IMG/VR virus record: IMGVR_UViG_3300032242_003291
Span: 186,001-250,000 of that record
DNA length: 64,000 nt
Strand: one strand, 5' to 3'
This document shows positions 1 to 64,000 of this stretch, piece after piece. The translations under genes were made by a program, and so were the position numbers. How positions within the stretch are numbered: the first letter of the stretch is position 1; every line of letters starts with the position of its first letter. Below the pieces are notes generated by a model. That model was given only the letters and a program-made list of their open reading frames with translations. It did no database searches and was not told the DNA's origin.

Positions 1-22
1 TATTGTCCTCCCGATTTCTATA

Positions 23-54
23 CAAAGATAAGAACTTTTTTACAAACCGTCAAA
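23..54 (-). promoter_or_regulatory. Bacteroidota primary-sigma promoter (-33 TTTG / -7 TATCTTTG, 20-nt spacer)
   Basis: Minus strand reads TTTG-acggtttgtaaaaaagttct-TATCTTTG; drives a gene beyond the left edge. Confidence 0.8.
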
Positions 55-134
55 TCTTTTTTTCTGAGTTTGGATACCGAGTATCTTTCATCACCTATAA
101 GTTCCAAACTCATTACAAAGATATAAAAAACTTT

Positions 135-389
135 TTAATTAAACAACATCCATCCCAACTTATTTTGTTCTTGATATTGAGAATAAGTACATTTACGTAA
201 AGACTTATAATCAGGTCTTAATTTTACATGTTCAGGATATTTCTTTTCAGATTCAATCCTTTCTTTCATGATACGTTTATATGCTTCTTTCTTACTCGAA
301 GCCCATACATCGTTAAAACCACCACCAATCCAATTGAATAAATAAAGATATTCTCCTGTTGGACTTCTGAAAAGTTTTTCTTTTGTCAT
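135..389 (-). CDS. hypothetical early protein
   Basis: 84-aa ORF directly downstream of the promoter at 411-442. Confidence 0.75.
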   Translation of the reverse strand: MTKEKLFRSPTGEYLYLFNWIGGGFNDVWASSKKEAYKRIMKERIESEKKYPEHVKLRPDYKSLRKCTYSQYQEQNKLGWMLFN

Positions 390-410
390 ATTGTTTCTCT
401 ATTTGTTTCA

Positions 411-442
411 CAAAGATAAGAACTATTTCTGAATCCACCAAA
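411..442 (-). promoter_or_regulatory. Bacteroidota primary-sigma promoter
   Basis: TTTG-N20-TATCTTTG on the minus strand. Confidence 0.85.
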
Positions 443-517
443 CTTTTTTTTAAGTACAGGGTGGGAATTTTTCCAGTCTCCCACCCCGTGGCTTTTGAGT
501 ATTTTAGAATCAGAATA

Positions 518-549
518 CAAATATAGAAAGTATTTTTTACATCACCAAA
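518..549 (-). promoter_or_regulatory. Bacteroidota primary-sigma promoter
   Basis: TTTG-N20-TATATTTG on the minus strand, followed by a GC-rich hairpin at ~458-487 and no ORF. Confidence 0.7.
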
Positions 550-588
550 TTTTTTTTGAAAGATAGTATTTATTAAAAAATCTAATAC

Positions 589-717
589 ATGGCAAAAGCA
601 AAATCGTCAGGAGAATCAAGAAAGGTAACTTTCGGTAAAAGAAAAACAGGAGCAGCTAAAAAGACTTACAACAAACATTCTCCAAGACCAAAAGCTTACA
701 AAGGTCAAGGAAGATAA
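589..717 (+). CDS. small basic Lys/Arg-rich protein (42 aa, ends YKGQGR)
   Basis: Not in ORF track; MAKAKSSGESRKVTFGKRKTGAAKKTYNKHSPRPKAYKGQGR; TATTTAT at 567-573. Confidence 0.7.
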   Translation: MAKAKSSGESRKVTFGKRKTGAAKKTYNKHSPRPKAYKGQGR

Positions 718-753
718 TCTTCAAAACACAAATTAATTTGCTATATTTTTATC

Positions 754-1041
754 ATGTTAGATAAGAAAAGGAGAATCTTTCGCCTGATTGAAAATTATAT
801 CAACGATTATCAGGGTAACGCTGTACAAACTTTGTATGGTAAAGGAGCTCATATCAAAATTCATAACATAAATTTTTCAGTAACTCAAAAATCAATTTTG
901 ATGAAGGCCGTTATTATCTTAGGTGAATTAATCAACGAAGAAGTAATGGATAGGACTCTTGCTGATATACTAATTAACGACGCAATGACCTATTTTTATC
1001 CCGAATGTTCCGTAAAAACTTATATTAGATTTGATGTATAA
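754..1041 (+). CDS. hypothetical protein
   Basis: 95-aa ORF with A-rich initiation context. Confidence 0.7.
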   Translation: MLDKKRRIFRLIENYINDYQGNAVQTLYGKGAHIKIHNINFSVTQKSILMKAVIILGELINEEVMDRTLADILINDAMTYFYPECSVKTYIRFDV

Positions 1042-1043
1042 TT

Positions 1044-1075
1044 TTTGGTGAATTCACACAAAAATAATATCTTTG
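1044..1075 (+). promoter_or_regulatory. Bacteroidota primary-sigma promoter
   Basis: TTTG(1044-47)-N20-TATCTTTG(1068-75), ATG at 1080. Confidence 0.85.
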
Positions 1076-1079
1076 TATT

Positions 1080-1556
1080 ATGAAAAGAATATTATACATT
1101 TTAATACCGTTACTATTTTTATCTTTTACAAAACCATTTTATATCCGTTATAAAGTTTTGTTCACATTAGAAAATTTCACAATATCGGGTAAAAAAGTGG
1201 AAAATATTAAACCAATTTTATATGAAGTTTTAGATAACACTACAGATGATTTATCGTTTAGTTTACATAGTAAAATTTCAGACATCAAAAGTAGTAAGAA
1301 AGCAAATTGTATTGGTTATACCAAATATTATAATTCTAAATTAATCGAGAAGTTGAAAGAAAAAGGGATTGGAAATATCACAATTTCACATGCTAGAGTT
1401 AAAATATTATTGTTTGGTGTTAATATTCACGTATTTAATTCAAACTCTTGGAAAGACCACGACGTATCTGTTGTAAAAAATAACACGACAGGAGATGTCT
1501 ATTATGTAGACCCAAGTCTGTCTGAGGTATTTGGAGATATAATTGTTAAACAGTGA
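1080..1556 (+). CDS. exported protein, transglutaminase-like/cysteine-protease fold candidate
   Basis: N-terminal signal peptide; ANCIGY...HA...HD...YYVDPS resembles a Cys-His-Asp triad layout. Confidence 0.5.
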   Translation: MKRILYILIPLLFLSFTKPFYIRYKVLFTLENFTISGKKVENIKPILYEVLDNTTDDLSFSLHSKISDIKSSKKANCIGYTKYYNSKLIEKLKEKGIGNITISHARVKILLFGVNIHVFNSNSWKDHDVSVVKNNTTGDVYYVDPSLSEVFGDIIVKQ

Positions 1557-2589
1557 TATTGACAGGATAACCAGGGTATCCATCTCCTTCTTTGAAGGCA
1601 ACTGCATTTCTCACAACACTATATAAAGTTCCTTTACCAGTAAAATAACCCGATAATGCATCTGTGAAATTTTGCATAATTTTTTCTTTTGGTAATCCAA
1701 CACTGTTAAAATCATAGTTGTCTCTTACAGTTACAGATGTTTTGTCTGGGGACACTTTGATTGCTGGTGGGTCAACTTCCCCTAACGTATACATAAACTC
1801 ACCCGCTAAACCAGGGTCGAATAGACTTCCTTGACCCGATGATTTCAAATTTTGGCTTTCTTTTTCAGAACCAGTGGCTGTCATTGCTGTTGGTAAATTT
1901 CCAGCACCTATTGACTTCCAAAGAGGATAAGTTAATCCTTTTTTAGCATTTGCTATTGCAACGCTTTTAAGAAATTCTTGTTCTTTTCTTGTTAAATCGG
2001 CAGCTGTAAATGGCTCAGTTCTACCACCCAAATAATCCATTAAAGCTCTAATGTGTAATGGTAAACTAGATTTTTTTGCTGGCGGAACTTTTTTAAGTTG
2101 TTTCATAAATCCCAAATATTGTTCTTGAGTCATTCCACCATGTGTTTCTCTTTCAAATCTTCCACCTTTACCCAAATAATCACTGTGTAAATTAGCATCA
2201 TCTTTTGGAAATAACGATTTGTTTAGTCCTGCGAACTTTGGATTGAGAGAAACGTCTGTCTTTCCAATCGATTGTTTTTTTTGTGTTTTACCTGTTGTTG
2301 GTTTTGGTGTAAATGGTAAATTGTTCAATGGTGGTAGTCCACCTATGAATCTTTTTAGTGCGGCATCGGTAAGGTTACCAAAATATCCTGTTGGCACCAT
2401 AGAATCGGTTTTAAGGTATCCTGAATCTATTAATTTTTGTTGTAACGCTTTAACATCATCTCCTCTATCACCAAATTTCAAGTTTTTCGGGTTGAGGTTA
2501 ACATAGGGACTTTGGATATATTTTTGTTCCCTCAAAACCTTTTTAACTATTTTAGTTAAGTCCGATTCTTTTAATTTTATTATTTTCAC
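1546..2589 (-). CDS. leader-bearing protein with peptidoglycan-binding (PG_binding_1-like) domain
   Basis: MKIIKLKESDLTKIVKKVLREQ leader; LKFGDRGDDVKALQQKL...TGYFGNLTDAALKRF. Confidence 0.75.
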   Translation of the reverse strand: MKIIKLKESDLTKIVKKVLREQKYIQSPYVNLNPKNLKFGDRGDDVKALQQKLIDSGYLKTDSMVPTGYFGNLTDAALKRFIGGLPPLNNLPFTPKPTTGKTQKKQSIGKTDVSLNPKFAGLNKSLFPKDDANLHSDYLGKGGRFERETHGGMTQEQYLGFMKQLKKVPPAKKSSLPLHIRALMDYLGGRTEPFTAADLTRKEQEFLKSVAIANAKKGLTYPLWKSIGAGNLPTAMTATGSEKESQNLKSSGQGSLFDPGLAGEFMYTLGEVDPPAIKVSPDKTSVTVRDNYDFNSVGLPKEKIMQNFTDALSGYFTGKGTLYSVVRNAVAFKEGDGYPGYPVNITV

Positions 2590-2897
2590 TATAACGAAGA
2601 TTTATTAAGTGATTTATATAGGTCAGAATTTTCTTTTTGTAGATATTCAACTTTGACTGCTAATGCAGCAACTTGTTCAGTCAATTTCAATATAGTCTGT
2701 CTCATTTCATCTTTTTCTTTTGATGAATTTTCTAATAGTGCCTCCAACTTCGATATTCTGTCTTTACAATCGTGACGAATGAATTCTTCATCTCTTTCTT
2801 TTCTTAATGATTTTTTCTCATAAAATCTCCAAGCACTCGCAGAACCTAAAACTCCAACTATAGTAATTAAAACTGTCCAAACATTTTGTTGTTCCAT
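2589..2897 (-). CDS. membrane protein with coiled coil, holin-like
   Basis: One N-terminal TM helix plus charged coiled coil; TATTTAT at 2912-2918; upstream of a PG-binding gene. Confidence 0.5.
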   Translation of the reverse strand: MEQQNVWTVLITIVGVLGSASAWRFYEKKSLRKERDEEFIRHDCKDRISKLEALLENSSKEKDEMRQTILKLTEQVAALAVKVEYLQKENSDLYKSLNKSSL

Positions 2898-3047
2898 TAT
2901 TCTATTTTAGAATAAATATTACACATTCAAAGAAAAAGTGTCTTTTGGTCAGGATGGAAATAATTATTATTCTTTCAGAATAATAATAAGAATTAATAAA
3001 ATACTAAAAAAAAATTAAAAAACTAGTAATACTAGTTCTAGGGAATT

Positions 3048-3341
3048 TTATTGGAAAACTACACCTACCTCAAAACCTAACAAACCTTCGAGTAGTCGTG
3101 TAACTCGATGACTTTCCAAAACATCACCATCACTATTAAAATGATAGTATTGTTGTTTTGGTGGTGGGTTCTTTTTTTTAAGGACTAAAAAGATGGCGTG
3201 AGAATTAGGGACCCACTCTTTGACTTCCTCATCGTATTTTTGAGTTGGAATAATATCCATATCTACAATAGATATGTCATCTCCGTAGGAGGTGTCCAAG
3301 GAGGATTCTACAAGTCGTTTTATTCTGTCTATTTTGTCCAT
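3048..3341 (-). CDS. hypothetical protein (Y-x-G paralog family)
   Basis: 97 aa, ends LLEGLLGFEVGVVF. Confidence 0.7.
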   Translation of the reverse strand: MDKIDRIKRLVESSLDTSYGDDISIVDMDIIPTQKYDEEVKEWVPNSHAIFLVLKKKNPPPKQQYYHFNSDGDVLESHRVTRLLEGLLGFEVGVVFQ

Positions 3342-3484
3342 ATTTTGTCTCTCATTATCTTAACGACTCTTTACCCCAAATGAATAACATCTTTGAAATT
3401 TGATATGTTTATGTTCGTTTGAGACATAAAAAAAGACCCATTAAGGGTCCTTTAAGTATAAGTTATAAATTTTGAAAGTTCAAA

Positions 3485-3982
3485 TTATTTTCCTTTAATC
3501 ATTTCCATTGCATGTTTCAAAAACTCTTTTGCTCTTGGTGCAACATGTTCCATTCCATAAACCTTTTCGATGTCTTTAACTAATTCTTCACCGTGTTCGT
3601 TTTCTTTGTATAACTCGATGATTTTATCCATTGCGGTTCCACACTCTTTTTTAGTTTCGTCAAAATAGTTGTACGGTTTGAATCCTTTTAGGTGATTCAT
3701 AACGTCATACGCCAAATGTTCTCCACCATCTGAAACCTTTGGGTGTAATCTTAAAGTTTTTAACAATTCAAGTTTGTCAACTAGTCCGTGAACACCTTGT
3801 TTTCTTAATTTAACTCCATCGATATAGTCATCTGCATCACCATCACCCATAATTTCTTCTAATGTCTTAACATTTCCACCATGACAGAATTTTCTGTCAT
3901 CTTTTTGTTCTGACTGCTCAACCAAATACAGTTTTTGTATTTGTTGCTTTTCTGATTCTGTTATTTCAAATCTTTTTCCCAT
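3485..3982 (-). CDS. leader-bearing hypothetical protein
   Basis: MGKRFEITESEK...LVEQ; TATTTAT at 3987-3993; terminator at ~3428-3450. Confidence 0.8.
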   Translation of the reverse strand: MGKRFEITESEKQQIQKLYLVEQSEQKDDRKFCHGGNVKTLEEIMGDGDADDYIDGVKLRKQGVHGLVDKLELLKTLRLHPKVSDGGEHLAYDVMNHLKGFKPYNYFDETKKECGTAMDKIIELYKENEHGEELVKDIEKVYGMEHVAPRAKEFLKHAMEMIKGK

Positions 3983-4017
3983 AACAATAAATATATTGAA
4001 GTATTAAATTGTTTTTT

Positions 4018-4731
4018 TTACAAAATATCGTGTAAAAAAGAATTTTTCTTGGTTTCTGATAAATACTCTTTGGTAAATGAAAATGGGTCGTAAGGAATTA
4101 CGTTAAAAACTTTTTTATAATAACAATAAATCCTTTTTGCCGAGTCAAATTCATAAATTTGGTCAAATTTCAAAGGTCTTGTGGTGATAAATCGATTATT
4201 TTCAATTTTTTGACGAATTTTTTCACTATCGATTGAAGAATCCGATTTAATAAAACTTAAATTTTCTAAATCTTCCTTTAAATTTTCCATTCTAATAAAA
4301 TACTCAGGAATTCTACTATCAAAAGTCCATTTTGAAAAAAAATTGTAGTTAATATTATCAGTTTGATTAAATTTTGATAATTCCACTAAAGTTTTTCTTT
4401 TGATAAATGATTCCAATACCCATTCGTTAAACCTTTCTTTTATTTTTTGATAAATTGACTTTTCGATTACCACATCTCCGTATTGAGTTAACAAAAAAAC
4501 AGCAAAAATTCTATCATAAGGGTTCCTAACACTACAAATTAGTTTATAATTCGAGAATTCTTCAGGTATTTGATTAAAATGACTAGTATACCTCTCTTTC
4601 AAAGATATTTCATCATTTGTTTTCGAATTATAAACAAAAAAGTCATAATCGGATAAAATTTCTCTTGTAATTTTTGTACCACACCTTTCAGGTGCCCACC
4701 ATATAACATTATGTTTGTAAGATATGTTCAT
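4018..4731 (-). CDS. sulfotransferase (Sulfotransfer_2-like)
   Basis: PERCGT 5'-PSB-like loop, SVRNPYDR 3'-PB motif, FIRMENLKEDL. Confidence 0.75.
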   Translation of the reverse strand: MNISYKHNVIWWAPERCGTKITREILSDYDFFVYNSKTNDEISLKERYTSHFNQIPEEFSNYKLICSVRNPYDRIFAVFLLTQYGDVVIEKSIYQKIKERFNEWVLESFIKRKTLVELSKFNQTDNINYNFFSKWTFDSRIPEYFIRMENLKEDLENLSFIKSDSSIDSEKIRQKIENNRFITTRPLKFDQIYEFDSAKRIYCYYKKVFNVIPYDPFSFTKEYLSETKKNSFLHDIL

Positions 4732-4767
4732 ACTTTGGAAATATAATCTATTTATAGTAAAAAATAT

Positions 4768-5433
4768 ATGAAAAAATCATTCAAAAAATTTTGGTTACCT
4801 GTATTAGTAGGTTTCAGTCTTTTTATCTTGTCTTTCGTTGGTGCAAAAGCACAAGATGTTGTTGTTTTGAAACACACAAATTACACATCACATTTTAGTA
4901 AATCAAAACACTACCCAGTTATGGTTGAGTGGTGGATTACTAAAGCAAAAGCGGGTTGTGCAAATCAACTTGCAAGAAAAGACAACTTCAAACCTGACCC
5001 TTTATTGTTGAAAGAAACTGATTTAGCGGCAGACTACGTAGGTAGTGGTACTGATAGAGGTCATAATATGCCAGCGGCGGAAAACCAATGTCAGACTGCT
5101 ACAGTTCAAGACGAATGTTTTTACTTCTCAAACATGACACCACAATATCATTCACTAAATGCTGGTGATTGGAAAACATTAGAAGTTTTAGAAAGACAAA
5201 TTGCTAACGATAATGATTCAGTTCACGTTTGGTGTGGAAGTATTGGTGAAGCAAAGAAAATTGGAAAAGTCTCGGTTCCAACTGAATGTTGGAAAGTTAT
5301 TTACGTATTAAAAACTAAAGAATGGATGGCCTATGAGTTTAAGAACACAACTGATAAACCATCAGGGTTAAACTCTCATAAAGTAACTGTTGCAGATATT
5401 ACAAAATTAACAGGATTAAAATTCGTTAAATAA
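4768..5433 (+). CDS. exported DNA/RNA non-specific endonuclease (NucA/Serratia family)
   Basis: Signal peptide; DRGH motif, FYFSNMTPQ, LNAGDWKTLE, VPTECWKV. Confidence 0.9.
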   Translation: MKKSFKKFWLPVLVGFSLFILSFVGAKAQDVVVLKHTNYTSHFSKSKHYPVMVEWWITKAKAGCANQLARKDNFKPDPLLLKETDLAADYVGSGTDRGHNMPAAENQCQTATVQDECFYFSNMTPQYHSLNAGDWKTLEVLERQIANDNDSVHVWCGSIGEAKKIGKVSVPTECWKVIYVLKTKEWMAYEFKNTTDKPSGLNSHKVTVADITKLTGLKFVK

Positions 5434-5646
5434 ATATTTGTTGATATTGTCTATCGTATTCACAGATTCATATCTGTCATAAACAAAGTCCCACAATGTT
5501 TTATTTTTTAAGAACGGGTGGGGCTGTGTTTTAGCCCAAGATTTACCAAGGGAGTAATCCTTGGAACTCCATGTTAATTTTTTAGAAGGTTTTTTTATAA
5601 AAAAACCTTTAATTTTTATTAAAATTTTACACCAAACAGAAGACAT
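5416..5646 (-). CDS. hypothetical protein
   Basis: 76-aa ORF convergent with the nuclease gene. Confidence 0.6.
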   Translation of the reverse strand: MSSVWCKILIKIKGFFIKKPSKKLTWSSKDYSLGKSWAKTQPHPFLKNKTLWDFVYDRYESVNTIDNINKYLFNEF

Positions 5647-5743
5647 ATTAATGTAATTGTACTTATCAGTAGAGCAATGTCAAGTTTACTGATTTTATGT
5701 TTTGTGAGAAACGTTGTTATTATTTTTTTCACATCCATGATAT

Positions 5744-5769
5744 AAAAAACCCCCTATTAGAAGGGGGTT
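5744..5769 (-). terminator. intrinsic terminator
   Basis: aacccc(c)t-loop-agggggtt hairpin with U-tract on the minus strand. Confidence 0.75.
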
Positions 5770-5776
5770 AAATTTT

Positions 5777-6187
5777 TTATTTATTAAAAGAAATATTAAT
5801 TACTGTTGAGTCGTTTAATAAACCCCAATCTAATAATTTTTCATCTGGTCCGTCAGTTTCTAAAGTCACTCTTAACGCAGTTTCAAAAATGTCAGCATCT
5901 AACTTAATGGTGTTTCCTGAAGTTTGTACCCCTCTATTAACATAAACGCCATCGTTTACATTGAACATTAATGATGAATCACAAATACTACCACCATCAC
6001 CTCTTTCATTAGTATAAAAATGGATTTGCTTGTTATCAGTACCTGTCCATTCAATTGTTTTATCTTCAATTGTACTGTTAGGTGCTATCATTGTTTGGTC
6101 GGCAAGTTCAGGTGTATTTACAATACCTGAAATACCATCAACTTTAACAAAAAAGTCTGTGTTATTTCTTAAATTTATTTTTGCCAT
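5777..6187 (-). CDS. hypothetical beta-rich protein
   Basis: 136 aa; TATTTAT at 6203-6209. Confidence 0.75.
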   Translation of the reverse strand: MAKINLRNNTDFFVKVDGISGIVNTPELADQTMIAPNSTIEDKTIEWTGTDNKQIHFYTNERGDGGSICDSSLMFNVNDGVYVNRGVQTSGNTIKLDADIFETALRVTLETDGPDEKLLDWGLLNDSTVINISFNK

Positions 6188-6219
6188 ATTTTTGTTTAAT
6201 TAATAAATATCTACAAATT

Positions 6220-6414
6220 TTATAGATACAGTTTTTGAGTTTCCATTTCCAATCTTTTAGCTTCTCTTTTTAATTGGTCAATTCTTATTTGGTCTTTTGG
6301 AGATACTTCAAAGTTTTCAGCTTGAATTACTCTAATTTGTTCTTGAATTCTTTGGAATTGGAAAAGTAATTTATTATAGGCTTGAGCTTTTTGTTCGTTT
6401 GTAAGTCTTTGCAT
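6220..6414 (-). CDS. hypothetical coiled-coil protein
   Basis: 64-aa helical ORF. Confidence 0.7.
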   Translation of the reverse strand: MQRLTNEQKAQAYNKLLFQFQRIQEQIRVIQAENFEVSPKDQIRIDQLKREAKRLEMETQKLYL

Positions 6415-6455
6415 GATTTTTTCTTTTAATTTAATTAGTAATTCAAAATTGTAAA

Positions 6456-6740
6456 TTACTCTTCGTATTTTATATTCTCAAAATTTTTGTTAATATCATC
6501 CAAATTTTTATCTAGTCTTCCTTGTAATTCTGGATGTAATTTTTTCCCTGTTTTGAACATTGCAAGAAGTTCTTGCAGTTTATCCATTATTTCTTCAACA
6601 GTTTCTTCAACATCTTCGTTACCATTGCTAGTGTCTATTTGCATTGGTTGTGAATAAATATCCAAATCCATAGCAACAGCATTTAAGCCTTGTTCTTGTA
6701 ATTTTTTTAGTTGTAATTCTGTTAAAATATATTTAGCCAT
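6456..6740 (-). CDS. leader-bearing hypothetical protein
   Basis: MAKYILTELQLKKLQEQ. Confidence 0.8.
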   Translation of the reverse strand: MAKYILTELQLKKLQEQGLNAVAMDLDIYSQPMQIDTSNGNEDVEETVEEIMDKLQELLAMFKTGKKLHPELQGRLDKNLDDINKNFENIKYEE

Positions 6741-6749
6741 TTGATATGA

Positions 6750-6761
6750 TATATTTATAAA
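6750..6761. promoter_or_regulatory. palindromic TATTTATAAATA, candidate bidirectional phage-class promoter
   Basis: Sits between divergent genes starting at 6740 and 6777 and gives TATTTAT on both strands. Confidence 0.6.
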
Positions 6762-6776
6762 TATAAAACAATACGT

Positions 6777-7586
6777 ATGAAAAACTTATTTTTGATTTTA
6801 GGAATAATTCCAATCTTGTCATTTGGACAAGTTTCCAATTGGAGAAGTAATCCACCTCAACAACACTCAACACAACAAAGGTCTGTTCCTTCTACACCGA
6901 CACCTTCAAGAAATGATAATGTAAGTTCTTGGAGAGCAACACCTCAACCTCAATCACCTCGAGAAAATAATAGACCAATTATTCGACAAAATAATATACC
7001 GTATCGTTACGGTAATCCTTACTATTACTATGGAACATATGGTTGGTATTATCCATCATATTACTATTGGTATGACCCATATGGATTTAGAAATAGAGGT
7101 CAGGTTTACATTTATGAAAATGGTAAATCAGATACTATCAGAACAACACCGACAAGATTTACTGTTGGTATTCAAAAGTCAAATGACATGTTAGGTGCTT
7201 GGTCAACAATTGGAAATGACGGATTTCTTATTTTAGATTACGTTACAACATACGAACAAGACAAATCCGATTTTTTCCCTTATGGAAAAATAACTCAAGT
7301 TGATTTCCCAATGGTCTCTGACTATGTTCAAAGAAATATATTTTACATAGGTGCTGGTAAAACTTTAGACCACAAATGGAGATTAAGTGCAAGTATTGGA
7401 TTCGGCAATGAAGTTGTTAGATATAGAGGTAAAGACGCAATTGGATACATTACATTTCCAAAATATTCAGGAAATTTTACAACAGTTAAACTTGGATTAA
7501 TTCGTAACTACAAAAAAGTATCTGCTAAGTTTGATTACGACCTAAGTAAAAAATATCTTTCTTTAGGATTAGGTGTAAATTTTTAA
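6777..7586 (+). CDS. exported protein, probable outer-membrane beta-barrel with low-complexity N-terminus
   Basis: Signal peptide, Pro/Gln/Tyr-rich linker, alternating beta strands, terminal LGLGVNF beta-signal. Confidence 0.6.
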   Translation: MKNLFLILGIIPILSFGQVSNWRSNPPQQHSTQQRSVPSTPTPSRNDNVSSWRATPQPQSPRENNRPIIRQNNIPYRYGNPYYYYGTYGWYYPSYYYWYDPYGFRNRGQVYIYENGKSDTIRTTPTRFTVGIQKSNDMLGAWSTIGNDGFLILDYVTTYEQDKSDFFPYGKITQVDFPMVSDYVQRNIFYIGAGKTLDHKWRLSASIGFGNEVVRYRGKDAIGYITFPKYSGNFTTVKLGLIRNYKKVSAKFDYDLSKKYLSLGLGVNF

Positions 7587-7587
7587 G

Positions 7588-7920
7588 ATGATTACAGTTT
7601 CACAAAAAGCACTAAACCACATAATAGAATTAATGATTGAGTCTGACTTAACACCAGACTCTCATCATTTAAGGGTAGGTGTTAAAGGTGGTGGATGTAG
7701 CGGTCTATCTTACGTTATGGAATTTGGTGATGAAGTTGAACCAACAGATGAAATTATTTCTGTCGATGGGGGTTTGAATGTTGTGATTGACCGAAAATCA
7801 GTTTTATATCTTTACGGAACTGAATTAGATTATTCTGATGGACTTAATGGAAAAGGATTTCAATGGATAAATCCAAATGCAAGCCGTGAATGTGGTTGTG
7901 GTTCCTCTTTTGCAATATAA
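7588..7920 (+). CDS. iscA: A-type Fe-S cluster carrier (HesB/IscA/SufA)
   Basis: LRVGVKGGGCSGLSY, GTELDY, NPNASRECGCGSSF. Confidence 0.95.
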   Translation: MITVSQKALNHIIELMIESDLTPDSHHLRVGVKGGGCSGLSYVMEFGDEVEPTDEIISVDGGLNVVIDRKSVLYLYGTELDYSDGLNGKGFQWINPNASRECGCGSSFAI

Positions 7921-7989
7921 GATTACGATTTTACTTTTTTAAGATTAGGATTTTACTATTTTATAAGATATTTATAATAAACATTTTAT

Positions 7990-8568
7990 ATGTGGTTAAA
8001 TAAAATTAAATTAGTTGAAAGTACTTTTATCAAAAAAAACTCAACAGGTAAGTCATTTGAATATAAAAGAAAAAAACAAGTCGCTGAATTAAAATGTGAC
8101 AATTGTGAAAATTTTTTTGACAGAGATATTCACGAATTAGCAACAAATAGAAGAAATAATAATTACAAACATTTTTGTAACGAATGTGATGCAAAAAGTT
8201 TAGGTGGTAAAATGGCTGGTAAAATCAGAAATAAAAAATATGAAGGGGAAATTGGTAAAATAATAAAACCAAAAGGTGGATATTATGAAATTTATGTCAA
8301 AAAAACTCACCAATACAGGCCAGAACAAAATTGGGTTAGACAACACATATTTGTTATGGAAAATAACATCGGTAGAAAATTGTTAGAAGATGAAGTTGTT
8401 CATCATATAGATGGAGATAAATTAAATAATGATATCAAAAATTTAGATGTATGTTCAATATCAGAACACAATAGTTGTCATGCAAAAGCGGAACAAATTG
8501 TTTTTCAATTATACAAAGAAGGTAAAGTTGGATATGATAAAATAAAAAAACTTTATTATATTATCTAA
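7990..8568 (+). CDS. free-standing HNH endonuclease with Zn-binding CxxC pairs
   Basis: VVHHIDGDKLNNDIKNL; CDNC and CNEC; TATTTAT at 7969-7975. Confidence 0.85.
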   Translation: MWLNKIKLVESTFIKKNSTGKSFEYKRKKQVAELKCDNCENFFDRDIHELATNRRNNNYKHFCNECDAKSLGGKMAGKIRNKKYEGEIGKIIKPKGGYYEIYVKKTHQYRPEQNWVRQHIFVMENNIGRKLLEDEVVHHIDGDKLNNDIKNLDVCSISEHNSCHAKAEQIVFQLYKEGKVGYDKIKKLYYII

Positions 8569-8593
8569 TCTAATCAATTAGTATTTATAATAG

Positions 8594-9691
8594 ATGAATT
8601 TAAGAGAAAAAATATCAAAACTTATAAAAGAAGCATTAGGTATACCTGAAAACATTTATGAAACATCTGTTGATGTATACAATGAAGTCTTGAAACAACT
8701 TGACCAACCTCCTCATATAAAACGTGATGATGACGAAGTCAAATTATATTTTATGATTGAAAAGGGTTTGAGAATTTCGGATTTCTTATTACCAAGAATT
8801 TTAATGGAATTTACAATTCATGTTGATGAAGATTACAATGAATTTGAATTAGTTAGTATGAATGTTCAAAGTGAGACGGAAAGACCAACTGAAGACAACC
8901 CATCAAAACTCAAAAAGACAGAAGTTGAAGATTTGATTATAAATTCGGTATTTGTTGGTCCTGAGACTTTTGTTCTTGAAAATTTCAAAAATTTTTTAGT
9001 TTCAATCAAAAGTGAATTTGTATCTAGTGTTTCTCACGAATTGAAACACGCATATGACCACACCAAAGGGGAGTACGAATCAGTAGAATATAGAGCGGGT
9101 TATAATGCAATAGCAGGTAAGAAATTTAACATCAATTGTGTTGACCTATTTTTTCATGACTTGTATTATGTAATGGCTAGTGAAAATTTAGTTAGACCAA
9201 CAGAAATTGCATCTGCAATCAGAGAAAATAAAATCAGTCAAAAAGACTTTTTGAAGTTTTTAACTAATAGTACAACATATCAAAATCTAAAAAGAATCTC
9301 ACAATTCACATTAGAAGGTTTCAAAGATTGTTTAAGAAAAGAAATGAAATCAGTGGATAAATTCTTTTACCACGTAGGTGGTGGTGAAGGATTGAGTGAA
9401 GAAGAAAAAGTTAGTAAGATTATAGAATTAGTTTACATCAATTTGGTCAATTGGAAAATAGATGCTTTTAGAGAAATATTAACCTCAGAATTTATCGAGG
9501 AAATTTTAGGGTTCAGAGGTCAAAAAAAGAAAACACTCGATAACTTTATCAAAAAAACTTTGAGATTTGAAAAAAACCCTGAAGACTTTTTTAGATATGA
9601 AGAAAAGAATTTTAGGGATGTGGGAAACAAAATGATTAGAAAGATATCCAAACTACACTCTATCACTCATCCAAAATCCGTCGATAGTTAA
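8594..9691 (+). CDS. HExxH zincin-like protein
   Basis: VSHELKHAYD and downstream RPTE; N-terminal LIKE; TATTTAT at 8582-8588. Confidence 0.6.
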   Translation: MNLREKISKLIKEALGIPENIYETSVDVYNEVLKQLDQPPHIKRDDDEVKLYFMIEKGLRISDFLLPRILMEFTIHVDEDYNEFELVSMNVQSETERPTEDNPSKLKKTEVEDLIINSVFVGPETFVLENFKNFLVSIKSEFVSSVSHELKHAYDHTKGEYESVEYRAGYNAIAGKKFNINCVDLFFHDLYYVMASENLVRPTEIASAIRENKISQKDFLKFLTNSTTYQNLKRISQFTLEGFKDCLRKEMKSVDKFFYHVGGGEGLSEEEKVSKIIELVYINLVNWKIDAFREILTSEFIEEILGFRGQKKKTLDNFIKKTLRFEKNPEDFFRYEEKNFRDVGNKMIRKISKLHSITHPKSVDS

Positions 9692-10117
9692 ACTTTTACT
9701 TCCACATTTATTCAAACAATCTAAATAGTGTTTAACTATTAAATAACTAAAACCATGTCGGTCCTTCAGTGACCAATAATGTTTTGTGTCATTTATAATT
9801 CCTTCGATATAATATTCATAGTTTGTATTTCTACGCTGAATATTTTTTATCATAAGATAAGGATGTTTTCCAATCCAAGATTTCAAATAAATTTGATACT
9901 CATAATATTTTAATGTGAATACGTTAAAAAATTGATTAAAATATTTTTGATTATACCAAATATCTCCAGTACAAATTATTTCAAAATACCATTCTTTAGT
10001 ATCCAAATCAAGTAACCAAATAGAACGACCAACAGGATAGAATATCTTTCCACCTAATTCATCTGACAATCTTTGGAATATAATTTTTTTTAATCTTTCG
10101 TTTGCAGAGTCCACCAT
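9653..10117 (-). CDS. hypothetical protein (WF paralog family)
   Basis: FNVF...YLKSWIGKH motif. Confidence 0.7.
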   Translation of the reverse strand: MVDSANERLKKIIFQRLSDELGGKIFYPVGRSIWLLDLDTKEWYFEIICTGDIWYNQKYFNQFFNVFTLKYYEYQIYLKSWIGKHPYLMIKNIQRRNTNYEYYIEGIINDTKHYWSLKDRHGFSYLIVKHYLDCLNKCGSKSLTIDGFWMSDRV

Positions 10118-10139
10118 TTTAGAAATATAGTAAATTTCC

Positions 10140-10466
10140 TTAGTGTTTCCAAGTTGTAATTATATTACCATCGGGTCCCCACACAATAAAATTCATAATC
10201 GGCTTATTAATGTCAAAATACGGGAAGTACTGTTTGATATGATATTCAACCAAATAGTGTGGGTCAAAATCCTTATCATACATGTTTTCTTTGGTTATGG
10301 TCGGGTCATTTACAAATATATCAACTTCCAATCCTCCCCACCCTCTTGGGTTATATAAATCTGAATTATAACGAATATCGATATGGTCAACCATAGGATA
10401 AATATTTTTGATTGTACCTGAGTTGGCTAATTTCTCTAATCCTTTTACTTGAAAATCTTTAATCAT
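10140..10466 (-). CDS. hypothetical protein
   Basis: 108 aa in a tightly packed operon. Confidence 0.75.
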   Translation of the reverse strand: MIKDFQVKGLEKLANSGTIKNIYPMVDHIDIRYNSDLYNPRGWGGLEVDIFVNDPTITKENMYDKDFDPHYLVEYHIKQYFPYFDINKPIMNFIVWGPDGNIITTWKH

Positions 10467-10467
10467 G

Positions 10468-10842
10468 TTATTCTATGGTTTTCACAGGTAATTTGAAATT
10501 ATCAGTAAACCATTTCTTGAATGGTTCGTGCCATTTATCACCAAAATATCCATCTAATTTAATGTCGTATGGATGCTCAAGTTGTACTATTGGACAAAGT
10601 TCTTTAGCTTTACTTCCATCATCAAAATATTCACAACCATACCACATAAAACATCCATCTTCATCTCCATTATAATCTCCAATATAAAATAAAATTCTAC
10701 TTTCGTCATCACCTTCTTCACCTGTTTCATCATCTATTATGTCATAGGGATTGGTCCAATTAATATCATCAACATCAAATATATCATCGAGATATGTCAT
10801 GATTACACTTTCTAATTTGGACTCTGTGATTACGTATCTCAT
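10468..10842 (-). CDS. leader-bearing WF-family protein
   Basis: MRYVITESKL; LDGYFG...FKKWFTDNFKLPVK. Confidence 0.8.
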   Translation of the reverse strand: MRYVITESKLESVIMTYLDDIFDVDDINWTNPYDIIDDETGEEGDDESRILFYIGDYNGDEDGCFMWYGCEYFDDGSKAKELCPIVQLEHPYDIKLDGYFGDKWHEPFKKWFTDNFKLPVKTIE

Positions 10843-11441
10843 TATTTATTTTGACTTTTAATCTTTTCTAATGCTTTATTAACTTTCATCCACTGTTTTT
10901 CTCTTTCGGCTCTTTCAAGGTCTTTCTTTTCTTCTCTTTTTCTCCAATTGGCAAAACTATCAGGATTCATTTTTTCTCTTGCTATACGAATCAAATCATC
11001 CTTATTTTGTAATTTTGTTTCAATATCGGCAGTTCTTTTCTTAAACCCTTGTAAATCAAAATCAGGTTCTAATTTATCTTGACGTGTTGCGTGGTGGGGT
11101 TTTCTAACTTTTGCAGGTAAATCTCTTTCTTCACCATGTAATTTTTTGAATTTAATTCCGTACTTAGCAACTCCACTCTTTCCACCAAATTTATCAAAAA
11201 TCCATTTTGTAACATCTTCTCTTAAATCCTTGTCGGAACTAAAAAACAAATTGTCCTTTAATTCATTGAACGCATCCAAAGAAACAATACCACTTGTAGG
11301 TCCTAATTGAGCCATAAGTTTACCATTAACATAAATGTTTCTATGGTCTCCCTCATGTTTAATCTCATAACCATTAAACATATCTTCTAACATAGAAGAC
11401 ATCAATTCGTTGGCTTGTTGTTCTGTTATTATAATTTTCAT
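10842..11441 (-). CDS. leader-bearing WF-family protein with charged tail
   Basis: MKIIITEQQ; VTKWIFDKFG. Confidence 0.8.
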   Translation of the reverse strand: MKIIITEQQANELMSSMLEDMFNGYEIKHEGDHRNIYVNGKLMAQLGPTSGIVSLDAFNELKDNLFFSSDKDLREDVTKWIFDKFGGKSGVAKYGIKFKKLHGEERDLPAKVRKPHHATRQDKLEPDFDLQGFKKRTADIETKLQNKDDLIRIAREKMNPDSFANWRKREEKKDLERAEREKQWMKVNKALEKIKSQNK

Positions 11442-11442
11442 A

Positions 11443-12036
11443 TTAAATCCCCCCTCTTTTTTTTCTGTTTTGACTATCTACAACATCTAAGTAAAGCTCG
11501 TCAAGGTCTGCTCCGCTTGATTTAATTCTATTTATAACCTCTTCTTTTGTATAAAGTGTATGTTTAACAATATATTCAATCATTTCTTCATCTGTAATTC
11601 CTTCAGGTTTAACAGGTTTATCAAGACAATCTTCTTCTCTTGCCAATACATCTATTTCATCCAAACCTAATCCTGATTCACCAGTAATTGCTTCAAATTT
11701 TGGTATCATTGTTTCATCATACCATTCTTCAATCACATGTAAAACATAGGAACGTCTAATACTTAATAACTTGGAAAGTTTATCAATAATTTTATGAGAT
11801 ATTGCTAAATACCCTTTTTCAAATCCATTATCCCCATAATAATAAATCGATTTAAGAGTTTCTTTACCATCAACACACCAAGTTTCACTTGAACTTACTC
11901 TATGACGAGTTTTGGCGGTTACTTTTCTTTTACCCTCACTGATATATTCATTCATATATTTGATGATGGCATTTGTAATACCTTGGCTACTTTTATTAAG
12001 TCTATTGTACTGACTTTCTGTTATGATAATTCTCAT
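11443..12036 (-). CDS. leader-bearing WF-family protein
   Basis: MRIIITESQY; VIEEWYDETM; TATTTAT at 12041-12047. Confidence 0.8.
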   Translation of the reverse strand: MRIIITESQYNRLNKSSQGITNAIIKYMNEYISEGKRKVTAKTRHRVSSSETWCVDGKETLKSIYYYGDNGFEKGYLAISHKIIDKLSKLLSIRRSYVLHVIEEWYDETMIPKFEAITGESGLGLDEIDVLAREEDCLDKPVKPEGITDEEMIEYIVKHTLYTKEEVINRIKSSGADLDELYLDVVDSQNRKKRGGI

Positions 12037-12054
12037 TATTATAAATACATCGTT

Positions 12055-12312
12055 TTATTCTTCCCAACTGATACCCAACCAATAATGTTTGTTGTGCTTT
12101 AATCCTGTATATTTTTCGATTTCTTGCGCAAGTACAGCACTTGAAAAGGTGATTTTAGGTTGTTTTCCTTCGTATATTATTTCAAATGAGGGATAGAGTC
12201 CGTCGTATGTGGAAATGGTCTCATTTTTGATTATTTTGACCTTAAAACCATAATGTATGTGTGATTGCTCAAGATATCTTGAAATTATCTTTTCAACTTG
12301 AGGTATTTCCAT
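12055..12312 (-). CDS. hypothetical protein (Y-x-G family)
   Basis: LAQEIEKYTGL. Confidence 0.7.
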   Translation of the reverse strand: MEIPQVEKIISRYLEQSHIHYGFKVKIIKNETISTYDGLYPSFEIIYEGKQPKITFSSAVLAQEIEKYTGLKHNKHYWLGISWEE

Positions 12313-12313
12313 A

Positions 12314-13033
12314 TTATACCATATTTGAACCTTTGGATACTCCTAACGAAGCATATACAGGTTCTGCAATTGATTTTGCTTGATTAGCTATTTGTTTAAC
12401 TACATTTTCGTAACCGCTACCAGCATATCTTTGATTGTTTGAATTTGTAAAGTTATTCAATAAATCAGATGCTGTTTTACCAACCAAATAATTTTTGGCA
12501 ATTAAATCAAAATAAGTTTGAATACCGTCCTCAACTGAGGAATGATATACATTCTTTCCTGTATCCACGTTCCCAACATTAAATGGATTTTTGGTTCTAA
12601 TTGGTCTTGCATTTGGATTACTTGCAAATCCACCTTCAGTTGCAAGTTGAGCCAAAGCTAATTCAACAGGAACATATTTGTTAAATTTATTGTAAGTATT
12701 TTTTGCTGCACTTGCTAACATATCACCTGTAATCCCTAATAAGTTTGATGACCTTTTAGAAATGAAATTGTCTGCAATTGTTTTATATGCATCATATCCT
12801 TGGCTTGTATTCAAATCTAATGGTGTAAATGTCCCTGAGGTAGACAATCCAGCAGCACTTGATGTTGATGGCGTAGAGTTATCTTGTTTTTTATCAAGTC
12901 CTTTTAAGAATGATGACAAATAACTTGTAAAATCGTTAGGATTTTTATTTTGACCAAGTCCACCTAACATTTGACTGGCAAATAAGTTGGCTAATTCTTG
13001 TTCAGTTAATATTACTTTGAATTTTTTACCCAT
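12314..13033 (-). CDS. leader-bearing glucosaminidase/lysozyme-like cell-wall hydrolase
   Basis: MGKKFKVILTEQEL; ALAQLATEGGF...KNPFNVG...YFDLIAKNY...RYA; start re-assigned to 13033 (TATTTAT at 13038-13044). Confidence 0.75.
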   Translation of the reverse strand: MGKKFKVILTEQELANLFASQMLGGLGQNKNPNDFTSYLSSFLKGLDKKQDNSTPSTSSAAGLSTSGTFTPLDLNTSQGYDAYKTIADNFISKRSSNLLGITGDMLASAAKNTYNKFNKYVPVELALAQLATEGGFASNPNARPIRTKNPFNVGNVDTGKNVYHSSVEDGIQTYFDLIAKNYLVGKTASDLLNNFTNSNNQRYAGSGYENVVKQIANQAKSIAEPVYASLGVSKGSNMV

Positions 13034-13048
13034 ACCAATAAATACAAC

Positions 13049-13075
13049 AAAACCCCTCATTTTGTGAGGGGTTTT
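13049..13075. terminator. intrinsic terminator (bidirectional-looking)
   Basis: aaaacccctca-tttt-gtgaggggtttt. Confidence 0.75.
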
Positions 13076-13080
13076 ATAAA

Positions 13081-13566
13081 TTATTCTGAGCCACCTAATT
13101 CATGTGCAAAAAAATCACTATGGTCATGGTCATCATCAATGATACTAACTGATGTCATTTTATCGCCAGGGACAATCTTATTGATTACATCGAGTCCTTC
13201 TGTAACAATTCCAAAACAAGTATGATTACCATCCAAATGTTGAGTGTTTTGTCTATTGATACAAACAAAAAACTGAGAACCTCCTGTGTCTCTACCTGCG
13301 TGAGCCATAGATAATACTCCTTTGTCGTGAAATTGTCTTTCACCATATACTTCGCATGGAATAGTATAACCTGGTCCACCTCTACCGTCACCGTTAGGAC
13401 ATCCTCCTTGGATTACAAAATTTGGAATAACTCTATGAAAACTTAATCCATCATAGAATTTTTCGTTAATTAGTTTGATGAAATTTTGAACTGTTTTCGG
13501 TGTTTCATTGTCATATAGTTCGGCAATCATATCACCCTTTTCTGTAGAAATTTTAACTTTAGTCAT
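13081..13566 (-). CDS. cyclophilin-type peptidyl-prolyl cis-trans isomerase
   Basis: FYDGLSFHRVIPNFVIQGG, LSMAHAGRDTGGSQFF, HLDGNHTCFG. Confidence 0.95.
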   Translation of the reverse strand: MTKVKISTEKGDMIAELYDNETPKTVQNFIKLINEKFYDGLSFHRVIPNFVIQGGCPNGDGRGGPGYTIPCEVYGERQFHDKGVLSMAHAGRDTGGSQFFVCINRQNTQHLDGNHTCFGIVTEGLDVINKIVPGDKMTSVSIIDDDHDHSDFFAHELGGSE

Positions 13567-13593
13567 ATTATACTTTTTTAGAAATATAATAAA

Positions 13594-14160
13594 CTAATAT
13601 CTACCAGTCAAATAAACCCACATAGTTTCTGGAATTCTTGTACAAGTGGTTTTGTGACCCTTATCATTTTCACAAGGGATGTTTGGTAGGGTCTTAATCA
13701 TGGCTCTCAATTCCTTAGGGGCCCCTTTTAATAATTTTAATACGTCGTTTTTGGGATAAACGTTTTCTCTATTATATTGCTCTTTGATAATATGTTCTTG
13801 TAGTTCATTATCTTCTTCATCACCATCGAAACTATATCCTGAAAAATCTAAAGAATCAATTTCCGCAATTTTCTTCAGTCCTTTAGCAACGAAGGCTTTC
13901 CTGAATGCATCTTTAGTTTGTTCATTATCAAGACCAAATAAATCTCTGATACTTCTGAATAACGAATGACCAATTAAAATATGATAACCCTCACCCTTTA
14001 CCCAATCAGCCTCAATACCATTATCGGCATCATGAGTTCCCTTTGGAAAAAAAGAAAATTCTTTATACTTCTTAAAACGAAAATCAAGATTATTCAACTT
14101 GTCTAATGCAAATTGAAAGGCTAAATTCTCTAATTGTTGTTCTTGTAATATTATTTTCAT
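13594..14160 (-). CDS. leader-bearing WF-family protein with extra C-terminal module
   Basis: MKIILQEQQL; IRDLFGLDN; internal LQE and IKE before the second module. Confidence 0.75.
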   Translation of the reverse strand: MKIILQEQQLENLAFQFALDKLNNLDFRFKKYKEFSFFPKGTHDADNGIEADWVKGEGYHILIGHSLFRSIRDLFGLDNEQTKDAFRKAFVAKGLKKIAEIDSLDFSGYSFDGDEEDNELQEHIIKEQYNRENVYPKNDVLKLLKGAPKELRAMIKTLPNIPCENDKGHKTTCTRIPETMWVYLTGRY

Positions 14161-14161
14161 A

Positions 14162-14770
14162 TTAAAATCCGTTTTCCTCCGAACATGTGATTCTATAAAT
14201 ATCAAAAAGATATTCACCAAACCAATCTTTACACATTTCAACTAAACTATCATGAATATCATCATAATCTTCACTCTCAAACAAATCCTCATCAATAGTT
14301 AAAAAATTACTAACCGCATACTCTATAACATTATCGGCATAATCAAACTCATCACCAAAATCATCACATAATGTGGGATAATTAATCTCACCGTCTGTAA
14401 TAAATTTCCTCATATTTTCTTTGTTTGCTCTTCTTCTGAACCAAAGAGGTGCGTCGGATTCATCGAGAAACTTGTGTTTTGTTTTTTCAATTTGTCTCTT
14501 AATGCTGTATTCTATTCGTTTTTCTTGTTCTTCTTTATTTAATTGAATAAAATCTTCATCTCTCATCACATAAGCCATTTTTCTTTGTTCATCGTATTCG
14601 TAATTAACATAAATAAACTCTTCCTTACGATTCACAACACTATACTTAACAAGACGTCCATTAAAATTAAAGATTCCACCTTTAACATTACGTTCAGGGT
14701 CTTTGGCATGTCTTTTACGAGACGCATTTAACAATCTTTCGTATTGGTCTTCAGTTAAGATATATTTCAT
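14162..14770 (-). CDS. leader-bearing two-module protein
   Basis: MKYILTEDQY; LDE then WFRRR module; TATTTAT at 14776-14782. Confidence 0.8.
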   Translation of the reverse strand: MKYILTEDQYERLLNASRKRHAKDPERNVKGGIFNFNGRLVKYSVVNRKEEFIYVNYEYDEQRKMAYVMRDEDFIQLNKEEQEKRIEYSIKRQIEKTKHKFLDESDAPLWFRRRANKENMRKFITDGEINYPTLCDDFGDEFDYADNVIEYAVSNFLTIDEDLFESEDYDDIHDSLVEMCKDWFGEYLFDIYRITCSEENGF

Positions 14771-14785
14771 TAAAGATAAATACCT

Positions 14786-15103
14786 TTATTTAACAAAGAC
14801 GGCTGGTCTTCTAAATTCTTTAATTCCAACTTTTGTGTTTAGAAAATTTTCAAAGTAATTTCGTATGTACATACTGATTCGTTCAGTAAAACGTTCTCTA
14901 GTATGTAAATTAGCTGAAAGTATATCATTTTCTGCTTCAGGCGTTATATCAAATTCTACCACAATATAAAGGGTATCTGACCATTCACTATAATTTATAG
15001 GTTCAATTTTTAGGTGCGTCATCCAACTTGCTTTGAGCATCGGAACAAAATGTTCCATAGCCCTTTCAAATGAATTGTGTGACCAATTTCTACTACTTGA
15101 CAT
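14786..15103 (-). CDS. hypothetical protein (Y-x-G family, divergent)
   Basis: 105 aa, coupled to the upstream gene. Confidence 0.7.
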   Translation of the reverse strand: MSSSRNWSHNSFERAMEHFVPMLKASWMTHLKIEPINYSEWSDTLYIVVEFDITPEAENDILSANLHTRERFTERISMYIRNYFENFLNTKVGIKEFRRPAVFVK

Positions 15104-15803
15104 ATTCTAATATTGTTTCGGAATAAGAAGGTGAAAAAATAATTAATGGTGTATCCCTATGGTTATTTTCGAACATACAAGTAATTAAGGGCATCATATC
15201 CTCATAAAGTTTTTCTCTAACTTTTCTTTCAATGTTAGGACTCATTAATTCAGAATGATGTGTTGGTGAAACCGTTATGTGAATCTCCAAAGGTCCATAT
15301 ATAATCGACGAACCGTACAAATTACTACCACTAGTACCACCGCTACCCAAGTGAGGTTTAATTCTTACTTCAGTGATATCCAATATCCAAACATACTTTT
15401 TCATTAAAAAATGTTTGAGTGGTAGGTGGTCCAAAACCAAAGGGTCTTTTGGTGCAGTAAGGGTTGATGTGACATCAGTTATAGTTGTACCACACCATCT
15501 ATCATAATGGTATTCAGATAATGATGACGTACCTGTTGGTACATTTCTTGTTTTTTCTTTTTTAATCTTGTATACAATCTCAGCAACCATTGGTGGCGCT
15601 GGCAGCTCCTTAGGTGTTTGAGGTATTGGTGGTGGAGGTGGTTCGGGAATATAAAAACCCCCTCCATTAATTCTTCGGGTAATATCCTCAATTCTTTCAC
15701 CATCATTATCAATATACCCATGATTTCTAGCCATATCAGGATACCCGTTAGGTAATAATGGTGGTCTACCAGTCAATCTACTTAAAAAATTTAATAAATT
15801 CAT
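15093..15803 (-). CDS. Pro-rich hypothetical early protein
   Basis: -7 element TACTTTTG at 15810-15817; PEPPPPPIP tract; start re-assigned to 15803. Confidence 0.75.
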   Translation of the reverse strand: MNLLNFLSRLTGRPPLLPNGYPDMARNHGYIDNDGERIEDITRRINGGGFYIPEPPPPPIPQTPKELPAPPMVAEIVYKIKKEKTRNVPTGTSSLSEYHYDRWCGTTITDVTSTLTAPKDPLVLDHLPLKHFLMKKYVWILDITEVRIKPHLGSGGTSGSNLYGSSIIYGPLEIHITVSPTHHSELMSPNIERKVREKLYEDMMPLITCMFENNHRDTPLIIFSPSYSETILEYVK

Positions 15804-15834
15804 ACTACGCAAAAGTAGTAAAAGTTTTGGAAAT

Positions 15835-15861
15835 AAAAAACCCCACCTTGAGAGTGGGGTT
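15835..15861 (-). terminator. intrinsic terminator
   Basis: aaaaaaccccac-loop-gtggggtt. Confidence 0.75.
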
Positions 15862-15865
15862 GATT

Positions 15866-16732
15866 TTATGATTCTACTCTTAAATAATTAAGATTATAAC
15901 CCATTCCTTTTAATAACTCTTTAATATTTTCTTTTAATGGTCTTCTAGCACTATAAGAATCATCTTTATATGAAAATTCTATAAATCCACCTAAATTTTG
16001 AGTTCCAGGAGTAAATTTAATTGCATGTATTACTCTTTTAGCATCAGGAAGCTCTTTTATTTTTTTCTTAATTACTTTATTCAAATCATTTTTGACCCAT
16101 TCATCAAGTCCAATATATTCTACACTATGAAAACTAAAAATAAGTTGTCCATGAGTTGGGTTTCCAAGTTCAACCCCTAAAAAACCTTTTATTTTGTCAG
16201 TTAAGTCTTTGGAAATTTCATTCATCTTGTATTTTCTATTATCTTCGGATTTGATAAATCTTTCCCAATCAACTTCTAGTTTAGCATAAACTTTGAATGG
16301 TGAATCTTCGGTGATAACAATTTTCATAAATTCAGGTAAATCCAATTGTTCAATAAAAAACTCTAATGGTTTTTTATATCTCTCTGTAAATTTTTCTTGT
16401 GAACGAAGTGATGGTAATTTGTGTTTTCCTAATTCCACCAGTTTTCTTCCTATATTCGATGCATTTGTTAGACTATTTCTCCATGTAACCATAACGTCTT
16501 CAGCTCTCATTCCATTATCATTACAAAAATCTGAAATATATTTTTTTACTAAATAAGATAATGGGTATTCTCCTATTTCATCACCATGATTCTTTTTAAC
16601 CCATGGTCTAAAATAATGTAAGAATACCTCAACAAAATCTTCATCATCATAAATTTCATCATTGAAAGATTCAACAATCCGATTGATAACTTTGATAAGT
16701 TCAGATTCCGTAAGGGTTAATGTTTTTTTCAT
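15866..16732 (-). CDS. leader-bearing hypothetical protein
   Basis: MKKTLTLTESELIKVINRIVES; TATTTAT at 16738-16744. Confidence 0.8.
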   Translation of the reverse strand: MKKTLTLTESELIKVINRIVESFNDEIYDDEDFVEVFLHYFRPWVKKNHGDEIGEYPLSYLVKKYISDFCNDNGMRAEDVMVTWRNSLTNASNIGRKLVELGKHKLPSLRSQEKFTERYKKPLEFFIEQLDLPEFMKIVITEDSPFKVYAKLEVDWERFIKSEDNRKYKMNEISKDLTDKIKGFLGVELGNPTHGQLIFSFHSVEYIGLDEWVKNDLNKVIKKKIKELPDAKRVIHAIKFTPGTQNLGGFIEFSYKDDSYSARRPLKENIKELLKGMGYNLNYLRVES

Positions 16733-16784
16733 CTTATATAAATACCTTTTAAATTAAAAATCCCTCGTAGTGAGGGATTTGTGG

Positions 16785-16895
16785 TTAGGATTTTAATTTC
16801 TTTAATACTTCGTGATTCTTTTTAATCAATTCGGCAGTTTTAACACCTGATTTTTGGCTTCTCATTGCCCTTGGTTTTTTAGCTCTTGTTCCCAT
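16785..16895 (-). CDS. small basic protein (36 aa)
   Basis: Not in ORF track; MGTRAKKPRAMRSQKSGVKTAELIKKNHEVLKKLKS; TATTTAT at 16909-16915, terminator at 16756-16780. Confidence 0.7.
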   Translation of the reverse strand: MGTRAKKPRAMRSQKSGVKTAELIKKNHEVLKKLKS

Positions 16896-16915
16896 ATTAT
16901 TTTAATTGATAAATA

Positions 16916-17299
16916 TTACCAACTTTGACGTTCTACGTGTTTCACAGGTAATCCCGTATGTTTTGTAAACCATCTTTTGAATAATTCTTGCCATCTTGGA
17001 CCAAAGTATCCATCAAGGGCATCATATTTTTTACTATCAATTGTAATCATAGGACATTTATGTTCAGGTAGGGGGTCCTCATTTGGGTTGTCACATAATG
17101 TATAAAACATATGTGGTTCATCACCATTACCTTCAAAATCTGGGTCAAAGAAAAAAAACATCTCATAGCTTGTATCCATTTCATCATGATAACTTTTTTT
17201 ATCTTCCCATCCTCCTCCTGGTACAAGATGACCATCAAAATATTTCAAGATTGTATCTATCAATTTATTATTTTGTTGCTCTGTTATAATGTATTTCAT
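16916..17299 (-). CDS. leader-bearing WF-family protein
   Basis: MKYIITEQQ; LDGYFG...FKRWFTKHTGLPVK; close paralog of 10468..10842. Confidence 0.8.
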   Translation of the reverse strand: MKYIITEQQNNKLIDTILKYFDGHLVPGGGWEDKKSYHDEMDTSYEMFFFFDPDFEGNGDEPHMFYTLCDNPNEDPLPEHKCPMITIDSKKYDALDGYFGPRWQELFKRWFTKHTGLPVKHVERQSW

Positions 17300-17605
17300 T
17301 TAATTATTCCAATTACTGTCACCCAACACACGAGTATTGGTTTTATCGAATACAACATTTATCCCTGTATAATCTTTAATTTTGGACCTCAATTTCATTT
17401 TAACTTGATGACTAAAGGCGGCTCTATTAATGTCATCCATACTACTCCACCACTCTTCAGGGACATAAAACACGGCATGTAATGTAAATTCACCTGGTGC
17501 CGTGTGACGTACGTCAAAGGCAACATGTTTTATTGGGTCAGGTAATATGTTTGGTAATAACTTTTCTAACGTTGATTCTACTTTGTCTTGGTCCATATTA
17601 TTCAA
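17300..17605 (-). CDS. hypothetical protein (Y-x-G family)
   Basis: LRSKIKDYTGINVVF. Confidence 0.7.
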   Translation of the reverse strand: MNNMDQDKVESTLEKLLPNILPDPIKHVAFDVRHTAPGEFTLHAVFYVPEEWWSSMDDINRAAFSHQVKMKLRSKIKDYTGINVVFDKTNTRVLGDSNWNN

Positions 17606-17912
17606 TTATTTGAAATGCAGAAATTACCATATCATCGGGGTAATGTTTATCAAACCACTTTTCCAATAGTTTTTCCGTTTCTCTTTTATCTAAACCAAAT
17701 AAGTTCATCATATGATGAAACAAATGTTCCTCAACACCCAAATGATAATCCATATAACGAAACATTGTTTTCATATCTTTATCAACAATCTCAAAATCTC
17801 CTTCTGTAGCATTGATGTGGTCTAAATCAACTTTTTTAAGTTCTCCGACAGTATCTTTAAGATATTTGTCAACGAAATCCACCAATCTATTTTCTGTTAT
17901 TAGATACTTCAT
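17598..17912 (-). CDS. leader-bearing WF-family protein
   Basis: MKYLITENRL; MNLFG...LEKWFDKHY; start re-assigned. Confidence 0.8.
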   Translation of the reverse strand: MKYLITENRLVDFVDKYLKDTVGELKKVDLDHINATEGDFEIVDKDMKTMFRYMDYHLGVEEHLFHHMMNLFGLDKRETEKLLEKWFDKHYPDDMVISAFQIIE

Positions 17913-17916
17913 TTTA

Positions 17917-18180
17917 TTATACTGCTGGGTCTTTATCGATAAATACAATAAAAATATCAATTCCCATATAGTTCATTATGTCACTTTTAATCTTCTCACG
18001 TATTTTAGTTTCATATTCTGACCTCAAATAATTTTCGGTTAATATAACAATAGTTAATTCTCCATGAGCTTCACCTAATATTAGTCTTGAAACTTTTGAT
18101 ATATTCTGACCTTTAATCACATCTATTATGTATGGTTCAAGTTTTTTATATTTTGATAAATCAGATTTTATTTTCATCAA
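17917..18180 (-). CDS. hypothetical protein (Y-x-G family)
   Basis: IKSDIMNYMGIDIFIVF. Confidence 0.7.
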   Translation of the reverse strand: MMKIKSDLSKYKKLEPYIIDVIKGQNISKVSRLILGEAHGELTIVILTENYLRSEYETKIREKIKSDIMNYMGIDIFIVFIDKDPAV

Positions 18181-18476
18181 TCTACTTTTTTCACTTCAAC
18201 ACCAAATTTATATTCAAAAAACTTTCCAACAAATACACTTGTCTCAATATAGCTTTTACCAAATAAATCCATTAAAGTTTTTCTAAACTCTTTTAGAAAC
18301 CACAATCTACCATCCTCACCGTCATATTCCATTTCAACTTCATTGTTCGCTTCTCCGTTACGATTTTCAAGGACAATAAATCTATCGAATTCAATAATTT
18401 CCTTAGCGTCAATCCACGAATTTATATAATCCGCCATTAACATATCTATCTTACTTTCTTTAATAATATATTTCAT
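18177..18476 (-). CDS. leader-bearing WF-family protein
   Basis: MKYIIKESKI; MDLFG...FFEYKFGVEVK. Confidence 0.8.
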   Translation of the reverse strand: MKYIIKESKIDMLMADYINSWIDAKEIIEFDRFIVLENRNGEANNEVEMEYDGEDGRLWFLKEFRKTLMDLFGKSYIETSVFVGKFFEYKFGVEVKKVD

Positions 18477-18478
18477 AG

Positions 18479-18832
18479 TTACATTCTGTCTACTGTTGTA
18501 CAATTTTCACCTGTAAAGTTATTATACCATTCTAAAAATAATGTACCAATGTGATTAAAATTAAAACCAAAAAGTCTTGAGACCGTATCCCACATTATTG
18601 GCCTTACTAAAAGCATTCTACCTTCTTCAGTTTCATCTTCCTCATCGTCATCAAAATTATAGGCTTCAAACATGGCATCAGATGGATGTTCATTTTTTCC
18701 TCGAACATATAATCTTGTCATATCTTCATATTCGTATCCTTCATCGGAAACCTCCCAATCATAAGAATCAAGATAATTAAAGACCATCTTCTTCATTTTT
18801 TCGTACTGAGATTCTGTTATAATGATTTTCAT
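18479..18832 (-). CDS. leader-bearing WF-family protein
   Basis: MKIIITESQY; SRLFG...FLEWYNNF. Confidence 0.8.
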   Translation of the reverse strand: MKIIITESQYEKMKKMVFNYLDSYDWEVSDEGYEYEDMTRLYVRGKNEHPSDAMFEAYNFDDDEEDETEEGRMLLVRPIMWDTVSRLFGFNFNHIGTLFLEWYNNFTGENCTTVDRM

Positions 18833-18895
18833 AATTTTAAGCAATCATAAATTACATCTTTTTTTTCAAAAAATTTTATCAATAAAATAATTTTT

Positions 18896-20047
18896 TTATA
18901 GTTGTATTAAAATACTACCGTCTGAATTTGACGATACTATCAAATTTACCTGATTTGTTCCTGTATTATAAGAACCACCTCCTCCTGCGCCAGCGCCATT
19001 ACCACCTGCACCACCTCCACTATATCCTCCACCTCCTCCACCACCATCATAAGCTTGACCTGCACCACCACCGAATCCACCATCTCCACCACAAACACTG
19101 TAACCAAGACCGCCCGTAGCATTATTTGTATATGAAAGACCACCACCACCAAATCCTGAACTTGCACCATTTCCCGTGTATCCTCCACCACCATTTCCTG
19201 CAAGTATTGATGCTGTAGTGGTTCCACCTCCACCACCTGAACCGCCAGCATATTGTCCTGACACACCTGTGGTACCTGTAGAGGCATTATACCCGTTTCC
19301 AATGTTAGTATCACCATTCTTTGAAGCCCCTCCTCCACCGCCAGCGGCTAAAATTAATGTTCCGTTTTGTAAGACAAATGAGCCACCACCACCTCCTCCA
19401 TTTTGAGCAATACATGCATTGTTGGCCGATATTCCTTTTTGTCCAACGACCATGGTAATAGTATCTCCAACATTAAATGTAAAAGTACCTTGCATTGAGG
19501 CGGCCAAACCACCTGTTACTCCTGGAGGATACGAATCCGCGCCACCACCTCCGATTGCTCTTACAGTATACGACCCTGCTTTCGTAATTGTCAAAATTTG
19601 TTTACCAGATGAAACCGAAAAATTACCCGATAAGAAAGATTGTCCCGCGTATGCGGTCTGACATTGAGTTAAAGTTGGTCCGTTGACTCCTGTAGCACCT
19701 GCAGGAGTAAATAAATTACTAAATTGTGTTGTTCCCGTAGTTATAAAAACATTATTCGAGTTATTAGCCCATGTAATATTTTGGTCAACAGTGACTCCTG
19801 TTCCTCCTGCGCCAAGTAATATAGAATTTAAACCTGTGGTATCTGTTGCAACTCTTGCAGTCCATCCAGTTGAACCACCAATTTGATAAACGGTAAACCC
19901 ACCAATTGGTGAATCGATACCACTGTAGAATCCAGTACTACTGGTTGGTCCTAAGTCTTTAGTTGAACCTGAGAAGTAACTAAAACTTCCTTTAACTGTT
20001 GCTCCCGCAATTGCAGTTGTTCCCGATTTAATAATAATTATTGACAT
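18896..20047 (-). CDS. glycine-rich putative virion/tail-associated protein
   Basis: GGGG repeats in the C-terminal half with YTVRAIGGGG/VVGQKG pattern; TATTTAT at 20052-20058. Confidence 0.65.
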   Translation of the reverse strand: MSIIIIKSGTTAIAGATVKGSFSYFSGSTKDLGPTSSTGFYSGIDSPIGGFTVYQIGGSTGWTARVATDTTGLNSILLGAGGTGVTVDQNITWANNSNNVFITTGTTQFSNLFTPAGATGVNGPTLTQCQTAYAGQSFLSGNFSVSSGKQILTITKAGSYTVRAIGGGGADSYPPGVTGGLAASMQGTFTFNVGDTITMVVGQKGISANNACIAQNGGGGGGSFVLQNGTLILAAGGGGGASKNGDTNIGNGYNASTGTTGVSGQYAGGSGGGGGTTTASILAGNGGGGYTGNGASSGFGGGGLSYTNNATGGLGYSVCGGDGGFGGGAGQAYDGGGGGGGYSGGGAGGNGAGAGGGGSYNTGTNQVNLIVSSNSDGSILIQL

Positions 20048-20083
20048 ACAAATAAATATCCACAAAAATAAAAATGAAAAAAA

Positions 20084-20386
20084 CTATATATAATGAACAA
20101 ACTTTCTTAAGTCTCTTACCTTTTTCATTTTATATTTGTCCCCAAACCAAGTTTTAATAAATTTTGCCGCATCATCTTCACTAACTGAAAACAAACCACT
20201 AATGGTACGACAAAGTGGTGGGTATCTATATAGTTTTATGAATTCCCAATCATCTTTTGTTCTGAACGAAAAAATATGAGTGTTATTGTTTGAATAAACG
20301 GCATAGTAATCGTGTTGACATTTTAATTTAACACCAGGGCCAACTACCTCCTCCAAAAAATTATAAATTATTTGTTCCATGAGCAC
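20084..20386 (-). CDS. WF-family protein without leader
   Basis: ISGLFS...FIKTWFGDKY. Confidence 0.75.
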   Translation of the reverse strand: MLMEQIIYNFLEEVVGPGVKLKCQHDYYAVYSNNNTHIFSFRTKDDWEFIKLYRYPPLCRTISGLFSVSEDDAAKFIKTWFGDKYKMKKVRDLRKFVHYI

Positions 20387-20555
20387 TTTTATTAGTTATA
20401 CCCTCAATACAACGGTCCATTTTATCATTAAATTTTTTTTCAGCCAATTCTATTTCTTTCGTAAGGTCAACACGTACTTTTTCTTGGATTTCTCTGAGTA
20501 ATTCCATATCAATTTCATGTTTAATCCTTTCTTCTAATATTTTTACTGCATCCAT
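20361..20555 (-). CDS. hypothetical coiled-coil protein
   Basis: 64 aa, overlapping operon. Confidence 0.65.
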   Translation of the reverse strand: MDAVKILEERIKHEIDMELLREIQEKVRVDLTKEIELAEKKFNDKMDRCIEGITNKSAHGTNNL

Positions 20556-20929
20556 TATTCTACAAGATAATTTGTTATTCTTCCATCTCTATAAGGTATT
20601 AATGTATTATACCGATTATAATCTCCATTTGCTATCACAATACAATTAGGATATAGTTTTTTATTTGTTTTATTTTTCCATATGTTAAGGCAAAAATCCA
20701 TAAACTCATTATGAGCATCAGTATATGCCATTAACTTAGCAATATCTACATCACAAGAAAGTTCACCATTATCATATATGCGAACATAACTATTATTTTC
20801 GATAAATAAATTTCTTTTTGATGGATAAAAAAGTATAGACCCAATATAATTCTTACCTATAAAAACAACAGGTGGACAATCAATCTTAACCGTCCAATAA
20901 TCGAAAAATTTATCGTACATTGTTTTCAT
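20555..20929 (-). CDS. hypothetical protein
   Basis: 124 aa, operonic. Confidence 0.7.
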   Translation of the reverse strand: MKTMYDKFFDYWTVKIDCPPVVFIGKNYIGSILFYPSKRNLFIENNSYVRIYDNGELSCDVDIAKLMAYTDAHNEFMDFCLNIWKNKTNKKLYPNCIVIANGDYNRYNTLIPYRDGRITNYLVE

Positions 20930-21143
20930 TTATTTTATGAATAGCATTGTGCCGTTTAATCATTAAATCGGGTATAAACATAATATAATAATCAAATGCT
21001 TCAGTTGTTAAATCTTTCCATGGACCCCACACTTTAGTACGTATTCCCATAATTCGGTCCTTAAGGTTACCCATATCAACTTCATATTTTTTCATGTAGG
21101 ATTCACCAAAATAATCATCAACCTCAAATATTAAATCTTTCAT
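20910..21143 (-). CDS. hypothetical protein
   Basis: 77 aa, operonic. Confidence 0.65.
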   Translation of the reverse strand: MKDLIFEVDDYFGESYMKKYEVDMGNLKDRIMGIRTKVWGPWKDLTTEAFDYYIMFIPDLMIKRHNAIHKINENNVR

Positions 21144-21146
21144 ACA

Positions 21147-21956
21147 CTATAATTTTACTCCACCTTCAATAACCTTGCCAGCTTCAAACTCATCAGACCA
21201 ATCATACTCTCCCGAATTTTGGTCAGGATAGATATTCTTTATACCTTCTTCAATAACCATCCATATGTCCGTAGTGTTTGCACTACAGCCTGGGTCATAA
21301 TAAAATCTATCCATTCCCTGAGCAGGAACAACCACACGGTGAGGTTTAACATCCTTAACGATTCTTGGTATTAAATTCTGTGCTCTCATCTGCCTATGAG
21401 TTGAACTTGAATCATATACTTCTTTAAGACCATAATTCATCACATTACGAACATTAAATTCAGCATTACTATTCAATCCTTCAACTCCCTTAACACCGTT
21501 ACCAATCACAGCTCGAGTATGCCATTCGAATTCATCACCATGATTTTTACCGTGTTGTCCAATCTTTTTTATTCCCTCATCAACAACCTTATCAATATAA
21601 TCCTTACCCAATGCTCGTGTACTACTAACATTCTTTATTCCATTTTCGAGAACATTCGGGGTTTCGTTTCTACCTTTATCACGAGGATATGCAATCGTAC
21701 GATGAGCGCAGTCCTTATAGAAGAAATCATTAGCCCACTGTATAATATACCCATCCATTTCGGTTCCAACAGTTATTGAAACATATTTGAATATATCGTT
21801 GAAGAACTTATAGTTATACCATAAGGTCCCCTCATCGGTCAACTCAACAACCCATCTTGTTTGATTTGTAAAGATTAACCATGTGGCATTTTTCCACCGA
21901 TAAACATCTACTCCTTTAATTGAAGAAGTTATAAGCTCATTGACAATTTTTTGCAT
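21147..21956 (-). CDS. early WF-family domain fused to short tandem repeats
   Basis: -7 TATCTTTG at 21961-21968; repeated V-[IL]-x-x-G-[IV]-K units. Confidence 0.75.
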   Translation of the reverse strand: MQKIVNELITSSIKGVDVYRWKNATWLIFTNQTRWVVELTDEGTLWYNYKFFNDIFKYVSITVGTEMDGYIIQWANDFFYKDCAHRTIAYPRDKGRNETPNVLENGIKNVSSTRALGKDYIDKVVDEGIKKIGQHGKNHGDEFEWHTRAVIGNGVKGVEGLNSNAEFNVRNVMNYGLKEVYDSSSTHRQMRAQNLIPRIVKDVKPHRVVVPAQGMDRFYYDPGCSANTTDIWMVIEEGIKNIYPDQNSGEYDWSDEFEAGKVIEGGVKL

Positions 21957-21985
21957 AACACAAAGATACAAAAATATTTTGATAT

Positions 21986-22011
21986 AAAAAACCCACCTTA
22001 AGGGTGGGATT
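21986..22011 (-). terminator. intrinsic terminator
   Basis: aaaaacccacc-ttaag-ggtggg. Confidence 0.75.
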
Positions 22012-22285
22012 ATATTTTATCTACTGCTTTTGTAAACTTGTGACATTTTTCGGATACACCTCCTTCTTCATGGTCAGTAATGGATAATTTTACATTATCA
22101 TAATGAACGGTCATATCAGGATGGTGATTTTGTTTATCTGCAATTTTCATTACCGAATTAACAAATGGCATAACCTCTTTATAGTCTTTGAAATAGAATG
22201 TTTTAATAAGTTTATTACCACTTTCTTTCCAATCACTTTTATTCATAATTGTTCTTTTTTGTTGTTCTGTGATAATATATTTCAT
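22010..22285 (-). CDS. pterin-4-alpha-carbinolamine dehydratase (PhhB-like) with N-terminal leader
   Basis: W..SGNKLIKTFYFKDY..VMPFVN.V...ADKQNHHPD...ITDH..GGVSE; MKYIITEQQ leader. Confidence 0.85.
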   Translation of the reverse strand: MKYIITEQQKRTIMNKSDWKESGNKLIKTFYFKDYKEVMPFVNSVMKIADKQNHHPDMTVHYDNVKLSITDHEEGGVSEKCHKFTKAVDKI

Positions 22286-22297
22286 AATGAGACTACT

Positions 22298-22780
22298 TTA
22301 CCAAGTTCTACATGCCCAATAACGTGGCTTCCATCTTGGTCCAGGATTATCACAATTCATTCTCGCTCTAAAGTTTCTTCTACGTTCGGGATTATTCTTT
22401 TTAATTGTCATTCTTTTACCGTGAGCAGATTTTCCACCAAACCCAAAGTTAACCTTAACAACCTTACCCTTATCATTTTTAACATATACCTTGGACTTCT
22501 TCACATCACCTTGCATAATCTTTCCAAGTTGAACTTTACGTCCTTGATATTCAGCCTCATTTATGGAACCTTCTTCAAATTCTGTTTCTTCAACTGAACC
22601 ATACTCATCTTCATATAAAGTTTCATTTTTAGGCTTTATACCTTTTTTCTTCATGTTGATGGCAATTGCTGCTTGTTGTGCAGGACTTGATGCTTCGTCC
22701 ATTTCATTTTCAGATTCTTTAAGAACACGTTTAACCAATTTCATCAAATCGGATTCTGTAAGTCTAACTATCTTTGGCAT
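22298..22780 (-). CDS. leader-bearing multi-module protein
   Basis: MPKIVRLTESDLMKLVKRVLKES; modules after MDE and INE; C-terminal RARMNCDNPG...YWACRTW; TATTTAT at 22796-22802. Confidence 0.8.
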   Translation of the reverse strand: MPKIVRLTESDLMKLVKRVLKESENEMDEASSPAQQAAIAINMKKKGIKPKNETLYEDEYGSVEETEFEEGSINEAEYQGRKVQLGKIMQGDVKKSKVYVKNDKGKVVKVNFGFGGKSAHGKRMTIKKNNPERRRNFRARMNCDNPGPRWKPRYWACRTW

Positions 22781-22813
22781 AATAAATGTTTTATTATAAA
22801 TACATACGGAAAT

Positions 22814-22837
22814 AAAAAACCCACCATAAAGGTGGGT
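22814..22837 (-). terminator. intrinsic terminator, near-identical to 24325-24349
   Basis: aaaaaacccaccataaaggtggg. Confidence 0.75.
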
Positions 22838-22846
22838 CAATATTTA

Positions 22847-24286
22847 CTATTGTTCTAACAAATTAAGTTGTGATTTCAAATACTCTGATTGTTTTGCAAT
22901 TTTCTTTAAAAATTCTTGATAATATTTTTTATTATACTGATAAAGTCCATTTAGATGTTGGGAACCTTTGTTTCCCAATAATTCAAGACTTTCTTTTGAT
23001 AATGAATTTTTACCTGAGGCATATCCAATTAAATTATCCAATTCTTGTTTAGCACCTTTAGCTCCGACTTTTTGAACTAAACCATTAATTTCGCTTGTCA
23101 TATTATTTAAAATCATCTGATTATTTGCAACTATTTCTTGTGGATGATAAAGATATTGTTGATATAAATCTTTATACTTTTCACCAGCATTTATTGCGTT
23201 ATCAATACCTTGACCTGTTTCAGACGCTTTAGCATATGCTGATTTATAGTTAGATAATTCAGTTTGTTTAGCGTTTTGAATGGCTTCATAAGAATTATTC
23301 AATTTTGGACTAACCAAAGATGGGTCCTTGATGTGAGTTGCTTCATGATTTAAAACTTGTCTTATTTCTTCTTCACTCTTACCTGCCAATGCGTCCAAGT
23401 TCATATAAATTTTATTTCTACCAACAGCTTCACCAGCAAAAGTTTCGCCAGGAAAACTTTTAACAATCACATCAACTTCTTTTGTAGTACCATTAACAAT
23501 CAAATCCAATTTTAAAAAACGTTGTTCCCCTTGTTTAATTATTGGGACCAATTGTGAAATTTGATTTAATTCTGATTCTGCAAATTTAATTCCTCCTTGA
23601 ACTGCCATTCTGGCCAACTTATATGTATTGCCTGACGCGGACTTCAAATTATTTAAAAATCCTTCTTTGGTTATTTTATTTGAAAGAAATTGTTGGAGTA
23701 ATTCATTATATTTTTGTTGTCCAAATTTTGAAATAAAATTTGGTTTTAATGATTCGACACTATTAACAATGGGAGTAAGTTTTGTTGACGCACTTTCTAA
23801 ACCTTGTTTGACTAAGACCTCATTTTCTTTAATAGCATTCAAAGCAGTTGCTTCCGCAGGAGAGAAAATTTTCACACCTTTAGCAATTTTGCTTCCCAAT
23901 GCTGCCATTGCCTTTGAACCTAATTGTTTTACACCAGGAATCTCACCAATGAAAGGTAACAAAGAAAAGGCTGCGGTTATACCCGCAGCTTTTGTATCTC
24001 CTTCATTGTAATAAATTGCTGAATCAGCCAATCCAATACCCGCAGAAATAAATGGACCTACAGCAGGAATAAAGGCCGTACCGATGGCGAGAAATCCCAT
24101 AAGTGTATGTACATCAAATGGTACCCCTTTGCCGTTTGTTGGGTCAATTGTTCCTGATTTAACATTTGTTGTTGGCTGAAGAAAATTTGATGGTGCTGAT
24201 GGTGTAAGAGTTGCGGCAGGTTTGACTCCCTTAACTTGTTCAGATAAGACTCTATTAAATTGTGATTCTGTGACAATAATTTTCAT
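22847..24286 (-). CDS. leader-bearing polymorphic-toxin-like protein with hydrophobic pre-toxin segment and HExxH motif
   Basis: MKIIVTESQF..VLSEQ; AIGTAFIPAVGP...EGD...AAFSLLPFIG; LNHEATHI; TATTTAT at 24292-24298. Confidence 0.6.
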   Translation of the reverse strand: MKIIVTESQFNRVLSEQVKGVKPAATLTPSAPSNFLQPTTNVKSGTIDPTNGKGVPFDVHTLMGFLAIGTAFIPAVGPFISAGIGLADSAIYYNEGDTKAAGITAAFSLLPFIGEIPGVKQLGSKAMAALGSKIAKGVKIFSPAEATALNAIKENEVLVKQGLESASTKLTPIVNSVESLKPNFISKFGQQKYNELLQQFLSNKITKEGFLNNLKSASGNTYKLARMAVQGGIKFAESELNQISQLVPIIKQGEQRFLKLDLIVNGTTKEVDVIVKSFPGETFAGEAVGRNKIYMNLDALAGKSEEEIRQVLNHEATHIKDPSLVSPKLNNSYEAIQNAKQTELSNYKSAYAKASETGQGIDNAINAGEKYKDLYQQYLYHPQEIVANNQMILNNMTSEINGLVQKVGAKGAKQELDNLIGYASGKNSLSKESLELLGNKGSQHLNGLYQYNKKYYQEFLKKIAKQSEYLKSQLNLLEQ

Positions 24287-24324
24287 TAACAATAAATATA
24301 CCGACCCATTTGTTTGATATAAAT

Positions 24325-24349
24325 AAAAAACCCACCATAAAGGGTGGGT
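24325..24349 (-). terminator. intrinsic terminator
   Basis: aaaaaacccaccataaagggtggg. Confidence 0.75.
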
Positions 24350-24372
24350 CTTAATATAGAATTATGTTTTAT

Positions 24373-24930
24373 TTAATTATTTTTACGTTTTGCAAACTCT
24401 GAAAGTTCATATAGTTTAGCAAGGATTGAATCAACGTTCCCACTTAAAAGAATTGTTTCTGTTGTTGGTTGATATCCGTTTCCAACTATCTCAACAAAAA
24501 TACCTTTATAAAGTTTTCTCATGGCAAAAGTTGGGGTATAATTTTGTACTGTAATAGGATTTATATTGGCAGTACTATTAGGATATAAAGAATACACTAA
24601 TGGTTTACCATATTCAAATTCCATTCTACTAGGAAACATTATATTATCCGTGTTAACATCACTTTTGGTTAAAACCAATGGACTATAAGTTGAGGTTGCA
24701 TATTGACTTTTTGAATTTAACAACCAAGGAAACCCGCGGCGTCCGTTATTCATTACTAACCCTTTTAAGAACTTTGTTACCTCTTGTTTTTCTTGTGGAG
24801 TTAATCCCTTTACCGCAGAATTAACATTTGCAGCAGAAGTTGCCGCAACATCGTCTTCTTTTAATAATCTTTTTTCCAATTTAAGATTAGCCTCTTGCAT
24901 GTGTCTAATCTTACTCATACTTCTATTCAT
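24373..24930 (-). CDS. hypothetical protein with variant leader
   Basis: MNRSMSKIRHMQEANLKLEKRLLKED; TATTTAT at 24945-24951. Confidence 0.75.
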   Translation of the reverse strand: MNRSMSKIRHMQEANLKLEKRLLKEDDVAATSAANVNSAVKGLTPQEKQEVTKFLKGLVMNNGRRGFPWLLNSKSQYATSTYSPLVLTKSDVNTDNIMFPSRMEFEYGKPLVYSLYPNSTANINPITVQNYTPTFAMRKLYKGIFVEIVGNGYQPTTETILLSGNVDSILAKLYELSEFAKRKNN

Positions 24931-24971
24931 AAAATTTCTTTATAATAAATATATTGTCAGACCCATTTGTT

Positions 24972-25286
24972 TTATTCAGCCGCATCATAGGATTGAATAT
25001 TTTCTTCAACTACTTCATCAATCATTGGTTGGTCTTCCAACTCTTCAATAACAATGTTAATTGCTTCAGGATAATTACAACTATATGACTGAAAGTATAT
25101 CCCCGCAAGACCCAATACCTCATTGTTAATGTAGTGACGATTCTTACCTTTACCTTTTAATATTTCGTGGTCCATCGACACATCATTCCAATCACCCAAT
25201 ACACATCTATGTCCACCTTTTTCTTTGTGTAATAGTCTAACGACATTATTATGACTGAAGTTTTCAATAAATTCTTTTAGTTTCAT
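24972..25286 (-). CDS. hypothetical protein
   Basis: 104 aa, last gene of an early operon. Confidence 0.7.
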   Translation of the reverse strand: MKLKEFIENFSHNNVVRLLHKEKGGHRCVLGDWNDVSMDHEILKGKGKNRHYINNEVLGLAGIYFQSYSCNYPEAINIVIEELEDQPMIDEVVEENIQSYDAAE

Positions 25287-25287
25287 A

Positions 25288-25458
25288 TTAGTTATGTATT
25301 ATTTTTGGTTCTTTAATTCCACGAAGTTCTGTAAGATGTTTTTTAGCGTCTTCAATTGATTTGTGTGATTTGTAAGGCCATGCAGGTCTAACCGAGCTTT
25401 GTGATGTGTATATGTGAATTGATTCACTACAACTGAATGTTATTATTCTTTCTCCCAT
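25288..25458 (-). CDS. small hypothetical protein (56 aa)
   Basis: Not in ORF track; MGERIITFSCSES...; shares the junction motif of its neighbours. Confidence 0.6.
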   Translation of the reverse strand: MGERIITFSCSESIHIYTSQSSVRPAWPYKSHKSIEDAKKHLTELRGIKEPKIIHN

Positions 25459-25459
25459 A

Positions 25460-25642
25460 TTATTTGATTAAAAAATTGATGATTAATAGTGCAACGACTC
25501 CCCCAATAACGAATCCACGCAAAAAATATGTAAATCTTTCAACTTGTAAAATTTCTTTTAGATGTTTTGTTGCATAATCTACACTATGTTCTTGTTTTGA
25601 AACAAGTCTTAAAATTGATTTAATTAAATCTATTGTTTTCAT
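25460..25642 (-). CDS. small membrane protein
   Basis: C-terminal hydrophobic helix. Confidence 0.65.
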   Translation of the reverse strand: MKTIDLIKSILRLVSKQEHSVDYATKHLKEILQVERFTYFLRGFVIGGVVALLIINFLIK

Positions 25643-25656
25643 ATTATTTGTTTTAT

Positions 25657-25851
25657 CTAATACATACCTTTATTTTCTTTTGTCCTTTTGAATAATTTCC
25701 AATCATAATCTGTTAATTCTCTTGAATATAACACGTGAGTGTCTCTTCCTAACTCTTTCTCTATGAGTATAAAATTTTCTATTGATGTCATTTCACCAAA
25801 AATAGTTTCGTGCTTTCCCTCTCTTAAAATTGTTAAATGATATGCTTTCAT
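25657..25851 (-). CDS. hypothetical protein
   Basis: 64 aa. Confidence 0.65.
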   Translation of the reverse strand: MKAYHLTILREGKHETIFGEMTSIENFILIEKELGRDTHVLYSRELTDYDWKLFKRTKENKGMY

Positions 25852-25852
25852 A

Positions 25853-25969
25853 TTATTTGTTTTTTGATTTTCTTATTTTAATTTCAGACACCATAAAAAA
25901 TAGTAAAAACATTAATGTAACTCCACTCCAAAAGTATATCCAAACAAGCGACTCTTGATGTAAATTCAT
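25853..25969 (-). CDS. small membrane protein (38 aa)
   Basis: Not in ORF track; MNLHQESLVWIYFWSGVTLMFLLFFMVSEIKIRKSKNK. Confidence 0.6.
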   Translation of the reverse strand: MNLHQESLVWIYFWSGVTLMFLLFFMVSEIKIRKSKNK

Positions 25970-25972
25970 AGG

Positions 25973-26527
25973 TTATTTGTTTTTAACAATTTGAATCATT
26001 CTTTTAAGACACGCAAGTTGTGCATCATCATAATTCAAAGTGGTTTCTTTATAGATTTTTCTCTTGGATGGAAATTCGTAGATTGGTATGAGATTATGAT
26101 TGATATTAGATGTAAAGGATGTTGATTCAGGTGTCACATGAATTTCATATCCATTAAAATATATCAATGGCAATAACGTAAATTGTCCTTCCAAATAACT
26201 TGATTCATCACTAATGCGAGTTATAATCATCTCTCTCAAAAACTTAAATGCTTGTTGGTAGAGTGGTGCTGATATAATTAATATCTCAGTTGTATTAAAA
26301 ATATCATTTATTGATGTGATTAGTTCATTACCTACATAATACCCAAAGCATTGCTCATCAAAACCTAATTCTTTAAGTTCTAATGCTTGTTCATATGGGA
26401 TAAATTGATTGTTCATATTATTTGTTTTTAATGTAGCATTAAAATTGTAATGTACACCACCGTTTTCGTCTTTAGTTGGTTCTATTCCTGTACCTGCAAA
26501 TAGTTCTTCAAATGTTTTAGGTTTCAT
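25973..26527 (-). CDS. hypothetical protein, probably with an internal start at 26416
   Basis: FIPYEQALELKELGFDEQCFGYY...APLYQQAF; -7 element TATCTTTG at 26557-26564. Confidence 0.7.
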   Translation of the reverse strand: MKPKTFEELFAGTGIEPTKDENGGVHYNFNATLKTNNMNNQFIPYEQALELKELGFDEQCFGYYVGNELITSINDIFNTTEILIISAPLYQQAFKFLREMIITRISDESSYLEGQFTLLPLIYFNGYEIHVTPESTSFTSNINHNLIPIYEFPSKRKIYKETTLNYDDAQLACLKRMIQIVKNK

Positions 26528-26654
26528 ATTATTTATTTTATATTACAAAACTAATACAAAGATATGATATATCCATCAGTATTTATACTGAATTTTTTTC
26601 GGGGTCGGGTTAATCTGAGATGGTCATAATGAGGGGGTGATTATATGAACCAAT

Positions 26655-26727
26655 CCGAACCACCGAAGGTGGTCGGGGACCGTCGGTCAAAAACGGGGGA
26701 AAATATCGACGAAGTCGTTTTCGTCGG
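26655..26727. repeat. cluster of GC-rich hairpins with GAA triloops
   Basis: accaccGAAggtggt and cgacGAAgtcg in a non-coding gap. Confidence 0.6.
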
Positions 26728-26757
26728 CGAATATCTGGTTAAAAGCAGAATTAATTC

Positions 26758-27057
26758 TTACTGATGCCCATATACACCATCAGTTTCAAGAACATCTTCA
26801 TTAAGTGTGTGAGCAACCCATCTCTTCATATACCAATCAACTTCTTCCACACTAAGAGAAAACATATCCATAATTGCAACCTGAATATGTTGCATATAGT
26901 TAAATTGTTTGCGGGCATAAATTAATGCGCCGACAACATAAAAATTATCATGATATAGAATAAGGTGGTTATTCTGAAGTGCAGTTTTATAATCACCGAA
27001 CCTATCCGTTATGAACTGTAGTATCAACTTTTCCATGAATTTTTTCATTTCCTCCAA
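26758..27057 (-). CDS. WF-family protein without leader
   Basis: IMDMFS...YMKRWVAHTL. Confidence 0.7.
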   Translation of the reverse strand: MEEMKKFMEKLILQFITDRFGDYKTALQNNHLILYHDNFYVVGALIYARKQFNYMQHIQVAIMDMFSLSVEEVDWYMKRWVAHTLNEDVLETDGVYGHQ

Positions 27058-27217
27058 ATTTATATCTAAGCTGAAAAAGTTTCATTATTTTATCATATTC
27101 ATCCTCGATTTCTTGCCAATATTTTTTTGCATACAAATCACCTTCCTCTGTAGCAACACCACCTAAACTTTTCAACTTCTCAACGTGTGGAAATCTATCT
27201 TCTGTTACTATATTCAT
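27002..27217 (-). CDS. tandem-array paralog (DRFPH...R.KFGG..IH)
   Basis: MNIVTEDRFPH...RYKFGGNEKIH. Confidence 0.75.
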   Translation of the reverse strand: MNIVTEDRFPHVEKLKSLGGVATEEGDLYAKKYWQEIEDEYDKIMKLFQLRYKFGGNEKIHGKVDTTVHNG

Positions 27218-27395
27218 TATGTATTTTTTTATTACCACCGATTCTAAATCTTTCCAAAGTATTTTCCATAATGAAATCAGATTCTATGATAAATTCCGAA
27301 TAGTTGTCATTATAATACTTTTCCGCTTCTATAGTTTCACCCAACTTCATTAAATTATAATGGTGCGGGAACCTATCTTTGTTTGCTATTGTCAT
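27195..27395 (-). CDS. tandem-array paralog
   Basis: DRFPHH...RFRIGGNKKIH. Confidence 0.75.
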   Translation of the reverse strand: MTIANKDRFPHHYNLMKLGETIEAEKYYNDNYSEFIIESDFIMENTLERFRIGGNKKIHNEYSNRR

Positions 27396-27585
27396 TATGA
27401 ATTATTTTATTACCACCAAATGTTTGTCTAATTGTTACGGTTTCCACGAGGAATTCATATTCTTTATTCAACAGGTCACTATACACCTGATTATACCATC
27501 TAGCTTCATCAGTAGTTCCACCAAGTCTCATCAATTCTTTATAGTGGGGGAATCTATCTTTATTTGATATTGTTGCTATTGTCAC
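27373..27585 (-). CDS. tandem-array paralog
   Basis: DRFPHYKEL...RQTFGGNKIIH; GTG start. Confidence 0.75.
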   Translation of the reverse strand: MTIATISNKDRFPHYKELMRLGGTTDEARWYNQVYSDLLNKEYEFLVETVTIRQTFGGNKIIHNDNSKQR

Positions 27586-27772
27586 TATTAATTATTTTAT
27601 GAATAAATTCACTTCCACCCAATTGTTTTCTAAACCTATTTTCATCAATAAGTCTATCATATTCTTTATTTATCACATATTGATTTTGTTCTGTATACAA
27701 ACGACCTTCAGCAGTTTCAGAATTACCCAAACGAAATAACTCTTTAATGTGGGGGTACTTATCTATAATCAT
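27560..27772 (-). CDS. tandem-array paralog
   Basis: DKYPHIKEL...RKQLGGSEFIH. Confidence 0.75.
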   Translation of the reverse strand: MIIDKYPHIKELFRLGNSETAEGRLYTEQNQYVINKEYDRLIDENRFRKQLGGSEFIHKIINSDNSNNIK

Positions 27773-27968
27773 ATTTAACGTATTTGTGAATAGCTTTATT
27801 TCCACCAAACTTATATCTTAATTCAACATCATATAAATCCAAGTAGTTACCACGATTTTTCATGGAAGGAATACCATACATTCCTGCTGAAAGAACAAAC
27901 TTGCGTCTCCTTATTTGATTTTTGGCATCAAGATACTTGTTCCACTGTTTTACTTCTTCTTGTTTCAT
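27759..27968 (-). CDS. tandem-array paralog (C-terminal motif only)
   Basis: LRYKFGGNKAIH. Confidence 0.7.
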   Translation of the reverse strand: MKQEEVKQWNKYLDAKNQIRRRKFVLSAGMYGIPSMKNRGNYLDLYDVELRYKFGGNKAIHKYVKYDYR

Positions 27969-28119
27969 TTTTAATTAATTCATGTATTGCTCGGTCCCCA
28001 CCCAATTTAAGTCTGAGATTATACATCTGCAATTTTTTTACAGCATCCGTCAACTCAAACCATAAAGAACCATTCGGGTTAACAAAATATAAACGTTCGT
28101 TATAACTATTCTCTTTCAT
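27928..28119 (-). CDS. tandem-array paralog (C-terminal motif only)
   Basis: LRLKLGGDRAIH. Confidence 0.7.
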   Translation of the reverse strand: MKENSYNERLYFVNPNGSLWFELTDAVKKLQMYNLRLKLGGDRAIHELIKNETRRSKTVEQVS

Positions 28120-28399
28120 ATACGCATTCAGTTGGTTTATTCTTCTCCCACATATCAAATATAAAATCCAAAAATTCGGGACCTACTGCAAAGTAATCCA
28201 AAAAGTCGTGAACAGATGCATACTCACACATTCTACCATGTTTATAATTATCGTATAATCCAATATTCACTCTCTCCCCCTCCTTATAAAAGATATTCTT
28301 CTTCGTTGCAACAAGTGTCACGGTCCCCAACTTATCTGACCTATTGGATAATACATCAAGATAACATCTTTGAAATGTGAAAAATTTATTGAAGTCCAT
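28106..28399 (-). CDS. hypothetical protein
   Basis: 97 aa, head of the array operon. Confidence 0.7.
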   Translation of the reverse strand: MDFNKFFTFQRCYLDVLSNRSDKLGTVTLVATKKNIFYKEGERVNIGLYDNYKHGRMCEYASVHDFLDYFAVGPEFLDFIFDMWEKNKPTECVYERE

Positions 28400-28848
28400 A
28401 TACTATTTTCTTTTATCCATTTTTTCATCCACAATGGTCCATACAAATATAACAACCACCATCCCGAAAAAGATAATCATTGAGTAGTCCATATTATCTT
28501 TTTTTGAATAGGTTAATAAATCCACTTATAGTTGAAAATACCAACACATAGTATAATCCAATTACAATCCATTTAACAATTTCCATAATATAATTTTTAC
28601 AAACATAGTATATTCCACAAAATTTTCCAAAAATTTTTTTTCTCGTTGGGTGAGTATAATAAAAGTGGGGGGTCATGTTCTTAAATAAGTTACCTATTGT
28701 TCTTAACTCAAGAGGTGATGCACTTAAATTGGAAATATATTTCTAAATTATTAAAATTAAATAATGACTTGTTATTTTTTAGGTTGTAAACATATAATAA
28801 TAATTTACAATTGGAAATATGTTTCTAATATTAAGTATATTTATTAGT

Positions 28849-29421
28849 ATGAGTAATTTTTTAATATATGGATTGAGATGTCCAAAAACAGATGACTACA
28901 AATATATCGGTAAAAGTAGTTCAGGATATGAAAGAGCAAAGGCTCACTTAACCTTTTCACATAATAATTCAGTTAATCTTTGGGTGAGTGAATTGAGAGA
29001 AGAAGGACTGTCCCCACTAATTGATGTCCTTGAAGAATGTGATGAAAATAATCTCACAATTAAAGAACAATTTTGGATACAATTTTATGATGATAAAGGA
29101 TGTAAATTAATGAACCACATAAAGTATGATGGTAAAGCAATTCATAAATTGAAACAAGACATTTTAATCGAACAAGAAAAACTTAATAAAGAATTAGAGA
29201 CCGCTAAAAATAATTTACAAGAGTTTTCTAACATTTCTTTATTCATAAAAAAAAGAAGAAAACAATTAAACATAAATCAAATTGACTTATCAGAAATGGT
29301 AGGTATAACTAATAGAACCCTCACCATGATTGAGAATGAAACAGGTAATCCTTCATACTCCACAATTGTATCATTGTTAGATACCCTTGGATACAAATTG
29401 GTCCCAATATTGAAGACATAA
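28849..29421 (+). CDS. GIY-YIG endonuclease with C-terminal XRE/HTH_3 domain
   Basis: LIYGLRCP...YKYIGKS...RAKAH; IKKRRKQLNINQIDLSEMVGITNRTLTMIENETGNPS; TATTTAT at 28838-28844. Confidence 0.85.
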   Translation: MSNFLIYGLRCPKTDDYKYIGKSSSGYERAKAHLTFSHNNSVNLWVSELREEGLSPLIDVLEECDENNLTIKEQFWIQFYDDKGCKLMNHIKYDGKAIHKLKQDILIEQEKLNKELETAKNNLQEFSNISLFIKKRRKQLNINQIDLSEMVGITNRTLTMIENETGNPSYSTIVSLLDTLGYKLVPILKT

Positions 29422-29448
29422 AAAAAACCCCACCTAAAAGATGGGGTT
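29420..29448. terminator. intrinsic terminator between convergent genes
   Basis: aaaaaaaccccacc-loop-atggggtt. Confidence 0.7.
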
Positions 29449-29474
29449 AAAATTTTCATGCACAAATTTTAAGA

Positions 29475-29756
29475 CTATTCAGAATCTTCTTCTGACTCCT
29501 CTTCATCTTCGTCCTCATCATCTGAATAAACATCATCCTCTAAATCAGAAACTCTCTCTTCTAAATCATAGATTTTTTCTTTTAACATAGAGATTTCTAA
29601 AGCTGATGAGTTCTCCACTTCATCCTCTTCAGTTTCATCATCAGAAGTTGTTTCTTCTGTTTCTTCCTCAGTTGTTTCTTCGTCAGTTGTGTCAACTGTT
29701 TCTTCAGCCAATTCCTCATCAGCTGGTAATACTTGTTCATCATCTAAATTTAACAT
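29475..29756 (-). CDS. highly acidic protein with short coiled coil
   Basis: Asp/Glu-dominated sequence, LEISMLKEKIYDLEERVSDLE. Confidence 0.7.
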   Translation of the reverse strand: MLNLDDEQVLPADEELAEETVDTTDEETTEEETEETTSDDETEEDEVENSSALEISMLKEKIYDLEERVSDLEDDVYSDDEDEDEEESEEDSE

Positions 29757-29840
29757 GTTAAAATGGGTTTTGTTTTATTTATGTTTTAACACTAATAAAT
29801 AGTTTTTGGACATGACCCATAATGTAAATTTATTGTTAAT

Positions 29841-29867
29841 AAAAAACCCCACCTGAGGAGTGGGGTT
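29841..29867 (-). terminator. intrinsic terminator
   Basis: aaaaaaccccacc-tgagga-gtggggtt. Confidence 0.75.
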
Positions 29868-29891
29868 CTTAATATCATTTAATATGTGGGG

Positions 29892-30725
29892 TTACATTTT
29901 CATACCCGATTGATTCAAACACTCAACCAATCTACGTAATTCTTCTGCAGCTGCAGGGTCTTTTTTAATTCCAAAGGTTACAAGTAAATCCACAACAATA
30001 TTATCCAATTGTTTAGTTTCTTCTCTTTTCATAAATTCAGAAATTTTAGGGTAACCACCTTTTGCAATACACGCTTTAATTGCTGGCATTGCATTTGCAA
30101 TTGGTTTAGCAATTGCAGAATTCATTTTGTTCTTGATTGATGGTAATGCATTTGCGATTGGTTCATCAATAACTGATTTTAAACTTGGTTGATAAGGTAA
30201 TTGTTGTTCATTAAGTCCAGCAACTCCAAGTAATGCTCCTTTTGCCACATCACCCCATGAACCACCTGATGATTGAGGTTTGTTTCCCATTCCTGATTGC
30301 ATTTGTTTGATGAATGGTGCTGCAATTCCCGTAAGACTTGTTGCAATGTTAGAAAGGGTTTTTGAAATATCTCCCCCTGTTACAGCATTTTTCAATGTTT
30401 GATAATGTTGACCCAATCTTGATTTCTCTTGGTCAAGAACTTGATTAAAAGATTTAGCATCTCCGCTTGCCGCCGATTTAATCATGTTAAACAATGAAGT
30501 TGTTGGTAATGTTTGAAGAATGACATTTCCTAATTGACCATTTATTTCAAGGCCATTTCCAACAGCGCCTAACGAACTTTGTTCATTAACCAATGGTTTA
30601 GAATCCCCAAGTTTAGAGTTAATTAATTTAGAAAAATTCTCAGTCATTACTTTCATTCCTCCTGAGTGTTGTTCACGGATTGCATTTTTTTCTTCTTCCG
30701 TTAAGTTATTCAATATGTGCTTCAT
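29892..30725 (-). CDS. leader-bearing helical protein with internal L-N-E junctions
   Basis: MKHILNNLTEEEKNAIREQH; LVNEQ, LNEQ; TATTTAT at 30740-30746. Confidence 0.8.
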   Translation of the reverse strand: MKHILNNLTEEEKNAIREQHSGGMKVMTENFSKLINSKLGDSKPLVNEQSSLGAVGNGLEINGQLGNVILQTLPTTSLFNMIKSAASGDAKSFNQVLDQEKSRLGQHYQTLKNAVTGGDISKTLSNIATSLTGIAAPFIKQMQSGMGNKPQSSGGSWGDVAKGALLGVAGLNEQQLPYQPSLKSVIDEPIANALPSIKNKMNSAIAKPIANAMPAIKACIAKGGYPKISEFMKREETKQLDNIVVDLLVTFGIKKDPAAAEELRRLVECLNQSGMKM

Positions 30726-30749
30726 AAAATTTGTTTAATATAAATATAA

Positions 30750-31184
30750 CTAAAATCCTTTAATAATCTTTTTAACCAATCTGTTGATATCAGATTCATC
30801 AATCTTCTTGAACTTACTAACTCTATGGTTTTTATAATAATTTAATAAGTCTTCCAACTTAAGTCCCATATAAGCAATTCTTAATTGACCTTCAACTTCA
30901 AATGGATTTATTACACGACCAATTTCATCAGATACTCTTAATGGTTCATCTTCTCCAAGTGGATTCTTAACACCACTCGGTAATAATATCAAATATTTCT
31001 TTGGAGGTACGGAAACATAAAAGAATTGTCCCAACTTTGAATAGTGGTCCCAAAACCCTGGACCAAATACCTGTGGATTTCTAAACTCCTTTGGTAATTC
31101 CTTATAAGAATTAATCATTTTAATTTGGTTCCAAAAATGTTTTCCAAATTCTTTCTTTAATAGTTTAATCATCATTTCATTCAT
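30750..31184 (-). CDS. hypothetical protein with leader-like motif at the C-terminus
   Basis: Ends KKIDESDINRLVKKIIKGF; TATTTAT at 31189-31195. Confidence 0.75.
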   Translation of the reverse strand: MNEMMIKLLKKEFGKHFWNQIKMINSYKELPKEFRNPQVFGPGFWDHYSKLGQFFYVSVPPKKYLILLPSGVKNPLGEDEPLRVSDEIGRVINPFEVEGQLRIAYMGLKLEDLLNYYKNHRVSKFKKIDESDINRLVKKIIKGF

Positions 31185-31222
31185 ATCAATAAATACAAAA
31201 TTTTTCCAGAAATTTTTTAATT

Positions 31223-31252
31223 AAAAAACCCCCTTCGTAATTGAAGAGGGTT
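31223..31252 (-). terminator. intrinsic terminator
   Basis: aaaaaacccccttc-loop-gaagagggtt. Confidence 0.7.
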
Positions 31253-31274
31253 AGTGTTATAATATAGAACAAAA

Positions 31275-31736
31275 TTAGAATTGACTAGTTGCACCTGTTG
31301 CACCCCCACCATATTGTGTTTGGTTAGGAGCTCCTCCAGTTGCTTTGTTTGGGTATAATTTATTTTTTAATTGAAGTGCATATGCAATTGCGTTTTGAGA
31401 TGCTTTTTGTGAATTAGGTGAAACATTAAAAGATTTCACACCTTTATTACCTTGATAAAAAACTTCTAGAGTCCATGGATTTCTTGATGGGTCATCTCCA
31501 CAATTTAAAAATACGTTAATACCTGTACTGTGGTTGTTGAAATACATATACTTACAACAAGCATATGGACATTTTTTCCATGTTGTTGCTTTGGACTCAT
31601 CAACCAATTTGAATCCCTCTTTAGTTAATTGAGGTACGATTAATTTATTCCAATAATCGAAATCTTCTTGCTCTTTAATTACTCTATTCACCAAACGAAC
31701 CAAATCGTTTTCTGTTAATCTTATTATTTTACTCAT
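31275..31736 (-). CDS. leader-bearing hypothetical protein
   Basis: MSKIIRLTENDLVRLVNRVIKEQ; TATTTAT at 31752-31758. Confidence 0.8.
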   Translation of the reverse strand: MSKIIRLTENDLVRLVNRVIKEQEDFDYWNKLIVPQLTKEGFKLVDESKATTWKKCPYACCKYMYFNNHSTGINVFLNCGDDPSRNPWTLEVFYQGNKGVKSFNVSPNSQKASQNAIAYALQLKNKLYPNKATGGAPNQTQYGGGATGATSQF

Positions 31737-31809
31737 AAAAAATATTTTATAATAAATATATCGAAAAGGTCATTTTTTTCCCAAAAATTTTTTTTGCGTA
31801 ACTCAAGGT

Positions 31810-32015
31810 ATTATCCCCCCCAAATGACATTCTGACAGTATAGTAAGGGGGGATACGGGGGGAGGGGGGGTGCCTACCCCATGCCAAGGGGGGTATATGG
31901 GGGAGGTAGTTATCCACATTTAGTCCCCACCCCTCCCGTTGTCGGTGTGGATAACAAACACCCCCTCCTGACATGTTGTCTCATAAAAAGTTATCCCCAT
32001 ATGGGATGGGGATAA
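31810..32015. other. candidate replication origin/terminus element: G-run tract plus paired DnaA boxes
   Basis: TTATCCACA at 31910-31918 (+) and 31946-31954 (-); TTATCCCCA pair at 31991-31999 and 32007-32015; multiple G5-G7 runs. Confidence 0.55.
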
Positions 32016-32020
32016 GTTTA

Positions 32021-32052
32021 TTTGGTTGTGTGAAAGCTATGTTGTATCTTTG
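32021..32052 (+). promoter_or_regulatory. Bacteroidota primary-sigma promoter, antisense to 32057..32503
   Basis: TTTG-N20-TATCTTTG. Confidence 0.8.
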
Positions 32053-32056
32053 TAGG

Positions 32057-32503
32057 TTATTCAGGTATGGTGTGAGTGTCCTTGTAGCCAGCGGGGACAA
32101 TCCATCTACCGATAGATAGTCTTCTTGTGCCAGGTAGCTTAAGGTCGTAAGGCATTGCTGCGGACTTATGAATACCTTTGATTGTATCTTCTATCTCGTT
32201 TGTTACTTCTTTGGCGTCTTCGTATGTACATTTGAATCCTGTGGACAGATATGGGGAGTTATATTCTCTACCATGTTCGATAGAACTTACAAGCCAACTT
32301 GCAAGACCCCAACCATATTCATCCTCTATCAAGTAGGGGTCGAAGTAAACGTCAATGAAGATAAGGTTATATTCATTTATTCTATCCTCTTCCACCCCGA
32401 CATCAAGTATCCATGGGTATTCACGTTTCAGCGCTTTAGCTGTAACCTTATACTCATAGTTGTCATATAATTCCTGTGGGGTCATTGGGTCCGATACTGC
32501 CAT
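32057..32503 (-). CDS. hypothetical protein
   Basis: 148-aa ORF. Confidence 0.7.
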   Translation of the reverse strand: MAVSDPMTPQELYDNYEYKVTAKALKREYPWILDVGVEEDRINEYNLIFIDVYFDPYLIEDEYGWGLASWLVSSIEHGREYNSPYLSTGFKCTYEDAKEVTNEIEDTIKGIHKSAAMPYDLKLPGTRRLSIGRWIVPAGYKDTHTIPE

Positions 32504-32546
32504 AATGGTAAAACCACATTTGGTTTAGAATGTGGGGATAACTTCT

Positions 32547-32578
32547 TTTGGTTATATCATAAATACTACATACCTTTG
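32547..32578 (+). promoter_or_regulatory. Bacteroidota primary-sigma promoter
   Basis: TTTG-N20-TACCTTTG. Confidence 0.8.
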
Positions 32579-32682
32579 TATTGTTCGAAGCGGGAGTGTA
32601 GAACGGGCGGGGGCAATGTGTCAGCTGAAGAAATCAGAGGTAGGCTATTTGGTCCCCACCCCAAACAGACGAGGGCGTAATA

Positions 32683-32714
32683 CAAAGGTACGTCTTTTTT
32701 CTGTAACTACCAAA
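32683..32714 (-). promoter_or_regulatory. Bacteroidota primary-sigma promoter convergent with 32547-32578
   Basis: TTTG-N20-TACCTTTG on the minus strand. Confidence 0.8.
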
Positions 32715-32750
32715 TCTTTTTTTCGGGATTATTTCGTATCTTTGTACCCT

Positions 32751-33143
32751 ATGAGACTGACAGATAAGATATATAATATGGACCTATCATACAGGGTGGT
32801 GAACTTGACCATTAAGTGGTGTGAGAAGTTCTTTACTGCTCCACACATTAAAAGACGTAGGGAACTTCTTGTCATGATATATCATTCCCCCACCCATCAG
32901 GTGTTCGGACAATACTGTGATAAGAACCATTGGTTGAGTATTAACATACATAACTGTCCGACAGTTAGGGACCTTATTAAAACTACCATCCATGAATATA
33001 CCCACGTATGTCAGGACCTGAAGGAATATGCTCTTATGAATAAGATGGTGGGGTATGATAAGAATCCTCTTGAAGTCGAAGCAAGATTGAATGAGGACAC
33101 ATACTATAAGAATTGTTGGAGGAGCATTAAATCGAAGCTTTAA
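32751..33143 (+). CDS. small HExxH metallopeptidase-like protein
   Basis: TIHEYTHVCQ...YDKNPLEVEAR; -7 TATCTTTG at 32737-32744; start re-assigned. Confidence 0.7.
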   Translation: MRLTDKIYNMDLSYRVVNLTIKWCEKFFTAPHIKRRRELLVMIYHSPTHQVFGQYCDKNHWLSINIHNCPTVRDLIKTTIHEYTHVCQDLKEYALMNKMVGYDKNPLEVEARLNEDTYYKNCWRSIKSKL

Positions 33144-33387
33144 TTAACTCCTGACACTTAGCCACAATATCCTTGGGAGTAATCTCTTCCCCACCATGGA
33201 CATATAGTCCTTCCACCTTTGCATCCACACAGGCCCATCCATCTAATCCTATGGGTTTCCTTGAGAAGGACCTCTTAGCCTTCTCGAAATATAAGGTCCC
33301 TAACTCCACTTCCCCACCCATCATCGTGACCACGACCCTGATTCTGTCAGGGTCTAACTGTGTTAACTCATAAGATAATTTGTCCAT
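33127..33387 (-). CDS. hypothetical protein
   Basis: MDKLSYEL... start re-assigned. Confidence 0.65.
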   Translation of the reverse strand: MDKLSYELTQLDPDRIRVVVTMMGGEVELGTLYFEKAKRSFSRKPIGLDGWACVDAKVEGLYVHGGEEITPKDIVAKCQELIKASI

Positions 33388-33421
33388 GTGTATAAGTATA
33401 CTTACGGAACACATAAAAATA

Positions 33422-33551
33422 AAGTTATCCACAGGTGGGGAATGGTCCTGACGATATGACAGGGTGGAAAAAAAGTTGGGGATGTGGATAACTTTGGGGG
33501 TAAAATATTTGGATTTGTCAGAATGTCAGGGGACCGTTACGATGGGGATAA
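33422..33551. other. second inverted DnaA-box pair
   Basis: TTATCCACA at 33425-33433 (+) and 33483-33491 (-); TTATCCCCA at 33543-33551 (-). Confidence 0.6.
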
Positions 33552-34161
33552 TCCCTCGACACACTTTTCCCCCACTTTCTACCACTATTGTTTCCCACAT
33601 TTTACCACCGAAATAGTCCCCACGTATATAAAAACACCACTTTTTCCCCTCTGTAGGGGTCTACAGGACCAGTTTTTTACTATATATAAAACCTAGCAAA
33701 AAAAGGAGTAATAAGTGTGAGACGCGGGGAAACGAACGTAGTGAGTGTTTCATGACTATTCAGTCATGGTTTAACCCCCCTTCAAGGAGGGAACCGATAT
33801 GTTTTATTACCTCCAACGAGGTGACAACTCAGTCCCCCACTCGTGGTGGAGACCTGTAGTCTGTGATAATATATCGTGTAAATGTATGATATTTCATTTT
33901 ATCGTGGGAATCCACGATGCTTATATATCATCTCATCCACATATGTAATGTGTCATAAGTAAACTTATAGCTTGACCCGTAGGGATGTTTTGTAAAGTTA
34001 TAGCTTGACACACTATATCACATATTAAAGTCTCTTCATATATGTGGGGAATATATTTGGTGGGGGATGTTCCCGACATGGATGTCGGAGACATATGGAT
34101 ATCCATATTTATCCGCAAATATACGATTGCATATCCGATATTATGTTATACCTTTGTGATT

Positions 34162-34446
34162 ATGAGAAGATTGATATGGGAGTTCCTTAATATGAAGTAT
34201 AAAGATATTGTAATATATCATCAGGTCTTTGACCTTGATAACAGACGCACTGAAAAGTTTGTCACTGAAAGTTATCAGAGCATTATGGAATTTACTTATT
34301 TCTATAGTGGCAAAGATGTAAGGACTCATATAACTCCTGATATTAGAAAAAATATACAGAACTATTTCTGTGTTAATGCTTTAGATGTTGAATCATATAT
34401 TCTTGAATGGTGCCGTGATAAAAGTTATAAGACTATTGAAATGTAA
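34162..34446 (+). CDS. early WF-family protein without leader
   Basis: -7 TACCTTTG at 34149-34156; IQNYF...YILEWCRDK. Confidence 0.7.
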   Translation: MRRLIWEFLNMKYKDIVIYHQVFDLDNRRTEKFVTESYQSIMEFTYFYSGKDVRTHITPDIRKNIQNYFCVNALDVESYILEWCRDKSYKTIEM

Positions 34447-34447
34447 T

Positions 34448-34765
34448 ATGGATGAAGAATTAAACTTTGGTGAAAAGATTAAGATTGTGCTTAATAAGAT
34501 GGTTGTACCTGACTATGATGCTATTGACCGCGTGGAGTATACAAAGTTTGGTGATATAGGTGAAAGTCGATATTATGAAATCATATATATAGTCAAAAAA
34601 GGTTGCTATAGTGACTTAGATATTAATATAGGTACTGAAATCATTGAAAAAACTCAGAGAATTGTTCCTATGGTTGGATTGTTACCTCATGAAGGTTATA
34701 ATGTTTTGTTTCGTATCGATGGAAAGAAATATAATACATTGGAAGGAATGGGATTATACGATTAA
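34448..34765 (+). CDS. hypothetical protein
   Basis: MDEELNF..., coupled to the upstream stop. Confidence 0.7.
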   Translation: MDEELNFGEKIKIVLNKMVVPDYDAIDRVEYTKFGDIGESRYYEIIYIVKKGCYSDLDINIGTEIIEKTQRIVPMVGLLPHEGYNVLFRIDGKKYNTLEGMGLYD

Positions 34766-34767
34766 TG

Positions 34768-34825
34768 AAAGAAGTGAGGGACATCCACGGAACGTAGTGT
34801 AGTGGATTGTTCTTGTCCCGAACTG
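34768..34825. repeat. nested hairpin with GAACGTAGTG loop
   Basis: gggaca/tgtccc and tccac/gtgga stems; the same loop motif occurs at ~33735-33747. Confidence 0.55.
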
Positions 34826-34862
34826 AGTGAATTAATTGGATAATCTAAAAGTATTTATTCAT

Positions 34863-35183
34863 ATGAAGATAATCATCACAGAAGAACAATACGACAAAAT
34901 CATTAGTCAGAAATCTCTTTTTTGGATTAAGAGAAGAATTGATTTGGTTAAAGACGGATTGAAAGAAACCTTTGAACTTATGGAGTATGATATTTGTCGA
35001 ATCGATGATTATTATAAGTTTGAAAAGAAATTCTTCTCTGTATTAATGGATGGTCTTCATCCATATTTTTATGATGATGAAAGTTTTGACCACGCAGAAT
35101 ATGATGCTATGTATAATACATTAAAGGATTTATACTATGTTGAGTGTACCGAGTTTTATTTTGACGGTAGAGAACGCTGCTAA
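34863..35183 (+). CDS. leader-bearing WxKRR-module protein
   Basis: MKIIITEEQY; FWIKRR; TATTTAT at 34852-34858. Confidence 0.8.
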   Translation: MKIIITEEQYDKIISQKSLFWIKRRIDLVKDGLKETFELMEYDICRIDDYYKFEKKFFSVLMDGLHPYFYDDESFDHAEYDAMYNTLKDLYYVECTEFYFDGRERC

Positions 35184-35187
35184 TTTT

Positions 35188-35219
35188 TTTGATTCTCACA
35201 CCCTTTTTTCATACCTTTG
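35188..35219 (+). promoter_or_regulatory. Bacteroidota primary-sigma promoter
   Basis: TTTG-N20-TACCTTTG. Confidence 0.8.
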
Positions 35220-35235
35220 TATTGTGGAAAAACTT

Positions 35236-35538
35236 ATGCATTTATATCTGAAAACAATTTATCCTAAAGCTTATGTTTATAAATCTAAGTTTGGTTCCCT
35301 TATTTATAATATGGATGAATCTACTAGCTTTTGTTTGAAGTTTAATACTAAATTTCACATTAACAAAAAACCAGTTGTGAATCAATTGATTCACCTATTT
35401 TGTTGTGACGAAAATGTTGCTGAAAATGTTTATTATAATTGGTTTGAAAGTCTCCCCGTATATGTTATGGGTAAAAACTTAACTTGTGAAGATGTTCTTG
35501 TACCATTGGTAACTGAATGTAATTCTACTGTCAGTTAA
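35236..35538 (+). CDS. early WF-family protein without leader
   Basis: LIHLF...VYYNWFES. Confidence 0.7.
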   Translation: MHLYLKTIYPKAYVYKSKFGSLIYNMDESTSFCLKFNTKFHINKKPVVNQLIHLFCCDENVAENVYYNWFESLPVYVMGKNLTCEDVLVPLVTECNSTVS

Positions 35539-35582
35539 TAATAACTTAATATTCCCCGACAAAGTATATCCTATTTATCTAT

Positions 35583-36281
35583 ATGGTTAAAGATTTTCTT
35601 ACTATTGTAATCCCCACAAAAAATGAGAGTGAACTTATCGATATCACTCTTTGTCATCTGAATAAACAAACCGATATAAACGGCACTAAAGTTATAATTT
35701 GTGATTGTTCTGACGATAATACTGTGGAAGTTATTAAAACGGGTAATTACAAAAACTTAGATATTGTTTTTACTGATGGTGGACTTCCGAGCGTTGCCAG
35801 AAATAACGGTGCCAAGTTATGTGATACTCCTTATGTTTTATTCTTGGATGCTGATATCTTCTTGGTGAATATTAATACCATAAAAGATACTCTTAATCTT
35901 ATTAAGAACAATAATCTTTATTTGGTAACAACTAAGTTCAGAGTCAGAGGTATCTATTCATTTGTATTCCCTATCTTCGAATTCTTTAGAGACTTAACCG
36001 TATATAAAGCCCCATGTGCTGTCGGAGGTTTCATGCTCTTTGACATATTCGAATTTAATCGTCTTGGAGGATTTAATAATGAAGATAAGTTTGCCGAGGA
36101 CTTTCATATCAGCTTGAAGGTTAATCCATTCAGATTTCATGTATCCCCACATAAGATATACACAACAGATAGACGTTTCAAAAAGAAAGGTTTGTTCTAT
36201 ATGTTGAAGATGTCTTTCCTCTCTTATATCAATAGAGATAATCCTGAGTTCTTTAAGAACGACCACAAATATTGGAACTAA
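35583..36281 (+). CDS. glycosyltransferase family 2
   Basis: LTIVIPTKNE, ICDCSDDNT, ARNNGA, VLFLDAD, FAED. Confidence 0.9.
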   Translation: MVKDFLTIVIPTKNESELIDITLCHLNKQTDINGTKVIICDCSDDNTVEVIKTGNYKNLDIVFTDGGLPSVARNNGAKLCDTPYVLFLDADIFLVNINTIKDTLNLIKNNNLYLVTTKFRVRGIYSFVFPIFEFFRDLTVYKAPCAVGGFMLFDIFEFNRLGGFNNEDKFAEDFHISLKVNPFRFHVSPHKIYTTDRRFKKKGLFYMLKMSFLSYINRDNPEFFKNDHKYWN

Positions 36282-36383
36282 TATGGAAGATTGGATTGGA
36301 TTCTTTTATATGTTAATAATTAAAGGAATGTTATCAGCTCTAATTGTGATTGGAGTTTATGCCCTTATTAAAAGAAAAAGAAA

Positions 36384-37124
36384 ATGAATTATAAAGCCGT
36401 TGTAATGTCTGACCTTCATTTGGGTATGAAGGACTGCAAACCACAAAAGATATTGGACTTCTTGGATTCTATGAGGACCGACATCTTAATATTAAATGGA
36501 GACGTTATCGACTTTGATGCTCTTCGCAGAGGAAGCAAATGGAAAAATAAACATACAAAAGTTATTACCAAGATATTAGATATTTCTCGTCATGTTCCCG
36601 TGGTTTATATTCGCGGGAACCATGATGATGATATCCGTGAGTTCTTCGGAATGGAAATTGGTAACATACAATTTACAGATGAATATATTATTGATACTAA
36701 AGAATGGGTTGAAAATGATGTCTATCACAATAGAAGATATCTTGTTTTTCACGGTGACCAAATTGATGTCACATCCAAGTTCAAACTACTTACTCAGATT
36801 GGCTCTGTGGGCTACGACCTGGCTCTAAGATTGAATACAATCTATAACCGTTACAGAGAATGGAGAAAACTTCCTTATTATTCCATATCAAAAAGGATTA
36901 AAGAAAACTTTAAGAAAGCATTGAGCTTCATTAATAACTTTGAAGATAATGCCGTTCAGTATGGTAAAAGAAAAGGATGTAATGGTGTGATATGTGGGCA
37001 CATACATATTCCTGTGATGAAAGAAATTAACGGAGTTAACTATTATAACTCAGGTGATTGGGTTGAAAACTTTACAGCAGTTGTTCTTACTACAGATTAC
37101 AAATGGGAGTTAATTCATTTATAA
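36384..37124 (+). CDS. LpxH-like metallophosphoesterase (UDP-2,3-diacylglucosamine diphosphatase family)
   Basis: SDLHLG, NGDVID, RGNHD, FHGD, CGHIH, NSGDWVE. Confidence 0.85.
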   Translation: MNYKAVVMSDLHLGMKDCKPQKILDFLDSMRTDILILNGDVIDFDALRRGSKWKNKHTKVITKILDISRHVPVVYIRGNHDDDIREFFGMEIGNIQFTDEYIIDTKEWVENDVYHNRRYLVFHGDQIDVTSKFKLLTQIGSVGYDLALRLNTIYNRYREWRKLPYYSISKRIKENFKKALSFINNFEDNAVQYGKRKGCNGVICGHIHIPVMKEINGVNYYNSGDWVENFTAVVLTTDYKWELIHL

Positions 37125-37757
37125 ATTTTCTCTTATTATTTTACAAGGTGAACCGTACGCAATTACGTTATCGGGAATGTCTTTTGTTACGACTGAACCC
37201 GCACCTATGATTGTGTTCTTTCCTATCTTTACTTCATGTAATATGTTTGTCCCCATCCCTATTGTTGTACCTTTACCTATGGTCACGTTTCCTGCGATGT
37301 TGGTACCAGGATTGATTGAACAATAATCACTTATGATTGTATGATGACCTATGGAAACATGTCTATTAATGGATACAAAATTACCTATCTTTGTTTGTGC
37401 TGCAATTGATACTTTGGAATTGATTAATACCCCACATCCTATTTTGCTTGTATGGGAAATATCTAAACCACTATGAATTACACTAATAAACTTGTTGAAG
37501 TCAGGATTTAATTCTTGTATTATTTTTATTTTATGTTGAGGTTGATATACCCCGAGAACAAATGCTGTGTAGTCATCTAAGTTAACTTCATTCAAAACTT
37601 CTATGTTAAATCTGTCGTGATTAAACGTATTCAGTATTGGTAAATCTAAATTGTTATAGATTGTTATCTTTGGCATTTGATGAATTGAATATAAGTTATC
37701 TAATATCATCGTGACAATATTATCTCCTTTACCTATAACTAATAATTTTGTTCCCAT
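37119..37757 (-). CDS. NeuD/PglD-like hexapeptide sugar acyltransferase
   Basis: Left-handed beta-helix repeats, IGHHT, IGAGSVVTKDIP, AYGSPCK. Confidence 0.9.
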   Translation of the reverse strand: MGTKLLVIGKGDNIVTMILDNLYSIHQMPKITIYNNLDLPILNTFNHDRFNIEVLNEVNLDDYTAFVLGVYQPQHKIKIIQELNPDFNKFISVIHSGLDISHTSKIGCGVLINSKVSIAAQTKIGNFVSINRHVSIGHHTIISDYCSINPGTNIAGNVTIGKGTTIGMGTNILHEVKIGKNTIIGAGSVVTKDIPDNVIAYGSPCKIIRENL

Positions 37758-38556
37758 ATCCTTTTTTTCTTAATTCGTATGATGTGTAATGAGTCATATC
37801 TAATTCATTCATTATTCTATGTGCTCGTTTTAATAACTCTATGTTGGTTGTCTTTTCCTTATCTTTGAAATATAAGTTATCTTCTAATCCGATTCTTATT
37901 CCATCGAAATCTAACAGACCATAAGTTGTGCTTTTTAGTTGTTGTGAACCTATCCCACCTAAACAAACGTATGAATTTGTTGGTAGATTAGATTTTATTG
38001 TTGATAATGTTCCGAAGTCACACTGACCGTTATATATGTTTCCCAATATAACGTTAATGTGATATGGTGGATTTAATCTGTTCTTTGAAATAAGGTAATT
38101 GGTATAGTTTAACATCCCTGTATCAAAACATTCTATCTCAGGCTGAACCCCGTGTTTGTTCATCTCTTCTATCAAAGATAGTATCATCTCAGGTTGATTT
38201 AGAGATGCTCCTGATGGGAAGTTTAATGATGACATCGTTAATGAACCCATGTCAGGATATAATTGTAATACTTCTGCTCTTTGTTCTAATTCAGGAAAGT
38301 TTCTTCCAGTTAGTGAGACGCAAATCAATAATTCAGGACAATGTTTTTTTACACCTTCTATAATCTTTTGATACACTTCTTTCTTGTAAGTGTTCTTTAA
38401 TGTATTTTCATCCCGAGCATGTAAATGCACAATCGATATACCCACTTCATGTGCGTTATGAATTTCCTCTATTATTTCGTTCGGTAATAGTGGAGCAAGA
38501 GAATTATCCCTTGTTGTTTGAGTACCTGTTGGTGTGAAATTGATTATTTTATGCAC
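37729..38556 (-). CDS. beta-keto acid cleavage enzyme (BKACE/Kce, DUF849)
   Basis: IINFTPTG, GISIVHLHARD, PEIECFDTGM, IRIGLEDN; probable GTG start overlapping the upstream stop. Confidence 0.9.
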   Translation of the reverse strand: MHKIINFTPTGTQTTRDNSLAPLLPNEIIEEIHNAHEVGISIVHLHARDENTLKNTYKKEVYQKIIEGVKKHCPELLICVSLTGRNFPELEQRAEVLQLYPDMGSLTMSSLNFPSGASLNQPEMILSLIEEMNKHGVQPEIECFDTGMLNYTNYLISKNRLNPPYHINVILGNIYNGQCDFGTLSTIKSNLPTNSYVCLGGIGSQQLKSTTYGLLDFDGIRIGLEDNLYFKDKEKTTNIELLKRAHRIMNELDMTHYTSYELRKKGYGNKIISYR

Positions 38557-39499
38557 TTGTAATATATGATTTGATTTTGAACACTTCCCTAAATTGATTA
38601 TCGAATGCTTTTTCATAAATAACTTTTTGTGAGTTATCAACTCTTACGTGATTGATATCATCAAAAATTCCCAAAGGTCTTATGTGCCAGTGGTAAGGTT
38701 TTGTTGTTATGTTAACAATTGTAGATTTATTTACAATTACAACAATTTCTTCAGAGGTGTCTTTCACGGATTTATAAAAAATGTTCAATGTTTTGTCTGA
38801 TGGATTATAGTACAAAGTGAAATGGACCCCCCTATGAAAAACTTTATCTCCCCTTTGAAATTTATCTTCCAAAGGTTCATCTTTGAATAATATTTTTCCC
38901 GAGTTTAATAGAAGGTTTTTTGTGAAATGCTCTAATTGGGTTTCTTTCATTTTTTTCATTTCTCTTTCAATATATTCCTTGTCATAATTTTTTATTTTTT
39001 CAGGTAAAGAACTTACTTTCATAGACTTGAAAGAACCAAAAAGAAACCCGTCTTCTTGCCCATTATTAGTATAAATTACAGAATCATACCTTTCTAAAAA
39101 ATTACTATTTTCGTCAACTAAATTTTTATCTAACAGCAAACAATCATACTCGATATGATGAATATTTTGATATCCAAAATTTATTGCTATTTGGCAAGCA
39201 ATCGATAACATTCTATAAATCGCAAATCCATAAAAATATTTATTAAAAAATCTTGATTTTATTTTTGAATTTCCAAATTCGAAATACATGTAGCCTAACA
39301 AATCATAATCCTCTGAAATTTCATTTTTATAATCATAAACATAATAATGACATTTTTTTTGAATATGAATTGGAACATGCGAATGAGAAACTAACGCAAT
39401 ATGTTTACCACATTCTAAAACAGAATTAATACATTTTTCTAAAATTATTTCTTGTTCTTCTGTTGGACAATAAGCAGAAATAAAAATTAAATCTTTCAT
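38549..39499 (-). CDS. hypothetical glycan-modification protein (GT-like N-terminus)
   Basis: IALVSHS, HHIEYDC; TATTTAT at 39509-39515. Confidence 0.6.
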   Translation of the reverse strand: MKDLIFISAYCPTEEQEIILEKCINSVLECGKHIALVSHSHVPIHIQKKCHYYVYDYKNEISEDYDLLGYMYFEFGNSKIKSRFFNKYFYGFAIYRMLSIACQIAINFGYQNIHHIEYDCLLLDKNLVDENSNFLERYDSVIYTNNGQEDGFLFGSFKSMKVSSLPEKIKNYDKEYIEREMKKMKETQLEHFTKNLLLNSGKILFKDEPLEDKFQRGDKVFHRGVHFTLYYNPSDKTLNIFYKSVKDTSEEIVVIVNKSTIVNITTKPYHWHIRPLGIFDDINHVRVDNSQKVIYEKAFDNQFREVFKIKSYITSA

Positions 39500-39566
39500 T
39501 CCCCAAAAATAAATAAAAATAGTTTTTAATCAATAAAATGTTTTACCCTAAAAAGTATTTATTAAT

Positions 39567-39884
39567 ATGGACTATATTATGAACCAAAGACAACTTGATA
39601 AGTTGATGAAACCATATTGGGATATGCATTTTAATGATGCATACTTTGGTAAAGTTAATTTGAGTGGTGAAGATTGGGTAGGTTTGATTAAAAAAGATTC
39701 TAAAGGTATTCCTGAATTATTGTTGGGACATCCTGAAGATAGAGAAGAAATGATGTGGTATTGTAATGGACCAACTTTTAATGGTGGACATACACTTTTT
39801 AGTATTAAGCGTAGTGCATTTAATGAATCTATGAAAAGATATGTTAAGGATAGATTTAACATTACAACAAAAGATATTATGTAA
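39567..39884 (+). CDS. WF-family protein with degenerate leader
   Basis: MDYIMNQRQL; TLFS...MKRYVKDRF; TATTTAT at 39556-39562. Confidence 0.7.
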   Translation: MDYIMNQRQLDKLMKPYWDMHFNDAYFGKVNLSGEDWVGLIKKDSKGIPELLLGHPEDREEMMWYCNGPTFNGGHTLFSIKRSAFNESMKRYVKDRFNITTKDIM

Positions 39885-40139
39885 CTACTTCTTTTTTACC
39901 TTAACACAATTTGGGTATCTCTTTCCGAACATTGTCTTCATCCCCTTTTGAGTATATCCTTTCCAACATCTCTCAGTTATTTCTGATTCATTATTCTCAT
40001 GTTTGAAGTGTTCGTGGTCGGGCTCCATTTCGAATGCTGGTGCTGCGTAAGCCCCAACGCCTTCTTTTTCTTCTTGTTCTTTCGAAGGTAAATTGTTCTC
40101 AATGTGTTCCCTGAGTATTTTTTTGATAAGTTGTCTCAC
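39885..40139 (-). CDS. leader-bearing multi-module small protein
   Basis: MRQLIKKILREH; ITE then RCWKGYTQKGMKTMFGKRYPNCVK; TATTTAT at 40144-40150. Confidence 0.8.
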   Translation of the reverse strand: MRQLIKKILREHIENNLPSKEQEEKEGVGAYAAPAFEMEPDHEHFKHENNESEITERCWKGYTQKGMKTMFGKRYPNCVKVKKK

Positions 40140-40167
40140 AATAATAAATATCCTATATTTGAATTAG

Positions 40168-40470
40168 ATGGAAAGATTAATCAATTCTTTTTTGGAAACT
40201 AAATACACTGATAAACTCCGTATTAAAACTAGATATATTACTGAAGGTATAAAGTGTATTGAATATAATATATCATCAGGTTATGATGATATAATAACTG
40301 TTTATCTTTATTCCGAACACCAAAAAGGTTTTAAGGTTTTTGGTCCTTTAGCTAAAGAATTGGAATCATGGTTCGATATTAAATTTAGAGGGAAAGTAGA
40401 AGAGCTTGTATTCTCTTGGTGTAAAACCAAAATAGATTTTAATAATAAAAACCTAGAATATTTTGTATAG
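40168..40470 (+). CDS. WF-family protein without leader
   Basis: LESWF...LVFSWCKTK. Confidence 0.7.
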   Translation: MERLINSFLETKYTDKLRIKTRYITEGIKCIEYNISSGYDDIITVYLYSEHQKGFKVFGPLAKELESWFDIKFRGKVEELVFSWCKTKIDFNNKNLEYFV

Positions 40471-40583
40471 TGTTAATGTCTATAATGTGGATGATGTTTG
40501 TGCCAATGACGATGATGTTTTGTGGTTACACATGAAACCATTAAAATTGAAATGATTGATATTAAAAATAACTTTTTCATAAT

Positions 40584-41672
40584 TTACCAATTAAAATCTG
40601 TATTAGTATTTGTTGATTCGTAATTAATTATTAGTGGCATCCCCGTTGATATTCGTAGTCTTTTCTCTAATTCATAAGCTATATCATCAGCATCAAAATC
40701 ACCCCTCCTTATTGAAGAATAGTAAACCATAAGTTTTATATGCATGTACTTTTGTTCTATGGTCTTATTGCTATGCATAATTGTAACCCAATCCGCATCG
40801 TTAACCTCAATTTTTTCTAATTCTTCGAGTTGGTTACAATGTTCATCATTACTGTAATCAGGATAATCAATCATACCATCTTCACATTCTTTTCGAATGT
40901 GTTTTATCTCTCTATCAATAACTTCTTGGAATAATTGTCTATATTTTTGTGATTCTAAAATAAGATTATATTGTGATTCTGTTACGATGTATTTTTTTTT
41001 AGATTCTTTGATATCATCAATTAACATTGATTCGTATGGAATACCAAGTTTGTCCAAACTCCAAAGTATTTGATTATATTTTCCATCATAAAGATTTTTT
41101 GAAAAATCTTTACCTTTCCAATGTTTTGTTGGTGCTGAACGAGTAACGGCTTTGTGAATCCAACTGTCGGGACTTGAATGTTTTACGTTGTGTAATGTAA
41201 TTAAATGAGTACTAGGTTCGTTAAGAAATTTTTTATAATCTTTTGAGTTTGGGTCACCCTCAATTGCTGGTGTAACAAATACCGCGCCAGCGTCAACTAA
41301 TTTGTTTATATCAAATGGTAATCTTTCAGGAGATTCATTTCTACCCTCTTGATAATCATAAACAATTGATTCGTTCAAACCATGTGTCTCTCTATATCTT
41401 CTGTTAATGTATCCAGCAAATTTTTTATAAAGGTACCAATATAATTCGTCTTTTTCTGCAAGACTTACTTTACGACCTGTTTGTTCCCATATATAATCGA
41501 GAATTTTCTCATTCAACCAATTACACACCTCTTCCACACAATCTGTGGCATCGCTAAATGCACCCAAATCTAAATCATAATCTAATACGACGTTTAATTC
41601 ATCCAACAATTCACCATCATCCAATCTTCTTTTAACATGTGGAGACATTGACTCAAACAAAGATATTCCCAT
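40584..41672 (-). CDS. polyprotein-like three-module protein with an internal leader copy
   Basis: LFES / LNES / IKESKKKYIVTESQYNLILESQ junctions; TATTTAT at 41678-41684. Confidence 0.8.
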   Translation of the reverse strand: MGISLFESMSPHVKRRLDDGELLDELNVVLDYDLDLGAFSDATDCVEEVCNWLNEKILDYIWEQTGRKVSLAEKDELYWYLYKKFAGYINRRYRETHGLNESIVYDYQEGRNESPERLPFDINKLVDAGAVFVTPAIEGDPNSKDYKKFLNEPSTHLITLHNVKHSSPDSWIHKAVTRSAPTKHWKGKDFSKNLYDGKYNQILWSLDKLGIPYESMLIDDIKESKKKYIVTESQYNLILESQKYRQLFQEVIDREIKHIRKECEDGMIDYPDYSNDEHCNQLEELEKIEVNDADWVTIMHSNKTIEQKYMHIKLMVYYSSIRRGDFDADDIAYELEKRLRISTGMPLIINYESTNTNTDFNW

Positions 41673-41692
41673 ACAATATAAATATAGAATAA

Positions 41693-41881
41693 TTACTTCT
41701 TGTCTTCAGGTAATATTCTGAAGTTCATTACACGTTTACCATTCACTGTGGGCATACCATATTCATCTTTACCAATAGTTTTAACTGTGGTTTTTTTATT
41801 TCTGAATCTACCTGTATATATTATATCACCTACCTTCAAAGGAATATAAATGCCGTCTATTCTGTTTTCTTTTGAACTCAT
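41693..41881 (-). CDS. small basic beta-barrel-like protein
   Basis: IPLKVGDIIYTGRFRNK...KTIGKDEYGMPTVNG. Confidence 0.7.
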   Translation of the reverse strand: MSSKENRIDGIYIPLKVGDIIYTGRFRNKKTTVKTIGKDEYGMPTVNGKRVMNFRILPEDKK

Positions 41882-41898
41882 AGTTTTATTTTTAATGA

Positions 41899-42522
41899 AT
41901 GAAATCTTGGTTTGTTAACATTTCTGAACAATATAAATATTTTACATGGACCCCTGAAAGAACGGGTTCAACTCATTTTACTAATGTAATATCAAAACTT
42001 GGTTTTAAGTCTGCAGATGTTGTTGATTATAAAATTGTTTCATACGTAGATAATGTTCGTCATAATCATTTTTGTTCTCTTTTTGAAAACCATTGGGATT
42101 ATAAATTAATAATAACAACTAGGAATCCTTACTCAATGGTTATATCAAGGTCAGGTGCGTCTTCACTCAATAATATATCTGATGTTCAATCTGAAATAGA
42201 ATTAAGAATTGAAAATATGATGCAAAATCCCGTTGACAGTCCTTTTTGTTGTCAATGCTTTCAAGATAGAAAACCTGATTATTTCTTGAGGTTGGAAAAT
42301 TTATATGAGGATTGGCTCAAAATACCATTTGTTCAAACACATGAATTTAATCTTTCAGGTGAATTAAAAAAATTAACATCAATCAGGTTGAATGAACAAA
42401 AAAATACTGAAAACATTAATTATTGGAAAAAATATTACAACAAAAGGATTGCTGATTTAGTTTACTATAATTTCCCAAACAATTTCGAATTATTTGGATA
42501 TGATAAAGATTCTTGGAAATAA
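41899..42522 (+). CDS. sulfotransferase (Sulfotransfer_2-like)
   Basis: PERTGS, TTRNPYS, YFLRLENLYED. Confidence 0.75.
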   Translation: MKSWFVNISEQYKYFTWTPERTGSTHFTNVISKLGFKSADVVDYKIVSYVDNVRHNHFCSLFENHWDYKLIITTRNPYSMVISRSGASSLNNISDVQSEIELRIENMMQNPVDSPFCCQCFQDRKPDYFLRLENLYEDWLKIPFVQTHEFNLSGELKKLTSIRLNEQKNTENINYWKKYYNKRIADLVYYNFPNNFELFGYDKDSWK

Positions 42523-42524
42523 GA

Positions 42525-42965
42525 TTACATTTGGTTCAAGACCATATGTTCAATCTCATTTTTATTAATCAAATATACAGGTAAGTGTGTCAAGTGTTTT
42601 ATATTAATTGCTTTGTATAACCTATTTAATCCATCTGAAACTGATAAATTACCATCTTTTTCTTTTACCACTAATAAGGGATAAGATAAATCTGCCTTCA
42701 AAACTCTATTCTTATCGTTAGGATTACTAATGTCATAACTTAAGTCCCACCATTCCAAATTATGTTTAATTTTACTTAATGGAAATTTTTTATGTAAATA
42801 TTTTTCGGGGTTACTTTCAACAAAATCATATATGGATTTTACACTAAAAAGATTGCCATCGTCATCGGCAAATTTACTATCCTCAAAAGGTTCATTAACA
42901 TCTCTATCTAATTTATCTTCATATAAGATACTTTTGATTCTTGATATTTCTTCGTGAAGTTTCAT
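42525..42965 (-). CDS. leader-bearing ParB/Srx-like domain protein
   Basis: MKLHEEISRIKSILYE; ADLSYPLLV...SDGLNRLYKA. Confidence 0.65.
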   Translation of the reverse strand: MKLHEEISRIKSILYEDKLDRDVNEPFEDSKFADDDGNLFSVKSIYDFVESNPEKYLHKKFPLSKIKHNLEWWDLSYDISNPNDKNRVLKADLSYPLLVVKEKDGNLSVSDGLNRLYKAINIKHLTHLPVYLINKNEIEHMVLNQM

Positions 42966-43369
42966 TATTTTTCTCCGTACATTAATTCTTCATATTTGAA
43001 AAAATCTTTTTCAAATGATTTAATAAAAATACTAGCCAATACGTTAGCCATATTTTCTTCAGGTCCACCAATATCTTTTATTGGTTGGTCGTCTCTTAAT
43101 CCCATTTTTTGATGTTGATATTCATGTACCCATTCATGTGCAATTGTTTTGAGAACATCGATTAATAGACGATGTGCAGATAAAACATATATTTCATGAT
43201 TAGGAAGTCTAACTCCTGTAGTCATTGGCTCAACTCTTTTTTCTAAAAATGTAAAAGTGACATCCTCAGTAAGTTGTAGTTTGGTTTGAATAAATTTAAT
43301 AAAATCTTTAATCACTTTTATTTCGTCAGGATTAAATAACTTTTTGGTATTTTTAAGACAGACTCTCAT
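42965..43369 (-). CDS. small HExxH metallopeptidase-like protein
   Basis: TIAHEWVHEYQH...GPEENMAN. Confidence 0.7.
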   Translation of the reverse strand: MRVCLKNTKKLFNPDEIKVIKDFIKFIQTKLQLTEDVTFTFLEKRVEPMTTGVRLPNHEIYVLSAHRLLIDVLKTIAHEWVHEYQHQKMGLRDDQPIKDIGGPEENMANVLASIFIKSFEKDFFKYEELMYGEK

Positions 43370-44474
43370 GATTATAAATATCTGTAATCATTTTTAATGC
43401 CTGAGCAATTATTTGATGCATGTCGTAATACACATATGTTGCCAATCTGCCACCAAATATAACGTTTTTAAGACCCTTAGTTAGTTCGTGATACCTATTA
43501 TAGACCTGAGTGTTTTTATCGTCTCTAATTGGGTAATATGGTTCGTTATGACCATCGTATTCTTCAGGGAACTCGTAACTTATGATTGTACCTTTTTGAC
43601 CTTGATAGTCAAACCATTTATGTTCTAATATTCTGGTAAAAAGAGTTGTGGAATCTGTATAATTAACCACAGGATTACCTTGGAAATTACCTTCATCTAT
43701 CGTAACATTGGTCCAACTCAAACTTCTGTAATCTAACTTACCAAACTGATAATCAAAATATCTGTCTATCGGTCCTGTATATATTATTTTCTCTGCAAGA
43801 TTGTCATAATATTCACGGTTATCGAAATAATCTTGACCTAAAGAAACATCAATACCTTCTAACATTTTTTCAAATATTTGAGTATATCCACCTATAGGTA
43901 TTCCAGTATATTTGTCATTAAAGTAATTACTATCCCACGTGAATCTTATAGGTAATCTTTTAATAATTGATGCTGGTAATTCACTACAGGGTCTACCCCA
44001 TTGTTTAGTGGTATAGCCATTGATAAGTTTTTCGTAAATATCATCACCAACAATTGACCTTGCTTGTTCTTCGAGATTTTTAACTTCGCCTTTATACCTT
44101 TGTTTTTTGATGATTTCTTTTGCATCTTCTTCGGTTTTAACACCCCACAGTTGGTTAAAGGTCCACATGTTGAATGGGAGTGTGAACATTTCTCCGTTGT
44201 AATTCGCAATAACATTATGACTATATTGTTTAAATTCAGCAAATTGATTTATGTAATCCCAAATATATTTTTCATTAGTGTGGAATATATGTGCCCCGTA
44301 TCTGTGAACATGAATACCATTAACATTTTCAGTGTAACAATTTCCTCCAAGAGTGTTTCTTTTATCAATGACTAAACAAGATTTACCTCTCTTAGTAAGT
44401 TCATAAGCACAAACGGAACCATAAGGTCCCGCTCCTATTATGAGGTAATCATATTTTTTATCGATTAAAATCAT
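43353..44474 (-). CDS. glf: UDP-galactopyranose mutase
   Basis: IIGAG, GGNC, HRYGAHIFH, YTGPID, TRILEHK, EPYYP, GRLATYVYYDMHQ. Confidence 0.97.
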   Translation of the reverse strand: MILIDKKYDYLIIGAGPYGSVCAYELTKRGKSCLVIDKRNTLGGNCYTENVNGIHVHRYGAHIFHTNEKYIWDYINQFAEFKQYSHNVIANYNGEMFTLPFNMWTFNQLWGVKTEEDAKEIIKKQRYKGEVKNLEEQARSIVGDDIYEKLINGYTTKQWGRPCSELPASIIKRLPIRFTWDSNYFNDKYTGIPIGGYTQIFEKMLEGIDVSLGQDYFDNREYYDNLAEKIIYTGPIDRYFDYQFGKLDYRSLSWTNVTIDEGNFQGNPVVNYTDSTTLFTRILEHKWFDYQGQKGTIISYEFPEEYDGHNEPYYPIRDDKNTQVYNRYHELTKGLKNVIFGGRLATYVYYDMHQIIAQALKMITDIYNHESLS

Positions 44475-45628
44475 TTGAAATCAAATTTAATTGAATCTAA
44501 ATTAATTGAAAATTCTCCAACCTTTTTTTCTATTTTGTTTTTCCAATCAACAAGATGGTTGCTTGAATTGTAATAAGCTCTATCTTCAATAAGGAACGCA
44601 AGTGTTGGGAATGGATTAACTCTTTCAGGTTGTAACATTTTTTTAAAATGAGGAATCATTTCTTCTAACTTTCCTTTTCTTTCTAAATGTTCACACAAAT
44701 AGAGTAAATGTTCATTTCTTTGTGGTTGGAATTGTTCAGCCAATAAATAATGTTCTTCAGCAGATTTATTGTCTCCAATAAAACTATGTGCATGTCCCAT
44801 CGTACAAAGAGCAAAATAACACATTTCATCTTCATGTTTAGCAGTCTTAGAGTTAGACCAATCATGAGTTAATTCTAAAAATCTTTCATAGTACCATATT
44901 GAACGTCTAGCATATTCATCGGAATGTTTTTTACCAAAGGGTAGTTCACTTGGATTACCATAACAATCAGCATAACTTTTGGCAATATACCATAAATGAT
45001 AATAGTCTTCCAAAACTTTATTTCCAACAACCTTATCTTTCTCTAATTCCAACGCATCATTTAGAAATTTTCTTGGTACGTGCCAAGTTTCACCATCTTG
45101 TGATACCTTGTGTCTAAACCCCCATGGCATTCCAACTCTTTGAAACCCTTCTCCGATTTCAGGTAAATGAATTGTCTCGTGTCTTTTATCATGTTGGAAA
45201 AACCAAGGTAATTTAGCATTCCAAAGCCATGTTCTAAAATATTTGGTATCACCAGCTTCAGCACCAATATTGAAACTTTGTATTGATGTGTTATCAAATA
45301 TAGACCAATCAAAATCTTCATCAACATGAAGTCTTTCATCAGCATCCATTCTTAAAATCCAATCACATCCATGTAAAGTTTTAAGTGCTTCTTGCAGGGT
45401 ATGGTCTCTGTTAAATCCAGGAAAGTTCCATTCAGTAAAATAAGTAAATCCTGGTATTTTTTTTTCTTCAAAGAAATTATCAATAACTTCTTTTGTGTTA
45501 TCTTCGGTTCCATTACATTGGATTACATAATAATCTATATATGGTGCAACTGACTCCAACATTCTTGTAATGGTCTTAGACTCATTGCCGACCATAGCAT
45601 TCAAACAAATTTTTGTTTTTTTATTCAT
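44471..45628 (-). CDS. glycosyltransferase family 2 with helical/TPR-like C-terminus
   Basis: CLNAMVGNE, NRDHTL, WILRMDADE, RHETIH. Confidence 0.85.
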   Translation of the reverse strand: MNKKTKICLNAMVGNESKTITRMLESVAPYIDYYVIQCNGTEDNTKEVIDNFFEEKKIPGFTYFTEWNFPGFNRDHTLQEALKTLHGCDWILRMDADERLHVDEDFDWSIFDNTSIQSFNIGAEAGDTKYFRTWLWNAKLPWFFQHDKRHETIHLPEIGEGFQRVGMPWGFRHKVSQDGETWHVPRKFLNDALELEKDKVVGNKVLEDYYHLWYIAKSYADCYGNPSELPFGKKHSDEYARRSIWYYERFLELTHDWSNSKTAKHEDEMCYFALCTMGHAHSFIGDNKSAEEHYLLAEQFQPQRNEHLLYLCEHLERKGKLEEMIPHFKKMLQPERVNPFPTLAFLIEDRAYYNSSNHLVDWKNKIEKKVGEFSINLDSIKFDFK

Positions 45629-46868
45629 AAATGTAATTCATAACTTGTTCTTCTTTGAAGAACTTTTTAACGGGTTGATGATTCTGAAATTTATGAGAAT
45701 GTTCTCTTTCTTCATCCCAACACCAATCTTCAAATCCTAATTCTTGGATTCTTTTATGTATTGCCTTGTCATAATAATCTCTTATCAATCTGGCTCTTCT
45801 GTTTATATCTTGTGCATTATTATCAACTGTACTATTTCTATTGTTATATTGTAAGTATAACATTCGTTTTACGTGAATAAACCTTGTATGTAAAAAACTC
45901 TTAACAATCATTTCAAAATCATCAGCAACGGGGGTATTTTTGTTATGTCCACCGATTTTGTGGTAAAGATTTCTTTCCCACATTCTAACGTGGTCTGGCA
46001 TTGAAATATTGAATCTTATTGTTAAAGGATTTATATCAGGGTACCAATGAGCTAAATAATCTTTACCGTCAGCGTTAACCCATGTATGACCAGCATATCC
46101 AAAATCAAAATAGTTATCATGTCTTCCGTACCAATTACCTGACCAATCGTGGTCATATGTTTTCATTTCTCCATCATCATATAATTCACAAACATCGCTA
46201 TATAAAAATCCTGCATCAGGATGTTTTAAAATTGCGTCATTACATATCTCAAGACACTTATTTACAAATTTATCATCGTGGTCTAACTCAACCAACCAAT
46301 CGCCATCACATAACATTGCCGCCCTATGTTTAGCAAGTCCGACATTACCACCTGATACTGGTAATATTTTATGTATTTTTACCCTATAATCATTTTTAGA
46401 TATATCTTGGATAATATTCCATGTCTCATCATCAGGTGAATCATCAACAATAACCCATTCCCAATTTGTCCACGTTTGATTAACCAAACCTTGATAGGTT
46501 CTTTTAATTCTTTCTCCTGTTTGATATGTTGGAGTAAAAATTGAGAATCTCGGTCTGTTGACTTTAGTATGTCTAAAAACTGTTTGACACACTATAACAT
46601 TTGCCAACACATTATCGCCCAACATCTCATCATAATGAATGTGCATTTGTCTCAATTGGTGATGAGGAATTTCGATTAGTTCATTAAAAGATATAATTAA
46701 ATCAGGTTGATAATTTGTATAATCACCGACAACATCATTGTTATAAGGTAAAGAATAGACAACAACGTCGTCAAACAAAGATTCTTCAAAATAAACATCA
46801 GAAACTAAAGTTATTTCTCCTTTGATTTCTAGTCCATAAACAATTGCGCTTGGTTTTTTTGTCTTCAT
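45621..46868 (-). CDS. glycosyltransferase family 2 (C-terminal domain)
   Basis: FSIFTPTY, WVIVDDS, ELDHDD, VADD. Confidence 0.9.
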   Translation of the reverse strand: MKTKKPSAIVYGLEIKGEITLVSDVYFEESLFDDVVVYSLPYNNDVVGDYTNYQPDLIISFNELIEIPHHQLRQMHIHYDEMLGDNVLANVIVCQTVFRHTKVNRPRFSIFTPTYQTGERIKRTYQGLVNQTWTNWEWVIVDDSPDDETWNIIQDISKNDYRVKIHKILPVSGGNVGLAKHRAAMLCDGDWLVELDHDDKFVNKCLEICNDAILKHPDAGFLYSDVCELYDDGEMKTYDHDWSGNWYGRHDNYFDFGYAGHTWVNADGKDYLAHWYPDINPLTIRFNISMPDHVRMWERNLYHKIGGHNKNTPVADDFEMIVKSFLHTRFIHVKRMLYLQYNNRNSTVDNNAQDINRRARLIRDYYDKAIHKRIQELGFEDWCWDEEREHSHKFQNHQPVKKFFKEEQVMNYIYE

Positions 46869-47194
46869 GTTTCGTAAGGGTCATTCAAATCCCAACTTGT
46901 TAATACAAATTCTAATTGAAGAAAAGTAATTTGTCCATAGTCATCTTTAATTGCGGTCGCTTTTAACCCTCCGCTTGAAACAAAATATTCTTCTTCAGGT
47001 GAAGCATATAATAAACAATTTTTGATTACTGATTCGAGTCTTTCTCGGGCCGCTATTCTTACATCGTCAACAGTTGGAATTCCGTTTGGATACCATATCC
47101 ATTCGAGGCATGTCATAGCTTTTTGAATTTTTTCGTATTCAAAATTGTTCATTATATCAAACATCATCTTCTGATGTCTCTCCCTATGTTTCAT
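46865..47194 (-). CDS. hypothetical protein
   Basis: 109 aa. Confidence 0.7.
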   Translation of the reverse strand: MKHRERHQKMMFDIMNNFEYEKIQKAMTCLEWIWYPNGIPTVDDVRIAARERLESVIKNCLLYASPEEEYFVSSGGLKATAIKDDYGQITFLQLEFVLTSWDLNDPYET

Positions 47195-47398
47195 TAGTTT
47201 AACTTATATTTGATGCCATCACCAAACTTAATCCAACCTTTTTTCTTTTTCATTCCAAAATGGTCTAATACCATTTTATAATTTCTTGGGTCAAGTACGT
47301 TGTTTTTTGAAAGTTTTTTTAATGTTGATAAAAATTCAACGACTTCCATTTCAGATATTTCGTTGTTCTCAATTAATTCTTTTAGATTAGATTTCATA
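47194..47398 (-). CDS. hypothetical early protein
   Basis: -7 TACCTTTG at 47412-47419; start re-assigned. Confidence 0.7.
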
Positions 47399-47425
47399 CT
47401 ATTAGTTTTTACAAAGGTAATAAAT

Positions 47426-47455
47426 AAAAAACCCCTAATCAAATGTTAGGGGTTT
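47426..47455 (-). terminator. intrinsic terminator
   Basis: aaaaacccctaa-loop-ttaggggttt. Confidence 0.7.
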
Positions 47456-47472
47456 GTTTATTGATTGTTTTG

Positions 47473-47958
47473 TTAAAGATTTTTTGGTTTACCAGCTCCT
47501 CTGTATGCTTTCTTATAATTTGGTTCATTCAGACTACTAATTTTAACACCTTCATATTTATTTGAAGCATGGACAAACATTGTTTCACCTATGTAAGTTC
47601 CGCAATGCCATTTGGATGGAGATGCCTTACTTTTGAAAAAAACAATATCACCGACCTGTAAACTATCCTTCTTTACTCTTTCCGTTGTCTCCCATTGTAA
47701 AATACAGGTATTTTCAATGTTTATCTTATAAACATCCGAAGCCAGTCTTTTGTTAAATTGAGAGCAATCAATACCTTTCTCGGTACTTCCTCCCAATTTG
47801 TATGGTTTTCTTAACCAATAGGTAATAAAATTATTCAAATTAGAATCTACTGCGAATCTGGGTTTAGTTTCAAATATTTGTGTTGGAACAAACACCTGAG
47901 CGTTTAGTTTTGTTGTAAATAAAAGTACAATAACTGTACTAAAAATAAGTTTTTTCAT
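47473..47958 (-). CDS. exported NlpC/P60 peptidoglycan peptidase
   Basis: Signal peptide; PYKLGG...GIDCS, GDIVFF, HCGTYIG...FVHAS. Confidence 0.92.
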   Translation of the reverse strand: MKKLIFSTVIVLLFTTKLNAQVFVPTQIFETKPRFAVDSNLNNFITYWLRKPYKLGGSTEKGIDCSQFNKRLASDVYKINIENTCILQWETTERVKKDSLQVGDIVFFKSKASPSKWHCGTYIGETMFVHASNKYEGVKISSLNEPNYKKAYRGAGKPKNL

Positions 47959-47999
47959 TTTATAAATTAAATTAAGGGGACGTTTCTGTCCCCTTTTAA

Positions 48000-48740
48000 T
48001 TACATTGTTTTCAGGATTGATTCAGTCATACCTGTCCACTTCTTGATTTGTTTTCTTGGAATCCAAAACTCCATCTCTCCAATTTCCTCGACTCTTTTCA
48101 AGTAGTCTTCACGAAAACGAGCCGCTTCAGAAGCATCCTTGATGTAAGGTACTCTCATATGATTTGCACATATCTTACCCATACCTGTTAACATTGAAAA
48201 CTCATCTGTCAAATCCTTCATACAAGAAGTACAGATTTTACCACGTTTGATAGTCATCTTACCAGCAAATTTAACTGCCTTTGGACTAACCGCTAATAAC
48301 TTTGTGATATCCAATAAAGTTGGATTGAATTGTAATCCGTAAGTTTCTTTTAACTCTTGACCAATTTTGCGACCAATGATGATTGTTTCGCTAGGAGTTG
48401 GCCAATTCATTCGAATGGTTTTTTCTTGGTCTTCCTCTTTTTGAATCTGAGCTAAAGCCGCTGACTTTTGTTTGTCGGTCAAGGTTCCGTACTTTTGTAA
48501 CTTCTCAGCAATATCCTTAACAAATTTATTCTCACCTGTATAATCAACAATACGTTTCGTATCTTCAGTCATTTCTTCAGTTTTAACAGTCGCAACAGCG
48601 TTAAGACACTTCTCAACTGCTGCTAATTGGTTTGGTGTTAATCCGTTATACTTAGTAACAACGGTTTTCATTTTCAATACAAATGAGTTATTACCTTCGT
48701 AGTTTCTAACTCTGTCTAAAGTGGTAGTGGTAGTAGTCAT
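48000..48740 (-). CDS. early protein with DUF6011-like Zn ribbon
   Basis: CTSCMKDLTDEFSMLTGMGKICA; promoter at 48762-48793; start re-assigned. Confidence 0.65.
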   Translation of the reverse strand: MTTTTTTLDRVRNYEGNNSFVLKMKTVVTKYNGLTPNQLAAVEKCLNAVATVKTEEMTEDTKRIVDYTGENKFVKDIAEKLQKYGTLTDKQKSAALAQIQKEEDQEKTIRMNWPTPSETIIIGRKIGQELKETYGLQFNPTLLDITKLLAVSPKAVKFAGKMTIKRGKICTSCMKDLTDEFSMLTGMGKICANHMRVPYIKDASEAARFREDYLKRVEEIGEMEFWIPRKQIKKWTGMTESILKTM

Positions 48741-48761
48741 ATTTTTATCGTTTTGTGAATA

Positions 48762-48793
48762 CAAAGATAAGACCTTTATACGAATCCACCAAA
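48762..48793 (-). promoter_or_regulatory. Bacteroidota primary-sigma promoter
   Basis: TTTG-N20-TATCTTTG. Confidence 0.85.
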
Positions 48794-48800
48794 TGTTTTT

Positions 48801-49022
48801 TTAACTTAAATCTTTGATGATTTTAGATATCTTTTTTTCATAATATGATTTAATCATACTAAGAACATTCATTATTGCAAACAGAATGAATACCCCACCC
48901 ATTAGTCTGATTACTATGGTAGATGTGATTGGTCGAGCATAAATAAGGTAATCAAGTCCTCCGACAAGATATAGTAATGTGGTTGGAATTAACCACCAAT
49001 ATGACTTAGTAAAGTTTTTCAT
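48801..49022 (-). CDS. small two-TM membrane protein
   Basis: Two hydrophobic helices; coupled to the downstream end of the muramidase-like gene. Confidence 0.65.
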   Translation of the reverse strand: MKNFTKSYWWLIPTTLLYLVGGLDYLIYARPITSTIVIRLMGGVFILFAIMNVLSMIKSYYEKKISKIIKDLS

Positions 49023-49597
49023 TATAATTTTGTACTTGGAGTTTTACGTTTTATGATTTTTTTTTTATGTGTAGGGGTTTTTTTTGTTTTAGGTTTTATT
49101 GTTTCATCCCACTCCTTTGGTAAATCCAATCGTTTGATAATATCCTCTAATTGACGTGAATAACTCGAACCGACCTCACTGTAGGTACTATTGAGATACT
49201 TCATATATTCGTCCCTGGATGTCCTTATAATCGATTCCCTGACTGATTGTAAGAGGTAATAATCAACAACAGACATTTTCCAATTTGAATAATGAGCATA
49301 TGCACCAACTGTAGTGTCAGATGTTGAAATCCTACTATATGACCTTCTCATACCAAACAAGTTATTGTTGTTAATACAGTTTTGAGATTTGAACCATCCT
49401 GTTTCAAGGATTGCCTGAGCAACAACAATATTTTTATGTTTGAATGGGAGTGCCCATATTGTTAAAATTAAATTATCAACCGTTAAGGTATCTCCCATCG
49501 CAATTTGTGGTGCTTTAGGTCCGTTTTTCTTTTTTGTTACTTCAGTGAATGAACATGCCATTATACCAAAAGTTAATATCAATAAAAATTTCTTCAT
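49022..49597 (-). CDS. exported glucosaminidase-family (FlgJ-like) hydrolase, possible lipoprotein
   Basis: GIMAC lipobox-like; IVVAQAILETGWF...NNLFGM. Confidence 0.8.
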   Translation of the reverse strand: MKKFLLILTFGIMACSFTEVTKKKNGPKAPQIAMGDTLTVDNLILTIWALPFKHKNIVVAQAILETGWFKSQNCINNNNLFGMRRSYSRISTSDTTVGAYAHYSNWKMSVVDYYLLQSVRESIIRTSRDEYMKYLNSTYSEVGSSYSRQLEDIIKRLDLPKEWDETIKPKTKKTPTHKKKIIKRKTPSTKL

Positions 49598-49644
49598 TAT
49601 TCAATGATACAAAAAAAAATCCCCTATTTCAAGGGGATTATATT

Positions 49645-50115
49645 TTAATTTTGAACGAATGCTTTGTCCGCCCATGTTTTTGTATTAACCAACTCCCACA
49701 ATTTCATATCACACATATCAGGAAAAGATTGTCTCATAGTTCCAACTGTAATCACTTCAAGAAATCCACGGTCAATTGAGTACCACTTACCTCCTTTAGT
49801 TGTAAACACATTGTGCCAAATTACACGTCCATCTTCCCATGTATGTTTCACTTGAATATTAACAAGAGAATTTTTAGACCATCCTCTCATCATGTCAGAT
49901 GCCGTACCTTTACTATCGTGGATGTTAATGAAACCCGCTTGACATTTGTTTGCGATACGGAATTCATACTCTTGATTCACATCTTTGATGTGGTTGGAAA
50001 CCAAAACTTTGATTAACTTGTTCTTTACTGTGGTGTTGAAAGAGCCGTAGAAAACGTCTCCTGCTAATGTACCTGTTGTTAACTTTACTGCTGGAATTGT
50101 AGGTGTGTTTGTCAT
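49645..50115 (-). CDS. hypothetical early protein
   Basis: Promoter at 50137-50168; start re-assigned. Confidence 0.75.
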   Translation of the reverse strand: MTNTPTIPAVKLTTGTLAGDVFYGSFNTTVKNKLIKVLVSNHIKDVNQEYEFRIANKCQAGFINIHDSKGTASDMMRGWSKNSLVNIQVKHTWEDGRVIWHNVFTTKGGKWYSIDRGFLEVITVGTMRQSFPDMCDMKLWELVNTKTWADKAFVQN

Positions 50116-50136
50116 ATATCTTGTGTTTTGTGAATA

Positions 50137-50168
50137 CAAAGATAAGGAGACTATTTCAAACCGCCAAA
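50137..50168 (-). promoter_or_regulatory. Bacteroidota primary-sigma promoter
   Basis: TTTG-N20-TATCTTTG; downstream leader TATTCACAAAAC shared with 48762. Confidence 0.85.
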
Positions 50169-50175
50169 ACTTTTT

Positions 50176-50592
50176 TTATTTATTATAACAATCCATACAT
50201 AATTGGCCTGAACCGTCCACATAACCTATTCTCATATCCACGTGTGTGGAACGTAAATAAGCCGTTTCTTTTCCACATAGTACACATTTATCTAATGTGT
50301 TAGGGTCTTCTGCCTCCTGTTTCAAAACACATCCCAAATGGTCGTACCCCACCAAATAGTCGTATTCCACGTTTGATGTATCTTCGCCACAGATAGAACA
50401 GGTATATGGACGGACTATAGACTTAACAAGACCATCTTCTCCGATAATGATACCGAAGTGTTCATCATCATATTGAGGTCCTTCTTGGTCCCTTCTGGCT
50501 TGCCAGTATTTATTTCTTGTTAATTCACCTAACATTGCATCGTTTGGTGTATCAAGGATTTCTTTTTCTGTTAAAGTAACTTTAATTGACAT
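50176..50592 (-). CDS. Cys-rich Zn-binding hypothetical protein
   Basis: CSIC...HLGC and CVLC...LCMDC. Confidence 0.7.
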   Translation of the reverse strand: MSIKVTLTEKEILDTPNDAMLGELTRNKYWQARRDQEGPQYDDEHFGIIIGEDGLVKSIVRPYTCSICGEDTSNVEYDYLVGYDHLGCVLKQEAEDPNTLDKCVLCGKETAYLRSTHVDMRIGYVDGSGQLCMDCYNK

Positions 50593-50651
50593 ATGTTATT
50601 TTTGAAAAAAACTAATTGAAATTTTTTTATAAGTCAAATCTATTTATTACT

Positions 50652-51041
50652 ATGATTAACAAAGAATCTTTGGTCGAGAAGTTAAAATATTTGATTACTG
50701 TAAATGGGAAATCTAAAATGTTTGACATAATGAACGTTTATATTGAACTAAACTTTGTTGACCAAGAACAAACTAAGTTAACAGGTTATGATTTGGATGT
50801 CAAATTTGATTATCAAGGAGCATTTGATTTTGAAATGTCCACTTTTTTATATGATATTCAAAAGATGGAACAAAAACTAAGAGAATTTGTTGGTGAATAT
50901 GTTTTAACTCCTGATGGTAAAATTGTAAGTCGTGCAAACACAGACGTTTCAATGTCAGACGCAAAGGTTTTTAGCATAGAGTTTGCCGTGGACGAAAAAC
51001 ACATCTTTGATTTAGGATATAGCTTTTATTTTGGAGAATAG
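50652..51041 (+). CDS. hypothetical protein
   Basis: TATTTAT at 50641-50647; start re-assigned. Confidence 0.75.
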   Translation: MINKESLVEKLKYLITVNGKSKMFDIMNVYIELNFVDQEQTKLTGYDLDVKFDYQGAFDFEMSTFLYDIQKMEQKLREFVGEYVLTPDGKIVSRANTDVSMSDAKVFSIEFAVDEKHIFDLGYSFYFGE

Positions 51042-51042
51042 T

Positions 51043-51885
51043 ATGAGTGATAAATTAAAAAGATTAGCCAAGAACCTTTCGGAACTATCATTAGCCGAGG
51101 TTGACAACCTACAAGAGGTTTACATCAGACTATGCGGTGTGATGTCCAATCAAAAAGAATACTTCGAACATCTCGGAACTTCCAACGTAATCAAATTACT
51201 TTTTTATATTTGGTCTTACAAACAAACAGGTCAGTTTGAAATGGGTGATAAGATGATAAATCAAATTGCCTTTGCAATCCTTATCACAACAGAAGGTGAC
51301 AATTATGTTGAATCCTGTGATGGTTGTGCAGGCGATGGTTACGTCAGATGTGATGTTTGTGATGGAACTGGTGGAGTAGAATGTTCAGAATGTGATGGAA
51401 CAGGTGAAGAAAATTGTTATCAATGTGATGGTGAAGGTGAAGTTGGTGGTGAAACTTGTGATGAATGTGAGGGTACAGGTAGTATGACATGTACAAATTG
51501 TGATGGTGATGAAAATTTACAATGTTCTGAATGTGATGGTGGAGATAAAACATGTGATACCTGTGACGGGAATGGTGATGTTCAAACAGATGAGTACGAA
51601 TATAAAAAATATTATATAGTGACTTGGAGCAAACTAATCAAAGACAGATGTGAGATAACCGAGGGTGATACTGACATCACAATGAGTGAATATGATTTTG
51701 ATAGACTAAGAGAAAAATATGTAGTATTACATCTTGAAAACTTACATGATGAATTTCAAGAGTATGTTCAATCTAATGAAATGTATTGTACAACCTATAC
51801 AGATACCCCAAGATTATACTTCACACAACATATGGAACAATACTTCAAAGAAGACCGTGACGTAATAAAAAACTATATCGTCTAA
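51043..51885 (+). CDS. protein with eight DnaJ-type CxxCxGxG repeats, no J-domain
   Basis: CDGCAGDG, CDVCDGTG, CSECDGTG, CYQCDGEG, CDECEGTG, CTNCDGDE, CSECDGGD, CDTCDGNG. Confidence 0.8.
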   Translation: MSDKLKRLAKNLSELSLAEVDNLQEVYIRLCGVMSNQKEYFEHLGTSNVIKLLFYIWSYKQTGQFEMGDKMINQIAFAILITTEGDNYVESCDGCAGDGYVRCDVCDGTGGVECSECDGTGEENCYQCDGEGEVGGETCDECEGTGSMTCTNCDGDENLQCSECDGGDKTCDTCDGNGDVQTDEYEYKKYYIVTWSKLIKDRCEITEGDTDITMSEYDFDRLREKYVVLHLENLHDEFQEYVQSNEMYCTTYTDTPRLYFTQHMEQYFKEDRDVIKNYIV

Positions 51886-51887
51886 CC

Positions 51888-52385
51888 ATGAGTGACTTAA
51901 ATATATTCTTAAAAGCATTAAAAAAAGTTGGTTATCCAAATCCTGATGTAGTTTCTATTGCCCGAATGATGGATTACGACTTGGAACAATTCTTACCTGA
52001 TTTAGTCGATGAAGTTGGCGAAGAAAAAGCTGACGAGTTCACTGAAAAAGCACTGAATAAAATAACACCAAAAGAAGGTATTAGAGTTAATCTTTATGAC
52101 GACCCAAACCAATATGCCTACATCCATATACATAATCCACGTCTTGATTTAGAAAATGACGAGACAACAGTACTATGTGATTGGAGTTGGGGAGAAACAC
52201 AAATTTTACATCAAGACGAAGATGGTAATGAAACTTATAAATCAATCGATGAAATAAGCGAAGACCTTGGTATGGGAGATTGGGCAGAATATGATGAGTT
52301 AGTTGACGGAATCAAAGCAGATTGTAGTGATATTGTTTTCAACAATTGTGGTTTCGGTGTATGGTGGGATGACTATAAATATTAA
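51888..52385 (+). CDS. acidic hypothetical protein
   Basis: 165 aa, followed by a hairpin at 52384-52411. Confidence 0.75.
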   Translation: MSDLNIFLKALKKVGYPNPDVVSIARMMDYDLEQFLPDLVDEVGEEKADEFTEKALNKITPKEGIRVNLYDDPNQYAYIHIHNPRLDLENDETTVLCDWSWGETQILHQDEDGNETYKSIDEISEDLGMGDWAEYDELVDGIKADCSDIVFNNCGFGVWWDDYKY

Positions 52386-52449
52386 AAAAAGAGAGACCGA
52401 AGTCTCTCCTTTGAGGCCGTACAGTTTTGTACAGATTCCACCACCAAGT

Positions 52450-52743
52450 TTAACGAACTTGGAAACCTTTTCCAAATATTTTATTAAGGAGTTCTGTTAA
52501 ATCTTCTCCTTTCATATAACCAACAACGTCATCGCTTCCTTCGGGATAAAAAAACTTTGTGATAAATTCATCACTTTTTCTGTCAAATATTGCCAGTTCA
52601 AAATCTTTTTCGAAGTCACCATACAATCCACTTCTTCCACCAACGATTGAAGCCTCAACTTCTTCGTTAAAGATACGAGTCATTTTACCACCTTCTAATT
52701 GGTGTGGCTTAGACCATTCAATTATGTTTTCTACTGTTATCAT
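52450..52743 (-). CDS. hypothetical protein
   Basis: 97 aa. Confidence 0.7.
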   Translation of the reverse strand: MITVENIIEWSKPHQLEGGKMTRIFNEEVEASIVGGRSGLYGDFEKDFELAIFDRKSDEFITKFFYPEGSDDVVGYMKGEDLTELLNKIFGKGFQVR

Positions 52744-53009
52744 TTTTTACCTAGTATTTGATTCAGTTTAACCTGAAGTAATTCAATATTATATCTATCC
52801 TTTTGAGTTTTATTGGGTTTATTTTTAATTTCACGAATCAAATCAAGAATATAATCTTCTTCACTGTTTGAATCAAATTCAACAATTGGTTCTGCTTTTG
52901 GTTGTGGATTAACGTTTGTTTGTTTTCCACTACTTTGTCCAGCTTTATATGCACCATACACAACTGCTGCAAATAAACCCAACTTTACTATATTTTTTAA
53001 TGTACTCAT
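52740..53009 (-). CDS. small membrane-anchored protein
   Basis: N-terminal hydrophobic helix. Confidence 0.7.
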   Translation of the reverse strand: MSTLKNIVKLGLFAAVVYGAYKAGQSSGKQTNVNPQPKAEPIVEFDSNSEEDYILDLIREIKNKPNKTQKDRYNIELLQVKLNQILGKK

Positions 53010-53287
53010 TTTGTTTCTAATGCCTCCATTTTTGATTTGTTAATTAAATGTTCCGCTAAAGTATATGTATCCACATTAGTTGTAATTATTGAATTTACTA
53101 ATTGTTTGTGTGGAATGTGAACTAAAAAATCCACACCATTGAAGAATGTTAAATCATTTTTCATTTCAATACATCCTTGTACCATTTTCAAAAACAATTT
53201 GAATTGTGTTGGGTTAACAAAAGTTTCATTCAAAAGAACACCAAATGTCTCGTGTTGAATTTTGATAATGTGTTGTGGTAGATTCAT
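53006..53287 (-). CDS. hypothetical early protein
   Basis: -7 TATATTTG at 53306-53313, TTTG 19 nt upstream. Confidence 0.75.
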   Translation of the reverse strand: MNLPQHIIKIQHETFGVLLNETFVNPTQFKLFLKMVQGCIEMKNDLTFFNGVDFLVHIPHKQLVNSIITTNVDTYTLAEHLINKSKMEALETK

Positions 53288-53337
53288 ATGTCTTTATTTA
53301 GATTACAAATATAGTAAATTTATTTGAAACAACAAAA

Positions 53338-54003
53338 ATGAACAATTTTTTTTTATTTTCTGAAAAACATGAGTCTTTTGTATGGCTTCCATCGAGAACA
53401 GGAAGTAATCATTCATTTAGTATTCTAAAGTCTTTCGAGTTTGAAAATTATACATATTCAAAAAAAACTAATATGTTGGAACGTTCAAATACTTTTGGTT
53501 ATGGGCATTCACTTAATCGATTTCCAAACGATGAAAATTATTGTTTGATAAGTACCGCAAGGCATCCATATACAAGATTGGTTTCTTTTTTCAAGATTTC
53601 AAGATGTTTCAAATATAAAAATAGTTATTCAATAAATTATACGATGGATGAACCTCTGAACGAAAGAAAATTAAAATTCAAAAATTTTTTAGATGGTATA
53701 TTAAATAATCCATCTATAATTCATCCTGCACTTAGAAGTTATACTTTAGATAGAATTCCTAACTTTTTTTTAAGGGTTGAAAATTTGTATGAAGACTATA
53801 TTAAAATTCCCTTCATATCATCAAGTGAATTTAATTTGAGTGGTGAATTAGAAAAAAAATGTTTAATAAAAGAAAACCCAAACAAAATCGATTTGACTCC
53901 TTGGCGAGAATATTTTGACCAATCAGTCGCAGATTTGATTTACAGTAAAACTGAACAATATTGTAACTTATTAGGTTATGAAAGGGATATTTGGAAGAAT
54001 TAA
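53338..54003 (+). CDS. sulfotransferase (Sulfotransfer_2-like)
   Basis: PSRTGS, TARHPYTR, FLRVENLYED. Confidence 0.75.
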   Translation: MNNFFLFSEKHESFVWLPSRTGSNHSFSILKSFEFENYTYSKKTNMLERSNTFGYGHSLNRFPNDENYCLISTARHPYTRLVSFFKISRCFKYKNSYSINYTMDEPLNERKLKFKNFLDGILNNPSIIHPALRSYTLDRIPNFFLRVENLYEDYIKIPFISSSEFNLSGELEKKCLIKENPNKIDLTPWREYFDQSVADLIYSKTEQYCNLLGYERDIWKN

Positions 54004-54524
54004 TTCTTGATAGGATTTTGAATATCCGACATAAGTCTATAAGTTCTTATGATACCTAAATCAGTTAAAGTAACTCTTTCAACTTCTATTCCCCAATCTT
54101 TTGCCAATACTTTAACCTCTTCTGTAATGACATCATTAACATCAACCAAGTCATTCCAGTCTGTTCTTTCAACAATATCTCTAATAACTCCTTGAGTGGT
54201 GTCAACAAGGACATCCGCAGCGTGATTAACACTCATTAGAAATTTTTTCACATCATACACATGATATCTTATTATTGATTTTAATACAATATTTTTTTCA
54301 TCCTGTGTAGTTAAAGTTTGAGGTTGGAGATGTACTGTTTGTGTGATAACATATGATGTCCAAATATGGTCTAAAAACGGGATTTTGAATCTAATTCCAG
54401 GTTTTATAATTCTTAAAAACTTTCCGCCTCTCATGTGAATTCCTCCCATCCATTCACTAACAATAACCACAGGTATTAGTTCATCTTTTAAGTTTAACAG
54501 GAAATCTATCAGTTTATCGAACAT
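54000..54524 (-). CDS. SPFH/band-7 domain protein
   Basis: PGIRFKIPF, QTLTTQD, WGIEVERVTLTD; promoter at 54543-54574. Confidence 0.85.
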   Translation of the reverse strand: MFDKLIDFLLNLKDELIPVVIVSEWMGGIHMRGGKFLRIIKPGIRFKIPFLDHIWTSYVITQTVHLQPQTLTTQDEKNIVLKSIIRYHVYDVKKFLMSVNHAADVLVDTTQGVIRDIVERTDWNDLVDVNDVITEEVKVLAKDWGIEVERVTLTDLGIIRTYRLMSDIQNPIKN

Positions 54525-54542
54525 ATATTTTAATTTGAAATA

Positions 54543-54574
54543 CAAAGATAAACATTTTTTCTTAAATCAACAAA
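54543..54574 (-). promoter_or_regulatory. Bacteroidota primary-sigma promoter
   Basis: TTTG-N20-TATCTTTG. Confidence 0.8.
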
Positions 54575-54596
54575 AAACCCTCCAATTGGAGGGTTT
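54572..54596 (-). terminator. intrinsic terminator
   Basis: aaaaaaccctcc-aatt-ggagggttt. Confidence 0.75.
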
Positions 54597-54604
54597 CTAT
54601 TATT

Positions 54605-55642
54605 TTAATACCATGTTTGTCTTTTCTCATCAAACGTCCAACCATCTCTTTGTTCTCCAGGTTCTCCTGTACCTGTTGGTGGTTGTGGTGATTTTTGTGT
54701 TGTTTGCTCAGGTGCTTGTTGTGCTGATTGTTGCGCTTGTTGTGGCGCTGGTTGTGTTGTATCATTATCCCCTTCAACACCTTGTTTTGTTGTATTTCCA
54801 CTATCTTCAACAGCTGTGTAGTCACTGTATGGATTATTATTCTGAGTTTGGCCACCTTTCAAATATTCATCTTTATATGACGCCCATGCCTTTGTTGTTC
54901 TTGGACCCATTCTACCATAACCCGCACCTGTTTTGTTCAAAATATTATTAGCATACCCTGTAGCCCAACCTGCCTTGTTTTCATCTAACCAATCTTGGAA
55001 AGCCTTTACTCCTTTAATATCTTTTAATTCAGGTGGCGTCGGAGTTACACTTGAAGTAGAGCCACCCCCGCCACTTTTTTTATTAGTATCACTTTTCCAT
55101 TTTTTTGTCGCAGAAGTAAAACTATCACCATCAGCAGTGTTTATTATTAGATTAGTTCCATCTACTTTCCAAGTTCCAGTCCATGTGTCAGATACTGCTT
55201 TTCTAGCTAAAAGATTATCCCATCCATCAGAAATATAAAATTTTCCATCAGGCATAAATCCATAATAATACTTTTCATTCTCACCAGTTCTTTGTGCAGC
55301 AAGTAATCCAGTGTCTTTATTTCTCACAGTTGGATAATGAATAACCTTAAAATAAGATGTATCTTTTAGGAAAGCCATCAAAATAGGAAATTTGTCAAAC
55401 CATCCTGTAGTTGAGGCAACATTATATTTAGCGTCAAGTTCTGCTTGCTTTTTGTTAGCTGCGGCAATGTCGTCAGCAGTTCTGTGTTCAGTACCAGGGT
55501 CTATTTTGTTTAGTTCCGCTCTTTCATAACTACCAATCACATCTTCATTAAATTCTTGTTCAGAAATTACTCTACCTCTTTGATATCCAAATAAGGATTT
55601 CATTCTTGTGATATCTTCATTAATCAATTTTTTTGAATCCAT
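54605..55642 (-). CDS. leader-bearing protein with PG-binding-like segment and Gln/Pro/Thr tail
   Basis: MDSKKLINEDITRMKSL...VISEQ; VKAFQDWLD...GPRTTKAW; TATTTATAAATA at 55651-55662. Confidence 0.7.
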   Translation of the reverse strand: MDSKKLINEDITRMKSLFGYQRGRVISEQEFNEDVIGSYERAELNKIDPGTEHRTADDIAAANKKQAELDAKYNVASTTGWFDKFPILMAFLKDTSYFKVIHYPTVRNKDTGLLAAQRTGENEKYYYGFMPDGKFYISDGWDNLLARKAVSDTWTGTWKVDGTNLIINTADGDSFTSATKKWKSDTNKKSGGGGSTSSVTPTPPELKDIKGVKAFQDWLDENKAGWATGYANNILNKTGAGYGRMGPRTTKAWASYKDEYLKGGQTQNNNPYSDYTAVEDSGNTTKQGVEGDNDTTQPAPQQAQQSAQQAPEQTTQKSPQPPTGTGEPGEQRDGWTFDEKRQTWY

Positions 55643-55674
55643 GTCTATTTTATTTATAAATATTCAATAAAACA

Positions 55675-55705
55675 AAAAACCCCATCCGTAGAAACGGACA
55701 GGGTT
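55675..55705 (-). terminator. intrinsic terminator after the large ncRNA
   Basis: aaccc-tgtccgt..acggatgggtttttt on the minus strand. Confidence 0.7.
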
Positions 55706-55716
55706 AAGGCAAAAAA

Positions 55717-56480
55717 GGTTGAGAATACACCAAATTGAGAGAGTCTTTACAGGAGATTATTTTGATTCCTCCGATTTCCACTTCCTTTTGAGAAGTAACT
55801 CTCAGTCACGGTCAATTAGATTAACCAATCCTTAAGTCGTAATATACTCTATTCTTACTCATCACTCTTCGAGGTTGCCACCCCAATTAATCCTTGCGAG
55901 ATTAGAGAACTTTCAAAACAATCGTATCGGGTTTGGGACCCTCTACGGCCATGAACAACTCATGACTAAGTAGTGACCTGTCTACCACGACTGATGAACA
56001 CTTTTCCTTGTATTATTAATTGATTTGTTAGAATCCAAATTTTAACAAAGGTTGTGATTTGTGGATGATAGATGTAGCGGTTCATCAAACCAGCCATCTC
56101 ATCTTTTGAACGAGACGATACTGAACTACACCTTGAAGTCTCCCGACCTCCATATCTCAAGTTTACTTCATAACTCCTACCTTGGTAGGTGAAGAGTAAG
56201 GAGAACAACAGCACCACCTGTACGAACCCATACCTTTCGGTTTTAAGTCTACTCTAATATTGAACTCCGTAATTGTATAGTTGGATGACCATACTTCTTA
56301 CAACAGCTCTACGAGTTATTCTTATTGGAGTTCCCTCCTCAACCAAACGACCCACATCGCTTGGTCACCCAACCACTTTCCCTACAGTGTTACCCTCAGT
56401 ACTAAAGGTCAGATGATATCCCGCTTGTCTACTCGAGCTCCCTTTCGGAAGCCGCAACCGTTCCAATCAAGAACGAATCA
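55717..56480 (-). ncRNA. large structured ncRNA (~760 nt), probably GOLLD class
   Basis: GC-richer tract without credible CDS; own promoter (56626-56657) and boxA-like site; long-range helices 56336-56344/55717-55725 and 56217-56222/55748-55753; next to a tRNA; 5' end approximate. Confidence 0.6.
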
Positions 56481-56625
56481 CTTTATACTACTTTCATAGT
56501 TTATTTTATGGATTATAGACCACCCAATATTTTTATTCAAAGAACTATCAAATTTGAAGGAGAGAGGAAACTTTACGACCAAGTAAACTTGGAACCTTTA
56601 CTACCTCTTTCCTTCATTTGTCTTA

Positions 56626-56657
56626 CAAAGATAAGATTGTTTTTGGAAACAATCAAA
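56626..56657 (-). promoter_or_regulatory. Bacteroidota primary-sigma promoter for the large ncRNA
   Basis: TTTG-N20-TATCTTTG; AGTTCTTTGAA at ~56536-56546 downstream. Confidence 0.85.
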
Positions 56658-56689
56658 TCTTTTAAGAGATTTTTTAACATAATAACTGA

Positions 56690-56770
56690 TTTAGTTATTC
56701 TCCATTGAAGATGTGTTATTCACCTTCAATCACCCCCTACTCGTAATAGGACAGGTTAACTTTCTCTCCG
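56690..56770 (-). ncRNA. small structured RNA of unknown class
   Basis: Own promoter (56806-56837) and boxA-like AGTTCTTTAACA (56771-56782); two hairpins; no ORF. Confidence 0.5.
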
Positions 56771-56805
56771 TGTTAAAGAACTAACAACTCTCGTCGTTTG
56801 TTTTT

Positions 56806-56837
56806 CAAAGATAAGAAGAACTTTTCAATTCGTCAAA
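56806..56837 (-). promoter_or_regulatory. Bacteroidota primary-sigma promoter
   Basis: TTTG-N20-TATCTTTG. Confidence 0.85.
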
Positions 56838-56893
56838 TCTTTTTTTAAAAATAGGGAACCTCGATTTTACGACCATAGTCAACCCATTCTTAG

Positions 56894-56965
56894 TTGCGAG
56901 GGATGGATTCGAACCACCGACCTAAAGGTTATGAGCCTTCCGAGCTACCTCTGCTCTACCTCACG
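56894..56965 (-). tRNA. tRNA-Met(CAT), initiator type
   Basis: Cloverleaf with CAT anticodon, TTCGAAT T-loop, C1:A72 mismatch, A11:U24; no encoded CCA. Confidence 0.92.
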
Positions 56966-56977
56966 ATATATCTTAAT

Positions 56978-57045
56978 GATTACAAACCCACTTCCCCACG
57001 GTCACCTATCCACGTCATGCGCTGGTTGTACCAGCGGGTGTAATC
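56978..57045 (-). ncRNA. tRNA-sized structured RNA of unknown class
   Basis: 7-bp closing stem GATTACA/TGTAATC, internal CGCTGGT/ACCAGCG hairpin, between a boxA-like site and tRNA-Met. Confidence 0.5.
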
Positions 57046-57131
57046 AAATTTATTAAAGAACTATCTCAAAAAGAAGTCCCACAAGCTTCAGTATTTCTCT
57101 CGAATCACACACTCGTGGGACATTTGTTTTA

Positions 57132-57163
57132 CAAAGGTAAGTGATAGTTTTGACACTGTCAAA
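57132..57163 (-). promoter_or_regulatory. Bacteroidota primary-sigma promoter for the tRNA unit
   Basis: TTTG-N20-TACCTTTG; leader hairpin 57077-57120; AGTTCTTTAA at 57053-57062. Confidence 0.85.
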
Positions 57164-57263
57164 TTTTTATAAAACTTTTTTTGGGGATGTTTGTCCATTC
57201 GGACTTGGATATATAAATATATCCGTTTTCATCAAAGTCTCACAAAGATAGATAAATTTTTCA

Positions 57264-57683
57264 CTATTGTAAAATAATTTCAGCTAATTTGTAAAAATAT
57301 TCTCCTGATGTCTCAGGTTTTATCTCTTTCAGAGTAAAATAACCACACTCTGTATGTTCATCTCCATCTATTGCATTCAACAGGTCAGGGTATAATGGAG
57401 TCTCAATTTCTAATAAATAAACATACATAAAACCTTTTACTTTTTTTCCGTCTCGGGTATGTCTTGGGATTAATCCGACAAACTTTAATTCAAGGTCACC
57501 AATATTAATATTTGTTTCCTCGAGAAACTCTCTTTTAGCGCCCTCTTGTGTTGTTTCATTTTCTTCTAACTTGCCACCAGGTATAGACCACATACCAGGA
57601 TATGACCCCTGATTATTTCTTTTACATAAAAGAAGTTTGTTTTTATATTTTACAGCAACCCCGACGTATCTTTTTTTATCCAT
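57264..57683 (-). CDS. NUDIX hydrolase
   Basis: WSIPGGKLEENETTQEGAKREFLEETNI Nudix box. Confidence 0.95.
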   Translation of the reverse strand: MDKKRYVGVAVKYKNKLLLCKRNNQGSYPGMWSIPGGKLEENETTQEGAKREFLEETNINIGDLELKFVGLIPRHTRDGKKVKGFMYVYLLEIETPLYPDLLNAIDGDEHTECGYFTLKEIKPETSGEYFYKLAEIILQ

Positions 57684-57697
57684 GGTATTTATATTAT

Positions 57698-58045
57698 ATG
57701 AAAGTTAAAATTAACGAAAATATTATTAAAGTAAAAACATTAATTGACAAACATTCTCAAGCAATTGGTATGATGGGAAAAAAATTTGACAAATCATTTA
57801 ATGGTTTATTATTTTTAATGGGTGGAAAAAAACAATGCTTTTGGATGAAGAATTGTATCATCCCATTAGACATAATAATAATAAAAAATAATGTAATAGT
57901 TAATATACATCAAGATTGTCCTCCTTGTAATGAAGAACCTTGTCCTTCTTATTGTGGAAGAGGTAATATAGTTTTAGAACTTGCTGGTGGTAGTTGTGAG
58001 AGTCTTAACATACAACCTGGTGATTCTGTTGAATATCTATTTTAA
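57698..58045 (+). CDS. DUF192 family protein
   Basis: GMMG, GLLF, FWMKNCIIPLDII, VLELAGG...NIQPGD; TATTTAT at 57686-57692. Confidence 0.9.
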   Translation: MKVKINENIIKVKTLIDKHSQAIGMMGKKFDKSFNGLLFLMGGKKQCFWMKNCIIPLDIIIIKNNVIVNIHQDCPPCNEEPCPSYCGRGNIVLELAGGSCESLNIQPGDSVEYLF

Positions 58046-59449
58046 TTTAGATTCTTTTTCTTCTTCAATCTTTTCTTTTAGTTTTGTTTTGAATTCGTTG
58101 GCTATCATCTTTGTAAATTTAACATAAGGGTGGTCTTCGCTCTCAGGATTATAACGATAAGAACCTTGAGGTGGTCTTGTACCTCTACCCAAATAACTTA
58201 ATCCTCCAATGTTTGTGATACATTTATGCCCACCTGAATTAGATTGAATTAAATCCCATGCATTTACCAAGATACTGTCTAAAATGTTTTTTTCTCTATC
58301 AGTCAAATCTTTGAATGGTTTCTCCATCATCTCCCTAATCTTATCTAAAGCTTCCTCCCCTTTTGGAATACCTATGAATTTACCACCATATATCGCATCA
58401 AAATCTTGGAACGTATACCCAATACTTTCAGGACCAACACTAGTCTCGCTAATCCATTTAATTGTAGATAATGGTATTTTCTTGTCTTTGAGTTGACCTT
58501 CCCATTTTGATAATACTTCTTGTGCTATCTCACCTAAATTTACGCCTTTAAGTCCTCGGTCTTTTTTGAAGGGATTACAAGATGCTTGAACTAATCCCAT
58601 GGGCCAAGCCATAATCAAAAAATCGGATTCAGGATTATTTCTGAATGGTGTGTATCTATCATAAGAACCTGGTTTGAACATACTACCACCACCATATTGA
58701 TAAATTATATTATCACTAACCTGAGGAAAATCCTTCATTTGTTGTGCATAATCATCTGCATTTGATTGTAATTCTTCAGGACCTACTGAATTGGTCTTTT
58801 TCATCCACTCTTTGATGTTTCCTAATATTGAAAGTAATGATGGTTCCGAATCCATAACCAATCCTTCCAAAAAACCTGGCTTATTTTTGAATGCTAAAAT
58901 TAATTTGTTAATGACCAAACCTAACAACATTTTATTTTTTTGTAATGATTTGTCTTTATCGAATCTGTATATATAATTTACGACTTCATCAGGAGTAATA
59001 TTGTGTTTAATAAAATCCGCAGAGTCTACAGTATTAATTAACAAAACATCTGATGTTGGAAACAAATCTTTTGTTGATACTACTTGAGATATCGTTTCGA
59101 CATTTGAACGTGCACCTCTAAATTGTTTTGATGTTCCCTTTTCAACCCCTACTTGTGTGTCATGATGGTCAGTATGAATTTTGAACATTGGTTTACCGTG
59201 AGCAAAATCTACAAGGACAGGCATTGTATCACCTGTTGCATCATTTTTTTTAACTGAAAACTCCTTGTCACCATATTGAATTACATGAGCCCCAACAACA
59301 TCAATACCATTATCTTCAAGATATTTTTTCATTGCAATTGCTGTTGTAACACCATCTAAGTCCTGATGAAAATAAATTTCGGCTTTGGGATATCTTTTCC
59401 TCAAAGCCGAAATATCTCTTATACCGCTTTCGTTAATTAATTTTTTCAT
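58037..59449 (-). CDS. DHH-family phosphoesterase-like protein with short leader
   Basis: MKKLINE-SG; YFHQDLDG, VDFAH, HTDHH, INTVDSAD, SGGH. Confidence 0.75.
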   Translation of the reverse strand: MKKLINESGIRDISALRKRYPKAEIYFHQDLDGVTTAIAMKKYLEDNGIDVVGAHVIQYGDKEFSVKKNDATGDTMPVLVDFAHGKPMFKIHTDHHDTQVGVEKGTSKQFRGARSNVETISQVVSTKDLFPTSDVLLINTVDSADFIKHNITPDEVVNYIYRFDKDKSLQKNKMLLGLVINKLILAFKNKPGFLEGLVMDSEPSLLSILGNIKEWMKKTNSVGPEELQSNADDYAQQMKDFPQVSDNIIYQYGGGSMFKPGSYDRYTPFRNNPESDFLIMAWPMGLVQASCNPFKKDRGLKGVNLGEIAQEVLSKWEGQLKDKKIPLSTIKWISETSVGPESIGYTFQDFDAIYGGKFIGIPKGEEALDKIREMMEKPFKDLTDREKNILDSILVNAWDLIQSNSGGHKCITNIGGLSYLGRGTRPPQGSYRYNPESEDHPYVKFTKMIANEFKTKLKEKIEEEKESKLK

Positions 59450-59814
59450 TAAAGTCCAATCCAATTTAGGAATCTATCCATTAAACCTCCTTCATCTGCA
59501 ACAAGGTCTTGTAATTGTTTTCTGTCTTGTGGTGGCATTTTACTCCAAGTTTCTTCACCCCACACTCCATCAGGTCTTCTACAACCAATACTTGATTGAT
59601 ATCTCGATATTGCTTGTGATGTTTGTGATGTTTGATTGATGTCCGTTTTACCGTCAACAGTCAGTGGTTGTCTATTATCACCTGTAATTTTTTTATTATT
59701 CAAGAATCTTTGAATTGCTCTAATGAATTGTCTATCCATGTTTTGTTCTGAAATAACTCTTTTAACAAGATTAGTTAAATCGTTTTCTGTAAGTCTTATT
59801 ATTTTTTTTGCCAT
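59449..59814 (-). CDS. leader-bearing peptidoglycan-binding domain protein
   Basis: MAKKIIRLTENDLTNLVKRVISEQ; IRAIQRFLN...LTVDG...AISRYQ...PDGVWGEETW. Confidence 0.8.
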   Translation of the reverse strand: MAKKIIRLTENDLTNLVKRVISEQNMDRQFIRAIQRFLNNKKITGDNRQPLTVDGKTDINQTSQTSQAISRYQSSIGCRRPDGVWGEETWSKMPPQDRKQLQDLVADEGGLMDRFLNWIGL

Positions 59815-59829
59815 GTTATTGTTTTTATA

Positions 59830-61002
59830 TTAAACTGCTGCTAATGCCGATTTAGCCACTTGACTACCAAATAGTGATGAGAAAAAGTCTCCCACAGGAT
59901 TTGATGATGATGTTGATTGTGTTGTTGATTGTGAAGGTTGTGTTTGTTGTTGAGTTCCTTGAGGTGTTTCTGTACCAAAACTATCTTTAAAATATTGTTG
60001 TGCTTGTGGTGTCTGATTATATTGTGCAACTTTAGACTCAAACTTATCTTGACCCATTTTTTCAACTGCTTCCTCAGGTCCTACAAAATTTCCTATTCCC
60101 ATCCAATCTAAAAAACCCAACCACCATTTGGTTTGTCTTGCTAAAGCTCTAACTGATTTGTTTCTACCCATCAACTGTGGCATGCCACCAAATAAAGTTT
60201 TCCAAGATAAAGCACCTTTAGTTGTCCTATATGATGTAAAGAGTCCTCCCGCTTCTTTGGACATTTTAATTAAATTTTCTAAGTTTTTAACTTGGTCAGC
60301 TTTGCTCAGTCTCAATATACCAGCACCACCCGCAGGAATTCCTTTAATTTTTGCCGCTAAATCAACACCAGCAGTTCTTATAGCCGCTCCTTTAGTTGCT
60401 CCTTTTTCAAATAATTCAATCCATTGTAATATTGTGTTTTTTAACCCTTTAAATGGTCCCATCGGCATTTTTTCGATGAAACCTTTCATTTTACTTCCAA
60501 TTCTACCCATTCCCTCTGTAAATTTACCAATAATTCCACCACCTTTAGTAAGTTTTTCAAGTTCAGCTGCCGCTTCTACAGATTTACCTGCTTCAGATAA
60601 TTTTAACACTCCCTCCAAAGCTTTGGCACTCGGTGCTCCAAGTTTTAATGCCCCCATCACAGGTTTTGCAACAATATCACCAATATATGGAACCGCAGAC
60701 ACTAAAGATAAAAATCCAAATAACTTATCTCCTTGAGAGATGTAAGAAATTCCATTAACTAAATCTACAACACCAGTTGGGTCAAAAATTCCAACAATAT
60801 CACCCAATGTATTATACCAATGACTTTCATTTAATTTTTTGGCTTTTTTTGGATACAAAACTTTTAAGAATTCTACAACAAATTCTTTTTCGTTAGTTGA
60901 AAATTTTTCCCAATTTTCAGTTGCTAATTTCCTATTATTTTCTTTTGAAATGTTTTCTTGAATTACTGCAAGTTGTTTTGTGGATATAATAATTTCCGCC
61001 AT
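59830..61002 (-). CDS. pre-toxin TG (PT-TG)-like domain protein
   Basis: LGDIVGIFDPTGVVDLVNG...QGD...LSLVSAVPYIGD; variant leader; TATTTAT at 61017-61023. Confidence 0.65.
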   Translation of the reverse strand: MAEIIISTKQLAVIQENISKENNRKLATENWEKFSTNEKEFVVEFLKVLYPKKAKKLNESHWYNTLGDIVGIFDPTGVVDLVNGISYISQGDKLFGFLSLVSAVPYIGDIVAKPVMGALKLGAPSAKALEGVLKLSEAGKSVEAAAELEKLTKGGGIIGKFTEGMGRIGSKMKGFIEKMPMGPFKGLKNTILQWIELFEKGATKGAAIRTAGVDLAAKIKGIPAGGAGILRLSKADQVKNLENLIKMSKEAGGLFTSYRTTKGALSWKTLFGGMPQLMGRNKSVRALARQTKWWLGFLDWMGIGNFVGPEEAVEKMGQDKFESKVAQYNQTPQAQQYFKDSFGTETPQGTQQQTQPSQSTTQSTSSSNPVGDFFSSLFGSQVAKSALAAV

Positions 61003-61033
61003 TTTTATTTTTCTTTATAAATATCCAAGAAAC

Positions 61034-61058
61034 AAAAAAAGGGTCATTCGACCCTTTT
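61034..61058 (-). terminator. intrinsic terminator
   Basis: aaaaaaagggtc-attc-gacccttt. Confidence 0.75.
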
Positions 61059-61059
61059 A

Positions 61060-61911
61060 TTATAAACCTAATTCTAATTGTTTGTTCAAATCAACAAAAT
61101 GTTGTACTCTTTCTTTTGCAATTTTGGTATAAGCATCACTTAATTCAATCCCAATCCACCTTCTGTTCCATATTTCAGCAGCACAAATACTTGTACCTGA
61201 ACCTGTAAATGGGTCTAACACAATATCATTTTTATATGATAGTATTTTGATGGCTTTGACTGGAATATCCATTGAGAATGTTGCCTTAGTCAATTGCTTG
61301 GTATCTGCAAAGTAATCCCATTGACCATAAACTAAATCCATAAATTCTTTCTTATCATCTTCTTGATATACATTTTTCTTTTTTACTGCACCGTCCTCCT
61401 GCTCGACGTCAATAATTTGTCCTTTCCATTGAGGTTCACCTTTAATTTTCTTAATGTGTGTTTTTTTGTAAGCCAACAATACACATTCTTTTGGATTATA
61501 TATGTATGGTGCCGATGGTGACATCCAAGAACCCCACGCTGTGGTTTTACTCCTATGTGGAGATTCTTCTTCCAAATCAACTATACCATAAAACTTATAA
61601 CCAATGTTTTTCATAATCTGCCAAAGTTCTGATACCATTAAAATTCTCCCACCTTTATCCTGTCTGTTAATTTCATAAGGAATGTTTAGGGCTATCCTCC
61701 CATCATCTTTCAATACTCTGTACGCCTCTCTTAACCAATTAGCACTGAAAACTTTGTATTGTTCAAATTCTATATCATCATCAAATGTATCATATTTGAT
61801 TCCAACACCGTAAGGTGGTGATGTTACGATTAGGTCTACGGAAGACTCAGGCATTTTTGCCATGACTTCAATACAATCCCCATTAATTACTTTACCTATA
61901 TAATCTTCCAT
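61060..61911 (-). CDS. orphan beta-class amino DNA methyltransferase (SPPY, likely N4-cytosine)
   Basis: DLIVTSPPY (motif IV) before VLDPFTGSGT (motif I); start re-assigned. Confidence 0.9.
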   Translation of the reverse strand: MEDYIGKVINGDCIEVMAKMPESSVDLIVTSPPYGVGIKYDTFDDDIEFEQYKVFSANWLREAYRVLKDDGRIALNIPYEINRQDKGGRILMVSELWQIMKNIGYKFYGIVDLEEESPHRSKTTAWGSWMSPSAPYIYNPKECVLLAYKKTHIKKIKGEPQWKGQIIDVEQEDGAVKKKNVYQEDDKKEFMDLVYGQWDYFADTKQLTKATFSMDIPVKAIKILSYKNDIVLDPFTGSGTSICAAEIWNRRWIGIELSDAYTKIAKERVQHFVDLNKQLELGL

Positions 61912-61916
61912 TATTT

Positions 61917-62150
61917 TTATTTTACTATTACTACGTCGCCCTTCCAAATGACTTCATTTGCCTGACAACTCATATGATGTTTATCCACTCGTTCACCTCT
62001 TTTATTATCCCAAACTAAATCTCTTGTGGTGTGTAAAGGTATCTCAACTATTACGTTAGATGCTGTCCATTCTACGCCATCAATTAGAATTCTCCAAAAC
62101 ATGTGATTATCTTCACACAAGGTATTCCATCTTATTTTAACGTCTATCAT
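61917..62150 (-). CDS. hypothetical protein
   Basis: 77 aa, operonic. Confidence 0.7.
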   Translation of the reverse strand: MIDVKIRWNTLCEDNHMFWRILIDGVEWTASNVIVEIPLHTTRDLVWDNKRGERVDKHHMSCQANEVIWKGDVVIVK

Positions 62151-62548
62151 AACTTACCTTCTTGCTTTAGTTGTTCTCTGATTTTGGTTGCGGAGATTTC
62201 ACTAACTTCTTGTGGTGGTATATGTTCGATAACATCATAACCGACTCCCCTTCCGAAATTAACTGACTCTATATCTGGGATTTTAATAACTTCAACCCTT
62301 CCTTCACTGATTAAATCCAACAATTCAACAGTTATGTTTGAATGAACTTGATTGGCTGTGAAAGGATTTTTTTCATCAGGTTCAACATCCCTAATACAAA
62401 TTAAAACATTTTTTCCTTGTTCTAATCTTTGGTCTATTAACCATCTATGACCTGCGTGCCATGGCTGCCATCTTCCAATAAACATTGAATATTGTTTACC
62501 GACGCTGTTTTTTAATTTTGGGTCTCCCTCTACGTGTATTTTTTCCAT
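62147..62548 (-). CDS. small HxGH nucleotidyltransferase (cytidylyltransferase/NadM-like)
   Basis: FIGRWQPWHAGH, KNPF, ISATKIR. Confidence 0.85.
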   Translation of the reverse strand: MEKIHVEGDPKLKNSVGKQYSMFIGRWQPWHAGHRWLIDQRLEQGKNVLICIRDVEPDEKNPFTANQVHSNITVELLDLISEGRVEVIKIPDIESVNFGRGVGYDVIEHIPPQEVSEISATKIREQLKQEGKL

Positions 62549-62549
62549 A

Positions 62550-62993
62550 TTAATATTCGTACGCCAGAATTGTTCTAGCACATTCTTGAACCGTTTTATT
62601 ATCAGTATTGATATCTACGAAAAGCTCAGTTGGAGCTTCATAGTTTTCTACAAAGAAATTTTCACGTCCTCTCACCTCTGTTGTATGAACGTAAAATTCA
62701 ACAAGATTATCTCCCATTTTTTTCTTGAAGTTCTCTCTTTGGTCTTTATACGGTGAAACTAACGACACAATAACATTATGTCCTTTAGATACTAGATATT
62801 GTGAAAGTTGTTGAGCCAACTCGATATTCTTTCTTCTACCTTGTTCCGAATAATCTTTATTATCAAATAATTCTCTGATGTCATCACCATCAACATTGAA
62901 TGAATTTTGAGTTAAAAGATTATTACAAATGTATTTTGCAATTGTAGTTTTTCCTGCTCCAGGTTGTCCTGTTAGCCAATAAATTTTAGCCAT
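62550..62993 (-). CDS. cysC: adenylyl-sulfate (APS) kinase
   Basis: WLTGQPGAGKTT, VDGDDIR, GRRKNI, VSLVSPY, YEAP. Confidence 0.9.
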   Translation of the reverse strand: MAKIYWLTGQPGAGKTTIAKYICNNLLTQNSFNVDGDDIRELFDNKDYSEQGRRKNIELAQQLSQYLVSKGHNVIVSLVSPYKDQRENFKKKMGDNLVEFYVHTTEVRGRENFFVENYEAPTELFVDINTDNKTVQECARTILAYEY

Positions 62994-63216
62994 TGTTTTC
63001 TAAGTTTTTTATTTTTCTATCTAAATAGAATGCCGCTTTCTTGAGGTCTTCCAATTCTTTTGCAGGGTCTTTCTTACCCGCTCTTGCAACATATTTAACT
63101 ACATTGAATAGGTACGCATCATAATCTAATCCCCAAGCTTCACAGACTTTTATTACTTCGTATGGATTATCTGCCCCACCATAGTGAGAAGGTCCATTTA
63201 CCATTTCTTTACTCAT
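62986..63216 (-). CDS. DUF3310-like phage protein
   Basis: VNGPSHY...NVVKYVARAGKK...EDLKKAAFYL. Confidence 0.85.
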   Translation of the reverse strand: MSKEMVNGPSHYGGADNPYEVIKVCEAWGLDYDAYLFNVVKYVARAGKKDPAKELEDLKKAAFYLDRKIKNLENNG

Positions 63217-63321
63217 TTTTTATTCCCCCATTTTTTTTCCATGTACTCAATATACCTGTCAGTTTTATTACCGTTGTATAAGAAATATACAAAATAATAA
63301 TCCCAAATCCAGTCTAATTTT

Positions 63322-63609
63322 TTAAGAAACTTTTTCATTTTTCTTCTTTTTCTTTTCTTTATCTTTTTGGTATTGTGCCGCGGTGTTTAAAGAAACTGCT
63401 GCCGCCTCATCGATTAAAACTTTATCAGTTTCGTGATTAGGATTAACTTCCGTTTCAACAACTTTCTTTCCTTTTGATAACTTCCACTCTGTTTTGGAAA
63501 TATATTGCCAGCTGCTGCCGACCATATTCATTGCAGTTTTTTCATCAACTCTTTTGATGTCACCTACATCTACGCCTTTAGACGCTCTGATTGCTTTGAT
63601 ACACTTCAT
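63322..63609 (-). CDS. hypothetical protein
   Basis: 95 aa, basic tail. Confidence 0.7.
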   Translation of the reverse strand: MKCIKAIRASKGVDVGDIKRVDEKTAMNMVGSSWQYISKTEWKLSKGKKVVETEVNPNHETDKVLIDEAAAVSLNTAAQYQKDKEKKKKKNEKVS

Positions 63610-63817
63610 TGGTTTTTTCCTCCATGTTTTTTTTGTTATTTATAATAGATAGAATCTCTTCATCAGTTTTTCCCTGAATGAATAGTTCATATATTTCTAC
63701 GCTTTCATCATCTTCGAAAGTGAGTCCATCACTTTTTCCGTAATACTTTCTTAAACCGCCTTCGCTCAAGGCTCTATAACTTCTTTCAAAGTCTACATAT
63801 CGTTGATTGAATCCCAT
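63578..63817 (-). CDS. hypothetical early protein
   Basis: Promoter at 63822-63853. Confidence 0.75.
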   Translation of the reverse strand: MGFNQRYVDFERSYRALSEGGLRKYYGKSDGLTFEDDESVEIYELFIQGKTDEEILSIINNKKNMEEKTNEVYQSNQSV

Positions 63818-63821
63818 ACAA

Positions 63822-63853
63822 CAAAGATAGTAAAATTATAATTCAGAGTCAAA
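63822..63853 (-). promoter_or_regulatory. Bacteroidota primary-sigma promoter
   Basis: TTTG-N20-TATCTTTG. Confidence 0.85.
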
Positions 63854-64000
63854 ATTACTTATCTTTTGAAAATTAACTACCTGAAAGACATATTGCATAA
63901 TTTTACGTTTCATAATTGGAATTAACGTTTCTTGCATTGGAAATGATTGTGAACATCTTGTTTCAAAGATTGGGAACTCTTTGTAATTTTCAACATTTGT

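What the first reader, a model, noticed from the sequence alone, without database searches (positions are those of the whole stretch)
56536..57250. rRNA-operon-like control of a stable-RNA cluster
Seen: three tandem units, each with a perfect sigma promoter followed by AGTTCTTT[AG]A (57053-57062, 56771-56782, ~56536-56546); one reads AGTTCTTTAACA. A further -7 element (57243) and a TATTTAT inside a palindrome (57213-57219) lie upstream. Known: rrn boxA consensus is TGCTCTTTAACA and recruits NusB/NusE. Inference: the phage uses host Nus antitermination/RNA folding for its ncRNAs at both early and late stages.
Basis: partly seen in the sequence, partly recalled or inferred. Interest (0 to 1): 0.62.

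Follow-up and report, generated by a model that had tools for sequence, protein, structure and literature searches.

The report
Host rRNA-type boxA on phage RNA genes
A 317-kb freshwater phage of Bacteroidota places the same short signal that its host phylum uses in ribosomal-RNA operons (boxA, which recruits Nus anti-termination factors) in front of its own non-coding RNA genes, including the giant GOLLD RNA, so these RNAs are probably transcribed the way rRNA is.

Summary
On the minus strand, three Bacteroidota-type promoters (TTTG-N20-TAnnTTTG) are each followed by AGTTCTTT[AG]A. They lead into a conserved structured element plus tRNA-Met, then an unnamed ~100-nt structured RNA, then an ~820-nt GOLLD RNA (Rfam, 325 bits).

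I tested the motif against rRNA operons of the host phylum. In 63 Bacteroidota 16S-upstream regions, 52 carry G[TA]TC[TA]TT[GA]A on the sense strand and none on the antisense. GTTCTTTGA is the commonest form. It recurs in the 16S-23S spacer, and the same variant usually appears at both sites in a genome. That is the classic boxA layout.

In related phages the motif sits just upstream of GOLLD in 35 of 36 distinct contexts, and in 29 of 32 more distant lake-type loci. The other three carry CGTTCTTACA at that place.

A fourth copy in this genome lies between a promoter and a phage tmRNA gene, and three other large phages show the same. Five host tmRNA genes lack it.

The phage encodes no NusB, S10 or NusG, so host factors would be used.

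The function (Nus-dependent protection from Rho, possibly aided folding) is inferred, not shown. I rate this a new member of a known kind, of moderate to high interest.

The parts
57243..57250 (-). Extra -7 element TATCTTTG ('P0'), with no TTTG at -33. It is conserved in relatives.
57207..57224 (-). Perfect palindrome that contains ATATATTTAT (57222-57213), a candidate phage-specific promoter motif.
   Evidence: 19 copies in the genome, and 15 are followed within 4-20 nt by the ATG of an ORF of at least 60 aa. The reverse complement does so in 3 of 19.
57132..57163 (-). Promoter P1 (TTTG-N20-TACCTTTG), Bacteroidota sigma-A type.
57076..57121 (-). 5'-terminal leader hairpin of unit 1, followed by a U-run (57075-57066).
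   Evidence: -24.4 kcal/mol, z -3.9. The stem is conserved in relatives.
57053..57062 (-). boxA1, AGTTCTTTAA. The 11-mer GTTCTTTAATA fits the functional consensus GYTCTTTAANA.
   Evidence: It is kept as AGTTCTTTAA or AGCTCTTTAA in 8 of the 10 related loci, with a one-base variant in the other two.
56977..57046 (-). Conserved ~70-nt structured element between boxA1 and tRNA-Met. It matches no Rfam family.
   Evidence: the outer stem changes on both sides in L236 and L140.
56893..56965 (-). tRNA-Met (CAT).
56846..56892 (-). Hairpin with a U-run after the tRNA. It contains GGTCGTAAAAT.
   Evidence: -12.8 kcal/mol, z -2.1.
56806..56837 (-). Promoter P2 (TTTG-N20-TATCTTTG).
56773..56782 (-). boxA2, AGTTCTTTAA (12-mer AGTTCTTTAACA, to 56771), preceded by a short hairpin at 56798-56783.
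56664..56768 (-). Unnamed ~100-nt RNA of three hairpins closed by one stem. It matches no Rfam family.
   Evidence: z -3.0; conserved core in relatives.
56626..56657 (-). Promoter P3 (TTTG-N20-TATCTTTG).
56549..56620 (-). Long leader hairpin of unit 3.
   Evidence: -24.1 kcal/mol, z -3.0; 5 of the 18 predicted pairs in the alignment have changes on both sides.
56537..56546 (-). boxA3, AGTTCTTTGA, identical to the commonest Bacteroidota rrn leader form.
55716..56536 (-). GOLLD RNA: variable 5' domain 56536-56134 and Rfam RF02032 3' domain 56133-55716.
   Evidence: 325 bits; full-length relatives. RNA-library contigs cover 55758-56513 and fall off at about 56536.
55678..55705 (-). Intrinsic terminator (12-bp stem plus T-run) that ends the cluster.
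   Evidence: RNA-library depth is zero beyond it.

Best explanation
The three AGTTCTTT[AG]A motifs are rrn-type boxA elements. Each is transcribed from a host-type (Bacteroidota sigma-A) promoter as part of the 5' leader of a phage non-coding RNA unit: (1) a structured element plus tRNA-Met, (2) a ~100-nt structured RNA, and (3) GOLLD. A fourth copy elsewhere in the genome precedes the phage tmRNA.

Inferred mechanism: the nascent, single-stranded boxA RNA is bound by the host NusB-S10 dimer. With NusA, NusG and SuhB this converts host RNA polymerase into an rRNA-like anti-termination complex. That complex resists Rho on these long untranslated transcripts, elongates fast, and may help co-transcriptional folding. 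The leader is then removed or lost, because abundant RNA starts at about 56536.

Shown here: the sequence, its position, identity with the rrn motif of the host phylum, and its conservation. Inferred: factor binding, anti-termination and processing.
For: (1) The motif equals the host-phylum rrn boxA. In 63 Bacteroidota 16S-upstream regions, 52 have G[TA]TC[TA]TT[GA]A on the sense strand 88-234 nt before 16S (one outlier at 392) and 0 on the antisense; GTTCTTTGA is in 27. It gave the top three non-homopolymer 8-mers in an unbiased count.

(2) The motif recurs in the 16S-23S spacer, usually as the same variant as in that genome's leader (9 of the 12 genomes with both sites). This is the classic leader-plus-spacer layout.

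(3) It fits published consensi: E. coli UGCUCUUUAACA and B. subtilis AUGAUCUUUGAAA, the latter binding NusB and following a 5'-terminal hairpin (PMC13753749); and the functional consensus GYTCTTTAANA (PMC5725501).

(4) It is retained across phages. NGTTCTTTGA lies just upstream of GOLLD in 35 of 36 distinct contexts of the close clade, many with unrelated flanks. It is present in 29 of 32 distant lake-type GOLLD loci, against 1 antisense hit, and 27 of the 28 checked have a Bacteroidota -7 element 4-65 nt upstream. The remaining 3 have CGTTCTTACA after a hairpin.

(5) Its distance to the promoter (4-81 nt) and to GOLLD (1-72 nt) varies. That fits an RNA-level element better than part of the promoter or of GOLLD.

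(6) Phage tmRNA genes carry it in 4 of 4 phages; host tmRNA genes carry it in 0 of 5.

(7) In this genome it is found only in ncRNA leaders among 59 promoter-like sites.

(8) boxA3 is predicted fully unpaired; boxA1 and boxA2 are partly paired in weak helices.

(9) The host side exists: NusB, S10, NusG and Rho are found in Bacteroides thetaiotaomicron controls, and Rho in 5 of 5 Bacteroidota genomes. The phage has no NusB, S10 or NusG.

(10) In metatranscriptome contigs, depth drops by about 10-fold and then to near zero just upstream of 56536.
Against: There is no biochemical or genetic evidence. The host species is unknown, so the rrn comparison is at phylum level.

The phage's large tRNA cluster is transcribed from promoters with no boxA, so the element is not a general requirement for phage stable RNAs.

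One huge-phage GOLLD (LR756502.1, L009) has none. GOLLD genes in prophages of sequenced isolates lack a credible one.

The upstream units use ...TTTAA, which is rare in Bacteroidota rrn leaders.

The RNA evidence comes from assembled contigs of relatives at 85% likeness. Such contigs cannot define RNA ends, and RNA libraries may contain DNA.
Confidence: 0.75

Rival explanations
1. The motif is a conserved leader signal with another RNA-level role, and only resembles boxA. Candidates are an RNase processing or stability determinant, a pause site, or the binding site of a phage protein.
For: An RNA-library contig ends exactly at the 3' edge of boxA3, and depth falls there. In the tmRNA genes the motif lies only 4-6 nt before the mature 5' end. 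A second recurrent motif, GGTCGTAAA, in the leader hairpins hints at other factors.
Against: It would have to match the host-phylum rrn boxA by coincidence, including a shared downstream extension (A-rich, then ATATTG). Its distance to the mature RNA varies from 1 to about 90 nt, which is unlike a fixed cleavage signal. A processing role and a boxA role are not mutually exclusive.
Confidence: 0.14
2. The motif is a DNA-level element: an operator for a regulator, or an initially transcribed or discriminator-like extension of the promoter.
For: In many relatives and at all four phage tmRNA genes, the motif starts only 3-6 nt after the -7 element.
Against: In the window it lies 23-79 nt from the -7 element. 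In LR745206.1 it lies after a tRNA with no promoter nearby. It is strictly strand-specific: 0 antisense hits in 63 rrn leaders and 1 in 32 lake-type GOLLD loci. It also occurs in 16S-23S spacers, far from promoters.
Confidence: 0.05
3. The motif is there by chance, or it is a passenger of a local triplication of a promoter-leader cassette, with no function.
For: The genome-wide count is not enriched: 9 against 7 for the reversed control. The three units share an extended promoter sequence.
Against: The intervening hairpins and spacings of the three units are unrelated. The motif is retained in dozens of loci with different flanks and at a tmRNA gene 120 kb away. Each position keeps its own variant across relatives: GA next to GOLLD and AA at unit 1.
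Confidence: 0.03

Closest known systems
rrn operon boxA (leader and 16S-23S spacer) and the NusB-S10/NusA/NusG/SuhB anti-termination complex
   Same: The core sequence is the same (GYTCTTTRA) and is identical to the Bacteroidota rrn form. It sits in a transcribed leader after a hairpin, upstream of a long untranslated structured RNA. It is strand-specific, and boxA3 is predicted single-stranded (PMC13753749).
   Different: It is encoded by a phage and placed before GOLLD, tmRNA, tRNA-Met and a small RNA, not rRNA. In many copies it starts only 3-6 nt after the -7 element. The upstream units use the ...TTTAA variant, which is rare in Bacteroidota rrn. No boxC was defined. Factor binding has not been tested.
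Lambdoid phage nut sites (boxA plus boxB, N protein with host Nus factors)
   Same: A phage uses a host-recognised boxA to make host RNA polymerase resistant to termination. The variant CGTTCTTACA in three relatives has the shortened T-run of the lambda boxA, as I recall that sequence.
   Different: The order is hairpin then boxA, as in rrn; in nut sites boxA comes first and then boxB. No N-like protein was identified or searched for beyond Pfam scans of eight neighbouring ORFs. The targets are non-coding RNAs, not delayed-early mRNAs.
boxA elements outside rRNA: the suhB 5' UTR and CRISPR array leaders in gamma-proteobacteria
   Same: boxA is deployed on other transcripts to block Rho, and the CRISPR case is also a long untranslated RNA (PMC5725501; mentioned in PMC13753749).
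   Different: Those are cellular genes of Proteobacteria. The Nus-target survey explicitly did not consider non-coding RNAs. Here the carrier is a phage of Bacteroidota.

Membership tests
rrn-type boxA (NusB-S10 binding element) | Core sequence matches the boxA consensus (E. coli UGCUCUUUAACA; functional consensus GYTCTTTAANA; B. subtilis GAUCUUUGAAA). | tested here: met
   boxA1 (GTTCTTTAATA) and boxA2 (GTTCTTTAACA) fit GYTCTTTAANA exactly. boxA3 (GTTCTTTGAAT) carries the ...TTTGA ending of the B. subtilis and Bacteroidota form.
rrn-type boxA (NusB-S10 binding element) | Same sequence as the boxA in the host's own rrn leader and spacer. | tested here: inconclusive
   Met at phylum level: 52 of 63 Bacteroidota rrn leaders carry the motif family, GTTCTTTGA in 27, with a second copy in the spacer. 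The host species is unknown, and some lineages use GTTCATTGA or GATCTTTGA instead.
rrn-type boxA (NusB-S10 binding element) | Lies in the transcribed leader, downstream of a promoter and upstream of an untranslated RNA. | tested here: met
   Predicted promoters lie 23-79 nt upstream. Non-coding RNA genes lie downstream. One RNA-library contig spans P2 to GOLLD. Transcription start sites were not mapped.
rrn-type boxA (NusB-S10 binding element) | Accessible (single-stranded) and preceded by a hairpin, as in rrn leaders. | tested here: met
   Hairpins lie upstream of all three; two are strong and one is weak. boxA3 is fully unpaired in the minimum-energy fold; boxA1 and boxA2 are partly paired in weak helices. 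The unit-3 hairpin shows compensatory changes.
rrn-type boxA (NusB-S10 binding element) | Conserved under selection while the flanks diverge. | tested here: met
   Present at the GOLLD 5' edge in 35 of 36 close contexts and 29 of 32 distant ones, with 3 more degenerate, and in 4 of 4 phage tmRNA leaders.
rrn-type boxA (NusB-S10 binding element) | Binds NusB-S10 and confers resistance to Rho or termination. | not testable with these tools
   Needs binding assays and reporter read-through. The complex predictor on offer handles only protein pairs.
Lambda-type nut site | boxA followed by a boxB hairpin that a phage N-like protein binds. | tested here: not met
   The hairpin precedes boxA in all units. 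No N-like gene was recognised among the eight neighbouring ORFs scanned with Pfam, which is a weak test.
GOLLD RNA (RF02032) | Match to the covariance model above its gathering score. | tested here: met
   325.1 bits against a gathering score of 150, covering model positions 1-416.

The most novel reading that the evidence does not exclude
Lake-type GOLLD RNAs, and other stable RNAs of large Bacteroidota phages, are made by an rRNA-like Nus transcription and folding machine that the phage deliberately recruits. The very abundant boxA leaders also compete with host rrn operons for limiting NusB-S10 and SuhB. In that reading the element both builds the GOLLD RNA cage and contributes to shutting down host ribosome synthesis. 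The boxA variant a phage carries would then also predict its host lineage.
Probability: 0.2. Interest if true: 0.8.

Novelty: new member of a known kind. Interest (0 to 1): 0.6.

Why it matters
GOLLD is one of the largest bacterial and phage non-coding RNAs. It forms an RNA cage, and its function is unknown (PMC12286853). Nothing in the searched literature links it to anti-termination.

A near-universal host-type boxA in front of lake-type GOLLD genes, and in front of phage tmRNA genes but not host ones, gives three things:
- A concrete, testable account of how these RNAs are expressed.
- An extension of the Nus/boxA regulon to phage non-coding RNAs and to Bacteroidota, where boxA has hardly been studied.
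- A practical recipe for expressing GOLLD in a Bacteroidota host.

It also suggests that the boxA variant (GTTCTTTGA, GTTCATTGA or GATCTTTGA) could serve as a host-lineage marker for uncultured phages.

Tried and rejected
- An Rfam scan at a permissive E-value found no known family for the leaders, the ~70-nt element or the ~100-nt RNA.
- The phage does not encode its own NusB, S10 or NusG.
- I rejected the idea that every stable RNA gene of the phage carries boxA. The promoters of the 18-tRNA cluster lie about 9 nt before the tRNAs, with no boxA.
- I rejected the idea that the tmRNA boxA was captured together with a host ssrA leader. Five host tmRNA genes have none.
- I rejected the idea that all GOLLD genes have boxA. 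Prophage GOLLDs from isolate genomes have none. The GTTCTTTGA or GCTCTTTGA seen 842-906 nt upstream in six near-identical prophages sits at the 3' end of an apparent ORF. L009 also lacks it.
- Inferring the host from the phage tmRNA against 401 Bacteroidota genomes matched only the tRNA-like 3' end and returned no taxon names.
- Relatives cannot be drawn for a virus record, and a locus cannot serve as a search centre.
- BLAST against cultured and deposited phages gave only two huge uncultured phages with GOLLD, plus tRNA-Met hits.
- Reads could be laid only as assembled contigs, so RNA ends and strand could not be established.
- The motif at window 36247 is inside a 232-aa ORF, and I treat it as chance.

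Full report
**What the window is.** The window is bases 186001-250000 of a 317,259-bp virus record, 33% G+C, rated complete by CheckV. Every feature of this finding lies on the minus strand.

Rfam finds a GOLLD RNA at 56133-55716 (325 bits; the model covers only the conserved 3' domain) and a tRNA-Met at 56965-56893. Bacteroidota-type promoters (TTTG, about 20 nt, TAnnTTTG) are strongly enriched in the window: 24 against 6.4 expected. The phage therefore infects Bacteroidota and uses host RNA polymerase.

**Checking the observation.** Three full promoters lie at 57163-57132, 56837-56806 and 56657-56626. Each is followed by a hairpin and then the motif:
- AGTTCTTTAA at 57062-57053
- AGTTCTTTAA(CA) at 56782-56771
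- AGTTCTTTGA at 56546-56537

The count alone is unimpressive: 4 against 0.94 expected in the window, and 9 against 7 genome-wide. The positions are what matter. Among 59 promoter-like sites in the whole genome, only four have the motif downstream, and all four precede non-coding RNA genes. The fourth lies outside the window, at genome position 123288. It sits between a -7 element and a phage tmRNA gene (Rfam, 80.6 bits).

**Anatomy of the cluster.** In order, the cluster reads:
- Unit 1: P1, a strong 5'-terminal hairpin with a U-run, boxA1, a conserved ~70-nt structured element, and tRNA-Met.
- Unit 2: P2, a short hairpin, boxA2, and a ~100-nt RNA of three hairpins.
- Unit 3: P3, a long hairpin, boxA3, and GOLLD of about 820 nt.
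- One clear intrinsic terminator at 55705-55678.

The hairpins and spacings of the three units are unrelated. Only the promoter and the motif are shared.

**Is it the host's boxA?** I fetched rRNA operons by scanning bacterial genomes for a Bacteroidota-typical 16S 5' sequence.
- In an unbiased 8-mer count of the upstream regions, the three 8-mers that tile GTTCTTTGAA were the top non-homopolymer words.
- In 63 Bacteroidota leaders, 52 carry G[TA]TC[TA]TT[GA]A on the sense strand, 88-234 nt before 16S with one outlier at 392. None carries it on the antisense strand.
- The variants are GTTCTTTGA 27, GTTCATTGA 10, GATCTTTGA 9, GTTCATTAA 4, GTTCTTTAA 1 and GATCATTGA 1. AGTTCTTTGA, identical to boxA3, is the commonest 10-mer.
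- The motif recurs in the 16S-23S spacer. Of the 12 genomes with both sites, 9 use the same variant at both. That is the classic boxA layout.
- Many rrn copies continue with an A-rich stretch and ATATTG, as the phage leaders do.

Published consensi agree: E. coli UGCUCUUUAACA; B. subtilis AUGAUCUUUGAAA, which binds NusB and follows a 5'-terminal hairpin (PMC13753749); and the functional consensus GYTCTTTAANA (PMC5725501).

**Conservation in other phages.**
- A scan of IMG/VR with a GOLLD 15-mer gave ten full-length relatives with the same cassette. boxA1, boxA2 and boxA3 each keep their place and their own variant, while the adjacent 8-10 nt vary.
- A more specific scan gave 48 loci with 36 distinct upstream contexts. 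All 36 have NGTTCTTTGA upstream; in 35 it lies at the GOLLD 5' edge. Several contexts have wholly unrelated flanks.
- A scan with a pattern from the GOLLD 3' end reached more distant loci. Of 32 environmental ones, 29 have the motif 686-826 nt upstream, at the GOLLD 5' edge, against 1 on the antisense strand. Of the 28 checked, 27 have a Bacteroidota -7 element 4-65 nt before it. The other three have CGTTCTTACA after a hairpin.
- The huge uncultured phage LR745206.1 has the motif twice, before a tRNA and between a tRNA and GOLLD. LR756502.1 has none.
- GOLLD genes in prophages of isolate genomes have no credible copy.

The association therefore holds for the lake-type clade of Bacteroidota phages, not for all GOLLD genes.

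**tmRNA comparison.** All four phage tmRNA genes examined (this genome plus three other 250-310-kb phages) read: -7 element, 3-5 nt, [AT]GTTCTTT[AG]A, AATAT, then the tmRNA. Five host tmRNA genes go straight from promoter to tmRNA. The phages therefore add the element; they did not inherit it with the gene.

**Who would read it.** The phage encodes no NusB, S10 or NusG. The same searches find all three in Bacteroides thetaiotaomicron. Rho is present in all five Bacteroidota genomes tested.

**RNA evidence (weak).** Four freshwater and estuary metatranscriptomes hold relatives of the locus. Contig depth is very high over 55758-56513. It falls about ten-fold in the bin that contains boxA3 and to near zero over the leader hairpin. 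It is zero past the terminator. One contig ends at 56536. Another spans from P2 into GOLLD at lower depth. This fits a leader that is transcribed and then lost. Contigs cannot define RNA ends, however, and RNA libraries can contain DNA.

**Limits and rivals.**
- The 18-tRNA cluster of this phage has promoters without boxA, so the element is selective.
- A processing signal, a DNA-level promoter extension and pure chance are each disfavoured. The arguments against them are the variable distances, strict strand specificity, occurrence in rrn spacers and retention across unrelated flanks.
- Only binding and read-through experiments can settle the function.

**The 'early and late' claim.** ATATATTTAT (57222-57213, inside the palindrome) occurs 19 times in the genome. 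In 15 of these the ATG of an ORF of at least 60 aa follows within 4-20 nt, against 3 of 19 for the reverse complement. One copy lies upstream of the tRNA cluster. It is a plausible phage-specific promoter class, so two promoter classes may feed this cluster. Its timing is unknown.

**Verdict.** The boxA reading is well supported by comparison with rrn operons and with other phages. The mechanism remains inferred. I found no paper linking GOLLD to boxA or anti-termination.

Noticed in passing
outside the window: genome C1:123288-123700 (locus L003 1501-1913): The phage encodes a tmRNA (Rfam, 80.6 bits). Its promoter is followed directly by AGTTCTTTAA. The same layout occurs in three other large phages (L400-L402) but in none of five host genomes.
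   Followed up: yes
window 57224-57207; 19 sites genome-wide: ATATATTTAT, often inside a short palindrome, lies 4-20 nt before the ATG of 15 ORFs. It is a candidate phage-specific promoter giving leaderless or short-leader mRNAs. One copy lies upstream of the tRNA cluster (genome 139046). An ATATTTAT-containing stretch also lies about 10 nt before the ORF that starts at 55642.
   Followed up: partly
window 57046-56977 (-): A ~70-nt element between boxA1 and tRNA-Met has a nearly invariant core (GCATGACGTGGATAGGTGAC) and an outer stem that changes on both sides in L236 and L140. It has no Rfam match and may be a new structured RNA motif.
   Followed up: partly
window 56768-56664 (-): A ~100-nt RNA of three hairpins closed by one stem has its own promoter and boxA. 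Its core is conserved in relatives, but the unit is absent from L144 and L221. It has no Rfam match.
   Followed up: partly
window 56600-56560 and 56875-56860 (-): A GGT(A/C)GTAAA(G/A) motif recurs on both arms of the internal loop of the unit-3 leader hairpin and again in the hairpin after tRNA-Met. It also occurs in leaders of relatives. It is unexplained and may be a protein-binding site.
   Followed up: no
L182, L202, L153, L177, L224 (between boxA3 and the GOLLD start): A ~65-nt insertion with its own hairpin separates boxA from GOLLD in several relatives. This shows that boxA is not part of the GOLLD fold.
   Followed up: partly
L353, L323, L332 (about 750 nt upstream of the GOLLD 3' end): At the usual boxA place, a hairpin is followed by CGTTCTTACA. 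This variant has a shortened T-run, like the lambda nut boxA as I recall that sequence.
   Followed up: no
L010 2074-2170 and L009 2276-2395: These are tRNA-like genes with intact acceptor and T arms but a long insertion in the middle. They lie next to GOLLD in two huge uncultured phages.
   Followed up: no
outside the window: genome C1:138185-138619: Spacers of 114, 56 and 117 nt between tRNAs of the large cluster are G+C-rich relative to the genome. They may hold further small structured RNAs.
   Followed up: no
window 57121-57066 (-): The unit-1 leader hairpin is followed by a U-run and looks like an intrinsic terminator placed upstream of boxA1. The arrangement is conserved in most relatives. 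It could be an attenuator or a 5' stabiliser.
   Followed up: no
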